From contig CAVXPZ010000001.1 in NCBI GenBank assembly GCA_963763775.1, positions 224,001 through 288,000 on the forward strand: a stretch of 64,000 bases of DNA, given 5' to 3'. Source of the DNA: an uncultured Chloroflexia bacterium. Lineage in GTDB: Bacteria > Chloroflexota > Limnocylindria > Limnocylindrales > CSP1-4. The translations under genes and the position numbers were made by a program. Numbering within the stretch: the first letter of the stretch is position 1; each line of letters begins with the position of its first letter. The notes under the pieces were generated by a model, which did not search any database, was not told the origin of the DNA, and worked only from the letters and a program-made list of their open reading frames with translations. Shown one piece after another: positions 1-64,000 of the stretch.

Positions 1-2435
<2,435 letters not shown>

Positions 2436-2515
2436 CGCGGCGGTCCTTCGCTGTCTCGATACACTCGTGGCGTGCAAGCGTACCGCGACCGCTCCGCCGA
2501 CGCGGGCGCCACCCG

Positions 2516-3556
2516 ATGAGGGGATGGCGCGACCTGCCCGACGACCCCGACCACGATCGCGCCGAGACCGCGGCGGCCATCAGCGCCGCCGGCATCGACC
2601 TCGACCCGCCGCCCCCCGGCTCCCACCGGCACGGCGACGAGCTGCACGAGAGCGACCATGCCCATCCGCACCAGCACGCCGAGCCCGGGGAGCGGCCGAT
2701 CATCGGCATCATCGGGGCCGGCGCCGTGGGGACCGCACTCGGGGTCGCGCTGTCACGGGCGGGATGGCCGATCCAGGCCGTCGCGAGCCGCGACCCGGGC
2801 CGCCGCGAACGGTTCCGGCACCTCGTCGACGGGGCGCGGGCGTTCTCGGAGCCACAGGCGCTCCTCGACGAGGTCGAGCTGGCGATCGTCGCGGTCCCGG
2901 ACGACGCCATCGCCCCACTCGCCGCGTCGCTGCGCATGTACAGCGGCCAGGCCATGGTCCACACGAGCGGCGCCCTCGATGCCGACGTCCTGGCCCCGTC
3001 GATGGCCGCAGGGACGCAGGTGGGAGCCTTCCACCCCCTCGTCGCCTTCGCCGACACCGAGCGCGCGGTCGAGGCGCTCCATGGCGCGACCATCGCCATC
3101 GAGGGCGACGACCAGCTCGCCGGGCTGCTCGCCGATATGGCCGAGGCGATCGGCGGCCGACCAGCGCGTCTCGCCCCCGGGTCGAAGGCGGCCTATCACG
3201 CCGCGGCGGTCCTGGCGGCCGGCGGCTTCGTGGCCCTCCTCGATGCGATCACCGAGCTTGGTCGCGTCGCCGGCCTCGACGAGGCCGGGGCGCTGGCCAT
3301 CTACGGACCGCTCATCGAGGGCACGCTCGGCAACGCCCGGGCGCTCGGCGTCCGCGCCGCCCTGACCGGGCCGATCGCCCGCGGCGACCTCGGGACGCTC
3401 GAGGCGCACCTCGCGGCCCTTCGCGCGCATGCGCCGGATGTGCTCGATCTGTATCGCGCCGTGGGGGAGCGGGAGGTCGAGCTGGCGGTGTCGCGGGGCT
3501 CGCTGGCACCGGAGCGCGCCGCGGACCTGCGGACCGCGCTTGCAAGGGCCGACTGA
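2516..3556 (+). CDS. Rossmann-like / DUF2520 oxidoreductase (PanG-like ketopantoate reductase family) with His-rich N-terminus
   Basis: GIIGAGAVG nucleotide-binding motif, AVPDDAI, VHTSGA, FHPL, KAAYHAAAV and LTGPIARGD, all typical of DUF2520 proteins. Confidence 0.85.
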   Translation: MRGWRDLPDDPDHDRAETAAAISAAGIDLDPPPPGSHRHGDELHESDHAHPHQHAEPGERPIIGIIGAGAVGTALGVALSRAGWPIQAVASRDPGRRERFRHLVDGARAFSEPQALLDEVELAIVAVPDDAIAPLAASLRMYSGQAMVHTSGALDADVLAPSMAAGTQVGAFHPLVAFADTERAVEALHGATIAIEGDDQLAGLLADMAEAIGGRPARLAPGSKAAYHAAAVLAAGGFVALLDAITELGRVAGLDEAGALAIYGPLIEGTLGNARALGVRAALTGPIARGDLGTLEAHLAALRAHAPDVLDLYRAVGEREVELAVSRGSLAPERAADLRTALARAD

Positions 3557-3567
3557 ACCGGTACCAT
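3540..3567 (+). promoter_or_regulatory. Sigma70-type promoter, probably leaderless
   Basis: TTGCAA (3540-3545), 16-bp spacer, TACCAT (3562-3567), ATG 8 nt downstream at 3576. Confidence 0.55.
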
Positions 3568-3575
3568 AACGGCCC

Positions 3576-3899
3576 ATGGACCACAGCATCGCCGCCAAGT
3601 ACGCGGCCCGCCCGGCGGCGCATTTCGTCCGCCCGTCGGCCCGGACGAAGGAGCGGCGGCTCGGGCTCCATCCGACCGGACAGTTCCGCTCCTCGGCGGA
3701 GCGTGCCACGGTCCTGCGGCGCCCGGACCTCGCCCCGCTGGTCAGCCTCCGCGGTCGCTGGCGTTCGATCCAGCCCGCTGCGAGCGCGCCGGCCGCCGAC
3801 GGCCCGCCGCGACCGCGCGTGTCGATGACCTGGTCGAGGTCCGGACGAGCCGGCGTGGTCCGGCGCACCAGCGCCGCGACGGCGCCGTGGCGCGCCTGA
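3576..3899 (+). CDS. Small Arg-rich hypothetical protein (107 aa)
   Basis: Fills the gap between the promoter and NUDIX and overlaps the NUDIX start. No recognisable domain. Confidence 0.45.
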   Translation: MDHSIAAKYAARPAAHFVRPSARTKERRLGLHPTGQFRSSAERATVLRRPDLAPLVSLRGRWRSIQPAASAPAADGPPRPRVSMTWSRSGRAGVVRRTSAATAPWRA

Positions 3900-4345
3900 G
3901 GACCGCGACCGCCACCTCGGCCGGCGGGATCGTCGTTCGCCACGAAGACGGCCGACCCTGGTTGGTCGTGGGCAGCCGGCGCCGCGAGCGTGACGGCCGC
4001 ACCTGGACGCTCCCCAAGGGGACCCCGGAGCGCGGCGAGACCACCCAGCAGACCGCCCTTCGCGAAGTCGCGGAGGAGACCGGCCTGCAGGTCCGGATCA
4101 CCGGCCCACTCGATTCCATCGAGTACTTCTTCGTCCAGTCCGGCACACGGATCCACAAGACCGTGCACTACTTCCTGATGGAGCCGATCGGCGGCGAGCT
4201 CTCCGGCCACGACCACGAGTTCGACGAGGTCCGCTGGATCCCGTTCGCGGATGCCGCGACGATGCTCACCTTCGAGACCGAGCGGGCGCTGGTCGCCCGG
4301 GCGGGCGAGCTCGTGGGAGCGGGATCGGTCGGAGCCGGGTCATGA
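3887..4345 (+). CDS. NUDIX hydrolase
   Basis: Nudix box LPKGTPERGETTQQTALREVAEETG; stop overlaps the gcvT start (ATGA). Confidence 0.92.
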   Translation: MARLRTATATSAGGIVVRHEDGRPWLVVGSRRRERDGRTWTLPKGTPERGETTQQTALREVAEETGLQVRITGPLDSIEYFFVQSGTRIHKTVHYFLMEPIGGELSGHDHEFDEVRWIPFADAATMLTFETERALVARAGELVGAGSVGAGS

Positions 4346-5457
4346 CCGACGCGGACGGTTCGCCGCCCCGCGCCACACCCCTCGCCGAGCGGCACGTGGC
4401 CCTGGGCGCCCGCATGATCGAGTTCGGTGGCTGGCTCATGCCGGTCCAGTACGGCTCGATCCTCGACGAGCACCGCGCGGTCCGCGAGCGCGTCGGCCTG
4501 TTCGACCTCTCGCACATGGGCGAGCTCTTCGTGGAAGGGCCCGAGGCCGGGGCCGGCCTGGCGGCGGCCCTGGTGAGCGACCCGCCCGCGCTGAAGGTGG
4601 GACGTGCCCAGTACTCGATGATCTGCGAGCCCGACGGCGGCGTCATCGACGACCTCATCGTGTACCGGCTGGGCGAGACCTCGTACCTCGTGGTCGCGAA
4701 CGCGGGCAACGCCGAGATCGTGTCCGATGCGCTCGCGGAGCGCCTCGGCGGCTACAAGGCGGTCCTCGACGACCGGTCGCTCGCCACCGGCCTCGTCGCG
4801 GTCCAGGGACCCCGCGCGGTCGACGTCCTCGCGCCGCGGACCGACGTCGACCTGGGCGCCCTGCGCTACTACGCGATCGCCGAGGGCCAGGTCGCCGGGA
4901 TCCCCGCGCTGGTCGCCCGGACCGGCTACACGGGCGAGGACGGGTTCGAGGTCTTCGTCGAGACCGGCCGGACCGGCGAGCTCTGGGACGCGCTGCTCGC
5001 CGGCGTGCGCGAGCACGATGGCGTCCCGGTCGGCCTGGGCGCCCGTGACACGCTCCGGCTCGAGGCCGGCATGCCCCTCTACGGCAACGAGCTCGACCTC
5101 GAGACGACCCCGTACGCGGCGGGCCTCGGACGCGTCGTGAAGCTCGACAAGCCCGAGGATTTCGTCGGCCGGTCGGCGCTCGCGAAGGTCGCGGCCGACG
5201 GTCCGGACCGGCTCCTCGTGGGCCTGATCGTCGAGGGCCGCGGCATCGCCCGGCACGGCTACACGGTGCACGTCGGCGACCGGCCGAGCGGCGTGGTGAC
5301 CAGCGGCACGCAGTCGCCGACGCTGGGGGTCCCGATCGCGATGGCGTACGTCGCGCCGGAGGACGCCGCGGCGAGTACGATCGTCGACGTCCAGATCCGG
5401 GACGCCCGCGTCCCGGCGCGGGTCGTGTCCCTGCCGTTCTATCGGAGGTCAGCCTGA
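4342..5457 (+). CDS. gcvT: Glycine cleavage system aminomethyltransferase T
   Basis: FGGWLMPVQY, GLFDLSHMGE, ARTGYTGEDGFE, GLGARDTLRLEAG. Confidence 0.97.
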   Translation: MTDADGSPPRATPLAERHVALGARMIEFGGWLMPVQYGSILDEHRAVRERVGLFDLSHMGELFVEGPEAGAGLAAALVSDPPALKVGRAQYSMICEPDGGVIDDLIVYRLGETSYLVVANAGNAEIVSDALAERLGGYKAVLDDRSLATGLVAVQGPRAVDVLAPRTDVDLGALRYYAIAEGQVAGIPALVARTGYTGEDGFEVFVETGRTGELWDALLAGVREHDGVPVGLGARDTLRLEAGMPLYGNELDLETTPYAAGLGRVVKLDKPEDFVGRSALAKVAADGPDRLLVGLIVEGRGIARHGYTVHVGDRPSGVVTSGTQSPTLGVPIAMAYVAPEDAAASTIVDVQIRDARVPARVVSLPFYRRSA

Positions 5458-5458
5458 C

Positions 5459-5842
5459 GTGAGCGTCCCCAGCGACCTGCGCTATACGAAGGACCACGAG
5501 TGGGTCCGCATCGAGGGTGACGAGGCCACGGTCGGCATCACGGCCTATGCCGCCGACCAGCTCGGCGACATCGTCTTCGTGGAGCTGCCCGACGTCGGAC
5601 GCACGCTGGCCCAGGCCGCGGCGTTCGGGGTCGTCGAGTCGGTCAAGGCGGTCAGCGACCTCTTCGCGCCCGTGACCGGCGACGTGCTCGCGACCAACGG
5701 CGAGCTGACCGCGAGTCCGGAACTCGTCAACAGCGATCCGTACGGAGCCGGCTGGATGGTCAAGGTCCGCGTCGGGGATGCGGCCCAGACGGCCGAGCTG
5801 CTGGACGCCGACGCCTACGACGCGCTCATCGCGGCGGGCTGA
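5459..5842 (+). CDS. gcvH: Glycine cleavage system H protein
   Basis: YTKDHEW, lipoyl-lysine motif VESVKAVSD, VNSDPYGAGW. Confidence 0.97.
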   Translation: MSVPSDLRYTKDHEWVRIEGDEATVGITAYAADQLGDIVFVELPDVGRTLAQAAAFGVVESVKAVSDLFAPVTGDVLATNGELTASPELVNSDPYGAGWMVKVRVGDAAQTAELLDADAYDALIAAG

Positions 5843-5851
5843 CGACCGCCG

Positions 5852-7286
5852 ATGCCGTACGGACCGCATACCGCCGACGACCGCGAGCGGATGCTCGCGG
5901 CCCTCGGCCTGTCGTCGGTCGACGAGCTGTTCGCCGATATCCCCGAAGCGCTGCGGGCGTCGCCGCTCGACCTGCCGCCGCCCGAGCCCGAGCTCGAGCT
6001 GGCGGCGCGGCTGACGGCCCTGGCCGCGCGCAACCGGACCGACCTCGCCTCGTTCCTCGGCGCCGGGGTGTACCGGCACTGGAGCCCGCCGGCTGTCGAC
6101 CAGATCCTGCTCCGCGGCGAGTGGTACACGGCCTACACGCCGTACCAGCCCGAGGTCAGCCAAGGCACGCTCCAGAGCATCTACGAGTACGAGTCGCTCA
6201 TCGCGGAGCTCGTGGACCTCGACGTCGTGTCGGCTTCGCACTACGACGGGGCCGCCGCCACGGCCGAGGCGGCGCTCATGACCTGCCGGGCCACCCGCCG
6301 CGAACGCGTCCTGGTGAGCCGCGGCGTCCACCCCCACTATCGCGAGACCCTGCGCACCTACTTCGGCGGCGGCCTGACCCTCGAGGAGGTCCCGCTGGTG
6401 GCCGACGGCGAGTCGGCCGGGACCACGGACCTCGGCGCCCTCGAGCGGATGCTCGCGGACCCGGATCGTCCGGTCGCCGGGGTCATCGCCGCGCAGCCCG
6501 ACTTCCTCGGCCTGCTCGAGCCGATGCCGCGCATCGGCGAGCTGGCCCATGCGGCGGGTGCCCTGTTCGTGGCGGTCATCGAGCCCGTCAGCCTGGCGGT
6601 CCTCGCCCCGCCCGGCGCGTACGGGGCGGACATCGCCGCCGGCGAGGGCCAGCCCCTCGGCATCTCGCCGCAGTACGGCGGCCCGTACCTGGGCCTGCTG
6701 GCGTCGACGGACGCGCTCGTGCGCCAGATCCCCGGGCGGCTCGTCGGGATGACGACCGATCTCGATGGCCAGCGAGCGTTCGTGATGACCATGCGCGCGC
6801 GCGAGCAGGACATCCGTCGGGACAAGGCCGCGAGCAACATCTGCACGAACCAGGCGCTGCTCGCCCTGGCCGCGTCGGTCTACCTCGCGACGATCGGCCC
6901 GCACGGGCTGCGCGACGTGGCGGCCGGCGGGGCCGCCCGTGCCACCGAGCTCGAGGCGGCCCTCGCGGCGGCCGGGGCGCCGCGGCTCCACCCGGGCCCG
7001 TACCTCAACGAGTTCGCGATCCGCGTGCCCGATGCCCCGGAGGTCCACCGGCGGCTGCTCGACCACGGCGTCCTCGGTGGGCTGGTGCTCGCCGACGCGG
7101 TGCCCGACGACCCGAGCCTGGCGGACGGCCTGCTGGTCTGCGCGACCGAGGTCACGACCTCCGCCGAGATCGCCCGGTTCGCCGAGGCGCTCGGCGAGGT
7201 GCTGCGCGGGCGGCCGCCGATCGCGGTCGGGCGAAGCCGGCGCCGGGGCGGCGGCCAGCGGGTCGGACCGCGCGGTGCCGTCATGA
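5852..7286 (+). CDS. gcvPA: Glycine dehydrogenase subunit 1 (reads in frame into gcvPB as given; likely true stop is TGA 7284-7286)
   Basis: YTPYQPEVSQG, GGPYLG, REQDIRRDKAASNICTNQAL. Confidence 0.92.
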
Positions 7287-8782
7287 GCGTCACCGGGCCT
7301 CGCCTCCAGCCGACGCTGTTCGAGCGTGGCCGGCCCGGCCGCGGCGGCGGCAAGATCCCGCACCCGCCCAAGGACGCGCTGTCACGGATCCCGCCCGGGG
7401 CGCTCCGCGCGGACCCGCCGGCGCTCCCCGAGCTCAACGAGCTCGAGGTCGTGCGCCATTACGTGAACCTGTCCCAGCTGAACTTCGCGGTCGACACGGG
7501 CTTCTACCCCCTCGGGTCGTGCACCATGAAGTTCAACCCCAAGCTCAACGAGTGGGCGGCCCGGCTGCCCGGCTTCGCGTCCCTCCATCCGATGAGCCCG
7601 GACGCCATCGCGCAGGGCACCCTGCAGCTCCTGTGGGAGCTCGAGGCCTCGCTCGCGGAGATCTCGGGCATGGAGGCCGTGTCGCTGCAGCCGGCCGCCG
7701 GCGCCCAGGGCGAGCTGACCGGCATCCTGATGATCCGCGCCTACCACCGCGCCCGCGGCGACACGGACCGTGACGAGGTCCTGGTCCCGGACTCCAGCCA
7801 CGGCACCAACCCGGCGACGGCGTCGATGGCCGGCTTCCGCACCATCACGGTCCCGTCCGCCGCCGACGGCGGGGTGGACGTGGAGGCGTTCCGCGCCGCC
7901 CTCGGGCCGCGGACCGCCGCCGTGATGATCACCAACCCCTCGACGCTCGGCCTGTTCGAGTCCCGGATCGGCGAGCTCCTCGACGCGGTCCACGAGGCCG
8001 GGGCCCTGGCCTACATGGACGGCGCGAACCTCAACGCGATCCTGGGCCGCTTCAAGCCTGGCGAGGCCGGGTTCGACGTCATGCACTTCAACGTGCACAA
8101 GACCTTCAGCACACCGCACGGCGGCGGCGGCCCCGGGGCCGGCCCGGTCGGGGTGGGGGAGCGCCTCCTCCCGTACCTGCCCGAGCCGCGCGTGCTGCGC
8201 ACCGACGACGGCGCCTTCCGGCTCGAGCGCACGGGCGAGCGGCCGACGTCGATCGGCCGGCTGCGCAGCTTCGTGGGGAACACGGGCGTGCTCGTGCGCG
8301 CGTACGCGTACATCCGGGCGCACGGCGGCTCGGGCCTGTGCGAGGTCAGCGACGATGCGGTGCTGGCGGCCAACTACCTCAAGCACCGGCTCGCGGGCGT
8401 CTACGACATCCCGTACGACCGCGCCTGCAAGCACGAGTTCGTCGCATCCGCCACGACGATCAAGGCGCGCACCGGGGTCCGGACGCTCGACATCGCGAAG
8501 CGGTTGATCGACCACGGCTACCACCCGCCGACGATCTACTTCCCGCTCATCGTCGACGAGGGCATGCTCATCGAGCCGACGGAGACCGAATTGGTCGAGA
8601 CCCTCGATGCGTTCGCGGACGCGTTGATCGCCATCGCGGCCGAGGCCGAGACCGATCCCGACGCCGTGACCTCGGCGCCGCACACCGCGCCCGTGCGGCG
8701 GCTCGACGAGGCGACGGCCGCCCGTCAGCCGAACCTTCGCTGGCGGCCGATGACCGGCCTCCAGACGCCCTGCCCGGACTGA
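7283..8782 (+). CDS. gcvPB: Glycine dehydrogenase subunit 2
   Basis: ATG 7283 (MSVTGPRLQPTLFE); YPLGSCTMKFNP; PLP lysine motif HFNVHKTFSTPHGGGGPG; LIEPTETE. Confidence 0.95.
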   Translation: MSVTGPRLQPTLFERGRPGRGGGKIPHPPKDALSRIPPGALRADPPALPELNELEVVRHYVNLSQLNFAVDTGFYPLGSCTMKFNPKLNEWAARLPGFASLHPMSPDAIAQGTLQLLWELEASLAEISGMEAVSLQPAAGAQGELTGILMIRAYHRARGDTDRDEVLVPDSSHGTNPATASMAGFRTITVPSAADGGVDVEAFRAALGPRTAAVMITNPSTLGLFESRIGELLDAVHEAGALAYMDGANLNAILGRFKPGEAGFDVMHFNVHKTFSTPHGGGGPGAGPVGVGERLLPYLPEPRVLRTDDGAFRLERTGERPTSIGRLRSFVGNTGVLVRAYAYIRAHGGSGLCEVSDDAVLAANYLKHRLAGVYDIPYDRACKHEFVASATTIKARTGVRTLDIAKRLIDHGYHPPTIYFPLIVDEGMLIEPTETELVETLDAFADALIAIAAEAETDPDAVTSAPHTAPVRRLDEATAARQPNLRWRPMTGLQTPCPD

Positions 8783-8805
8783 CGAGCCCGTGCCGGACCG
8801 GCCGT

Positions 8806-8856
8806 ACGAACGTTCGTTAGGTCATGGTTGACAGCCCATCGGGCCCTGTGGATAGT
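8806..8856 (+). promoter_or_regulatory. Promoter of the first ABC operon with an upstream palindrome
   Basis: Perfect palindrome ACGAACGTTCGT (8806-8817), TTGACA (8828-8833), 17-bp spacer, GATAGT (8851-8856). Confidence 0.55.
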
Positions 8857-9023
8857 ACCGACAGCGCACCGACCTGAACGTGCTGCCGCCCCGGCTCGCC
8901 CCGAATCCGATCGAGTGGGAGGCTCGACCGGAACGAGAGCGGGACCTTCGCGGCGATGCGAGAGGCACGATCGCGGTCGCGTAGCGGGAGACATCGGGTA
9001 TCCACCCGTTCGGAGGACAGTTC

Positions 9024-11060
9024 ATGCAGAAACGATTCTTGGGCATCGCAGCCACGGCGGTCATGATCGTGACGGCCTGTGGTGGTGCCACTTCCAGTTC
9101 GGCGCCTCCCGCGTCGAGCGGGACCGCCCCTTCGGCGTCCGCCTCGGCGGCGGCGAGCGAGTCCGCCGCCCCGACGGAGCAGACGATCACCTACGCGATC
9201 GACGCTGACGTCTCCGGCGGCCTGACCAATGCCGCGGACAACGTCCCGACGGCCCAGGCGGTCGGCTGGCTGTACGACGCGCTGTACCAGTTCGACAGCA
9301 CCCTGACTCCGCAGCCGAACCTCGCGGACGGCCTCGCCGAGATCAGCCCGGACGGCCTGACCTGGACCGTGAAGCTCCACCAGGGCGTCAAGTTCCACGA
9401 CGGCACGGACATGACGGCCGACGACGTCGTGCGGACGTACGAGCTGGCCCAGAGCCCGAACTGCACCTACAGCCCGGCCGTGTGCCTCGCGTCCTTCCTC
9501 GACAAGGTCGAGAAGGTCGACGACTACACGGTCAAGTTCACGCTCAAGCAGCCGCTCGCGACCTTCGCGACGATCTACCTGCCGGGCATCCTCATCGAGA
9601 GCAAGGACGCGATCGACGCCTCGTACGCGCGCTATCAGGCCGCGACGGCGGCCGTCACCGCGGCCGAGCTCAAGACGTTCCTCGACAAGGTGGCCGCCGA
9701 GGTCAAGACCCCGACCGGTCCGCCGGCCGAAGGCAGCACCGACAAGACGGTGAACTACGCGCAGTTCCAGGCCGAGGCCGAGGCCCTGCTCACGAAGGCC
9801 GGGCAGCCGCTGGCTGACAAGACCCTGTACCCGGATGCCGCGGGCACGGGCACGGACCTCAACGCCTACACCCAGGACAACATCGGCCGGCTCCAGACGA
9901 TGCAGACGGCCCAGACGGCCGGCGCCATCGATGCGCTCGCGGCCGCGTACAAGTACCTCGACATCCAGACGAACCCGGTCGGTCTCGGCACCGGTCCGTT
10001 CATGTTCAAGAGCTACAAGACCGGCGAGTCGATGGAGTTCGACAACAACCCGAACTACTTCAAGGGTGCGTCCCAGGTCAGCAAGATCTTCCTGCCGATC
10101 ATCAAGGACGACATCGCCGGTGGCCAGGCCCTCGCGGCCGGTCAGGTCGACTGGAAGTACTCGCTCGAAGGCGGCACGTACAACCAGATCAAGGACAACG
10201 CGGACCTCAAGTTCGCCGAGTACCCGGACTTCGGCTTCTTCGGCCTCTACTTCAACCAGCGCGAAGGCCAGCTCTTCGCCGACAAGAACCTCCGTCAGGC
10301 GGTCTCGTACTGCTTCGACAAGGAGGCCACGGCCAAGGCGGCCACCGACGACCTCGGTGTCGCGATCTACAGCGAGATCCCGCCGGCGTCGTGGGCCTAC
10401 CCGACCACCGGTCTGAACACGTACCCGATCGACCAGGCCAAGTCGAAGGCGCTCATCGAGTCCTCCGGCTGGAAGCTCGGTTCTGACGGCATCTACGAGA
10501 AGGACGGCAAGAAGCTGTCCACGGTCGTGGCGGTCCGCGCCGGACGCCCGAACCGCTCGAAGTGGATGCAGCTCATGTCGGACCAGGTCAAGCAGTGCGG
10601 GATCGACATCCAGTTCAAGGAAGTCGACTTCGGCGCGATCCTGAACATGCTGACCATCTACCCGCACATCAACGCGGCCGCGCCCGAGAAGGGCAAGCCG
10701 TTCGACGCCTACTTCGGTGGGTTCAGCACGGGCTATGACCCGGATCCGTTCAGCCTCTACGACTCGAGCCAGTGCTCGACCAAGGAGCAGCCGGATACCA
10801 ACAACTACATCTGCTACAAGAACCCCGAGGTCGACAAGGCGATCGCCGCCGGCCTCAAGGAGTTCGACCAGGCCAAGCGAGCCAAGATCTACCAGGACTA
10901 CGCGATCGTCCAGTCGAACGACCTCCCGGTCATCTACTCCTGGGCGGACATCGCGCATCAGGGGCTGCGCAAGACGGTCGACACGACCGCCGACGGCGGG
11001 TTCCAGCTCGATAGCCCGCAGTTCGCGTGGGAGACCCAGAAGGTCATCAACAAGAAGTAG
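9024..11060 (+). CDS. Family-5 (peptide/nickel) ABC substrate-binding lipoprotein with a large internal insertion
   Basis: Lipobox VTAC, Ser/Ala linker, DGLTWTVKLHQGVKFHDGTDMTADDV, GTGPF, LRQAV; SD GGAGG. Confidence 0.93.
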   Translation: MQKRFLGIAATAVMIVTACGGATSSSAPPASSGTAPSASASAAASESAAPTEQTITYAIDADVSGGLTNAADNVPTAQAVGWLYDALYQFDSTLTPQPNLADGLAEISPDGLTWTVKLHQGVKFHDGTDMTADDVVRTYELAQSPNCTYSPAVCLASFLDKVEKVDDYTVKFTLKQPLATFATIYLPGILIESKDAIDASYARYQAATAAVTAAELKTFLDKVAAEVKTPTGPPAEGSTDKTVNYAQFQAEAEALLTKAGQPLADKTLYPDAAGTGTDLNAYTQDNIGRLQTMQTAQTAGAIDALAAAYKYLDIQTNPVGLGTGPFMFKSYKTGESMEFDNNPNYFKGASQVSKIFLPIIKDDIAGGQALAAGQVDWKYSLEGGTYNQIKDNADLKFAEYPDFGFFGLYFNQREGQLFADKNLRQAVSYCFDKEATAKAATDDLGVAIYSEIPPASWAYPTTGLNTYPIDQAKSKALIESSGWKLGSDGIYEKDGKKLSTVVAVRAGRPNRSKWMQLMSDQVKQCGIDIQFKEVDFGAILNMLTIYPHINAAAPEKGKPFDAYFGGFSTGYDPDPFSLYDSSQCSTKEQPDTNNYICYKNPEVDKAIAAGLKEFDQAKRAKIYQDYAIVQSNDLPVIYSWADIAHQGLRKTVDTTADGGFQLDSPQFAWETQKVINKK

Positions 11061-11067
11061 TCCCGTG

Positions 11068-11090
11068 CCGGGCCGGCTCCGCCGGCCCGG
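11068..11090 (+). terminator. GC-rich stem-loop after the SBP gene (attenuating or mRNA-stabilising)
   Basis: CCGGGCCGG-ctccg-CCGGCCCGG; no U-tract. Confidence 0.4.
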
Positions 11091-11185
11091 ACGACCCGCA
11101 GATCCGGCCGCCGTCGCCCCGACCGGGGCGCCGGCGGCCCACCTCCTTCGAAGGATCGATCGGACAGGAGCGGCGATAGCGGCGT

Positions 11186-12163
11186 ATGGCGACCTACGTG
11201 CTCCGACGGATCATCCAGTCGATCCCGATCATCATCGGGATCTCCCTCCTGATCTTCCTCATCGTCCAGCTGGCGCCTGGCAGCCCGGTCGACCGGTTCC
11301 GCAACCCGCGGATCTCGCCCGAGCAGCTCGCGGCGCTGACGCGGTTGTACGGCCTCGACAAGCCGTTGCCCCAGCAGTACATCAGCTGGATCACGGCCTT
11401 CTTCCAGGTCTGGCGACCCGACGCGTGGGGCTTCAGCTACACCGACGGCCAGCCGGTCCTCAAGAACGTCATGGACCGCGTGCCGGCCACCATGCTGCTG
11501 ATGGGCGCCGCGCTGATCGTCACGATCATCGTGTCCATCCCGGTCGGCATCCTCGCGGCGGTCCGCCAGTACAGCATGACCGACAAGGTGATCACCACGT
11601 TCGCGACGATCGGCTACGCGATGCCGTCGTTCCTGCTCGCGATCTACATCCTGTACTTCGGCGGCGTGGTGCTCTACCAGATGACCGGGTGGGGGTTCCC
11701 GCTCTTCGGGCGGCAGACGCTCGGCGGTGACGGCAACCCGCTCGACATCACGTACCACTTGATCCTGCCCGTGATCAGCCTCGCCATCGCCTCGATCGCC
11801 GGGTTCTCGCCGGTACATGCGCGCGAGCATGCTCGACGTGCTGCGCCAGGACTACGTCCGCACGGCCCGGGCCAAGGGCGCGGGCGGTCGACGGGTCATC
11901 GGCCGGCACGCGCTCCGCAACGCGCTGATCCCGATCGTCACGCTGCTCGGGCTCTCGATCCCGGCCCTGCTCGTCGGGCGCGGCCATCACCGAGGCCATC
12001 TTCTCGTGGCCCGGGGCTCGGCAGCCTCGACGATCGATGCCATCGGCAAGAGCGACTACCCGACCGTCTCGCGATGGCCATGCTCGGCGGGATCTTCGTG
12101 ATCCTCGGCAACCTGATCGCGGACATCCTCTACGGCGTGGTCGATCCGCGGATCAAGTACTAG
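11186..12163 (+). CDS. Peptide ABC permease (OppB/DppB-like), compensating frameshifts
   Basis: [22 protein letters not shown]; EAA loop [21 protein letters not shown] in a shifted frame; ends [13 protein letters not shown]. Confidence 0.9.
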
Positions 12164-12175
12164 CGAGGCAGCGGC

Positions 12176-13123
12176 ATGCAGAGCGCCGACGTCCGGACCG
12201 GCACCGGGACGATCCCGGTCGCCCACCGAGGTCGACGAGGTCGATCTCGTCCCCGTCCGCACGTACTGGCAGCTCGTTCGCCAGCGGTTCCTCCGCCACC
12301 AGCTCGCGGTCATCGGCTCGTCGTGACGCTGCTGATCATCATCATCGTCGCGATCGTCGTCCCGTTCGTGACCGGCGAACCAGTACCAGAAGACCAACCT
12401 CGCGCTGATCAACGCCGGCCCGACGCTCTCGGCGCCGCTCGGCTACGACGAGATCGGCCATCAACAAGTTCCTGCGCCTCGCCAAGGCGACGCCAGACGT
12501 CGCTGATCATCGGGTTCGCGTCGGTCATCCTGATCGTCGGGATCGGCGCCGCTCATCGGGTCGCTCGCCGGCTACTTCGGCGGCAAGATCGACAACGTGC
12601 TGATGCGACTCGTCGACGTCGTGCTGTCGCTCCCGTACCTTCTTCCTGATCCTGCTGATCGTGTCGTTCTTCGGGATCCGGCGACATCCGGGTCATCGTC
12701 ATCGCGATCGGCCATCACCGGCTGGACGACGGCCGCCCGGCTCGTGCGCGCCGAGTTCCTCCACCTGCGCGAGATGGACTTCGTCGCCGGCGGCGAAGGC
12801 CCTCGGCGCCTGCGAACCGCCGGATCATCACCCGCCACATGCTGCCGGGCGCGATGGCCCCGCTCGTCGTCGCCTGCTACGCTCGGCGTCGCCGACTCGA
12901 TCGTCGGCGAGGCGGCGCTGTCGTTCCTGGGCTTCGGCATCGCGCCGCCCGAGGCGAGCCTCGGCACATGCTCAACGGCTACCAGGACTACTTCTACCGC
13001 GCACCCGCAGCGGATCTTCTATCCGGGCCTCGTCCTCGTCGTGATCGTCCTGTGCGCCAGCTTCCTCGGCGACGGCCTCCGCGACGCCCTCGACCCGCGC
13101 CAGCGAGTCGAGAGTCGACCTGA
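12176..13123 (+). CDS. Peptide ABC permease (OppC/DppC-like), multiple frameshifts
   Basis: Fragments across frames: YWQLVRQRFLRHQL, LGYDEIG, LMRLVDVVLSLP, GWTTAARLVRAEFL, EAALSFLGFG, FLGDGLRDALDPR. 3' end approximate. Confidence 0.85.
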
Positions 13124-13129
13124 CCGGAC

Positions 13130-14194
<1,065 letters not shown>

Positions 14195-14204
14195 CGCGTC
14201 GACG

Positions 14205-15443
14205 ATGAGCGAGGCGAGCGGTGGACAGCCGTCGCCACGTCCGAGCCGCCCGTCGCCGACCGGCGCGTCCGACGACGTCCTGATCCGCGTCCGCGACGTC
14301 GTCAAGCACTTCGAGATCAGGGGCGGCCTGCTGGGCATCGTCGAAGGTCGGCGCCGTCCGGGCCGTCGACGGCGTCTCGTTCGACGGTCCGCGAGCGGCG
14401 AGACGCTCGGCCTGGTGGGCGAATCCGGCTGCGGCAAGACGACCCTCGGCAAGGTCATCCTGCGCCTGCTGCCGCCCACGTCGGGCGAGGTCACGATTCA
14501 AGGGCGAGCCGATCTTCGACGTCCCGAACCGCCGCGGAGAAGAAGGCCGGCGAGAAGCCGTTCTACGCCTCGAGCGCGAAGATGAAGACGATCCGCCGCG
14601 ATCTCCAGGTCGTCTTCCAGGACCCGTACGCCAGCCTCAATCCGCGCATGTCGGTCGGCGAGATCATCGGCGAGGGCCCGCTGGTCCACGGGATGACCGA
14701 CAAGACCAAGCGCGAGGCGCTCGTCCGCGAGCTGCTGGGCAAGGTGGGCCTCAACCAGAGCCACATCCACCGCTATCCGCACGAGTTCTCGGGCGGCCAG
14801 CGGCAGCGCATCGGCATCGCGCGAGCGCTCGCGGTGAACCCGGACTTCATCGTCTGCGACGAGCCCGTGTCGGCGCTCGACGTGTCGATCCAGAGCCAGG
14901 TCCTCAACCTGCTCGACGACCTCCAGAAGGAGTTCGGGCTGACGTACCTGTTCATCGCCCACAACCTCGCCGTCGTCGAGCACATCAGCGACCGGGTCGG
15001 CGTGATGTACCTCGGGCAAGATGGTCGAGCTCGCGAGCGTCGACGAGCTGTACTCGAACCCGCGCCACCCCTACACGGTGGCCCTCCTGTCGGCCATCCC
15101 GAACCCGAACCCGCGGCGTCCGCAAGAAGCGGCTCGTGCTCAAGGGCGACATCCCGTCGCCGGCGAGCGCCGCCGTCAGGCTGCCGGTTCCACACGCGCT
15201 GCTGGCTGCGCGAGCGGCTCGGGAACCCGGAGCGCTGCGTCGACCGAGGAGCCGGTCTTCCGCGATATCGCGCCCGGCCACCAGTCGGCGTGCCACTTCG
15301 CGGAGGAGATGACGACCGTGGGCGACGAGGTCGCGGCCGCGATCGGGACGACAGCGCCGCAGCGACCCGCGACCGCGCCGGCCGTCGAGGCCCCGCCGCC
15401 CCCGGTCATCCCGCCGACGCCGCCGAGCGCGCCGCCGGCCTGA
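14205..15443 (+). CDS. Peptide ABC ATPase (OppF/DppF-like), multiple frameshifts
   Basis: [52 protein letters not shown]. Confidence 0.9.
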
Positions 15444-15462
15444 TCGTGCCAGGGATCCCCGG

Positions 15463-15849
15463 TCAGCTCCCCATGCGGTCGATGTTGACCGTCCAGGTCG
15501 TGCAGCCCGGGTCGGCCTGGGTCAGCACGTAGGCGTCGTCGAGCACGTTGGACATGATCGAGTTGAAGGTCGGCAGGTTCGACTTCTTGGCGTAGGTGAA
15601 CCCCTTCGACTGCCCGGCGAGGGTGAAGTCGACGCTCTTGCAGTCGGGCGCGGACCAGCCGAAGCGATACAGACCGGACTGGAGCTGGAAGGGCGTCGCG
15701 GCCGTCTCGGGGGTCACGACGATCTTGGACTGGGCGGGCGCGAGGCTGCCGGCGGCCGCGGCGTCGTCACCGCCGCCGCCACACGCGGCGACCGCCATCA
15801 CGATCCCGATGAGGAGGCCGGCTCGGCGAAGGTGTCGCGGACGGATCAT
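15463..15849 (-). CDS. Small hypothetical lipoprotein
   Basis: MIRPRHLRR, hydrophobic stretch and lipobox VAAC; two Cys (PDCK, PGCT); SD AAAGGGAG. Confidence 0.7.
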
Positions 15850-15899
15850 GGGGCTCCCTTTCCTGTTCGACCGGCTGTTGGCCGTCGGTCGAGACCGGC

Positions 15900-17003
15900 T
15901 CACGATGGTGGGGCTGCGGGTTGTCGGAAGTGGCATGCGACCAGGTGGTCCTGGCCGATGTCGACGAGCGCCGGGACGTCCGTGGCGCAGATGGCCGGAT
16001 CGCCCAGCTGCTGGCGCAGCGGGCAGCGCGGATGGAAGCGGCAGCCGGACGGCGGGTTCACCGGGCTGGGCACGTCGCCCTTGAGGATGACCCGCTGACG
16101 GCGCAGCTCCGGGTCGGGGATGGGGATGGCCGACATCAGCGCGTCCGTGTACGGGTGCTCCTGGTGGCGGAACAGCTCGCGGCGGTCGGCGAGCTCGGCG
16201 ATCCGCCCGAGGTACATGACCGCGACGCGGTCGCTGATGTGCTCGACCACGCCCATGTTGTGGGCGACGAAGACGTACGTGAGCCCGAGCTCGCGCTGCA
16301 GGTTCTTGAGCAGGTTCAGGACCTGGGCCTGGATCGACACGTCGAGCGCCGAGACCGGCTCGTCGCAGACGACGAGGTCGGGCTCGAGGACGAGCGCCCG
16401 CGCGATGCCGATGCGCTGGCGCTGGCCGCCGGAGAACTCGTGCGGATACCGGCGCGCGTGGTACGGCTGCAGCCCGACCATGTCCATGATCCGGCGGATC
16501 TTCGCCTCGCGCTCCTGGCTCGTGCCGAGCTGGTGGATCCGCAGACCCTCGCCGATGCTGTCCGCGATCGGGGTGCGCGGATCGAGGCTGGCGTACGGGT
16601 CCTGGAAGATGATCTGCATCCGGCGCCGGAACGGCTTGAGGTCGTTGCCCTTGAGCCCGGTGATGTCCTGGCCGTCGAACCGGATCGTGCCAGAGGTCGG
16701 CTCGATGAGGCGCAGCAGGAGCCGGCCGACCGTGGTCTTGCCGCAGCCGGACTCGCCGACGAGACCGAGCGTCTCGCCGCGCCGGACCTCGAAGCTGACG
16801 CCGTCGACCGCCTGGACCGTCCCGATCTGACGCTGGAGGATGCCGCCGCGGACCGGGAAGTGCTTCACGAGGTCGCGGACTTCGACGAGTGGCTGTTCAC
16901 CCGCGACGGTGACCGACCCGGTCGCCGCCGTGTGCGCCCCGAGCGCCCCCAGGGGCACAGGGACCGCCGTGGCGCCGTCAACGGGCATCGCCGGCTCGTT
17001 CAT
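15900..17003 (-). CDS. dppF: Dipeptide ABC ATPase (DppF-like)
   Basis: [34 protein letters not shown]; intact ORF. Confidence 0.93.
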
Positions 17004-18127
17004 GCGGCTGGGCCGTCAGGTCGTGGCAGGACGCGTCCTGCGGTGTCGTGATAGAGCCAGCAACGGACGCGGTGGTCGGCGCCGACCGGCAGGAGCTCGG
17101 GATGGACCTCGGTGGCGATCCGCACGTCCTCCTCGACCCGGGCGGTGCAGCGCGGCGCGAACCGGCAGCCGCTCGGGAGGTCGATGAGGTTGGGCACGTT
17201 GCCCGGGATGACGGCCAGCTCGTCCTTGACATTGCCGACCACGGGGATCGAGCCGATCAGCCCCTGCGTGTAGGGATGCATCGGCCGCCGGAAGAGCGAG
17301 GTCACGTCGGTCTCTTCGACGATCTCGCCCGCGTACATCACGGCGACGCGGTCGCACATCTCGGCGACCACGCCGAGGTCGTGCGTGATGAGGATGATCG
17401 CCGTGCCGGTCTCGTCGCGGAGGTTGCGCATCAGGTCGAGGATCTGGGCCTGGATCGTGACGTCGAGCGCGGTGGTCGGCTCGTCGGCGATCAGCAGCTC
17501 GGGCTCGCACGCGAGCGCCATGGCGATCATCACGCGCTGGGCCATGCCGCCGGACATCTCGTGCGGGTACGCCTTCAGGCGTCGTTCGGGGTCCGGGATG
17601 CCCACCATGCGGAGCAACTCGAGCGCGCGGGCGTGCGCGGCCGTGCCCTTCATCCCGCGGTGGATGCGAAGGACCTCCTCGATCTGATGGCCGACGTCCC
17701 AGACCGGGTTCAAGGACGACGTCGGCTGCTGGAAGATCATGCTGATCCGGTCGCCGCGGATCTTGCGCATCTCGTCCTGGGACTCCTTGAGCAGGTCTCG
17801 CCCGTCGAAGATGACCTCCCCGGCATCGATGGTGCCGGGCTTGGCGACGAGGCGCAGGATCGAGAGGCTCGTCACGCTCTTGCCGCAGCCGGACTCGCCG
17901 ACGAGACCCATGATCTCGCCGCGATCGACGTGGAAGTCGATACCGTCCACGGCCCGGACGAGCCCGTCACGCGTCTTGAACGAGGTGTACAGGCCCTTGA
18001 CGTCGAGCAGGCGCTCCCCGGCCGGGCGACGATCGCGTCGGGCGCCCGGTGGGACCAGCTCCTCGATCGTGGTCTCGTCGAGGGCCGGGCCCAGGGTCGG
18101 CGTGGGGGACGTGTCGAGCGAGGTCAT
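17000..18127 (-). CDS. dppD: Dipeptide ABC ATPase (DppD-like)
   Basis: ATG 18127 overlaps the dppC stop; [28 protein letters not shown]. Confidence 0.93.
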
Positions 18128-19104
18128 CGGTTGAGCCGCGGGTCGAGCGCGTCGCGCAGGCCGTCGCCGAGCAGGTTGAAGCCGAGGACCACCAGCGTGA
18201 TCGCGAGGCCGGGGAAGAAGATCAGGTGCGGCGCCGAGAAGAAGAGGTTGCGGTCGAGCGCGATCATCGACCCCCACTCCGCCTGGGGCGGCTGCGCGCC
18301 GAGGCCGATGAACGAGAGTGCGGCGACCTCGAGGATGGCGCCGCCGATGCCGAGCGTGCCCTGGACGATCGCCGGCGTGAGCGCGTTGGGGAGGACCCGG
18401 CGCATGAGGATGCCGCGTTGCGACTCCCCGAGGGCGCGCGACGCGGTCACGTAGTCCGTCTCCCGGACCGACAGGACCGATGCGCGCATGACCCGTGCGT
18501 AGATCGGGATGGCGACGATCGCGATGGCCATCTGGGCGTTGATGAGGCCGGGGCCGAGGACGGTCACGATGGCGATGGCGAGCACGAGGCTCGGGAACGA
18601 CAGGACCACGTCCATGATCCGCATCAGGACGTTGTCCGAGCGGCCGCCGAAGAACCCGGCCGCGGCCCCGATGACCGACCCGATGATGATGGCCAGGCCC
18701 ACGGTCAGGAACCCGATCTGCAGCGAGATCCTCGAGCCGTACAGGACGCGGCTGAACTCGTCGCGCAGGTTCGAATCCAGACCCATGATGTGCTGGGGCT
18801 GGGCCGCCGGACAGCCGAGCAGGTGGATGCACGGCGGGGCGCCGCGACGGCCGGCCTCCCCGAGGTCGAGCATCGAGAGGTCCGGCGGATACGGCGCGAT
18901 CACCGGGGCGAAGATCGCCACCAGGATCAGCGAGATCAGGATCGTCAACCCGACGATGGCCGAGCGTTGCCGGAGGATGTTCTTCGCGGTGTCGCGCCGG
19001 AGCGAGCTCGACTGGGGCTTCGCGACGACCTCGGGGGCGACGACGTCCTGGGCCTGCGCGTCGACGGCCGGCGCCTGCGGGTCGACGGTCGGGGAGACGC
19101 TCAT
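18124..19104 (-). CDS. dppC: Dipeptide ABC permease (DppC-like)
   Basis: ATG 19104; MGLDSNLRDEFSRVLYGSRISL, LSFIGLGAQPPQAEWG, LGDGLRDALDPR. Confidence 0.93.
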   Translation of the reverse strand: MSVSPTVDPQAPAVDAQAQDVVAPEVVAKPQSSSLRRDTAKNILRQRSAIVGLTILISLILVAIFAPVIAPYPPDLSMLDLGEAGRRGAPPCIHLLGCPAAQPQHIMGLDSNLRDEFSRVLYGSRISLQIGFLTVGLAIIIGSVIGAAAGFFGGRSDNVLMRIMDVVLSFPSLVLAIAIVTVLGPGLINAQMAIAIVAIPIYARVMRASVLSVRETDYVTASRALGESQRGILMRRVLPNALTPAIVQGTLGIGGAILEVAALSFIGLGAQPPQAEWGSMIALDRNLFFSAPHLIFFPGLAITLVVLGFNLLGDGLRDALDPRLNR

Positions 19105-20177
19105 GACAGCCGGATCCGCGGGTCGAGGAAGGCGTAGGACACGTCGACGACGAGGTTCACGACCAGGTAGATGATCGCGATCACGATCGTCACGCCCTGC
19201 ACGACACCGTAGTCGCGGCTCGAGATCGCCTCGAAGAGCGTCTTGCCCATGCCCGTGAGATTGAAGATCGTCTCGGTGAGGATGGCGCCCGACAGGAAGG
19301 CCCCGAGCGACAGGCCGATGACCGTCACCACGGGGAGCAGGGCGTTGCGCATCCCGTGGCGGACCACGACCGACTGCTCCTTGAGCCCCTTCGCCCGGGC
19401 GGTCCGGACGTAGTCGAGGCCCAGCACCTCGAGGAGGCTCGAGCGGGTCATCCGCGCGATGATCGCGAGCGGGATCGTCCCGACCGCGATCGCCGGCAGG
19501 ATCAGGTGCCGGCCGGCGTCGACGAGCTTGTCCCACTGGGCCGTGAGCAGGCTGTTGACGATGTACATGTTCGACACGAAGTCGAGGATCGCCCGGGGCG
19601 GCCCCTCGAGGTTCTGCATGCCCCAGGCGACCGCAAGCGGGGTGACGGTCACGCCCGGTGACAGCCGTCCCGACGGCGGGAGCGCGAACGGGGTGCCCTT
19701 CAGGAGCACGGCGAAGATGAACGCGAGCAGCAGGCCCAGGACGAAGACCGGCGTCGACACACCAAGGTTCGCGAAGACCATGGTGCCGACATCCGACGGC
19801 GAGTTGCGCCTCGTCGCGGAGACCACACCGAGGATGACCCCGAAGATCGCCGCGAACAGCAGCGCGAGGATCGTCAGCTCTACGGTGACCGGCAGTCGTT
19901 CCACGAGGATGTCGCTGACCGGCCGGCCGAGTCGGATGGATTCGCCGAGATCGCCCTGGAAGAGCGCCCCGACGTAGATCAGGAACTGCTGCCAGATCGG
20001 CTGGTCGAGGCCGTACCGGACGGCGAACTGGGCGCACAGCTGCGGGGTCGCCTTCTCCCCGTAGGTCGCCGTGCAGGGATCGCCGGGGATGACGCGGACG
20101 AGCACGAACACCAGCACGATGATCCCGAAGAGGACCGGGATGCTGGAGATCAGGCGGCGGACGATGAACTGCGCCAT
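19101..20177 (-). CDS. dppB: Dipeptide ABC permease (DppB-like)
   Basis: [54 protein letters not shown]. Confidence 0.94.
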   Translation of the reverse strand: MAQFIVRRLISSIPVLFGIIVLVFVLVRVIPGDPCTATYGEKATPQLCAQFAVRYGLDQPIWQQFLIYVGALFQGDLGESIRLGRPVSDILVERLPVTVELTILALLFAAIFGVILGVVSATRRNSPSDVGTMVFANLGVSTPVFVLGLLLAFIFAVLLKGTPFALPPSGRLSPGVTVTPLAVAWGMQNLEGPPRAILDFVSNMYIVNSLLTAQWDKLVDAGRHLILPAIAVGTIPLAIIARMTRSSLLEVLGLDYVRTARAKGLKEQSVVVRHGMRNALLPVVTVIGLSLGAFLSGAILTETIFNLTGMGKTLFEAISSRDYGVVQGVTIVIAIIYLVVNLVVDVSYAFLDPRIRLS

Positions 20178-20231
20178 CCGGTACTGCGCCTCGGATCGTC
20201 AGCGGACGCGATGCGCTCGCGCCCGGATTCG

Positions 20232-20262
20232 CGAAGGGCGCCGCCGGTGGCGGCGCCCTTCG
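20232..20262 (-). terminator. 14-bp perfect stem-loop between SBP and permease genes
   Basis: CGAAGGGCGCCGCC-ggt-GGCGGCGCCCTTCG about 20 nt after the SBP stop; usual position for a stoichiometry-setting hairpin. Confidence 0.7.
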
Positions 20263-20283
20263 ACGAGCGGTTCGGTTCGGTGC

Positions 20284-22068
20284 CTAGCTCGCCGGCGCCG
20301 GAGGCGGCGGGTTCAGGAACCCACCGAACAGGCCGGAGAGATACGGGAACGACCCGTCGCGACCCTTGTGGAGCGGGTTGTCCGCATCCCACTGGACCGC
20401 GAAGGACTCGACGACGTCGTTGGCGTCGAGCGTGGCCCCGTCGTGGAACGTCACCCCGTCTCGCAGGGTGCAGGTCCACTGGGTCAGGTCGGCATTCGGG
20501 GTGCAGCCGGTCGCCAGTGCGGGAATGGCGGCGGTGCCACCGACCTCGTAGGCATACAGGGACTCCGACATCATCTCGCACGCGCGGAGCGACTCGCCAT
20601 CGGACTCATCGGCGCAGTACAGCCCGATCGGCTCGGCGTTCTGCATCCAGACGAACTGGCTGCGGTCACCGGGCGTCATGACGGCGAAGTTCTCCGTCCC
20701 GAGCGGGGACGAGTGCGCGTTCTGGACGTCGGCCCGATAGGCGACGGCGGAGCCGCCGTGCGCGATCGGGACCATCGGGACGTGCGCCTTGATGGCGTTG
20801 TTGGCGGTGGTGTACGCCGGGGCACGGGCCGCGTCGTCCTTCCCGCCAGCGCCTTCGGTCAGCGCCGCGGTGATGTCGTCGAAGTGGGTACCGAACTGCT
20901 TGGAAGCGCCGGTCCCGAAGTGGAAGTCGAGGAAGTTGGTGATATCCGGGTAGTCCGCGCCCCAGCCGAGGAGGTGGATGCCATCGAGCTTGCCGTTGTT
21001 GGCGTTGTCGATGAACGTCCCGGACTCCTGGACGTCGATCTTGGCGTTGATCCCCAGGTTCTTCTTGAGCTGGGCCTGGATGTCCTGCGCCACGACGTTC
21101 GGATCGGGCAGATAGCCGCGCACGACGTCGCGGTAGTGGATGGTGGTGTCGAACCCGTTCGGGAAGCCGGCCTCGGCGAGGAGGGCCTTGGCCGCCGCGG
21201 GATCGAAGTCGTACCAGTCGTCACCCGCGCACCCGTTCGGGATCGAGCACGGCGTGAAGTGGGTCGCGACCTCGGAGCCGGCCGGGTAGAAGTTGTCCAC
21301 GATGCGCTTCCGGTCGATGCCCATGGCGATCGCCTGGCGGACCTTCTCGTTGTCGAACGGCGCGAAGGTGTTGTTGAAGCCGACGTAGAAGGTGTTCAGC
21401 CCGTCGCGCGGCTTCAGCTGGAGGTCCGGGTTGGACGAGACGGTGCCGAAGTCGGTCGGCCCGACGTTGTCGATGCCGTCGACGGTGCCCGAGGAGAGCT
21501 CGACGAGGCGCTGGGCGGCCTCGGTGCTCCATCGGAAGATGAGCTTCTCGGACTTGGCCTTGTCGCCCCAGTAGTTGTCGTTGCGGCTCATGGTGATGTC
21601 CGAGCCCTTGTTCCAGGCGTCGAGCTTCCACGGGCCGGTGCCGTTGACTTCGGAGACGATCTTCTGCGACGTCGCGGCCGGGTCGATGTGCGACTCGAGC
21701 CAGGCGGTGTCGTTGATCGCGAACGACGAGAAGGCGATCTTCGAGAGGAAGGCCACATCCGGATTGCAGAGGTCGAAGACGACGGTCTTCGCATCCGTGG
21801 CCGAGATCTTCTTGAAGTTGCCCGTGTACTTGTCGTGCGTGGCGTCTGGCGCGGCCGCCTGACCGCACGGGGCCTCGCCCGTTGCCGGATAGGTCATCGC
21901 CGTGTACGGCGCCTCGGCGCTGGCCGAGGGCGCGGCAGCGGATGGTGCGGCGGCCGACGCGGCGGCACTGGGCGCGGATGACGCTTGCTGCGTCCCGCTA
22001 CACGCCGCGAAGACGATCGCTACCACCGCCAACACGGCGAAGGGCGACCACCTCGGTGATCGTTGCAT
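20284..22068 (-). CDS. Family-5 ABC substrate-binding lipoprotein, circularly permuted domain order
   Basis: Lipobox FAAC; NGTGPW and FDNEKVRQAIAMGID come early, while TLRDGVTFHDGATLDANDV is at the extreme C-terminus; SD GAGGAGGAG before ATG 22068. Confidence 0.92.
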   Translation of the reverse strand: MQRSPRWSPFAVLAVVAIVFAACSGTQQASSAPSAAASAAAPSAAAPSASAEAPYTAMTYPATGEAPCGQAAAPDATHDKYTGNFKKISATDAKTVVFDLCNPDVAFLSKIAFSSFAINDTAWLESHIDPAATSQKIVSEVNGTGPWKLDAWNKGSDITMSRNDNYWGDKAKSEKLIFRWSTEAAQRLVELSSGTVDGIDNVGPTDFGTVSSNPDLQLKPRDGLNTFYVGFNNTFAPFDNEKVRQAIAMGIDRKRIVDNFYPAGSEVATHFTPCSIPNGCAGDDWYDFDPAAAKALLAEAGFPNGFDTTIHYRDVVRGYLPDPNVVAQDIQAQLKKNLGINAKIDVQESGTFIDNANNGKLDGIHLLGWGADYPDITNFLDFHFGTGASKQFGTHFDDITAALTEGAGGKDDAARAPAYTTANNAIKAHVPMVPIAHGGSAVAYRADVQNAHSSPLGTENFAVMTPGDRSQFVWMQNAEPIGLYCADESDGESLRACEMMSESLYAYEVGGTAAIPALATGCTPNADLTQWTCTLRDGVTFHDGATLDANDVVESFAVQWDADNPLHKGRDGSFPYLSGLFGGFLNPPPPAPAS

Positions 22069-22244
22069 GCTCACGACTCCTCCTCTGTGCCCCTCGCCCG
22101 GACCGTCATGCCTCCCTGTCCGTGCTGTCAGGGGCGGGGCGCGACCACACAGGGCCGATTTCGGCCCGCGGGTGCCCGGAAGCCTAGCACCGGCAGGGAG
22201 TCGCCGTCACCATCCGGATCGAGGGGTACCGTATGCTCCGACGC

Positions 22245-23240
22245 GTGACGAGGATACGGATCGCGCTCGCGCAGATCGCCCCGGGGCTGGGCGCGCTGGA
22301 GCGCAACCTGGCGACGCACCACGCGCTCCTCGCGCAGGCTCGCACCGAGGGCGCGGACCTCGTCGTCTTCCCGGAGCTCGGCCTGACCGGCTACCTGCTC
22401 CAGGATCTCGCCGCCGAGGTCGCGATGCGGCTCGACGACCGCCGGCTCGCCGAGCTCGCCGCTGCGACCCACGGCCTCTCGGCCGTGGTCTCGTTCGTCG
22501 AGGAGTCGGCCGACCATCGCCTGTTCATCGCGGCGGCGCTCCTCGAGGACGGCGAGATCCGCCACGTCCATCGCAAGCTGTTCCTGCCGACCTACGGGCT
22601 CTTCGACGAGCGCCGCTTCTTCGCCGCGGGCGATGTCCTGCGCGCCACGCCGTCGCGCCTCGGCGTCGGGATCGGGATCGCCGTGTGCGAGGACTTCTGG
22701 CACCTCTCCGTGCCGCAGCTGCTCGCGCTGGACGGTGCGCAGATCCTCATCAACGTGTCGTCGTCGCCGGGTCGCGATCTCGCGGCGACCAACGAGGTCG
22801 GCCTGGGCACGGCGGCCTCGTGGCGCACGCTGATGCGAACGTACGCCCAGCTGACGACCTCGTTCGTGGTCTTCTGCAACCGCGTGGGGGTCGACGAGAG
22901 CATCTCCTTCTGGGGTGGCTCCGAGGTGATCGCCCCGACCGGTGCCGCGGTCTTCAGCGCCCCCTTGTACGACGAGGGCCTGTTCACCGTCGACATCGCC
23001 TCGGCCGACATCCGCCGGGAGCGGATCTCGCTCCCGCTCCTGCGGGACGAGCGCCCGGAGCTCCAGGCACGCGAACTCGGCCGGATCGTGGCCGAACGGG
23101 CGGGGATGGCGCGGGATTCGACCGCGGATCCCGACGCCGAGGCCGGCCTTGACGTGGCACCCGGCGAAGCGGCCGGGTCGCCGATCGGGTTCGGGGCCGC
23201 CGGGCGCGGCCCGGGGCCGGCGACGGACCATGGCCGATGA
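22245..23240 (+). CDS. Nitrilase-fold carbon-nitrogen hydrolase; stand-alone glutaminase subunit of NAD synthetase
   Basis: Triad motifs FPELGLTGY, HRKLFLPTYGLFDERRFF and VCEDFW; overlaps the nadE start; GTG 22245 follows a TATGCT -10 box. Confidence 0.88.
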   Translation: MTRIRIALAQIAPGLGALERNLATHHALLAQARTEGADLVVFPELGLTGYLLQDLAAEVAMRLDDRRLAELAAATHGLSAVVSFVEESADHRLFIAAALLEDGEIRHVHRKLFLPTYGLFDERRFFAAGDVLRATPSRLGVGIGIAVCEDFWHLSVPQLLALDGAQILINVSSSPGRDLAATNEVGLGTAASWRTLMRTYAQLTTSFVVFCNRVGVDESISFWGGSEVIAPTGAAVFSAPLYDEGLFTVDIASADIRRERISLPLLRDERPELQARELGRIVAERAGMARDSTADPDAEAGLDVAPGEAAGSPIGFGAAGRGPGPATDHGR

Positions 23241-24139
23241 CGCGGCCCGAGCCCCCGGCGACCGACGTGACTGAGGCGGTGACGTCGGCTCCCGCCTTCG
23301 AGCTGCCGACGGAGCTCGCCATCGACACGGATGTCGCGCGGCGCGTCATCGCGGAGTTCATCCGCGGCCAGCTCGCCCAGGCCGGGTTCGAACGGGCCGT
23401 GCTGGGACTGTCGGGCGGCATCGATTCGGCGCTCGTCGCGTATCTCACGGCCGAGGCCATCGGCGCCGAGCGCCTGCTCTGCGTGCTCATGCCGTACCGG
23501 ACGTCCTCGCCCGACTCGCGCGGCGACGCCGAGACGATCGTCGCGGCGCTGGGGTGCGCCTCGACCGTGGTCGACATCAGCCCGATGGTCGACGCGTACT
23601 TCGCCGGCCACGAGGACGCCAGCGCGCTCCGCCAGGGCAACTTCATGGCGCGGATGCGGATGTCGGTCCTGTACGACCACTCGGTGACGTTCGGCGGACT
23701 CGTCGTGGGGACCGGCAACAAGACCGAATCGCTGATCGGCTACACGACGCTCTTCGGCGATTCGGCCTGCGCGTTCAACCCGATCGGCGACCTCTACAAG
23801 AGCCAGGTCCGCCAGGTCGCCGTCGCGATCGGCGTCCCCGAGGCGGTCATCCGGAAGGCGCCCTCGGCCGACCTCTGGCCGGGCCAGACGGACGAGAACG
23901 AGGGCGGGTTCGACTACCCGTCGCTGGACCGGCTGTTGTTCTGGCGCGTCGACAAGCGGCGCTCGACCGACGAGCTCGTCGAGATGGGCTTCGATCCCGC
24001 GACGATCGCGCGTGTCGACCGGATGGTGGCGAGCGCGGAATTCAAGCGCCAGGTGCCGCCGATCGCCAAGCTCGGGCCGCGGACGGCGGGCGTCGACTAC
24101 CTCTACCCGCGCCGCCGCCCGGGATCGGCCAGGACGTGA
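23237..24139 (+). CDS. nadE: NAD+ synthetase
   Basis: GLSGGIDS, GNFMARMRM, GTGNKTE, GYTTLFGD, NPIGDLYKSQV, KAPSADLWPGQTDE. Confidence 0.95.
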   Translation: MTRPEPPATDVTEAVTSAPAFELPTELAIDTDVARRVIAEFIRGQLAQAGFERAVLGLSGGIDSALVAYLTAEAIGAERLLCVLMPYRTSSPDSRGDAETIVAALGCASTVVDISPMVDAYFAGHEDASALRQGNFMARMRMSVLYDHSVTFGGLVVGTGNKTESLIGYTTLFGDSACAFNPIGDLYKSQVRQVAVAIGVPEAVIRKAPSADLWPGQTDENEGGFDYPSLDRLLFWRVDKRRSTDELVEMGFDPATIARVDRMVASAEFKRQVPPIAKLGPRTAGVDYLYPRRRPGSART

Positions 24140-24993
24140 GCCCGTCGCCGCCGGCCGGTGCCGGGGGCACGCTCTATGTCGTCGCGACCCCGATCGGGAA
24201 CCTCGGCGACGTGACGCTGCGCGCCCTCGAGATCCTCGGATCGGTCCCCCTCATCGCGGCGGAGGACACCCGCATCACGCGGCGGCTGCTGGACCGGAAC
24301 GGGATCACGACGCGCATGACCAGCTTCCACGCCCAGAGCGGCGCCGACCGGGTCGAGACGCTGCTGGCGCACCTCGGCGGTGGCGCCGACCTCGCCCTGG
24401 TCAGCGATGCGGGGACCCCGGTCGTGAGCGACCCGGGCGACGACCTGATCGGCCGCTGGGCGGCGTCGGGCGGACGGGTCGTGCCCATCCCCGGCGCGTC
24501 CGCGGTCCTGGCCGCGGTGGCGGCGACCGGTCTCGCCGGTCCACGCTGGGCCTTCGAGGGCTTCCTCCCGCGCTCCGGCCGCGAGCGTCGCGAGCGGCTG
24601 GAGCGCATCGCCGCCGACGACCGCGGCACGCTCGTGTTCGAGGCGCCCGGCCGAGTCGCGGCCACGCTGCGGGATCTCGCGGCCACGTGCGGTCCGACAC
24701 GGCCCGGGGCGGTGTGCCGCGAGCTGACCAAGCTCCACGAGACGATCGTCCGCGGGTCGCTCGGGGAGCTCGCCGCGGCAGCGGCCGACGGCGCGATCCC
24801 GCCCCGCGGCGAGTTCGTCCTGGTCGTCGGGGCCGCACCGATCGTCGAGGATGTGTCCGACGAGGCCGCGCGCGTGGCGGACGCTCGGCACGAGGTGGAG
24901 CGGCTCGTCGCCGGCGGGATGCCCCGTGGCGACGCGGCCCGCACGGTCGCCGACCGCGACCGGGATCGCGCGGCGCCGGCTCTATGGGGCTGA
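24136..24993 (+). CDS. rsmI: 16S rRNA (cytidine1402-2'-O)-methyltransferase
   Basis: LYVVATPIGNLGD, AEDTR, SDAGTPVVSDPG, IPGASA, FEGFLPR, RELTKLHE. Possible frameshift in the last codons. Confidence 0.94.
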   Translation: MSPSPPAGAGGTLYVVATPIGNLGDVTLRALEILGSVPLIAAEDTRITRRLLDRNGITTRMTSFHAQSGADRVETLLAHLGGGADLALVSDAGTPVVSDPGDDLIGRWAASGGRVVPIPGASAVLAAVAATGLAGPRWAFEGFLPRSGRERRERLERIAADDRGTLVFEAPGRVAATLRDLAATCGPTRPGAVCRELTKLHETIVRGSLGELAAAAADGAIPPRGEFVLVVGAAPIVEDVSDEAARVADARHEVERLVAGGMPRGDAARTVADRDRDRAAPALWG

Positions 24994-25015
24994 CACGCTC
25001 CGGTAGCATCGGTCC

Positions 25016-26134
25016 ATGACCGCCGCCACGCCAGCCAGCTCCGGTCTGCCCATCCTCGGTCAGCTGTCCCGGGGCGCACGCGTCGCCGTCCTCGTCACGC
25101 TCGCCGTGAGCCTCCTGGCCATCCTGCTCGACTTCGGGCTGCACGCCAGCGAGTCGGTGGTGTTCATCGCGGCCGCGGTCGCGATCCTCGGGCTGGCCTG
25201 GGTCGTCGGCCTCTCGACCGAGCGCCTGGGCTCCCTGACCGGACCCCAGGTCGGCGGCATCCTGAATGCCACATTCGGCAATATCGCCGAGCTGATCATC
25301 GCGTTCTTCGCGCTGCAAGCCGGCCTGATCGACGTCGTGAAGGCCTCGCTGACCGGCTCGATCATCGGCAACCTCCTGCTGGTCCTCGGGGCGAGCGTGC
25401 TCGTCGGCGGTCTGCGGCACGGCACGCAGACCTTCTCGTCCCGCGTCGCCGGGGCGAACGCGGCGCTGCTCGTCGTCGCCGCGATCGGGCTGTTCATCCC
25501 GGCGATCTTCGCCTTCACGACGAGCAAGCCCGACACCGGCTCCCTCACCGAGGAATCGGTCCTGGTGGCCCTCGCGCTGATCGTCGGCTACGCGCTGTCC
25601 CTCGTCTATCAGTTCTCCAACCCGAGCGAGACGCTCGGCGGGCACGGCGCGCCCGCCGACCACGCCGGCCCGATGTGGAGCGGACGCGTCGCGGTCGTCG
25701 TCCTGCTGATCGCCGCGGGGCTCCTGGCCTTGCTCTCGGAGATCCTCGTGAGCTCGATCGGCGGCTTCATCGAGTCGTTCGACCTCACGCCGTTCTTCGT
25801 CGGCGTGGTCCTGATCCCGACCATCGGCAACCTCGCCGAGCACCTCGTCGCCGTCCAGCTGGCGGCGAAGGACAAGATGGAGTTCGCGATGGCCGTGTCG
25901 TACGGCTCGAGCCTGCAGGTGGCGTTGTTCGTCGCGCCGGTCCTCGTGCTCATCGGCGTCGTCATCGGCCAGCCGATGAACCTGGTCTTCACGCCGCTCG
26001 AGGTCGCCGCGGTGGCGGCCGCCGTGGGGATCAGCGCCTTGATCGCCCTTGACGGCGAGTCGAACTGGCTGGAGGGGGCCCTGCTGATGATCGTCTACCT
26101 CATCCTCGCGTTCTCCTTCTACGAGTTCGTCTGA
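25016..26134 (+). CDS. cax: Ca2+/H+ exchanger (CaCA family)
   Basis: Alpha repeats LNATFGNIAELII...GSIIGNLLLVLG and GNLAEH...GSSLQVALFVAP; DGESNWLEG. Confidence 0.94.
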   Translation: MTAATPASSGLPILGQLSRGARVAVLVTLAVSLLAILLDFGLHASESVVFIAAAVAILGLAWVVGLSTERLGSLTGPQVGGILNATFGNIAELIIAFFALQAGLIDVVKASLTGSIIGNLLLVLGASVLVGGLRHGTQTFSSRVAGANAALLVVAAIGLFIPAIFAFTTSKPDTGSLTEESVLVALALIVGYALSLVYQFSNPSETLGGHGAPADHAGPMWSGRVAVVVLLIAAGLLALLSEILVSSIGGFIESFDLTPFFVGVVLIPTIGNLAEHLVAVQLAAKDKMEFAMAVSYGSSLQVALFVAPVLVLIGVVIGQPMNLVFTPLEVAAVAAAVGISALIALDGESNWLEGALLMIVYLILAFSFYEFV

Positions 26135-26189
26135 GGGCGAGGGCGGCGACGCGGGAGGGGGACGCGCCGCCGCCCTTGGGAGATGCGGG

Positions 26190-26678
26190 TCAGGCGGCGA
26201 CGACGGCCGCCGTCACGTCCTCCTCGTCGTCATCGTCGTCGGGCTCGCCGTCGGCGAGCGCGTCGATCGCCGGGATCGGGTCGGCCGCGTCGGCCGCGCC
26301 GTCATCCGGGGCGCCGACCTGGGCCGCGAGCGAATCGGCGGCCTGCTGCGCCTCGTAGTCCTTCTTCCGGCGCCCGGACAGCATCTCGACGTGCGAGGCC
26401 ACGATCTCGGTCTTCCAGTGCCGGGTGCCCTTGTCGTCGTCCCAGGAGCGGGTCTGGAGCCGCCCTTCCACCGCGACCTGCTGGCCCTTGCCGAGATATC
26501 GACCGGCGACTTCCGCCAGGCGATCCCAGGTCACGATGGGGCTGTACTCGGCCTTTTCCTTGCCGGCACCGATGAACTCGTTGCTGGCGATCGTGAAGGT
26601 CGTGACGACCTTGCCACTGGCCAGGTTGCGCATCTCCGGGTCGCGCGTCAGGCGCCCCGTGAGGAGGACCTTGTTCAC
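26190..26678 (-). CDS. ssb: Single-stranded DNA-binding protein
   Basis: NKVLLTGRLTRDPEMR, KGQQVAVEGRLQTRSWDD, acidic tail; GTG start after GGGAAGGAG. Confidence 0.93.
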   Translation of the reverse strand: MNKVLLTGRLTRDPEMRNLASGKVVTTFTIASNEFIGAGKEKAEYSPIVTWDRLAEVAGRYLGKGQQVAVEGRLQTRSWDDDKGTRHWKTEIVASHVEMLSGRRKKDYEAQQAADSLAAQVGAPDDGAADAADPIPAIDALADGEPDDDDDEEDVTAAVVAA

Positions 26679-26984
26679 GGTCCGATCTCCTTCCCGGTCG
26701 TCCGGTCGCACCGGTCTCGACCCTGCGTTGCCGGCGGGCATCTCGACGGGCGGTGGTACGGTCGCCGGCCCCGGCGGACCGGGCCCTCGGCGGGGGCGGG
26801 TTCGGCGTTCGGCGGGGCCGGCTGACGACCTCGACGGGCACGGCCCACGCTAGCGGTGCCCCCTCACCGGGCGCTCATCAGCGCCATATCCGCGGATCCA
26901 CGCACGCACAACGCCGGCGAGACGCGCGACTGGCATGGTCCATCGACATGTCGGCCGCCCAAGCCGACCGAGGGAGGAACCACC

Positions 26985-29144
26985 ATGGCTCGCGCGTCCA
27001 CGGTGTTCGTCATCGCCCTGCTCTGCGTCGCGCTCCTGCCCGGAGCGGCCGCAGCGGCCGGACCTACCTTCACGCCGGGCGCCGCCGGCGCCGGCGACCC
27101 CTACTACCCGCTCGACGGCAACGGCGGCTACGACGTCAGGCACTACGACCTCGACCTCCGCTACGACCCGGCGACCGACATCCTCGGTGGCACGGCCACG
27201 ATCGACGCCCGAGCTACGCAGAACCTGTCGCGGTTCGACCTCGATCTCGTGGGCCTGAACGTCCGCTCGATCCGGATCGACGGCCGGGGTGCGGCCTGGA
27301 CGCGAGACGGCCAGGAGCTCGTGATCACCCCGGGCCGAGGCATCCTCAAGGGCACCGTCTTCACGGTGACCATCCGGTACGACGGCGTCCCGGAGCAGAC
27401 GAACGAGCTGTTCGGCGGCATCTCCGGCTTCATCGCCACCGACGACGGCGCGATCGTGGCGGGACAGCCGCATGGCGCCGCCTACTGGTTCCCCGCGAAC
27501 GACCATCCGACGGACAAGGCGTCGTTCAGCTACGAGATCACGGTCCCCAGGGGCCTGCAGGTCGTCGCCAACGGCAAGAGCCTCGGGCAGGACACCCGCA
27601 ACGGCTGGACCACCTGGGACTGGGACGCCCCCGATCCGATGGCGACCTATCTGGCCACGATCAACATCGGCAAGTACAAGATGACCGGGTACAGCAAGGA
27701 CGGCGTCCGGTACCTCGACGCGATCGACCCGGACCTGTTCAAGCCGGACGCCAGCCCGCACTCCGGGTCGCGCTACGCGTACTCGCAGCGCGACGACGAG
27801 TCGTACAAGCGGCTCCTGCGGTCCATCGCCGTCCCCTCGGCCGGCGGCACCCTCTCGTTCTGGGTGGACCGGGACACCGAGTTCCCGTGGGACTTCTTCT
27901 TCGTCGAGGTCCATCCGCTCGGCTCCGACCAGTGGACCACCCTCCCGGATGCCGGGGGCCACTCGAGCCAGGACACCGGGGCGTCGTGCCCCTTCTGGCT
28001 CGGCATCCATCCGTTCCTCGGCCACTACCAGGCCGACAACGGCGACGGGACGTGCACGCCGGTCGGCGACACCGGGGACTGGAACGCGGCGACCGGGTCC
28101 AGCGACGGCTGGGAGCACTGGAGCGTCGATCTGTCCGCGTACAAGAACCAGACCGTCGAGGTGTCCCTCTCGTACGCGAGTGACGACATCTACCAGGCGC
28201 ACGGCGCCTACATCGACGACATCGTCGGACCGCAGGGGCGGGGAACGACCTCGTTCGAGGCCGACGGCAACCCGATGGACGGCTGGACCGTGCCCGGCGC
28301 ACCGGCGGGCTCGCCGGCCAACGACAACGACTGGATCACCGGCACGACCTCGATCGCGGCGCCATCGCGCGGCGCGAACGTCGAGGCCTCGTTCGCCCGC
28401 CTGCCGGAGATGCTCAAGTTCCTCGCCGCGGACTTCGGTCCGTACCCGTGGACCTCGGCCGGCGGCATCGTCGATGACATCGACGGGCTCGGGTTCGCCC
28501 TCGAGACCCAGACCCGACCCACCTACTCGAAGGACTTCTTCTACAACCCGGGCGACGGCGACGGCGTCGTCGTCCACGAGAACATGCACCAGTGGTACGG
28601 CGACAGCCTGGCCGTCCAGCGCTGGTCGGACATCTGGCTCAACGAGGGCTTCGCGACCTATTCCGAGTGGCTGTGGAGCGAGCACGAGGGCAGCGACGAC
28701 CCACAGGCGATCTTCGACTTCTACGCCAACGTCATCCCCGACGACGACCCGTTCTGGGCCCTGACGATCGGCGATCCAGGTCCGGGCGACGAGTTCGACT
28801 TCCCGGTGTACGCGCGTGGCGCGATGACGCTCCAGGCGCTCCGCCAGACGGTCGGCGACGATCCGTTCTTCAAGATCATGCGGCGCTGGGCCAAGCTCCA
28901 CGCCGGCGGCAACGTCAGCACGGACCAGTTCATCGCCCTGGCCGAGTCCATCTCCGGACAAGACCTCGGCGACCTCTTCGACACGTGGCTGTACACGCCA
29001 TCGAAGCCCGTCATCGAGTCTGCGGCCGCTCGGCGTTCCGCGGTGGCCGTCTCGGCCTCGGTGGCCCTTCGGGGCGGCCCGCGGGCGGCGATCAGCCTCA
29101 TGGAACGCTACGGGAAGGACACGCTCGCCCGGCTCAGCCACTGA
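26985..29144 (+). CDS. Secreted M1-family zinc aminopeptidase with an inserted beta-sandwich domain
   Basis: Signal peptide; GDPYYPLDGNGGYDV, WFPANDHPTDKA, FALETQ, HENMHQWYGD (HEXXH), WLNEGFATY, YARGA; SD GGAGG. Confidence 0.92.
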   Translation: MARASTVFVIALLCVALLPGAAAAAGPTFTPGAAGAGDPYYPLDGNGGYDVRHYDLDLRYDPATDILGGTATIDARATQNLSRFDLDLVGLNVRSIRIDGRGAAWTRDGQELVITPGRGILKGTVFTVTIRYDGVPEQTNELFGGISGFIATDDGAIVAGQPHGAAYWFPANDHPTDKASFSYEITVPRGLQVVANGKSLGQDTRNGWTTWDWDAPDPMATYLATINIGKYKMTGYSKDGVRYLDAIDPDLFKPDASPHSGSRYAYSQRDDESYKRLLRSIAVPSAGGTLSFWVDRDTEFPWDFFFVEVHPLGSDQWTTLPDAGGHSSQDTGASCPFWLGIHPFLGHYQADNGDGTCTPVGDTGDWNAATGSSDGWEHWSVDLSAYKNQTVEVSLSYASDDIYQAHGAYIDDIVGPQGRGTTSFEADGNPMDGWTVPGAPAGSPANDNDWITGTTSIAAPSRGANVEASFARLPEMLKFLAADFGPYPWTSAGGIVDDIDGLGFALETQTRPTYSKDFFYNPGDGDGVVVHENMHQWYGDSLAVQRWSDIWLNEGFATYSEWLWSEHEGSDDPQAIFDFYANVIPDDDPFWALTIGDPGPGDEFDFPVYARGAMTLQALRQTVGDDPFFKIMRRWAKLHAGGNVSTDQFIALAESISGQDLGDLFDTWLYTPSKPVIESAAARRSAVAVSASVALRGGPRAAISLMERYGKDTLARLSH

Positions 29145-29159
29145 GCCGGCGCTCCAGCC

Positions 29160-30929
29160 TCAGCCGGCGGCGGCCCCTCGGGAACCGGGGGTGCCGTCGG
29201 CCGGCGCGGCCGGCGCGATCAAATCCTTCGGGCGGTGCGAGACGATCTCGGACGGCTGGAGCTCGACCGATGCCGACCCCTCCGCGGCCATCGCCGTCGA
29301 CCCGGTCGTCGGCGTCATCGGCTGGATCGGCGACCCGGCCGTGGGCATCGACTTGGGTCGGGGCGCCCGTCGCGCGGTCGCGCGCGCCGCGCCAGCCGGG
29401 ATGACGATCTGGCTCGGCGCCGGCGTCTCGTGCTGGGTCATCGCGAGCACCGTCGGATCCGGTGTCGGGGCCCGCGACGCGTACAGGTCGCAGAAGAGGT
29501 TGACGAGGTCCGGGTCGAACTGCGTGCCCGCGTGTCGCCGCAGCTCGGCGATCGCCTGGTCGTGGGAGATCGCGCGCTTGTACGGCCGGTCGTTGATCAT
29601 CGCGTCGTAGGCGTCGGCGATGGCCACGATCCGGGCGCCGAGCGGGATCTCGTTCGCGCGCAGGCCGTACGGGTAGCCATGCCCCGCGTACCGCTCATGG
29701 TGGTGGAGGATGATCGGCACGGCGTCCTTGAGCGCGGCCGCCTGCTCGAGGATGACCTGGCCGATCCGCGGATGCTGGACGACCGACCGCCACTCGCCGG
29801 TCGACAGGGCCGCGGGCTTCTCGAGGATCTCCTCCGGGATCGCCACCTTGCCGACGTCGTGCAGCAGCGCCGCGAGCTGGATCCGGTCGATCTCGGCCTC
29901 CGGCAGCTGCAGCTGGCGTGCCAGGTCGACCACGATCGTCGCGATGAGGGCGGACGGCTGCCCGCGATAGTGGGGCAGGGGATTGATGTACGACGCCAGC
30001 GCCGCCGTGGCGGCCAGGCGCGCCTGCCGGCCGATCTCCATCGCCCGCGCGCGGCCCGCGTTGGAGATCGGGGCCCGCGGGACGCGGGCGTCGTCGTCAG
30101 GTTCCGCGAAGATGTACGTCTGGTTCCGGCCGAGCGACTTGGCGGAGTACATGGCGGCGTCGGCGTCGCGCACGAGCGTGTCCACGCGAAGCTTCTGCCC
30201 CGCGCCGCCGGCGATCCCGATCGAGATGGTCACCGAGAGGTCGGGGTTGCCATCGATCGAGAAGCGCTGCTTCTGGACGAGCTGGCGGAGCTTCTCGGTG
30301 AGGACCGCGCCCTCCTCGACGTCGGTCTCGGTGAGGATCAGCATGAACTCCTCGCCGCCGTACCGGCCGATCATGTCGGACGCGCGCAGGTTCGCCCCGA
30401 GGGCCTGGGCGACGCCGCGCAGGACGATGTCACCGGCGGCGTGGCCATAGGAGTCGTTGACGGCCTTGAAGTGGTCGATGTCGACGAAGGCCACCGACAA
30501 GGGTCGCTCGTAGCGGCCGGCGCGCTCGACCTCGGCGAACAGCGACGCGAGGAGCGCGCTCCGGTTCGCGACGCCGGTCAGGCGGTCGAAGGTGGCCTCG
30601 TCGTGGGTCTCCGAGAGCCGGAGCGAGATCCCGTTGATGGCCCGGGCGAGCCGCCCGTCGAGCCCGGTGGCGCCGGCCGTCACGGACACGGAGTAGTCGC
30701 CGCTCGCGAGCCGTTCGGCGGCCTTGACGAGTCGGCCGAATCGCCAGCGCACCATGAGGTACACGCACGCCGTGGTCAGGGCGACCGCGATGGTCGCCGC
30801 GGCGATCGCGGCGATGACCGATCGACTGACCTCGTCGATCCATTCCGCGGCCAGCGCTGGCTGGGAGACGAACAGGATCCCGAGTGCGACCGGAGCCGCA
30901 AGCGCCAGGACCCCAAGCAGGCGCATCAC
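29160..30929 (-). CDS. Membrane HAMP-GGDEF-HD-GYP protein (diguanylate cyclase / phosphodiesterase)
   Basis: Two N-terminal TM segments, HAMP-like region, DIDHFKAVND, RASD I-site, RYGGEEF, LLHDVGK, HHERYAGHGYP. Confidence 0.93.
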   Translation of the reverse strand: MMRLLGVLALAAPVALGILFVSQPALAAEWIDEVSRSVIAAIAAATIAVALTTACVYLMVRWRFGRLVKAAERLASGDYSVSVTAGATGLDGRLARAINGISLRLSETHDEATFDRLTGVANRSALLASLFAEVERAGRYERPLSVAFVDIDHFKAVNDSYGHAAGDIVLRGVAQALGANLRASDMIGRYGGEEFMLILTETDVEEGAVLTEKLRQLVQKQRFSIDGNPDLSVTISIGIAGGAGQKLRVDTLVRDADAAMYSAKSLGRNQTYIFAEPDDDARVPRAPISNAGRARAMEIGRQARLAATAALASYINPLPHYRGQPSALIATIVVDLARQLQLPEAEIDRIQLAALLHDVGKVAIPEEILEKPAALSTGEWRSVVQHPRIGQVILEQAAALKDAVPIILHHHERYAGHGYPYGLRANEIPLGARIVAIADAYDAMINDRPYKRAISHDQAIAELRRHAGTQFDPDLVNLFCDLYASRAPTPDPTVLAMTQHETPAPSQIVIPAGAARATARRAPRPKSMPTAGSPIQPMTPTTGSTAMAAEGSASVELQPSEIVSHRPKDLIAPAAPADGTPGSRGAAAG

Positions 30930-31054
30930 CGGTCAAGGCTAGTCGCGAGGGTCCGGGAAACGGTCCGGTCGGAGGTACCGGTCACCGCTCGCCGGTGGTA
31001 CGGCCGGTGCGGCCACGCCACGGTCCGGGCGGCCCGCTCGCGACCGAGGACCCC

Positions 31055-31063
31055 TGCTATACT
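31055..31063 (+). promoter_or_regulatory. Extended -10 promoter of the pur operon
   Basis: TGcTATACT in otherwise very GC-rich DNA, about 215 nt upstream of purA. Confidence 0.6.
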
Positions 31064-31069
31064 CCCCCG

Positions 31070-31260
31070 GTCCTCGTCCGCAGCGGGTCATCGGGGCGAT
31101 GGTCCGTGAACCAGGAGGTCAGCGATCGCGCTTGAAGGGCGCATCGGCCGCCCCGTGAGGCGACCGAGCGACCGCACGACGGCGATCCGCCGAGACATCG
31201 GCGGCGCGACGCGGGAGATGTCTATCCAAGTCCCCGGCCATCGGACCGGGGTCTTTTCAT
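31070..31260 (+). ncRNA. Candidate riboswitch / structured attenuator leader of the purine operon
   Basis: Several hairpins, a GCGACCGAGCG segment resembling ykkC-family aptamers, and an intrinsic terminator just before purA. Class not established. Confidence 0.5.
31228..31258 (+). terminator. Intrinsic terminator within the purA leader
   Basis: CCCCGG-ccatcgga-CCGGGG followed by TCTTTTC. Confidence 0.7.
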
Positions 31261-31279
31261 GCGTGCGGGGTTCGCGCTG

Positions 31280-32588
31280 ATGCCGGCCACGGTGATCGTC
31301 GGCCTCCAGTGGGGCGACGAGGGGAAGGGCAAGACCACCGACTTCCTGGCAGAACAGGTGGCGATGGTCGTCCGCTACCAGGGCGGCGACAACGCCGGCC
31401 ACACGGTCGTGAGCGGCGACGAGGTCCTGAAGCTGCGGCTGACGCCGTCCGGCGTGCTCTACCCGCACATCACCTCGGTGATCGGCAACGGCGTCGTCGT
31501 CAACCCGGTCACCCTCATCACCGAGTTCGACATGCTCGCGTCGCGCGGGATCGACGTGAGTCGCGTCCGGGTCAGCCGCAGTGCGCACGTGATCATGCCG
31601 TACCACATCGCCCTTGACCGGGCGAACGAGGCACGCCTCGACGGCGCCAAGGTCGGTACCACCGGCCGGGGCATCGGCCCCACGTATGGGGACCGAGCCT
31701 GGCGGCTCGGCCTGCGCATGGAGGACCTCCTCGACCGCGCCGTCCTCCGTGAGCGCATCGGCCGCGCCCTTCCGGACAAGAACCTGCTCCTGGCCTCCAT
31801 GGGCGGCGATCCCTTCGACGTGGACGCGCTCGTCGAGGAGGCGGCCGGCTGGGGCGAGCGCCTGCGCGACCATCTCGACGACACGACATGGCTCGTCCAG
31901 GCCGCCCTCGGCGCGCGGCGAGCACGTCCTCCTCGAGGGCGCCCAGGGCACGCTCCTCGACCTCGATCACGGGAGCTACCCGTTCGTCACGTCGTCCAAC
32001 CCGGTGGCCGGCGGGGCGTGCACGGGCGGCGGCATCGGCCCGCTCCAGGTCGACGAGGTCATCGGCGTCATGAAGGCCTACTCGACGCGCGTCGGGTCGG
32101 GGCCGTACCCCACGGAACTCCACGACGAGATCGGCGCGGGGATCGCCGAGCGCGGCCACGAGTTCGGGACCGTGACCGGACGCCCGAGGCGCGTGGGCTG
32201 GTTCGACGCGGTCCCGCTGCGCTACGCCGTCGCCGTCAACAGCGTCAGCTCGATCATGCTCAACAAGCTCGACATCCTGTCCGGGGTCGACCCGATCCGC
32301 CTGTGCGTCGCCTACGAGATCGACGGCCGGCGCGTGGAGGTCTGGCCGTCGAGCGGCGCCGCCCTGGCGCGGGCGACGCCCATCTACGAGGCGTTCCCGG
32401 GCTGGGCCGAGCCGATCAACGGGGTCCGGTCGCTCGCGGACCTGCCCGAGAACGCCCGTCGCTACGTCAGCGCCATCGAGTCGCATGCCGGCGTGCCGAT
32501 CGTGCTGCTGTCGGTGGGGCCGGAGCGGACCCAGACGATCGAGCGGGCATGGCGGCCGATGCGACACCGGCCCGGGATCCCGGCGTGA
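31280..32588 (+). CDS. purA: Adenylosuccinate synthetase (frameshift near 31912)
   Basis: GLQWGDEGKGK, RYQGGDNAGHT, GTTGRGIGP, LEGAQGTLLDLDHGSYPFVTSS, GTVTGRPRRVGW. Confidence 0.95.
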
Positions 32589-32595
32589 GCGTGGG

Positions 32596-33933
32596 ATGAG
32601 CACGGCCAGCCTGCGCACGCCGACGCGGATCCTCGTCGTGGGCGGCGGCGGGCGCGAGCACGCGCTGGCATGGAAGCTCGCGGCCGAGCCGGGCGTCAAC
32701 GAGATCGTCGTCGCACCGGGGAGCGCCGCCATGGCGCGCGAACCGAGGGTCCGCTGCATCGACGTCGACCCGCTCGATCCACCGGCCGTGGTGGAGGTGG
32801 CCCGGCGTGTCGCCGCGGAGCTCGTCGTGGTCGGGCCGGAGGCACCGCTCGCGGCCGGTGTCGCCGACGCGCTCGTCGCGGCCGGGTTCGCGGTGTTCGG
32901 CCCGTCGCAGGCCGCCGCCCGCATCGAGAGCAGCAAGGCGTTCTGCCACGAGGTGGCTCGCGCGGCCGGCGTGCGGATGGCGCGGGCGGCGACGTTCGAC
33001 GCGCTCGAGCCCGCGCTGGCCTTCGCCAACGAGCTCGCCAGCGACGGGGGCGTGGTCATCAAGGCCGACGGCCTGGCGGCCGGCAAGGGCGTGACCGTGT
33101 GCGACGGGATGGAGGCCGCGGCCGCCGCGCTGCTCGCCGCCCTCGGCGAACCCGGGGCACGTGTCGTGGTCGAGGAGCGGCTCCACGGTCTCGAGGCCAG
33201 CCTCATCGCGCTCTGTGACGGCCGCGACGCGCTGGCCCTGCCCCTCGCTCGCGACCACAAGCGGCTCGCCGACGGCGACCTCGGCCCGAACACGGGCGGG
33301 ATGGGCGCGTACAGCCCCTTGGCGGACTTGCCCGAGTCGACCGTGCCGGCCCTGGTCGAGGCGTTCCATCGGCCGATCCTCGCCGAGCTGGCCCGCCGTG
33401 GCACGCCGTTCCGCGGCGCGCTGTACGCCGGGCTGATGCTGACGGACGCGGGACCCGTGCTCCTCGAGTGCAACGCCCGGTTCGGCGATCCCGAGACGCA
33501 GGCGCTCCTCCCGCGGCTGGCCGTCGCGCTCGGACCGCTCCTCGCGGCGGCGGCCCGGGGCGAACTGGCCGGGGCGACCGAGGCGCTGGGGATCGGCGAC
33601 GCCCGTCTGCCGACGCTCCCCGGGGCGACCGTCGCGGTCGTGCTCGCGGCGGCCGGGTACCCGGATGCGCCGCGTCGCGGCGACGTGATCCACGGCCTGG
33701 AGGCGGTCGAGGCGTCCGGCACGCTCGTCTTCCACGCAGGGACCTCGGTCGACGCGGATGGCACCGTCCGGACGTCCGGCGGCCGGGTGCTGGCCGTCGT
33801 CGGGCGCGGCGCGACCATCGACGCCGCGCGGGCCGACGCGGAACGCGCGGCCGACGAGATCACCTGGGACGGTGCCCAGCGCCGCCACGACATCGGGATC
33901 GATCCGGCACTGCCCGTGGGGGCCGGACGATGA
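32596..33933 (+). CDS. purD: Phosphoribosylamine-glycine ligase
   Basis: GGGGREHALAWKL, VGPEAPL, KADGLAAGKGV, GPNTGGMGAYSP, NARFGDPE. Confidence 0.96.
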   Translation: MSTASLRTPTRILVVGGGGREHALAWKLAAEPGVNEIVVAPGSAAMAREPRVRCIDVDPLDPPAVVEVARRVAAELVVVGPEAPLAAGVADALVAAGFAVFGPSQAAARIESSKAFCHEVARAAGVRMARAATFDALEPALAFANELASDGGVVIKADGLAAGKGVTVCDGMEAAAAALLAALGEPGARVVVEERLHGLEASLIALCDGRDALALPLARDHKRLADGDLGPNTGGMGAYSPLADLPESTVPALVEAFHRPILAELARRGTPFRGALYAGLMLTDAGPVLLECNARFGDPETQALLPRLAVALGPLLAAAARGELAGATEALGIGDARLPTLPGATVAVVLAAAGYPDAPRRGDVIHGLEAVEASGTLVFHAGTSVDADGTVRTSGGRVLAVVGRGATIDAARADAERAADEITWDGAQRRHDIGIDPALPVGAGR

Positions 33934-35285
33934 TCCGGCGGTACACCCTCGCCGAGATGGGCGCGATCTGGTCCGAGGCGGCCAGGTTCGAGGCGATGCT
34001 CCGGGTGGAGCTCGCGGTGGCGCGCGTCCAGGCGGCGCACGGGCTCATCCCGGCCGATGTGGTCGCGCCGATCGAGGACCGCGCCCGGGTCGATGTCGAG
34101 CGGATCGCGGAGATCGAGCGGACGACCGATCACGACGTCATCGCGTTCGTGAGCCAGGTCGCGGAGACGGTCGGGCCTGAGGGCCGCTACCTCCACTTCG
34201 GCCTGACGAGCAGCGACGTCGTCGACACCGGCCTCGCGCTCCAGCTCCGCGGGGCCGGGGAGCGGCTCCTCGGCGATTGCGACCGGCTCCTCCGCGTCCT
34301 CATCACGCGTGCCCGGGCCGAGGCGGAGACCGTGATGATGGGTCGGACCCATTCGGTGCACGCCGAGCCGACGACCCTCGGGCTCAAGCTCGCCGGCTGG
34401 GCGTTCGAACTCGAGCGCGGCCGGACGCGCCTGGCGGCGGCCGTGGACGAGATCGGGACCGGCAAGATCTCGGGTCCCGTCGGGACGTACAGCCACCTCG
34501 GCCCGGAGATCGAGGCCGAGGTGCTCGCGGCCCTCGGGTTGCACGCGGATGCGGTCAGCAGCCAGATCGTCCAGCGCGACCGACATGCGGCCCTGCTGGC
34601 GGCCGTGGCGATCCTCGGCGGCTCCCTGGAGCGCTTCGCCACGGAGGTGCGGAACCTCCAGCACACGGAGATCGGGGAGCTGCAGGAGCCGTTCGCCGCC
34701 GGGCAGAAGGGCTCGAGCGCGATGCCGCACAAGCGCAACCCGATCCTGTCGGAGCGGATCGCCGGGCTGGCGCGCCTGCTGCGCGGGTATGCCCACACCG
34801 CGCTCGAGGACCAGCCGCTGTGGCACGAGCGTGACATCAGCCACTCGAGCGCGGAACGGGTCATCCTCCCGGACGCCACGATCGTGCTCGATTACATGCT
34901 CGTGAAGATGACCGGCCTCGTGGACGGCCTCGTCGTCCGGTCCGAGCGGATGCGCGAGAACATCGCCCGGGGCCTCGGCCTGCACGCGTCGTCACGGGTG
35001 CTCGTGGCCCTCGTCGAGACCGGCGGCCTGTCTCGCGAGGAGGCCTACGCCATCGTGCAGCGCGCGGCGTTGCGGGCGGCGGACGAGCGCGCGCCGCTCC
35101 GGGACCTGCTGGCCGTGGATCCGGCGGTCGCCCAGCGGCTCTCGCTCGTGCAACTCGACGCGTGCTTCGACGATGCCGCGTTCCTCCGCCATCGCCCGGT
35201 GATCATCGCCCGGCTCGACAGGCTCAGCGACGCGCTCGACGCGCGGACCGCCACCCGCCCGGCGACGGTGCCCGATGCTGGCTGA
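33930..35285 (+). CDS. purB: Adenylosuccinate lyase
   Basis: MIRRYT, HDVIAF, HFGLTSSD, GSSAMPHKRNP, WHERDISHSS. Confidence 0.96.
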   Translation: MIRRYTLAEMGAIWSEAARFEAMLRVELAVARVQAAHGLIPADVVAPIEDRARVDVERIAEIERTTDHDVIAFVSQVAETVGPEGRYLHFGLTSSDVVDTGLALQLRGAGERLLGDCDRLLRVLITRARAEAETVMMGRTHSVHAEPTTLGLKLAGWAFELERGRTRLAAAVDEIGTGKISGPVGTYSHLGPEIEAEVLAALGLHADAVSSQIVQRDRHAALLAAVAILGGSLERFATEVRNLQHTEIGELQEPFAAGQKGSSAMPHKRNPILSERIAGLARLLRGYAHTALEDQPLWHERDISHSSAERVILPDATIVLDYMLVKMTGLVDGLVVRSERMRENIARGLGLHASSRVLVALVETGGLSREEAYAIVQRAALRAADERAPLRDLLAVDPAVAQRLSLVQLDACFDDAAFLRHRPVIIARLDRLSDALDARTATRPATVPDAG

Positions 35286-36268
35286 GACCTACCTCCGGTC
35301 CGGCAAGGTCCGCGACCTGTACCGCCTCAACGACGGGCGGGTCGTGCTCGTCGCCTCGGACCGGATCAGCGCGTTCGACGTGGTGCTGCCGACCCTGATC
35401 CCGGACAAGGGCCGGGTCCTCACCGCCATCTCGCGCTTCTGGTTCAAGGAGACCGGCTCGATCATCGAGAACCACCTGCTCACGGCGGACGTCCGCGACC
35501 TCGAATCGACGCTGATCGGCGAGGTGGAGGCGAGCGGTGGGTCGGCCGCCGACCTCGGCTCGTTCGACGACCTGCGCGGCCGCGTGATGCTCTGCCGCTC
35601 GGCGTCGGTGGTCCCGATCGAAGCCGTCGTCCGCGGGTACCTGTCGGGCTCGGGGTGGAAGGAGTACCAGGCGAGCGGCACCGTCTGCGGCATCGCCCTG
35701 CCGAGCGGGCTCCGCGAGAGCGACCGGCTGCCGCAGCCGATCTTCACGCCGGCGACGAAGGCCGAGCTGGGCCAGCACGACGAGAACATCGACTTCGACA
35801 CGATGATCGACCATCTGGCGGCGTGGGAGCTCGACGGACGCGACGCCGCGGCCGAGGTCGCGGAGCGGATCCGCGACGTCAGCCTGCGGCTGTACGGGTA
35901 CGCGAGCGCCGTCGCCGCGACGGCGCGGCATCGTGCTCGCCGATACGAAGTTCGAATTCGGGTTCCCCGTCCCGGGCGAACGGTCCCGTCCGAGTGACGG
36001 CCTCATGCTCATCGACGAGGCGCTGACGCCCGATTCGTCGCGGTTCTGGGACGCCGCGACCTACGAGCCGGGCCGGCCGCAGGCGAGCTTCGACAAGCAG
36101 TTCGTCCGCGACTGGCTCGAGGCCCAGCCCTGGGACAAGACGGCCCCGGGTCCCGCCCTGCCGGACGACGTCGTCGATGGCACGCGTGCCCGCTACATCG
36201 ACGCCTACGAACGCCTCACCGGCGCCTCGTTCGAGCGCTATCTCCAGGAGGATGTCATCGCCTCATGA
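35275..36268 (+). CDS. purC: SAICAR synthetase (frameshift near 35926)
   Basis: [57 protein letters not shown]. Confidence 0.95.
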
Positions 36269-36549
36269 CCAGCTTCCGGTTCGCCGTCAACGTGCTGCCC
36301 AAGCCCGGCATCCTCGATCCGCAGGGCCGGGCGGTCGAGGGCAGTCTCGGCCATCTCGGGATCGACGGCGTCAGCGCGGTCCGCGTCGGGCGCCGGGTGG
36401 AGCTGACCGTCGACGCGCCGGACGAGGCGGCCGCCGAGGCGGTCGTCGACCGTCTCGCCGCGGAGCTGCTCTCGAACCCGCTCATCGAGGCGTATACCGT
36501 CGAGGCGGTCGGGGCGACGTCGTCCGTCACGGCGAGCCGGGCGAACTGA
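36265..36549 (+). CDS. purS: FGAM synthase subunit PurS
   Basis: [23 protein letters not shown]. Confidence 0.95.
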
Positions 36550-36551
36550 CG

Positions 36552-37292
36552 ATGGGCGTGCGGATCGGCGTCGTCGTCTTCCCGGGCAGCAACTGCGATC
36601 GGGACACCGTCCACGCCCTCGAGCTGGCCGGTGCGGAGCCCGTCGTGCTCTGGCACGAACAGGCGTCGCTCGACGGCGCGGCGGCCGTGGTGCTCCCGGG
36701 CGGGTTCGCCTACGGCGACTATCTCCGGGCGGGGGTCATCGCGCGGTTCAGCCCGGTGATGCGGTCCGTCACGGCCTTCGCGAACGACGGCGGACTCGTG
36801 CTGGGGATCTGCAACGGGTTCCAGGTCCTCGCCGAGGCCCACCTCGTCCCGGGGGCACTGCTGCGCAACGCCTCGCTGCGGTTCGCCGGCCAGCAGGTGC
36901 GGATCGCGGCCGAGCGGGTCGACACGGTGTTCACGCACGGCCTCGAGGCCGGCCGCCCGCTGCGGATGCCGGTCGCCCACGGCGAGGGCTGCTACTTCGC
37001 CGACGAGGCCACGCTCGACGACCTCGAGCGCGCCGGCGCGGTCATCTTCCGGTATGTCGATGCGGCTGGCCGCCCGGCCGGTCCCGAGGATCCCGCGAAC
37101 CCGAACGGCTCGCTCCGGGCCATCGCCGGGGTCGTCAACGCCGCGGGCAACGTCGCCGGGCTCATGCCGCACCCGGAGCGGGCGGCCGAGGCGATCCTCG
37201 GCTCCGACGACGGTGCCGGCATCATCCGGGCCCTCGTCGAGAGTGCCGCACGCGCGGCCTCCGACCAGCCGGTCGTCGTGGGCGCGCGATGA
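36552..37292 (+). CDS. purQ: FGAM synthase glutaminase subunit
   Basis: [45 protein letters not shown]. Confidence 0.96.
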
Positions 37293-39613
37293 CCCTCGCC
37301 GAGCGACCCGTGGAGCCGCTGCACCGCCGGCTGGGCGTCACCGACGACGAGCTCGACGCGATCCGCGACCGGCTCGGCGGCCGCGACCCCAACGACCTCG
37401 AGCTCGCGATGTTCAGCGTCATGTGGAGCGAGCACTGCTCCTACAAGAGCTCGAAGCCGCTGCTCAAGACGCTGCCGACCGCCGGCGAGGGCGTGGTCGC
37501 CGGCCCGGGCGAGAACGCGGGCGTCATCTCGATCGGCGACGGCCTGGCGGTCGCGTTCAAGATCGAATCGCACAACCATCCGAGCGCGGTCGAGCCGTAC
37601 CAGGGCGCGGCGACCGGGGTGGGCGGCATCCTCCGCGACATCTTCACGATGGGCGCCCGCCCGATCGCGATCCTCGACGCCCTGCGGTTCGGCGATCCGG
37701 CCGACGCCCGCACCCGGCACCTCGTCGACGGCGTGGTCCGCGGCGTGGGCGGCTACGGCAACTGCGTCGGCGTCCCGACGGTCGGCGGCGAACTCGTGTT
37801 CGACCCGACCTACCAGGGCAACCCGCTCGTCAACGTGATGGCGATCGGCCTCATGGAGGAGCGGCTCCTGACGCTCGCGGCCGCGCCGGGACCCGGCAAC
37901 CTCGTGGTGCTGTTCGGGTCGGCCACCGGTCGCGACGGCATCGGCGGCGCCTCCGTCCTCGCGAGCGCGACCTTCACCCACGACGACCCGTCCAAGCGGC
38001 CCTCGGTCCAGGTCGGCGACCCGTTCGCCGAGAAGCTGCTGATCGAGGCGAGCCTGGAGCTCATCGAACGCGGTCTCGTCGAGGGCCTGCAGGACCTCGG
38101 CGCCGGCGGCATCACCTGCGCCACGTCGGAGACGGCCGACCGTGCCGGGACCGGGATGCTCGTCGACCTCGACGCGATCCCGCGGCGAGAGCCCGGGCTG
38201 GAACCCTTCGAGGTCATGATCTCCGAGTCGCAGGAGCGGATGTGCGCCGCGGTCCTCCCGGAGCGCTGGGAGGACGTCCGCGAGGTCTGCACCCGCTGGG
38301 GTCTGCCGGTCGCCGTCATCGGCCGCGTCACCGCGGACGGGGACATCGTCGTCATCGACGGCGGCCTGGCCCCCGACGGCGGACCGAACCCCGGGGCCAC
38401 GGAACTCGCCCGGATCCCGGCGGCCGCGCTGACGAGTGACGCCATCGTCCACGCGCGGGTCGCGAGCCCGCCGACGCACCAGCGCCTCGCGCCCGCACCG
38501 GGCGCGCCGCTGGAGCCGGTCGACCGGCTCCCGGAGCGGGGGATGGACCCGGGGGCCGTGCTCCTCGCCCTCCTGGGCTCGGCGAATCTCGCCTCGCGGC
38601 ATCGCGTGTTCCACCAGTACGACTCGACCATCGGCGCCGACACGATCGCCGGGCCTGGCCAGGGGGCGGCCGTGATGCGCGTCAAGGGCACGACGAAGGC
38701 GCTCGTCGCGGCGACGGACGGGAACCAGGGTGTCGGCGCGGTGGACCCGTGGCTCGGCGCGGCGCTGTCGGTCGCGGAGGCGACCCGCAACGTCTCCATC
38801 ACCGGCGCCCGGCCGCTCGGCGTGACGAATTGCCTCAACTACGGCGATCCGACCCGGCCGGAAGCGTTCTGGCAGCTGACCGAAGGGGTCCGCGGTCTCG
38901 GGGATGCCTGCCGGGCGCTCGGGCTGCCCGTGACGGGCGGCAACGTGTCGCTCTATAACGAGTCGCCGACCGGGGCGATCGCCCCGACCCCGGAGATCGG
39001 CGTGGTCGGCCTCATCGAGGATGTCGCGACGCTGGTCGGCCCGGCCTTCGCGGCGACGCACGACGCCGTCGTCCTCGTCGGCGAGTCCGGTCCCGGCCTG
39101 GCCGGCTCGGCCTACGCGGCGCTCGCGGGCGCGGCGGTCGAGGACGGCCCGCCCGGCCTCGATCTCGCTCGGGAGGCGGCCGTCCAGGCGTTCGTCCGCG
39201 AAGCGATCGCGCGCGGGCTCGTCGCCTCGGCGCAGGACGTCTCGGGCGGCGGCCTCGCCGTCGCCCTGGCCGAAGGGGCGATGTGGGGCGATCTCGGGGC
39301 GACGGTCCGTCTCGCCGTCGCGAGCTCGCCCGCGGTCGACCTGTTCGGCGAGAGCCCGTCGCGTCTCGTGCTGACCTGTCGGCCGAGGTATGCCGCGGCG
39401 CTCGAGCTGCTCGCCCGGCAGTACGGTCTGCCCGTCGAGACCATCGGCACGGTCGGCGGCGATCGGCTCGTGATCGAGCTGGTCGGGGCGGGGGCGACCG
39501 GCGCGTCGGAGGAACGAGGGAGCCGGGTCGCCGACGCCCTCGAGGTCCCGCTCGCGGACATGCGGCATGCCTGGGATCACGGGCTCGGCCGCGCGCTCGG
39601 CTGGGAGGGCTGA
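37289..39613 (+). CDS. purL: FGAM synthase subunit PurL
   Basis: [49 protein letters not shown]. Confidence 0.97.
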
Positions 39614-39615
39614 CC

Positions 39616-41079
39616 ATGTGCGGCGTCTTCGGAGCGGTCCTGCCGAACGGCGAAGCCACCGATGCGGCCGCCCTTGCGACGCTGGGCCTGTTCGCCCTGC
39701 AGCATCGCGGGCAGGAGTCGGCCGGGATCGCCGTGAGCGACGGCGAGCAGCTCATGCTCTACAAGGACCTCGGGATGATCAGCACGGTCCTCGACGAGCG
39801 CCGCCTGCCGAGCCTCCGCGGGCGCCTGGCCATCGCCCACTGCCGCTACTCGACCACGGGCTCGACGATCTGGGAGAACGCGCAGCCGACCTACCGACGG
39901 GGCCCGCGGCGCGCGATCGCCATCGGCCACAACGGCAACCTCGTCAACACGCGCGACCTGCTCACGCAGCTCGAGGGCGGCCGGGCCCGCCTCCCGGCCT
40001 CGACCGACACGGAGCTCCTGACCGCGCTCCTCGCCGACGAGCCTGCGGCCGACACCGTCGAGGCCATGGTCCGCGTCCTCCCGCGCGTCAAGGGCGCGTT
40101 CAGCCTCGTCGTGCTCGACCAGCGCCGGGTCATCGGCGTTCGCGACCCGCACGGGTTCCGGCCGCTCGTCCTCGGACGGATCCCCTCGACGCCGGAGGTG
40201 GGCGGCCCCGACGACGGCCTGTGGGTCGACGACGACGCCTCCGCCGGCTGGTGCCTGTCGTCGGAGACGGCGGCGCTCGACATCGTCGGCGCCGAATTCG
40301 TGCGGGACGTCGAGCCCGGCGAGATCGTCATCCTCGAGCCCGGCCAGCCGCCTCGATCGGTCCGCTACGCGGCGGCGAACCCGGCCCTCTGCGTCTTCGA
40401 GTTGATCTACTTCGCCCGCCCGGACTCGTACATGGAAGGCCGCAACCTCTACGAGGTCCGCCGTCGGATGGGGGAGCAGCTGGCCATCGAGCACCCGGTC
40501 GACGCCGACCTCGTGATGCCCGTGCCCGACACCGGAGCGCCGGCCGCGGCCGGCTACGCCGAGGGGTCGGGCCTGCCGTACCGGGAGGGGATGTACCGCA
40601 ACCGGTATGCCGGTCGCACGTTCATCCAGCCGTCGAAGGGCCTCCGCCACCGCGGCGTGACGATCAAGCTCAACCCGCTGCGCGAAGTGGTCGCGGGCAA
40701 GCGGCTCATCGTCGTCGACGATTCGATCGTCCGCGGCACCACGACCAAGCGCATCGTCGAACTGCTGCGCAAGGCCGGCGCCACCGAGGTCCACGTCCGG
40801 ATCAGCGCGCCGCCGATCTACCACCCGTGCTTCTACGGCATCGATACCTCGATCGAGACCGAGCTGATCGCGGCCACCCATACGGAGGCCGAGATCCGGG
40901 AGTTCATCGGCGCCGACTCGCTCGGCTACCTCTCGATCCGCGGCGTGCTGGCCGCCCTCGACCTGCCGTACGACCGGTTCTGCTTCGCGTGTTTCGACGG
41001 CAACTACCCCGAGCCCGTCCCCTACGACGCCTCGAGCCGGAAGTTCATGCTCGAGGAGCCCGAACTCGCCCATGGCTGA
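39616..41079 (+). CDS. purF: Amidophosphoribosyltransferase
   Basis: N-terminal MCG, LQHRGQESAG, RYSTTG, VDDSIVRGTT, PCFYGID, FCFACFDG. Confidence 0.97.
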   Translation: MCGVFGAVLPNGEATDAAALATLGLFALQHRGQESAGIAVSDGEQLMLYKDLGMISTVLDERRLPSLRGRLAIAHCRYSTTGSTIWENAQPTYRRGPRRAIAIGHNGNLVNTRDLLTQLEGGRARLPASTDTELLTALLADEPAADTVEAMVRVLPRVKGAFSLVVLDQRRVIGVRDPHGFRPLVLGRIPSTPEVGGPDDGLWVDDDASAGWCLSSETAALDIVGAEFVRDVEPGEIVILEPGQPPRSVRYAAANPALCVFELIYFARPDSYMEGRNLYEVRRRMGEQLAIEHPVDADLVMPVPDTGAPAAAGYAEGSGLPYREGMYRNRYAGRTFIQPSKGLRHRGVTIKLNPLREVVAGKRLIVVDDSIVRGTTTKRIVELLRKAGATEVHVRISAPPIYHPCFYGIDTSIETELIAATHTEAEIREFIGADSLGYLSIRGVLAALDLPYDRFCFACFDGNYPEPVPYDASSRKFMLEEPELAHG

Positions 41080-41096
41080 GCGATCGGCGGCGCGGC

Positions 41097-41186
41097 GGCC
41101 CATCCCGGCGTTGGCGGCTGCGGGCGCTCGCTCACGCACCGCCAAGTGCGCTCGCTCGTGTCCTCGCCGCCGCCTTGGCCTGGGCC
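41097..41186. repeat. 90-bp imperfect palindromic element at the purF/purM junction
   Basis: Nested arms GGCCCA/TGGGCC, GGCGGC/GCCGCC, GGGCGC/GTGTCC and CGCAC/GTGCG around a CGCCAA loop. Confidence 0.6.
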
Positions 41187-42348
41187 ACCCCGCCCCCGTC
41201 GTCCCGATCGAGGCGACGCGCGGGCGGCGTATCGCGCGGCCGGGGTCGACGTCGCCGCGGGCGAGGAAGCCGTCGAGCGGATGCGCGGGCACGTCGAGTC
41301 CACGCGGCGACCCGAGGTCGTCGGGGGTCTCGGGGGCTTCGGCGGCGCGTTCTCGATCCCGTCGGGCTACCGGGAGCCGCTGATGGTCGCCTCGACCGAC
41401 GGCGTGGGCACCAAGACCGCGATCGCCGCCTCGGTCGGCCGCTTCGACACCATCGGCATCGACCTGGTCGCGATGTGCGCGGACGACGTCGTCTGCACGG
41501 GGGCCGAGCCGCTCGCGTTCCTCGACTACGTCGCGGTCGGACACCTCGATCCCATGGCGGTGGCCGAGCTCGTCGGCGGGGTCGCGGCGGGTTGTCGCGA
41601 GGCCGGCTGCGCGCTCGTCGGCGGTGAGACCGCGGAGCACCCCGGGCTCATGGACGCGGACGAGTTCGACCTGGCCGGGACCGCGATCGGCGTGGTCGAG
41701 CGGGACCGGGTGATCGACGGCCGCGCCACCCGCGACGGGGATGTGATCGTCGGGCTTGCCGCGTCCGGGCTGCACGCCAATGGCTACTCGCTCGTCCGCG
41801 CGCTCGTCGCGCGATGGGACCTCGACCTCGCCGACCCGTACCAGACGCGGCTGCGTCGGACGCTCGGCGACGCGGGGACGGATGCCGCCCTCACGGCCGC
41901 CCCGCACGAGGCGCTCGCGACCCTGGGCGAGGTCCTGCTCACGCCCACCCGGATCTACGCCCTCGCGGTCCTCGGGGTGCGGGACGCCCTCGTCGCGGCC
42001 GGGTCCGACATCCACGGACTCGCGCACATCACTGGTGGCGGGCTGCCCGGGAACGTGCCGCGCGCGCTCGGTCCCGACCTGGCAGCACGGCTGGACCCGA
42101 CCCGATGGCGCCTGCCGTCGGTCATGGCCTTGTTCGGCGGCCTCGGCGGCCTCGATGACCGCGAGCTCCGCTCGACCTTCAACGGCGGCCTCGGGATGGT
42201 GGTCGTGCTGCCCGCAGCCGCGGCGCCGATCGCCATCGGCGCGTTCGAGTCCCGCGGCATCGCCGCGTCCGTGGTCGGCGAGGTCGTCGCCGCGGCCGAC
42301 GTCGGCGGCGCCCGCTATGTCGAGGGCCCGCTGGGGATCGAGGCATGA
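41146..42348 (+). CDS. purM: AIR synthetase (true start uncertain; possibly ATG 41072 with a frameshift)
   Basis: YRAAGVD, GGFGGAF, STDGVGTK, GGETAEHPG, SGLHANGYSL, HITGGG, TFNGGLG. Confidence 0.94.
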   Translation: MRSLVSSPPPWPGPPRPRRPDRGDARAAYRAAGVDVAAGEEAVERMRGHVESTRRPEVVGGLGGFGGAFSIPSGYREPLMVASTDGVGTKTAIAASVGRFDTIGIDLVAMCADDVVCTGAEPLAFLDYVAVGHLDPMAVAELVGGVAAGCREAGCALVGGETAEHPGLMDADEFDLAGTAIGVVERDRVIDGRATRDGDVIVGLAASGLHANGYSLVRALVARWDLDLADPYQTRLRRTLGDAGTDAALTAAPHEALATLGEVLLTPTRIYALAVLGVRDALVAAGSDIHGLAHITGGGLPGNVPRALGPDLAARLDPTRWRLPSVMALFGGLGGLDDRELRSTFNGGLGMVVVLPAAAAPIAIGAFESRGIAASVVGEVVAAADVGGARYVEGPLGIEA

Positions 42349-44574
42349 CCGGAGACCGGCCGCGCGTCGCCGTGGGCGTGTCCGGCACCGGCTCGAACCT
42401 GCGAGCCCTGGCCGCGGCGGCCGGACGCGGCGAGCTCGGCGGCGACCTCGCGCTCGTGTTCGCGGATCGCGAGTGTCCGGCCCTGGCGTGGGCGGCGGAG
42501 CAGGGGATCGAGACGGCCCTGATCCCCGGCGGCGACGACGCGACCATCGCGGACGCGCTCGCCGGTGTCGCGCCCGACGCGGTCGTCCTCGCCGGGTACA
42601 TGCGGCTCATCGGGCCGGCGGTGCTCGCCGCCTACCCAGGCCGGATCCTCAACACGCATCCGAGCCTGCTGCCGGCGTTCCCGGGCGCGCACGCGGTTCG
42701 CGACGCGCTGGCGCACGGCGCGACCGTGACCGGCTGCACGGTCCATCTCGTCGACGCGACGCTCGACGGTGGGCCGATCGTGGCCCAGGAGGCGGTTCCC
42801 GTCGCCCCGGACGACGATGTCGCGAGCCTCCACGCCCGGATCCAGGCCGTCGAGCACCGGCTGCTGCCGCGGGCCGTCTCGCTGCTGCTGGCGGACGCCC
42901 TGCAGGTCGCCGACGACGGCCGCCGCGTCGTCATCGACCTGTCGCGAGCGGACGTCCGGGTCCCGGTCCCGCGGCGGGCGCTCCTCTCGGTCTCGGACAA
43001 GAGCGGGCTGGCGGACCTGGGCCGCGGCCTCGTCGCCCGCGGCTATCGAGCTCGTGTCCACGGGCGGCACGGCGCGGACGCTGCGCGACGCCGGTCTGCC
43101 CGTGACCGATGTCGCGTCGGTGACCGGGTTCCCGGAGATGCTCGACGGCCGGGTGAAGACGTTGCACCCACGGATCCATGCCGGCTTGCTCGCGGATCGG
43201 CGCCTCGAGGAGCATCGACGCCAGCTGCTCGCGGCCGCCATCGCGCCGTTCGACATCGTGGTCGTGAACCTGTACCCGTTCGCGGCGGCGCTCGAGCGGC
43301 CCGGCATCACCATCGACGAGCTGATCGAGGAGATCGACATCGGGGGCCCGTCGATGGTCCGGGCGGCGGCGAAGAACCACGCCAACGTCGCGATCGTGAC
43401 GTCGCCGGATCGCTACGACGACCTGCTGGCCGCCATCGATGCCGACGGCGGTCCCGGCGAGGGACTCCGCCGCCAGCTCGCCTTGGACGCGTTCGCGCAC
43501 ACCGCGGCCTACGACGCCAGGATCGCGGCGGAGCTCCCCGGCCGGATGGTCGGCGGCGGGTCTGCTGCCCGCCCCGGCCGACCCGTTCCCGTCGACACTG
43601 ACGCTGGCGCTCGAGAAGGTCGAGACGCTCCGCTATGGCGAGAATCCGCACCAGCCCGCCGCGCGATATCGCCGCCCGGGGACGACGCTCGCCGACGGGT
43701 TGTTCGGGGTGGAGCGGGCGCCGCTCCAGGGCAAGGCCCTCTCGTACAACAACGTCCTCGACGCGTCGGCGGCCTCGGCGCTCGGGCCGGGCGCTGCGCG
43801 GGCCGGGGGTCGTGATCGTGAAACACACGAACCCCTGTGGTGCCGCGGAGCGACCAACGCTGCTCGAGGCATGGTCGGCCGCGCTGGCATCCGACCCGGT
43901 GAGCGCGTTCGGGGGTGTGGTCGCGCTCACCCGCCCCGTCGACCGGGCCGTCGCCGAGGCCCTCGTCTCGATCTTCCTCGAGGTCGTGATCGCGCCCGCC
44001 GTGGACGACGACGCGCGGACCGTCCTCGCCTCCAAGCCCAATCTGCGCGTGCTCATCGACGAGGCGCTGGCCCAGGACGCGCCGGCCGGCCACCTGGACC
44101 CGACGGGCTCGATCCGGACCGCTGGCGGCACCTACCTCGTGAGCGTACCGGACGTCGCGACCGATGACGCCGACGCGTGGACGTGCGCCACACGACGTGT
44201 GCCGACCGACTGCGGAACTCCTCGACCTCGACCTCGCCTGGCGGCTGGTCCGAGGCGTGACGTCGAACGCGATCGTCCTCGTGAAGGACCGGCGCCTGGT
44301 CGGGATGGGGAGCGGCCAGACCTCGCGCGTCGACGCAGCCCGGCAGGCGGTCGCCAAGGCGCACGCGATGCTGGGGGCGAGCTCGACGCTCGGCGCCTCG
44401 TGCGGATCGGACGCCTTCTTCCCGTTCACCGATGCGGTGGAGGTCTGCCTGAGCGCCGGCGTCACGGCATTCGCCCAGCCCGGCGGGTCCATGCGCGACG
44501 CGGAGTCGATCGCCGTCGTGGACGCGGCAGGCGCCTCCATGGTCCTGACGGCGGTCCGCCACTTCCGGCATTGA
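42345..44574 (+). CDS. purNH: Fused GAR formyltransferase (PurN) and AICAR transformylase/IMP cyclohydrolase (PurH); frameshifts near 43045, 43560, 43788 and 44212
   Basis: [20 protein letters not shown] and DGGPIVAQ run in frame into [10 protein letters not shown]; then [57 protein letters not shown]. Confidence 0.9.
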
Positions 44575-44761
44575 TGGCCGGATCGCGCCAGCCGCCGATG
44601 GCACGATCGACCGGCTGCCCTCCACCGCGGTGCAGACCGCGATCGCGTGGGGGTATGGTCGCGCCGTGGTCTTCGCATCCCTCGCGGCGCTCGTCGCCGA
44701 GGCCGCCTTGTCGGCGGCGGTCAACGTCCGGTCCATGCAGCCCACGGCGGGAGACCGCCGC

Positions 44762-46006
44762 GTGACACGGCCCGGACCCGACGGCACGCCCCCGCGACTC
44801 TCGGTCCTGGTCCCGGCCTGGCAGTCGGCGGCCTCGATCGCCCAGGCGCTCGGCTCCGTGCTCGAGGAGACCTCGATCGCCCTGGAGTGCATCGTCGTCG
44901 ACGACGGCTCGACCGACGGGACGCCCGACGTCGTCGAGGCCATCGCCGCCCGCGACCCGCGCGTCGTCCTCATCCGCCTGGCCGAGAACGCCGGCGTCTC
45001 CGCGGCCCGGAACCGCGGCCTGGAGGTCGCTCGCGGGGAGTGGCTGGCCTTCCTCGACGCCGACGACCGGCTGCTGCCGGGAGCCATCGCGGCGCTCATG
45101 CGTCCCACCGCCGACCCGGCCGTGCGGGCGGTCGTCGGGCAGCGGATCTGGACCGACGGCGAGCGCCGCTGGCTCTCGCCGGTCTATGACGACCCGGATA
45201 TCCGCGAACCCGGCCGCAAGGCGATCGCCACGCATCCGGGCCTGCTCTTCTACGCCTCGGCGACGGGCAAGGCCTTCCACCGCTCGCTCGTCGACGGGCT
45301 GCGGTTCGAGGGCCGCGTCCTCGGCGACCAGCCGTGGACGATCCGGGCCCTGTTGCGCGCCGGCGACCGGATCGAGGTCATCGGCGACACGGTCTACGAG
45401 TGGCGGCGGCCCGCTCCGGGCACGCGCGGGGCCACGATCACCGCGGTCACCCGGGCCTCGGCGGCCCGGTCCATCGAGATCGCGGCGGTCGCCCGCACCG
45501 CGTTCGCCGAGGTGAGCGCGGAGGTCGACGCGCAGCTCCCGGACCCGGCGGCCCGGCTCGAGGTCAAGCGGGCGTACCTGGACCGGCTGATCCGGTCGGA
45601 CCTGGCGGTCCCGGTCACCGACGCGATCGACCGCCACGACCCGGCGACCGCCTCCCTGCTCCGGGAGGTGGGGCGCTTCCTGGCCTCGGTCCCCGCGCCG
45701 GTCCTCGCGCGGTCGACCCTGCTCGCGCGCCGGATCCTCCGGCCGCCGGTGGTCCGCTGGCGGTCGCTCGACCCCGGGGCGCGGTCCGCCTACTGGACGA
45801 TCCTCGACCGGGCCGCCGACGCCGATCCGACCGTCGGGCGACGGGTCGGCGGTCTCGCGCTGCGCCCCGCCTACGCGCTCGTCCGATCGGCTCGGCGCGC
45901 CGGTGGGGACGGCGATCGCCTCCGGCTGGTTCTGGGCAGGGTTCGACGGCGATCGCGATCGGCGGCCGGTTCCTCCGCCGCTGACGGGCCGGGCCGGCCC
46001 GCCTGA
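44762..46006 (+). CDS. Glycosyltransferase family 2 (ends uncertain; true stop may be 45984)
   Basis: LSVLVPAW, VVDDGSTDGT, NAGVSAARNRG, FLDADD; GTG 44762 after GGGAG. Confidence 0.88.
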   Translation: MTRPGPDGTPPRLSVLVPAWQSAASIAQALGSVLEETSIALECIVVDDGSTDGTPDVVEAIAARDPRVVLIRLAENAGVSAARNRGLEVARGEWLAFLDADDRLLPGAIAALMRPTADPAVRAVVGQRIWTDGERRWLSPVYDDPDIREPGRKAIATHPGLLFYASATGKAFHRSLVDGLRFEGRVLGDQPWTIRALLRAGDRIEVIGDTVYEWRRPAPGTRGATITAVTRASAARSIEIAAVARTAFAEVSAEVDAQLPDPAARLEVKRAYLDRLIRSDLAVPVTDAIDRHDPATASLLREVGRFLASVPAPVLARSTLLARRILRPPVVRWRSLDPGARSAYWTILDRAADADPTVGRRVGGLALRPAYALVRSARRAGGDGDRLRLVLGRVRRRSRSAAGSSAADGPGRPA

Positions 46007-46009
46007 CGG

Positions 46010-47168
46010 TCAGCCCAGGGCGTCCTGCAGGGCCGCGACGACTCGCGCGCGCCTGGCCTCGCCCAGGTCGGACGACGACGGCAGGCTGAACGCGACCGCG
46101 AAGACCGCCGGCCGCGACGTCGCCGCCGAGCCTGGGCGCGTCGCGGTACAGCCGGGTCAGGTGCAGCGGCGTCCAGATCGGCCGGCCCTCGATGCCGCAG
46201 GCGGCCAGGGCGCCGAGGACCGCGTCGCGGTCGAGCCGGGACACCGCCGGGTCGACGGCCGCCGTGTACAGCCAGAACGACGAGTCGGCCCACGTCGTCC
46301 GCGGCGCCGGCCGCAGCGCCGGGATGCCCGCGATCGCGGCGTCGTAGGCGGCGGCGTTCTCGCGACGGCCCGCGAGCAGGGCCGGCAGCTGCTCGAGCTG
46401 GGCCAGCCCGAGGGCGGCCGCCAGGTTCGAGAGCCGGTAGTTGTAGCCGACCTCGTCGTGGTCGTACGCCGGCCCGGGCAGGCGCGCCTGCGTCGAGAGG
46501 TGGCGCGCGCGCCGGGCGAGGCCCTCGTCGTCGGTGACGAGCATCCCGCCGCCGCCGGTCGTGATGAGCTTGTTGCCGTTGAAGCTGAAGCGCCGACGCG
46601 CCCGATCGTCCCGACGTGGCGGCCGTCGAGCGGCCCCGCCGACGTAGCGCGCGCCGAGGGCCTCGGTCGCGTCCTCGATGATCGCGACGCCGTGCCGCTC
46701 GGCGGCCTCGAGGACCGGCTCGAGGGCCGCCGGGATGGCCGAGCAGGTGCACGACCTCGATCGCCGCCGGCTGCCGGCGCCCGGTCCGCGCGCGCGCCGT
46801 CGAGCTCCGCGACGACGAGCGCCGGATCCAGGTTGTAGGTCTCCGCCTCCGAGTCGACGAGGACCGGGGTCGCGCCGACGTACTGCACCGGGTTCACCGA
46901 TGCGACGAAGGTGAGCGTGGGGACGAGCACCTCGTCGCCGGGGCCGACGTCGAGGACGCGCAGCGCCAGGTGGATCGCGGCCGTCCCCGACGAGCACGCG
47001 ACGGCGTACTTCGAGCCCACGGCCGCGGCGAACTCGCGTCTCGAACCGGCTGACGAACGGGCCCACCGACGAGACGAAGTTCGTCGCGAGGCACTCCTCG
47101 AGGTAGCGCGCGGCGTTGCCGCCGATGACGGGCTCGGCGAGGGCGATCCGCTCGTCAGAGCTGGACAC
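46010..47168 (-). CDS. legC: DegT/DnrJ sugar aminotransferase (LegC-like), frameshifted
   Basis: NFVSSVGPFV, ACSSGTAAIHLAL, EDATEALG, FSFNGNKLITTGGGG, GYNYRLSN. Confidence 0.85.
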
Positions 47169-48155
47169 GGGTGGCCTCCGTCGGCGGGGTGGGCTGCGAC
47201 CGGAGCCAGTCGATCGTGGCGGCGATCCCGGCCTCGAGGCTCGTGGCCGCCGTCCATCCGAGCAGGTCGCGGGCGAGGGACGGGTCCGACTGGAGCGCCA
47301 TCACCTCGCGACGCGTCCGGTCGCAGGCGGTCGGGCGCCTCGACGACGCGTGGCGTGGTTGCCGGTGAGCTCGCAGGCGATGTCGAACAGGTCGCCGATC
47401 CGCTCGGTCCGGCCCGGTGCCCAGCTGGATGGTCCGCCCCTCGACGCCCGGCGCGGTCGCGGCGCGCACGAACCCGTCGACCGTGTCGGCGACGAAGGTG
47501 AGGTCGCGGCGCGTGTCGAGTCGGCCCAGCTGGATCTCGCGGCTGTCCGGCGAGGAGCTGGCGGAGCATCGTGGGGAGCACGGCCCGCTCCGACTGGCGC
47601 GGACCGTAGGTGTTGAACGGCCGCAGGACCGTCACCGGCAACCCGTGGCTGAGGTGGAACGCGATCGCCAGCTGGTCGGCGGCCACCTTCGACGCGGCAT
47701 ACGGCGACTGCGCCTGGAGCGGATGGGTCTCGCGGATCGGGAGCTCGGCCGGCGTGCCGTACACCTCGCTCGTCGAGGTCTCGATGACCCGCCGCGACAC
47801 CGCTCCGCCGCGCGGCCTCGAGGACGTTGAGCGTCCCGCGCACGTTCGTGTCGATGAACGATTCCGCCGCGACGTAGGAGTACGGGATGGCGATGAGCGC
47901 CGCGAGGTGGAAGACGATCTCGACGTCCTCGGTCGCCGCCTCCACGAACCGGGCGTCGCGGATGTCGCCGAGCCGGATGTCGAGGGCGGCGCGCGTCTCC
48001 GCGGCTGCCTCGTCGAGCCAGCCGGCCGATCCGCGGGAGTTGTAGATGCAGAAGGCCCGGACGCGGGCGCCCTCGGCCACGAGCCGCTCGACGAGGTGGC
48101 TCCCGATGAACCCGTCCGCGCCGGTGACGAGGACGGACGTGCCGCGCAGGCTCAC
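47155..48155 (-). CDS. legB: NAD-dependent sugar 4,6-dehydratase (LegB-like), frameshifted
   Basis: VTGADGFIGSHL, HLAALIAIPYSY, TSTSEVYGT, QSPYAASK, RPFNTYGPRQSERAV. Confidence 0.88.
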
Positions 48156-49194
48156 TGGCCGCCCTCGCGCGCCAGCGCCAGGTGCTCACGCTGGCCGACG
48201 TCGACCCAGTCGTCCTCGACCTCGAAGGCGCCGACCGTCTGTCCGGCGGCGAGGACGCGTTCGATGACCTCCGGCATGGTCGTCCGGATGCCCGGCACCA
48301 CATGGTCGAGCGACCTCCGGCCCCAGCGCGTAGATCCCGGTGTTGACCTCTCGCGAGATCGTGGGCTTCTCGTCGATCGCGACCACGCGGTCGCCGTCAC
48401 GCTCGATGCATCCGAACGGCACGGTGTGGAGGTACCGCCGCGTGCCGATCGTCGCGGCGTACCCGCCGGCGGCGTGGGACTCGAGCAGCCGCCCGATGTC
48501 GACGGACGTGACGAGGTCGCCGTTGAGCAGCACCAGGGCGTCCGTCGGGCGTTCCGGCAGCAGACGCGAGCGCACCGGCGGTCCCGAGCGGCTCGCTCTC
48601 GCGCAGGTACTCGATCGAGATGCCCAGGGCGCTCCCGTCGCCGAAGTGGTCCTCGATGACGTGGGCGAGGTAGTTCACCGACAGGAAGACCCGGGTGATC
48701 CCGAAGCCGGTCAGATGCAGCACGATCCGCTCGAGGATCGGCCGTCCCGCGACGCGGAGCATCGGCTTGGGGACGGTGTCGGTCAGCGGGCGGAGTCGCG
48801 TCCCTTCGCCGCCCGCCATGATCACCGCCCAGTTCGGTCGCGATGCCGGCTCGAGGAAGGCGTGGAGGAGGTGCAGCGCGACCGGGCGCCCCTCGCCGTC
48901 GAGGACCGGGATCGCATCGATGCGACGGGCGCGCATGAGGTCCAGCGCCTCGACCCGGCCCTGGCCGGCCGGCATCGCGACGAAGGCCCGATTCAGCACG
49001 GCCTCGAGCGGCCCATCGAGCGAGGCGCCGCCGAGGAGCGCCCGACGCAGGTCGCCGTCGGTGACGACGCCGGTCAGCCGGCCGGCCTTGTCCACGGCCA
49101 GGGCGATCCCGCCCGCCCCGGCGTCGACCGCCTGCATGGCGGCGCGGATGGAGCCGGTCTGGGCGACGATGGCCCCTCGGAGCGTGTCAGCCAT
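48152..49194 (-). CDS. CBS-domain sugar-phosphate nucleotidyltransferase (PtmE/LegX-like), frameshifted
   Basis: GVVTDGDLRRALL (CBS), MAGGEGTRLRPLT, PKPML, EPLGTAG, NGDLVT, DWVDVG. Confidence 0.87.
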
Positions 49195-49847
49195 CGGCCA
49201 TGCCTCGGGCGCGGGCGGGCACGCCGACCACGGTCGCGCCGGGATCCACGTCGGCGACCACGACGGCCCCCATGCCGACCACGGCGCCACGGCCCGACGG
49301 TGATGTGGTCGCGGACCGTCGCGCCGAGCCCGACCAGCGCGTCCTCGCCGATCCTCGCCCCGCCGCCGATGACCGCGCCCGGAGCGACGTGCGTGCGGGC
49401 GCCGATCGTGACGTCGTGCTCGACCACCGCCCCGGAGTTGAGGATCGCGTGGGCCCCGATCCGAGCCCCGGCGTTCACGACGGCGCCCGCGAGGACGACC
49501 ACGCCGGGTTCGAGGACCGCCGACGGGGAGACCCAGGCGCGAGCGTGGACGACGGTCGCCCAATCGGCGCCGTCGCCGATGGTCGCGACGGCCGCGCGAC
49601 GGGCCGCGGGCGGGCCGCCGAACCCGAGGACGAGCGACGGGCGGGCGTCCGGGGTCATGGTCGCGAGCTGCGCCGCCAGCTCCGCGTCGTCGCCGAGCCG
49701 CGGGAGGCCGAGAGCCGCCCCGATGGGATCGGCGAGCGGGTCCGTGAAGCCGGTCAACCGCCAGACCTCGGGCCGGCTCAGCGCGGCATCGGCGACGACC
49801 CGCGCATGCTCGCCGGCCCCGATGAGGACGAGGTCGCGCGGGGTCAT
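49187..49847 (-). CDS. NeuD/PglD-type hexapeptide-repeat acetyltransferase (frameshift near 49290)
   Basis: IGAGEHARVV, HARAWVSPSA, NSGAVVEHD, C-terminal VVGVPAR. Confidence 0.87.
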
Positions 49848-51030
49848 CCGGGCACGTGGATCGACGCCTTGCGGGGCGGTCTGGACGGTCGCCATGTCGC
49901 GATGATATGCGCCGCACGGGCGCCGGCTCGCCCGTCCGGGGCCTCCGGGTCCGGTGGCAGCGCGTGGCGGAACCCCGGGTCGAGGGCGCGGCGCAGGGCC
50001 GCCGTGATCGCCGCCGCATCGGGCGGCACGTCGATGACGTTGGGGCCGCGGCTCCGGCCCGCCTGGCGATCGCCGACGTTGACGACGGGCAGCCCGACGG
50101 CCGGGGCTTCGATGAGCCCGCTCGAACTGTTGCCGAGCATGGCGTCGGCGATGCGGAGGAGGCCCCAGTACCGCCGCTCGCCAAGCGCCTGGACCGCGAG
50201 CCGGTCGGACCGCCCCGCGACCGCGGCTTCGAGCGCGTCGCGGATCGCTGACGCGCCGGGGTCGACGTTCGGGAGCGTGACGACGTACGTCGCCTCGACC
50301 GCGTCCATCGCCGCCACCACGGCCGACACCGCGGCGGACGGGTCGGCGTCGAGCGTCGTCGGGTGGACCGTCACGATCACCACGGGCGCGTCGAGCGCGA
50401 TCCCGCAGCTCGCCGGCGAGCGTCGCCCGGTCCGGGAGATCGTCCCGGGCCACGCGCGTCGGTCCCGGGCGCGCCGACGACGTGCACGGTCGCCGGGTCC
50501 TCGCCCATCGCCACGACGCGGCGGCCATGCTCAGCGCTGCTGACGAGATGGAGGTGGCTGAGCTTCGTGATGGCGTGGCGGAGCGCGTCGTCGAACGCCC
50601 CGCGCGTCTCCTCGCCGCCATGGAGGTGGGCGATCGGGACGCGGTCGAGCGTGGCGGCGAGCGCCGCCGCGGCGGTCTCCAGCCGATCGCCGGCGAGGAC
50701 GAGCGCGTCGCTGTCGACGGTCCGGAGGTGGTGGCCGACCGCCCCGAGGGCGGCCGCGGCCTGCTGGTCGGCGGGCGGGTCGTCCGACTCGTCGAGCCAG
50801 GCGAGCTCCGCGGATGGCTCGAACCCATCGGCGCGGATGAGGTCGACCGTGTGGCCGTGCCGCCACGAGAGGTGCATACCGCCCGCCACGAGGTCGAGCC
50901 GGACACCCGGCTCGGCGAGGAGGCCGACGCACACCGAGCGGAGGATCCCCCAGTCCTGGCGACCGGTCGTCAGGACCGTGATGGTCCGGACCGCCGGACC
51001 GCCCGGCATCGGGTCCTCGGGTGCGGCCAT
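49844..51030 (-). CDS. neuC: Hydrolysing NDP-HexNAc 2-epimerase (NeuC/LegG-like), frameshifted
   Basis: TTGRQDWG, GMHLS, AGDRLE, HLHGGE, RHAITKLSHLH, GNSSSGLIEAP, GDRQAGR. Confidence 0.9.
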
Positions 51031-52764
51031 CAGCTGGCCTCGATGTCCGAGCCGCGGACCATCTGGCCGCCGCCGACGGGTGAGGCCGTCCGCCGGCCGA
51101 CGAGGTCGGTCGACCGGCCGGGAGCCAGGCCGGTTCCCGGTCGAAGCGCGACGAGGTCGTCGGGCCCGATCGTCGCCCCGGCGGCGAGATCGCGGCGCCA
51201 GTGGAGGCTCCGACGGGCCACGGCGGCCACATCCCGTTCGGCGTCCACGGGGCGCTTGCGACCGTCGCCGAGCGACGCTTCCGTCGAGCGGATCCCGGCC
51301 ACGAGCGCGCGAAACCCGTCGGGTTCCAGCGAGGCACGGTGGTCGGGCCCCGCGGCGTCGCGGTCGAGCGTGAGGTGCTTCTCGATGAGCGAGGCACCGA
51401 TCGCCACCGCGCCCAGGGCCGTCTCGATGCCCGGCGTGTGGTCCGACCAGCCGACGGGGACGCCGAACGCGCGTCGCAGGGTCTCGATCGCCCGCAGATT
51501 GGCATCAGCTGCCGCCGCGGGGTAGCTCGACACGCAGTGGAAGAGGCCCAGCGGCGGATCGCCGGCGGCGCGCACCGCGTCCACGGCCGCCGCGACCTCG
51601 ACCATGTCGGCCATGCCGGTCGAGATCAGCATGGGTCGGCCGCGCCCCGCGAGCCGTGTGATGAACGGCAGGTTGGTGAGCTCGCCCGATCCCACCTTGA
51701 ACGCCGGGACGTCGAGGGCGTCGAGCAGGTCCGCCGACCGGTCGTCGAACGGTGTCGAGAGGAACCCGATCCCGCGGTCGCGCGCATGGGCCTGGAGGGC
51801 GGACCAGGCATCGTCGGGCAGCGCCAGCCGGCGCAGCATCGCTCGCTGGTCCGCGGCCAGCTCCCCCGCGGCCTCCTGGTAGGCGGCCTTCGGCGCGCCG
51901 ACCGCGGCGAGGGCGTCCGGATCGAACGTCTGGAACTTGACGGCGTCGGCCCCGACGTCGGCCGCGGCGTCGACGAGCCGGTGGGCCGTCGCGACGTCCC
52001 CGTCGTGGTTGACCCCGGCCTCGGCGATGACGAACACCGCGACCTCGCCCGACGAGGCGGCCGCCGATCGGCACCGGGCGGACCGGCCGGGCCGCCAGGA
52101 GGCCCTCGGCGACGACCAGGTCGACCGGCTCGTCGACGTCGACCGACCGCTCGGGCGGGACGTCGAGTCCGATGGTCTCGCCGCCCGCCACGAATTGGCG
52201 GTTCGCCCGGAGGGCGGTGGCCCCGACCACGTAGAACGCCCCGGTGAGGAGCACGCCGTGCCCGGCGGCTCCCGCCACGTCGGTCAGGACGCCGTCCTCG
52301 CCGAGGCCCAGGTGCCACGCCGCGGGATGGCTGCGCGTCACGCTCGTGACCGACACGCCTCCCCCGGCCCGATGCCGCGAGACGGCCTGGACGACGTCCG
52401 CCGGGTCGGTCAACGGCGAGGTCGGCTGGAGGAGGACCAGGGTCTCGAACCGCTGGTCGCCCGCGGCTTCGATGGCGTCAAGCGCGTGGATCGCGACGTC
52501 GACCGAGGTCGCGTCCGCCGTCGCGAGCGCGGCCGGCCGTTCGAGCACGTCCGCGCCCCAGGCGCGGGCGGCGTCGGCGATCGCCTCGTCGTCGGTCGAG
52601 CAGACGATGCGATGCGGACCGTCGGGCACGGCCATCGCGACCGCTCGGGCGACGCGGACGGCCCGTCCCACGAGGGGGATCCCCCCGATCGGCGCGAGGT
52701 TCTTGCCGGGCACCCGCTGGCTGCCGCCACGAGCCGGCACCAGGAACAGGATCGCCCCGCTCAT
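51030..52764 (-). CDS. Nonulosonate cytidylyltransferase (NeuA/LegF) apparently fused to nonulosonate synthase (NeuB/LegI); frameshift near 52050
   Basis: PARGGSQRVPGKN, STDD, LQPTSPL and SVDVD, then IGGRLVG..FVIAEAGVNHDGD, AVKFQTF, KVGSGE, HCVSSYP, GWSDHT, EKHLTLD, GPDH and a C-terminal SAF domain (RRSLH...RPGTG). Confidence 0.88.
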
Positions 52765-54729
52765 CGCAGCCACTCGAGGAGCTCGTCGGCGATCCGCTGG
52801 CTCGCGTCGCCGGGTTCGAAGTGCTGTCGGAGGAACGCCTCGCGGCGCTCCGGTCGCATCGCGGCATCACGCGGCTCGTCGAGGGCCGCCGCGAGGTCGC
52901 CGGGGCTGTGGACCGGGATCGCGACGCCGGCATCGACGTATCCCAGCAGGTCGCTCGCCGCGAGGCCCGTCGCGAGGAGGTTCGGCGTCCCGGTGACCAC
53001 GGCCTCGGTGAGCAGCGTCGAGTGGATGCCGAGGTGGGCATCGGCCGCGCCCAGGAGCCGGTACAGGTCGATCGACTGCACGATGCTGATCGGGGGCGGC
53101 GCGAAGTCGCCGGCCGTCGCGAGGCGCCTCGATGATCCGCCGGTAGGGTCCCTCGTCCCGCTCGGACGGGTGGAGCTTGACCACGAGATGGATCCGCGAC
53201 GCCGGCTGGCGGAAGAGGTCCGCGAGCGCGATGGGGTAGTGGAACCGCCGGTACATCCGGCCCCACGTGCCGGAGAGGACCACCAATCGGTCGCCCGACG
53301 CGACGCCGAGCTCGCGGCGGACCGCCTCGCGGTCCACGGGACGCGGATCCACGAGGTCAAGCCGTGGCGAGCCGCCGACGCGGACCTCGTCCGGACGGTA
53401 GGCGCTGACCGTCGTCAGCAGGTCCCGCTCCCACGGGCCGAAGACGTACGTCCGGTCCGGGAGGCGGAGCGCGGCCGGGCGCGACTGGTGGATGTAGCCC
53501 GTATGCCAGCGGTAGATGACGCCGTGCTGGATCGCGACCGAAGGGATGCCCTCCGCCGCCGCCGCCGCGAGCCAGTCCTGGCGGTGGTACTCGTCGGCGA
53601 GGAGGATGCCCGCCGGCTTGAGCCGGCGCAGGACGGCCCGGATCCGGGGCACGTCGTGGAGGGCGAGATACGCGGTGCGTCGCGTGCGGGTGGCGACCTT
53701 CGTCGTCAGGGCCGGGCCGAGGTCGACGCCGGCGGCCACCAGGGGCGTCGACCCCGCGGCGATCCGGTCGGCGATCGCGTCGGCCTGCGCCTGCGCCTCG
53801 GTCCGGCTGATCGCCGGCTCCTCCGTGTCGATGATGTCGAACGGCAGTGACCGTTTCCCGTCCGGCGCCCGCAGGCGCGACCACGTGTCGACGTCCGCGA
53901 GCTTCCCGCGGATGTCGATCTCGACCGGGTCGAGCCGCGTGCCCCGGAGCCGCTCGGCGACCGGCCCGATGTACGGGTTCAGGTCGCGTCGGCCGGTCGC
54001 CGTCTCGATCCGCTGGCGCACGTGGGCCTGCACGACCACCAGCGGACGACCGCCCTCGCCGGCCAACCGAGCCAGGCGCCGCCGGGAAGATCGCCGCCGG
54101 CGCTCGAGTCTCGGTGGCCAGACCCGCCATCGGATCCGGCCCAGGAGCGAGCGTCCCGGGCCGCGTCGTTTGGCCGTCGGACGATCTGCCGCGAGCGCGG
54201 TCGCCGGGGCGGCCGCGACGGGCGCGGTCTCGTCGCGGAACGCCAGACCGTCGCGTCGGGCGACCAGCCCCGCAGCCTCGACCAGCCCGGCGTCCGTGCC
54301 GTTCGCGCACTCGACCGCCGCCGCGCCGGGAGCCGCCCGGAGCGATGCGTCCACCACGGCCAGCCACAGCAGTTCGTCGAGGAGCCACATCCAGAATTCG
54401 AGGCGCGTGCCGTACCAGAAGGACGTCCCCTCGATGGTCAGCGCGGTCACCATGCCGGCGGCGTCGGCCCATCCGTCGAGCCCCGCGTAGGCCTCTGCGA
54501 TGAGGTCGCGCTCGGCGAGGATCCCGGCGACGAGCTCGCGTAACCCGATGACGTTCGGGCTCGCCGGCCCGGCCCAGGTCGTGTCCAGGACGACCACCAG
54601 GGTCCGCGCATCGACCGCCTCCGCGGCGGGCGGCGCCGGCGCGAAGCGCAGGGTGTCGCTCCGCGGGCCCGGCCCGGGTCCCGACTCGCGCGGGCCATCG
54701 GCCGATGACGCGGACGGGTCGACTGCCAT
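52761..54729 (-). CDS. GT-B-like surface-glycan protein (candidate nonulosonyltransferase); frameshift near 53125
   Basis: SVAIQHG, VGGSPR and VKLHPSE motifs, HSTLLTEAVVTGTP, GDASQRI; overlaps the neuA start. Confidence 0.65.
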
Positions 54730-54777
54730 GCGGCTGAGGATAGCGGCTTCCCGCAGGCGCCGGACCTGGCGGACGGG

Positions 54778-56291
54778 CTACGAGGTCGGGGGCGCCGGCC
54801 GTTCTGCGGGCGAGGCGGCGCCGGCGACGCCCGCGGGCAGCAACTCGTCGTAGAGGGCGAAGAGCGTCCCGAGCTGCGCTCCCCAGTGATAGCGCTCGTG
54901 TGCCACGCGAAGGACATGGGCTCGGAGCGCGGCACGCTCCTCGGGAGGCGCGAGCACGATCGTCGAGATCGCGGCCGCGATGGCGCGCGGCGAGGTGGGG
55001 TCGCACAGCACGCCGACGGCCTCCGGGCCGACGATCTCCGCCATGCCCGGCAGGTCCGACGCCACCACGGGCACGCCCGCGGCCATGCTCTCGAAGAGCT
55101 TCTGGGGCGTCGTGAACCGGTGGTTGACGGTCGTCGGCTGGATCGCCATGACCGCGACGTCCGCGGATGCGGTCCAGCGGAGGAGGTCGTCCGGCGGCAC
55201 CGCGGGCAGCAGGTAGACGCGACCCCGGTAGGGCGGCGCGGCCGTCTCTGCGGTGAGCCGCTCGAGCCAGGTCCCGAACCCGAGCAGGGCGAGGACCGCG
55301 CCCGGGACGTCGAGGATCGCCGCCATCGTCTGCTCGATGCCGCGCTCGCCCATGAGGTGGCCCTGGTAGATCGCGACCGGCGTCCCCGAGGCCAGTCCGA
55401 GGGCCTCCCGGATGAGGTCCGGCTCCGGGACCGGCGGGTCCCAGGCCTCCGGGCAGTTCATGACCACCGGAGGGCGCGGGACCCCGAGCTGTTCCACGAG
55501 CAGGTCCGCGTACGACGCGTTCACGGTCAGGACGCGGTCGGCTTCGCGCGCCCACCGCCGCTCCAGCCCGGCCAGGATCGACTTGGCCGGCCATCCGAGG
55601 CGGGCGAAGTCGCGCGACGCCATGTAGACGTCCCGGCTGTCGTAGATCGTGCGACCGCCGTGCTGCCGGCGCATGCGCGTCAGCGCGGGGAGGGAGCCGG
55701 CCCACATGCCGTGCCAGATGTCCGCGGGCTCGGCCACGGACTCGAGCGCCCACGCCCAGCCGAGCGGGCGCAGCGGGAACATCTTCGCGAGCCGCACCCA
55801 GCGTCGCGGGAGACGGGTCACGAACCGGAGGCCGCGGCCGATGAACGACCGCACCCCCGTCTCGCCGGCCGGCTCCCGGCCCGCCCGGTCGTCCTCGGAG
55901 GGGCCGCCGGCATCGCCCTCGTCCCGGGTGCCCGCCTCCGACCGACGGCGGCCGCCATGGCGCGCCGGGCGCGCCGCCGGGCGAGTCCGCGGAGCAGCGG
56001 GAAGGCCATCTGCCAATCGAAGGGCGCGCGGACCAATCGGTAGCCGTCCAGCTCCTCGACCGGCGGGAGGCCCGGGTGCCAGCGGGCGTAGACCGTCACG
56101 TCGTAGCCGGCGGCGATCGCGGACCGAGCCATCCGGATCGTCCGCGCGTCGAACTCCCCCGAGGAGTAGGAGAGATACGCGATGGACGGCCGTCGGGTGG
56201 TGTGGCCCGACGGATCCGGCGCCGTGCCCGTGGTCGACCCGGCAGGGTGCGCCGGTCGATCAGCGACCTCGTGCGGCGTGGCGTCGTCCAT
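54778..56291 (-). CDS. Glycosyltransferase family 4; frameshift near 55960
   Basis: FDARTIRMA, IYDSRD, YQGHLMGERG, PQKLFESMAAGVPVVASDLP, YHWGAQ. Confidence 0.87.
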
Positions 56292-56400
56292 CCAGGCGGT
56301 CCACTCCTCGTATCGCGGCTCCGGTCACCGGGGCGGGCTGGCCGCCTGCCCACCATGCCACAGTCGGGCCGCGTTCGGGCAGGCGCGATATGCTCCGCCC

Positions 56401-57433
56401 ATGCCCGTCCTGCACAGCCGCCTCGGCGATTGGGACCTCGAGCACGTCCACGCCTGGTCCGACCGCGGGCTCGTCATCGCCGCGCCGGAGACGCCGATCA
56501 TCGGTCCTGACACGCGGGTCGCGACCATCGGCAGCTGTTTCGCAGCGGAGCTCGCCGAGATGATGGACACGGTCGGGATCCAGGGGGCGATGCATCCGGG
56601 TGGCCTGTTCTACTCCACCACCACGATCCGCCAGGAGCTCGAACGGCTGGCGGGCGGCTGGCCGGAGCGGGCGGGGGAGCCGTCCTGGTCTGTCGCGGGC
56701 GGCGTCATCGACCCCTTCCGCGACTACGACACCGTGTACCCCGACGAGGCCGACCTCCAGGCGCTCGCGATCGGCGGCCGACGCCGCGGCCGATGCCGTC
56801 TTCCGCGGCGCCAGCGTCGTCGTCGTGACGCTCGGTCTCATCGAGGTCTGGCGCAGCCGCGAGACCGGCAACACGTTCCGGCAGATCCCGCATCCGGCCG
56901 TCTTCCCCGCCTTGGCCCCGACCTTCCACCGACTCACGGTCGACGAGATGCTCGCGGACCTCGAGCGGATCCGGACCATCGTGCGCGACCGCCTCGGTGC
57001 CCAGCTCATCGTCACGACGTCGCCGGTCCCGCTCCACACGACCTTCACGGCCCTCGACGTGCGGGTCGCCAACACGGAGTCGAAGAGCCGGATCCGGGCC
57101 GCCGTCTCGGAGTTCCTCGACCGGCACCCGGACGTCCACTACTTCCACTCGTACGAGATGGTCGTCACGGCGGAGCGTCAGAGCGACTACTTCCGGGACG
57201 ACGGCCGGCACGTGCATCGGCATGCCGTCCGCTACATCGTCGCGGAGTTCCTTCGCCTGTTCGGCGAGCCGTCGCTCCATCTCGCGGACGTCGACGCCAG
57301 CTGGCTGACCCCGATCGAGAAGACCAAGCCGATCCCGACGAAGGAGACGGCCCCCAAGCCGAGGGCACCGCTCTGGCGTCGCGCGGTGCGTCGCGCGAGG
57401 CGCTCGGCGCGGTCGATGCTCGGGCGCGCCTGA
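56401..57433 (+). CDS. GSCFA-domain protein (SGNH-like); frameshift near 56770
   Basis: ATIGSCFA, TLGLIEVW, TTSPVPLHTTF, ANTESKS, YFHSYE, DDGRHV. Confidence 0.85.
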
Positions 57434-57440
57434 GGCTCGG

Positions 57441-58745
57441 TCAGGCCTCGACCGACCACCCGGCGCCGAGCCGCAGGACCTGCCGGTCCCGGGCGCCGCG
57501 GCCCCGCGACGAGTTGACCGTGTCGACGACCAGCCCGGCCTGGGCGTAGACCGCCGCCCAGTCGATGGCGCGATGGGCGGTCACGACGACGATCACGTCG
57601 GCCCAGGCCAGGAGCTCGGGGAGGGCGACGCTCGATCGCTCCACGTCGTCGTCGTCGCGGAACGTCGCGACCAGCGGGTCGTGGTAGCGGACATCGCCGC
57701 CGCGGGACGCGAGCCCCGCGAGCACCCCGGCCGCGGGCGAGTTGCGCGGATCCTGGACGTCGGGCTTGAAGGCCACCCCGACGACGCCGACCTTCGCCCC
57801 CTTGAGCGCCTTCGAGCGGTCGTTGAGCGCCTCGGCCACGAGGTCGACGACGTGTCGCGGCATCGCGAGGTTGATGTCGCCGGCAAGCTCGATGAACCGG
57901 TCGATGAAGTCGAACTCGCGCGCCCGCCACGACAGGTAGTACGGGTCCACGGGGATGCAGTGCCCGCCCACGCCGGGTCCCGGCGTGAACCGCATGAACC
58001 CGAACGGCTTCGTGGCCGCGGCGTCGATGACCTCCCAGACGTCGAGACCCATGCGCTCGCACAGGAGCGCGAGCTGGTTCACGAACGCGATATTGATGTT
58101 GCGGAACACGTTCTCGAGCAGCTTCGCGAGCTCGGCCGCATCGGGCGACGAGAGCTCGATGACCGTGTCGTTGACGTGGCGCAGGAGCGCGGCGGCGCGC
58201 GTGGTGGCGGCCGCCGTCATCCCGCCGACGAGTCGTGGCACCGCCCGCGCCGCGCTCGCCGGATCGCCGGGGTTCACGCGCTCCGGGGCGTAGGCGAGGT
58301 CGAAGTCCACGCCCGCGTGCAGGCCGCTGGCCTCCACCACCTCGCGGAACGGGCCGACGGTCGTGCCCGGGAAGGTCGTCGACTGGAGCACGATCAACTG
58401 CCCGGCCCGGATGTGGTCGCGGATGTACGCGGCCGCGTCGAGGACCGGGCCGAGGTCCGGGTCCTTCGTCGCGTTGATCGGGGTCGGCACGCACACGAAG
58501 ACCGCGTCGGCCTCCGCGAGGGCCGCATCCGCCTGCGTGGCGACGCGGAACGAGCCGTCCAGCGCGCGCCCGAGCCGCTCGTCGGTGATGTCGTCGATCG
58601 GGGAGCGCCGCGCCGCCAGCGTGGCCACGCGCGTCGTCGAGACGTCGACGCCCTGGACGACCAGGCCCGCCTCGGCGAAGGCGATGGCGAGCGGCAGGCC
58701 GACGTAGCCGAGGCCGATGACGGCCACCTGGGTATCGCGGGTCAT
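57441..58745 (-). CDS. Nucleotide-sugar dehydrogenase (UDP-GlcNAc/ManNAc 6-dehydrogenase, WbpA/WecC family)
   Basis: GLGYVGLP, CVPTP, STTFPGTT, PERVNPG, KLLENVFR, GPGVGGHCIPVDP. Confidence 0.92.
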   Translation of the reverse strand: MTRDTQVAVIGLGYVGLPLAIAFAEAGLVVQGVDVSTTRVATLAARRSPIDDITDERLGRALDGSFRVATQADAALAEADAVFVCVPTPINATKDPDLGPVLDAAAYIRDHIRAGQLIVLQSTTFPGTTVGPFREVVEASGLHAGVDFDLAYAPERVNPGDPASAARAVPRLVGGMTAAATTRAAALLRHVNDTVIELSSPDAAELAKLLENVFRNINIAFVNQLALLCERMGLDVWEVIDAAATKPFGFMRFTPGPGVGGHCIPVDPYYLSWRAREFDFIDRFIELAGDINLAMPRHVVDLVAEALNDRSKALKGAKVGVVGVAFKPDVQDPRNSPAAGVLAGLASRGGDVRYHDPLVATFRDDDDVERSSVALPELLAWADVIVVVTAHRAIDWAAVYAQAGLVVDTVNSSRGRGARDRQVLRLGAGWSVEA

Positions 58746-58938
58746 TCGGTGCTCCTCTGTGGTCGCGGTCCGCCGTGACCGGCGAGGGGTCTCGGGCGGT
58801 GGGTCGCGACGCGATGGGCGGAGGCGTGATCGTCGGACGGCGACGACACGGTCGGTGTGGTGCCACAAGGCTAGCGCGATGCGGGTCGCCACGCCTCGGT
58901 CGTGGGCGGCGGGATGCCCCTGCTACCATCGCGCTCCC

Positions 58939-60585
58939 ATGAGCGAGCGTCCCCGCTACTACCTCACCACGGCCATCGCGTACGCGAACAACAAGCCCGG
59001 TGTCCACACCCTGTACGAGGTCATCGGCGCCGATGTGATCGCGCGCTGGCACCGCATGCGGGGCGATGACACGCGCTTCCTGACGGGCACGGACGAGCAC
59101 TCGATCAACATCGCGCAGAGCGCCATCGACGAGGGTCGGTCGCCCCGCGCGTTCGTCGACGAGAAGGTCGGGTACTTCCGCACGGCGGAGGCCGCCCTCG
59201 GGATCAGCCCGGACCGGTTCATCCGCACCACCGACCCGGACCACATCCGCTCGGCGCAGGAGATGGTCCGCCGGGCCCATGCCAACGGCGACATCTACCT
59301 CGGGACCTACGAGGGCTGGTATTGCCCCAACGAGGGCTTCCGCAACGCCACGGACGTCCAGGAGACGGCGCGCGGGACGATCTGCCCGAACCATCCCGAG
59401 GTCCCGCTCCAGTGGCTCACCGAGCGCAACTGGTTCTTCCGGCTCTCCGCCTACCAGGAGCGCCTCGAGCGCTACTACGCGGAGCACCCGGACTTCGTCC
59501 AGCCCGACTACCGGCGCAACGAGATGCTGGGCTTCATCCGCGGGGGCCTCGAGGACTTCTCGATCTCGCGTGAGCGGACCCCCGGCGGCTGGGGGATCCC
59601 ATTCCCGATCGCGGAGGACGGCGAGACCGCGCAACGCGAGGACGGCAGCTGGGACCCCGAGGCCGGCGTGATCTACGTCTGGTACGACGCCCTGATCAAC
59701 TACATCACCGGCGCCGGGTTCCCCGACGATGCAGCGGCCTTCGCGCACTGGTGGCCGGCCGACCTGCACGTGATCGGCAAGGACATCGCGCGGTTCCACA
59801 CGATCTTCTGGCCGGCGATGCTGTGGAGCGCCGGCCTCGAGGCGCCGCGCCACGTCTGGGTCCACGGCTGGCTGCTGGCCGCGGGCGGCGAGCGCATGAG
59901 CAAGAGCCGCGGCAACTTCCTCGACCCCGACGATTTCGTGGCCGCGTTCGGTGGCGACGCGGCGCGCTACGTCGTGCTCCGCGAGGTCCCCTTCGACCGC
60001 GACGCGGAAGTCTCGTGGGACTCGTTCGTCCGCCGCTACAACGCGGACCTGGCCAACGATTTCGGCAACCTCGTCAATCGCACCGTCTCCATGACGAACC
60101 GGTACCTGGACGGGGAGCGACCAGCACCGCGACCCGCGGCGAGTTCCGCCCTGGCCCTGCGGTGGGCGGACGTCCTGCCGGTGGTCCAGGCTCGCCTCGA
60201 GGGCTGCCTGCTCCACGAGGCGCTCGCCGAGCTGTGGACGTTCGTCGGCGATGCGAACAAGGTGGTCGACGCGGAACGGCCGTGGGACCTCGCGAAGGCC
60301 CGAGCGGCGGGGGACGATGTCGCCGGCGAGCGGCTGGCGGGCGTGCTGGGCGATCTCGTCGAGACGTGCCGGCTGATCGGGCTGGCGGCGGCGCCGTTCA
60401 TGCCGGGCGTGGCCCCGCGCGTCCTGACCCAGCTCGGCTACGACCATCCGTACGATGCCGCCGGCAACGGCGGCCCGCCCATCCTCGACGAGCTCACCTG
60501 GGGCGCGCACGCCGCCGAACCCGGTCGCGTGACCGCGCCGGAGCCGCTCTTCCCGCGGCTCGACACCGAAACCGCCTCCGGCTGA
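58939..60585 (+). CDS. metG: Methionine-tRNA ligase (short form, no C-terminal tRNA-binding domain)
   Basis: YLTTAIAYAN, LTGTDEH, FIRTTD, YVWYDALINY, IGKDIARFH, RMSKS, LANDFGNL. Confidence 0.95.
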   Translation: MSERPRYYLTTAIAYANNKPGVHTLYEVIGADVIARWHRMRGDDTRFLTGTDEHSINIAQSAIDEGRSPRAFVDEKVGYFRTAEAALGISPDRFIRTTDPDHIRSAQEMVRRAHANGDIYLGTYEGWYCPNEGFRNATDVQETARGTICPNHPEVPLQWLTERNWFFRLSAYQERLERYYAEHPDFVQPDYRRNEMLGFIRGGLEDFSISRERTPGGWGIPFPIAEDGETAQREDGSWDPEAGVIYVWYDALINYITGAGFPDDAAAFAHWWPADLHVIGKDIARFHTIFWPAMLWSAGLEAPRHVWVHGWLLAAGGERMSKSRGNFLDPDDFVAAFGGDAARYVVLREVPFDRDAEVSWDSFVRRYNADLANDFGNLVNRTVSMTNRYLDGERPAPRPAASSALALRWADVLPVVQARLEGCLLHEALAELWTFVGDANKVVDAERPWDLAKARAAGDDVAGERLAGVLGDLVETCRLIGLAAAPFMPGVAPRVLTQLGYDHPYDAAGNGGPPILDELTWGAHAAEPGRVTAPEPLFPRLDTETASG

Positions 60586-60594
60586 CATCGACCC

Positions 60595-61425
60595 GTGGCG
60601 CTCGTCGACAGCCACTGCCACCTCAACGCGGACCGGTTCGACGGGGACGTCGACCTCGTGATCGGCGGGGCGCGGCTCGCCGGCGTCGAGCGGATCCTCG
60701 TCCCAGGCTGGAACGTCGCCTCGTCCGCGCGGGCCCTCGCCCTCCTCGACCGATTCCCGTGGCTCGACGCGGCCGTCGGCGTCCATCCGCATGACGCGGC
60801 GAAGGTCGATGGCGACGGCTGGGCGACCATCGTCGCCATGGCCTCGGACGACCGGGTGGTGGCGATCGGGGAGACCGGGCTCGACTATGACCGGGTGTTC
60901 AGTCCCATCGAGGACCAGCTCACGAACCTGCGCCGCGATCTCGACCTCGCGCTCGCGACGGGCAAGCCCGCGATCCTGCACTGCCGTTCCGCGGATGGCC
61001 GTCGTGACGCCCAGGATGCGCTGGTCGCGGAGCTCACGGCCGCCGGTGTGGGCGATGCCCGCTGGGCGGCGGCGTTCGGGGACCGCCCACCGGCCGTCAT
61101 CCACTCGTACTCCGGGCCGCCCGACTACGGCCGCACGGTCATCGACATGGGGCTCGCCGTCAGCTTCTCCGGCCTCGTCTTCCGGTCCGGCGAGGAAGCC
61201 TCGAGCGAGGTCGTGGGCCTCGTGCCGGCCGATCGGCTGCTGGTCGAGACCGATTCGCCGTTCCTCGCACCACCCGGCGCACCACGGTCACGAAACGAAC
61301 CGGAGTGGGTTCGCGTCACATCGGCATGGGTCGCCGAGCGCCGCGGCGTCTCCATCGAGGCTCTCGGCGCGTCGCTGATCGTTTCCTACGACCGCACGTT
61401 CGGTCGTGAACGGAGGAACCCGTGA
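60595..61425 (+). CDS. tatD: TatD-family hydrolase
   Basis: DSHCHL, GVHPH, IGETGLDY, LHCR, HSYSG, LVETDSPFLAP, RNEP. Confidence 0.94.
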   Translation: MALVDSHCHLNADRFDGDVDLVIGGARLAGVERILVPGWNVASSARALALLDRFPWLDAAVGVHPHDAAKVDGDGWATIVAMASDDRVVAIGETGLDYDRVFSPIEDQLTNLRRDLDLALATGKPAILHCRSADGRRDAQDALVAELTAAGVGDARWAAAFGDRPPAVIHSYSGPPDYGRTVIDMGLAVSFSGLVFRSGEEASSEVVGLVPADRLLVETDSPFLAPPGAPRSRNEPEWVRVTSAWVAERRGVSIEALGASLIVSYDRTFGRERRNP

Positions 61426-62100
61426 ACAGCCTCCAGCGCCGCTCGACCATCGGCAGCCTGATCGTCCTCGTCGCGCTGCTCGCGAGCGCCTGCAGCCAGG
61501 CCGCCGCGACCATCAGCCCGACCGCGAGCGCCGTCGCCTCGGCGAGTGCGGCGGCCGTCGCCACCGCGACGTCGGCCCCGACCGCGTCACCGACCGCGAC
61601 ACCGACCGCGACACCGCACGCCGACCCCCACCGCGGAGCCGAGCCCGACCCCGAAGGCGACGCCCTGCCCGGTCAAGCCGACGTCCGGCAAGATCCCGTC
61701 CGACCGCCTCGTCGACGTGAAGACCGCGACCGGAGCCGATGCCGACACCCTGACGTTCGTGTTCGGCAACATGTCCGTGCCAGGTCCCGGCGGCCCGCCC
61801 ACCGGTGCGCTGGAGGCGGCGAAGCCGCCGTTCACCTACGGGCCGAGCGGGTTGCCGATCGTGATGGTGGGGAAGCACGTGGTCCAGGTGGTCTTCCGCG
61901 GGATGTCGATCGTCGCGGACACCGGCGACCCGGTCTACACCGGGCCGGCCAGGCTCTCGCCGGACTACCCGGCGCTCAAGCACGCCGTCGAATTCGACGA
62001 GTCCGAGGGGCAGGTCGGTTGGTACGTCGGCTACGACGGCCCGGGCTGCGTCACCCTCAAGACGACCGGGAACGACGTCACCCTCACGATCGCGCACTAG
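61422..62100 (+). CDS. Hypothetical lipoprotein with Pro/Thr linker and beta-rich (AMIN-like) domain; frameshift near 61620
   Basis: Lipobox ASAC; TASPTATPTATP linker encoded by 12-bp tandem units; C-terminal domain in the next frame (DTLTFVF...SEGQVGWYVG). Confidence 0.7.
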
Positions 62101-62151
62101 GCGCACGGCGAACGTCCGGGTCGTCCGGATGCGGCTCGGACGTCCGGCGAG

Positions 62152-62181
62152 TTGACAGGCCCGGTCGTGGTTCGCTAGTCT
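62152..62181 (+). promoter_or_regulatory. Sigma-A promoter of groESL
   Basis: TTGACA (62152-62157), 18-bp spacer, TAGTCT (62176-62181). Confidence 0.7.
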
Positions 62182-62185
62182 CCAC

Positions 62186-62212
62186 TTGGCACTCTCCTAC
62201 CGAGAGTGCCAA
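62186..62212. promoter_or_regulatory. CIRCE element (HrcA operator)
   Basis: TTGGCACTC-N9-GAGTGCCAA against the consensus TTAGCACTC-N9-GAGTGCTAA, directly upstream of groES. Confidence 0.95.
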
Positions 62213-62407
62213 GTATCGCGTGAGGCACCGCCAGGATCCGACAGCGCCGGCCAGAAGAGGTGGCCGGGCGGAGGGTCGGAAAGGACGGCCACGCGATGCG
62301 CGACCAGATGTCATGGGACGAGGGCTCCCTGGCCCCACACGGCCGGCTCGACGTCCCCGGATCCACGCCCGACGGCCGGACCGGCCGTCCACCAGGAGGA
62401 AGGCACG

Positions 62408-62722
62408 TTGGCAAAGGCCACTGCGCACGCGACCAAGCTTCGCCCATTGGGCGATCGCGTGGTCATCAAGCCCAGCGAGCGGGAGGAGATGACCAAGAGC
62501 GGCATCGTCCTGCCGGACACCGCGAAGGAGAAGCCCCAGGAGGGCACGATCATCGCCGCCGGCCCCGGCCGCGTCCTCGAGGACGGCAAGCGCGAGGCGA
62601 TGGACGTCAAGGTCGGCGACAAGGTCCTCTACGCGAAGTACGCCGGGACCGAGTTCAAGGTCGAAGGCGATGACCTGCTCATCGTCAAGCAGTCGGACAT
62701 CCTGGCGGTCGTCGCGGACTGA
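62408..62722 (+). CDS. groES: Co-chaperonin GroES
   Basis: TTG start after GGAGG; [35 protein letters not shown]. Confidence 0.96.

Positions 62723-64000
<1,278 letters not shown>

Follow-up and report, generated by a model that had tools for sequence, protein, structure and literature searches.

Here, we report a conserved leader, translated on comparative evidence, at the head of the purine biosynthesis operon of an uncultured Chloroflexota bacterium (GTDB order Limnocylindrales, CSP1-4), which we read, with a probability of about 55%, as a pyrBI-type attenuator that depends on the ribosome and is coupled to purA by termination-reinitiation. Comparison among related genomes shows the marks of selection on the reading frames of this leader, on their overlaps, on its helices and on its terminator. 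That a translating ribosome suppresses the terminator, and that any regulation follows, is what we infer from this arrangement.

The window analyzed was a stretch of 64,000 nucleotides (GenBank assembly GCA_963763775.1, contig CAVXPZ010000001.1, positions 224,001 to 288,000, forward strand), and all coordinates are those of the window. Covariance model R1 was built from alignment A1, which held 24 leaders of the genus; A2 added 28 loci from the R1 search of the family, and A3 added 40 fetched stretches. Alignments A2 to A4 were fitted to the covariance model and are hence biased towards it, and the related genomes are not independent samples. Path classes of the reading frame were counted over those 86 leaders in which the purA start was visible.

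Results

The leader region (30930-31280) is flanked on one side by a divergent GGDEF/HD-GYP gene (29160-30929, minus strand) and on the other by purA, which encodes adenylosuccinate synthetase (31280..32588, plus strand; Pfam PF00709). In this assembly purA is broken across two frames near 31908-31913: the frame of 31259/31280 encodes PF00709 positions 1-207, and that of an open reading frame (ORF) at 31614-32588 encodes positions 207-416. The purA start was placed at ATG 31280-31282 by the conserved MPATVIVGLQWGDEGKGK, which rules out ATG 31259, the choice of the ORF list. Pfam matches to purD, purB, purC, (purS), purQ, purL, purF, purM, purN, and purH follow (32485..44765, plus strand); purS would be the purS-sized ORF 35933-36268, from which alone its identity is taken. 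As purD to purH lie downstream on the purA strand, the leader heads an 11-gene purine operon, and the tight same-strand spacing of the genes from purA to purH suggests that they are cotranscribed.

An extended -10 element, described in the initial annotation, is present as TGCTATACT at 31055-31063 (plus strand), and transcription would start some 6 to 8 nt 3' of it, at G 31069/31070. TATACT stands directly 5' of the model match in 77/87 leaders, 68 of these with TGn, and the leaders without an exact TATACT mostly carry near variants. A consensus promoter scan gave no site in the examined region, so the -10 box rests on its conservation instead. The Shine-Dalgarno (SD) sequence AGGAGG (31113-31118, plus strand) is invariant in the genus leaders and is followed, 6 to 7 nt 3', by AUC 31125-31127, which is unchanged in 24/24 of them. 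At this site the 86 leaders read ATCG (50 leaders), GTTG (19, plus 6 rows one column off), or ATTG (10), and ATG occurs in 0/86. The only conserved start in this genome is the noncanonical AUC, and no canonical start is conserved among the 24 genus leaders. The in-frame GUG at 31155, in a CCGTGA loop, is an alternative start; it is found in 18/24 genus leaders, and one more has TTG there. One genus leader (L005) lacks any canonical start in frame, both in the 45 codons after ATC and upstream in the open frame. AUC 31125 is the likely start codon, judged on this comparison.

The leader had been described as untranslated, which its reading frame contradicts. In this genome a leader ORF of 51 codons (31125..31280, plus strand), recognized by comparison, runs from AUC 31125-31127 to UGA 31278-31280 and crosses hairpins P2, P3, P4, and P5 and the terminator, all described below. 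In 21/24 genus leaders, no stop interrupts the ATC frame until -2 or -4 of the purA start, the exceptions being L011 (which contains Ns), L016, and L021; ATC and purA are 131 to 436 nt apart, a spacing that is 2 mod 3 in 21/24 leaders. This frame holds 2 stops in 1718 codons, against 36 in 1715 and 15 in 1694 for the other two, and the gaps of the genus alignment are multiples of three (24 columns at P4, 54 in L023, and 3 in L013).

Across the family, an unbroken path leads from an SD-proximal start to -5..+13 of the purA start in 82/86 leaders, and it takes two forms. In UUG leaders, a mini-ORF of 10 codons (8 to 12 in a few) terminates within the CCGUGA loop, at a UGA overlapping the GUG that begins the long frame (GUGA). 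Leaders whose AUC or AUU is already in frame with the long ORF read the whole path as one ORF. The path was fused in 41 leaders, a relay in 30, open either way in 10, and a relay by AUU in 1, and was not continuous in 4, which are the three genus exceptions named above and L067. When frames are counted from the GUG of the loop, frame 0 extends to the zone -6..+14 around the purA start in 82/85 leaders (other frames, 1/85 and 5/85) and contains 2 stops in 4462 codons, versus 111/4459 and 34/4448, at 42 distinct GUG-to-purA distances (101 to 452 nt). An antisense gene behind the open frame was considered and rejected; the minus-strand frames hold 32, 110, and 30 stops, and none is comparably open.

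Departures from the common pattern keep the path in other ways. In L084 the loop UGA is lost, and the UUG frame continues to a TAG abutting purA, with a conserved block near the terminator read in a different frame. One-base deletions in six leaders (L049, L053, L061, L065, L075, and L078) bring AUC into the frame of the loop UGA, recreating the relay. The loop GUGA is retained in 74/86 leaders and absent in 12/86, and all of the latter that have an intact path have their first start in the long frame. The spacer exceeds 100 nt in 16 leaders, and the path is intact in 13 of them. Many relatives have a dispersed palindromic repeat of ~125 to 150 nt after the terminator and ahead of purA; this genome contains 8 copies of the repeat, and that of one relative (G013) contains 5.

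The product of the ORF could itself be what matters, either as a functional small protein or as a metabolite-sensing peptide that arrests the ribosome from within the exit tunnel. Third codon positions do vary more in the genus block GRIGRPVRRPSD (minority counts, 20/13/40 at positions 1/2/3), which is the only place with such an excess, but the most variable third-position columns (A1 columns 90 and 105) are also unpaired in the long form of P3. The fused and relay peptides differ from each other, L084 reads its conserved block in another frame, and the posttermination-hairpin tail ranges from a few to >100 residues, is unrelated across genera, and includes translated repeat elements. When the fused, relay, and L084 forms were compared, neither peptide conservation independent of the nucleotides nor a shared regulatory codon run was found. 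This very improbable reading was rejected, frame and peptide not being conserved. The leaders instead present an unusually clear case of what appears to be selection on the act of translation and not on the peptide.

The claim of a structured leader with its own promoter ahead of the purine operon was borne out by conservation and covariation. In the family alignment of 87 leaders (A4), built by fitting to the model, 29/37 pairs have changes on both sides, and 88.6% of cells are paired, versus 79.5% after shuffling (0/500 shuffles reach the observed value) and 39 to 48% with slid partners. P1, long P3, and P4 all covary in this alignment; within the genus alone, pairs that truly change on both sides were confined to P4, the terminator, and a single pair of long P3. 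Folded as a single sequence, the leader has a z-score of -0.52 against shuffles, i.e., no excess stability, and all evidence on the leader is for this reason comparative.

P1 and its inner hairpin region (31072..31118, plus strand) were assigned from paired cells and covariation. CCUC (31072-31075) pairs with GAGG (31115-31118) of the SD AGGAGG; pairing was kept in 95.8% of genus-alignment cells and in 91.4% of those in the 87-leader alignment, in which 3/4 pairs have changes on both sides. About 8/40 leaders of more distant genera lack the 5' hairpin domain (P1/P1a) altogether. A variable hairpin inside P1 includes, in this genome, TGGT-CCGTGA-ACCA (31100-31113), one of two CCGUGA-loop hairpins that had been pointed out. 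It is peculiar to this genome, with GTGAAC at its site in only 3/24 genus rows; the other of the two, CGCC-CCGTGA-GGCG (31149-31162, plus strand), stood up and forms the top of P3.

The AUC start sits in the 5' strand of hairpin P2, CGAU(C)GCGC - UUGAAGG - GCGCAUCG (31123..31146, plus strand). The stem with a UUGAAGG loop that the initial annotation had placed here is present, with DNA strands CGAT(C)GCGC / GCGCATCG at 31123-31146. P2 pairs in 97.9% of genus cells, and hardly any of its pairs varies. In distant genera a UGCUCG/CGAGCA pairing, seen by eye, takes its place, and the helix around the start codon differs among subgroups. P2 and long P3 (31138..31173, plus strand) are mutually exclusive. 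The apical loop of P3 is CCGUGA 31153-31158, and GUGA 31155-31158 within it is the stop-start overlap of the relay form. Long P3 is paired in 98.7% of genus cells, and 12/13 of its pairs have both-sided changes in the family. Two conformers can accordingly be written: A, with P1, P2 (including AUC), short P3, P4, P5, and the terminator (94.4% of genus cells paired), and B, with long P3 borrowing the 3' strand of P2 (95.0%).

P4, GCG..CCGCCGA-GACA-UCGGCGG..CGC (31182..31207, plus strand), contains the CCGCCGA-gaca-TCGGCGG hairpin noted earlier, which was recovered at 31187-31204. Its pairing is preserved while its sequence varies, with both-sided changes in 7/7 inner pairs across the family, and it is missing from 4/24 genus leaders as a 24-column gap, i.e., in frame. 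A proposed GGTC/GACC closing helix appears in neither the minimum-energy nor the consensus fold. An all-versus-all column scan for extra helices returned only P4, the terminator, pairings of G-rich with T-tract columns, and one 4-bp pairing of the start site with the loop (A4 columns 97-100 with 130-133), which was not trusted.

Downstream of P4, and adjoining the terminator, is a block conserved as nucleotides, CGGGAG-AUGU-CUAUCC-AAGUCCC (31212..31235, plus strand), which contains the small hairpin P5 (31213-31217 with 31222-31227). Across the family its GTCTATCCAGGTCCC is preserved as nucleotides, including in L084, where the reading frame through it is a different one. A pause signal and an antiterminator are both guesses at its role. 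As an NTP-dependent pause site it is a candidate by position only, a homopolymer purine tract being absent, and the antiterminator candidates found by eye amount to 4 to 5 bp of GGGA/UCCC, which are invariant, so that covariation cannot judge them.

The intrinsic terminator, CCCCGG-CCAUCGGA-CCGGGG + UCUUUUC (31232..31258, plus strand), was found by a terminator scan and by covariation. Its stem spans 31232-31251, and its tail TCTTTTC ends at 31258, 20 nt 5' of purA, close to where the initial annotation had put it. It is the sole terminator-like site in 30600-31700, where shuffles expect 0.2. A hairpin with a T-rich tail is kept at this position in 85/87 leaders (median, -17.8 kcal/mol), its stem covaries in both the genus and the 87-leader alignments, and the distance from the start site to the T-tract is about 129 to 140 nt in most leaders.

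Past the terminator, the leader ORF meets purA in a UGAUG overlap of stop with start (31278..31282, plus strand), identified by comparison. The long-frame stop overlaps or abuts the purA start, at -5 to -2, in 73/86 leaders and enters purA (+1 to +13) in 9/86; the remaining 4 are the path exceptions. A strong SD-like motif belonging to purA itself is present in 8/9 of the run-in leaders versus 17/73 of the overlapping or abutting ones. To judge from these sequences, purA probably depends on translation of the leader ORF.

Such dependence could also exist without regulation. The leader ORF would then be a constitutive landing pad that delivers ribosomes to an SD-less purA and shields the spacer from Rho, and hairpin and T-tract would form a leaky or insulating terminator that takes no metabolite-dependent decision. 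The stop-start overlap and its inverse relation to purA's own SD agree with this, as does the absence of regulatory codons and of a clear antiterminator, and leader ORFs in Actinobacteria have been proposed to boost translation by reinitiation, according to the available part of one survey (PMC4833913). Left unexplained, however, are a strong terminator that lies inside the ORF at a fixed distance, kept in nearly all leaders, a start codon that is always weak, and the sequestration of the SD by a covarying helix, and we consider a purely constitutive role improbable.

The leader is widespread within one family. Leader DNA was found in 22/24 other genomes of the genus (74 to 96% identity), and R1 matched 110/151 family genomes in 41/49 genera, with one copy per genome; these 110 include an unpublished genome (G121) that was left out of further analysis. 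In a draw from the order, R1 matched 85/108 family genomes and 0/42 genomes of the sister family. The window's own genome has one copy, and a second R1 match there (E 0.145) was taken as noise. A purA search of named genomes gave relatives at <=54% identity from several phyla, and R1 returned nothing below E 0.2 on 80 purA loci of other lineages.

Sequencing runs labeled as RNA (n = 18) contained <=0.13 of the sampled words. Four soil metatranscriptome runs gave low-depth contigs of relatives over parts of the leader (e.g., 31048-31227 and 31136-31251), and one near-identical 151-nt metatranscriptome contig covers 30977-31128, across the -10 box. These contigs come without strand, ends, or DNA control, and no inference on start, termination, or habitat is therefore drawn from them.

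A gathering-threshold scan of the whole window with Rfam 15 (4227 models) gave 0 matches. At E<=10 over 30900-31350, no model matched inside the leader, including those of ykkC subtype 2/PRPP, purine, ZTP, and NMT1/xanthine, in keeping with the earlier inference of a diverged or undescribed RNA, and the leader falls in no described RNA family. Outside the leader, the E<=10 scan listed a weak L17-leader match (30965-31012) and a tfoR noise match. Of the likeness to PRPP-sensing ykkC RNAs that had been suggested, the motif itself is there, as GCGACCGAGCG at 31160-31170; it is a single 11-mer, however, and also makes up four codons of the leader ORF.

A new riboswitch might nonetheless gate initiation of the leader ORF, with the upstream ORF (uORF) relay and the terminator as its expression platform. 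Its helices P1, P3, and P4 are real and covary, SD and start codon are both sequestered, P2 and long P3 give exclusive conformers that are each about 95 to 99% compatible with the genus sequences, and loop and junction letters are conserved. Other bacteria are generally known to place the same operon under riboswitches. A precedent for a riboswitch that acts through a uORF is M. tuberculosis ppe2, in the available text of PMC11260477. Set against this are the lack of any Rfam family match and the finding that the best-conserved "unpaired" letters are explained by the SD, the start, and GUGA, the last of which is lost from the loop where the relay is not needed; about eight of the distant leaders lack P1/P1a, and subgroups differ in their start-codon helix. 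The ligand pocket is normally the most constant part of a riboswitch. Nothing in the leader indicates such a pocket, its best-conserved letters being translation signals, among them also the UGAUG at purA, and the ligand-sensing attenuator of the initial annotation was not upheld; a riboswitch of this design is unlikely.

The same helices could serve a protein. An RNA-binding protein that reads hairpin and loop, or the GUCUAUCCAGGUCCC block, might set leader translation or termination, as PyrR and TRAP do in other bacteria. Some nucleotide blocks are conserved without covariation, namely, the P2 stem in the genus and GUCUAUCC in the family, and GAACCAGGAGGUC loosely resembles the PyrR binding loop, with no model match. 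Rfam, which presumably includes the PyrR binding-site family, nevertheless gave nothing inside the leader at E<=10, and a Pfam look at the neighbors produced no candidate regulator gene linked to the leader, the adjoining gene being the divergent GGDEF/HD-GYP gene. We regard control by a protein as quite improbable. The covarying helices, including the one that sequesters the SD, would suit a ligand- or protein-gated RNA as well as they suit a ribosome-dependent attenuator.

Discussion

On the reading that we prefer, that of a ribosome-dependent attenuator coupled to purA, transcription would begin ~7 nt past TGCTATACT, and a ribosome would load at the strong SD AGGAGG and initiate at a weak codon, AUC 31125 in this genome and UUG or AUU in other genera. 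Here it would follow a single 51-codon frame through P2 to P5, the terminator hairpin, and the T-tract to the UGA that overlaps the purA AUG; in most other genera it would use two frames, a 10-codon mini-ORF and then, after a hand-over at GUGA, the long frame. Moving close behind RNA polymerase, the ribosome would stop the terminator hairpin from forming and, by termination-reinitiation, would then go on to translate purA. If the leader were not translated, the terminator would form and keep the 11-gene operon off. Access to the SD and the start would be restricted by P1 (as anti-SD:SD pairing) and by P2/P3. Such close coupling to the polymerase is not known to be a feature of all bacteria.

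Candidate signals are a pace of polymerase, relative to the ribosome, that depends on purine NTPs and the general status of translation. The leader has no regulatory codon run, no convincing conserved antiterminator, and no evident purine tract. A doubtful, more ambitious version would turn P1 through P5, including the near-invariant CCGUGA loop as well as the GUCUAUCCAGGUCCC block, into a new sensor of a purine metabolite or of purine NTP level, whose output would be initiation or pacing of the uORF relay.

The coupling across pyrL at pyrBI is reportedly to be credited to Roland et al. 1988. There, the terminator is prevented by tight coupling across the pyrL leader peptide, as given in the available part of PMC5021804, and a translating ribosome has been described to repress a nearby Rho-independent terminator (available part of PMC4824070). 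E. coli pyrBI/pyrL and the related rph-pyrE attenuator share with the present leader a promoter of its own, a short leader, a terminator just before the first biosynthetic gene, a place ahead of nucleotide-biosynthesis genes, and a leader ORF read through the terminator hairpin, by which a ribosome close behind the polymerase can prevent termination. The features by which we compare the leader to pyrBI were found here by comparison: its own promoter, an intrinsic terminator before the first gene, and an ORF through that terminator. In contrast to pyrBI, the leader serves the purine pathway in an unrelated lineage, has a weak AUC or UUG start behind a sequestered SD, uses a two-step GUGA relay in most genera, and closes with a stop codon that overlaps the start of the first gene. 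It also has no evident NTP-sensitive pause region of the U-tract kind, and its coupling is inferred from sequence.

For the second half of the reading, termination-reinitiation from the leader ORF uPPE2 to PPE2 has been described in M. tuberculosis in the available text of PMC11260477. According to that text, ppe2 likewise has a translated, structured leader of high G+C content with a stop-start overlap, which reads AUGA there and UGAUG and GUGA here, and in both cases the main gene probably depends on translation of the uORF. It differs in a B12 (cobalamin) aptamer with shown binding, whereas the present leader has no known aptamer and a uORF that spans the terminator. Leader ORFs beside gene starts have also been surveyed in Actinobacteria, and purA is not mentioned in the available part of that survey (PMC4833913).

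Like the trp, his, leu, pheA, and ilv attenuators, the leader combines a promoter, a short translated ORF, alternative helices, and a terminator upstream of a biosynthetic operon. The leader peptides of those attenuators end before the terminator and contain regulatory codon runs, and their antiterminators are defined; here, by contrast, the ORF crosses the terminator, and neither a codon run nor a peptide frame is conserved. The riboswitches of the purine pathway (guanine/adenine RF00167, PRPP/ykkC subtype 2, ZTP, and xanthine/NMT1) also sit in terminator-ending leaders of purine genes, but the present leader matches none of their models at E<=10, and its conserved letters are signals for translation.

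Repressors and riboswitches are the textbook regulators of purine operons, and our search of the full-text literature found no description of a ribosome-mediated attenuator of a purine operon. The leader presents two stop-start relays, GUGA and UGAUG, and a frame that stays open across a terminator and inserted repeats. It cautions those who scan high-G+C genomes against taking every leader with covarying helices and a terminator at its end for a riboswitch. The leader is also a compact natural part, of about 210 nt, that may link transcription read-through with ribosome traffic. If the doubtful sensor version held, a single RNA would set, through the ribosome, both read-through into the 11-gene operon and translation of purA; it would then do for purines what pyrBI does for pyrimidines, with an input that is riboswitch-like or senses NTPs.

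The coding sequence of purA, the first gene of the purine operon, was split between two frames in the window (break near 31908-31913, within the region 31900-31920), with Pfam positions 1-207 and 207-416 encoded in different frames, and purH (window 42769-44765) occupied three frames. Contigs assembled from soil metatranscriptomes (RNA contigs) and belonging to relatives carried one base fewer at 31910-31913. The frame breaks in both genes are probably assembly indel errors rather than pseudogenes. Two diverged copies of the conserved RNA leader preceding purA (loci L012 and L025), each with purA, were recovered on separate contigs of a single relative's genome bin (G002; 540 contigs, 4% contamination), probably reflecting a mixture of strains within the bin.

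A dispersed repeat of ~125-150 nt with terminal inverted repeats, similar to MITE or REP elements, was observed. It was located between the leader terminator and purA in many relatives and occurred in both orientations (for example, at 1350-1508 of the relative leader locus L008, minus strand). Eight matches were found in the window's genome and five in the relative genome G013; one copy in the window's genome lay between purF and purM (window 41094-41181) and others were elsewhere in that genome.

Upstream, purA was divergent to a minus-strand gene whose product joins a GGDEF diguanylate cyclase domain to an HD domain of the HD-GYP type (window 29160-30929). A motif resembling GGT(G)GTACC occurred twice ~45-95 nt 5' of the -10 box (window 30960-31015), and comparable motif pairs were present in several relatives within the genus. 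The same stretch gave a subthreshold match to the Rfam L17 ribosomal protein leader (25.7 bits; E value, 0.15). This stretch is a possible operator of either purA or the divergently transcribed GGDEF gene. A 151-nt contig from two soil metatranscriptome runs, near-identical to window 30977-31128, covered the -10 box; if it represents RNA, some transcription reaches the leader from upstream, but it could alternatively derive from DNA carry-over.

In many leaders, CATG was observed immediately 3' of the T-tract (TTTTCATG; window 31252-31261 and the equivalent site in relatives). This ATG shared the frame of the leader open reading frame, which crosses the terminator, in a number of leaders (peptides ...GLFM.. 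and ...GFFM..); in the window, the ATG (31259) was in the purA frame. The ATG following the T-tract may act as a restart codon on read-through transcripts.
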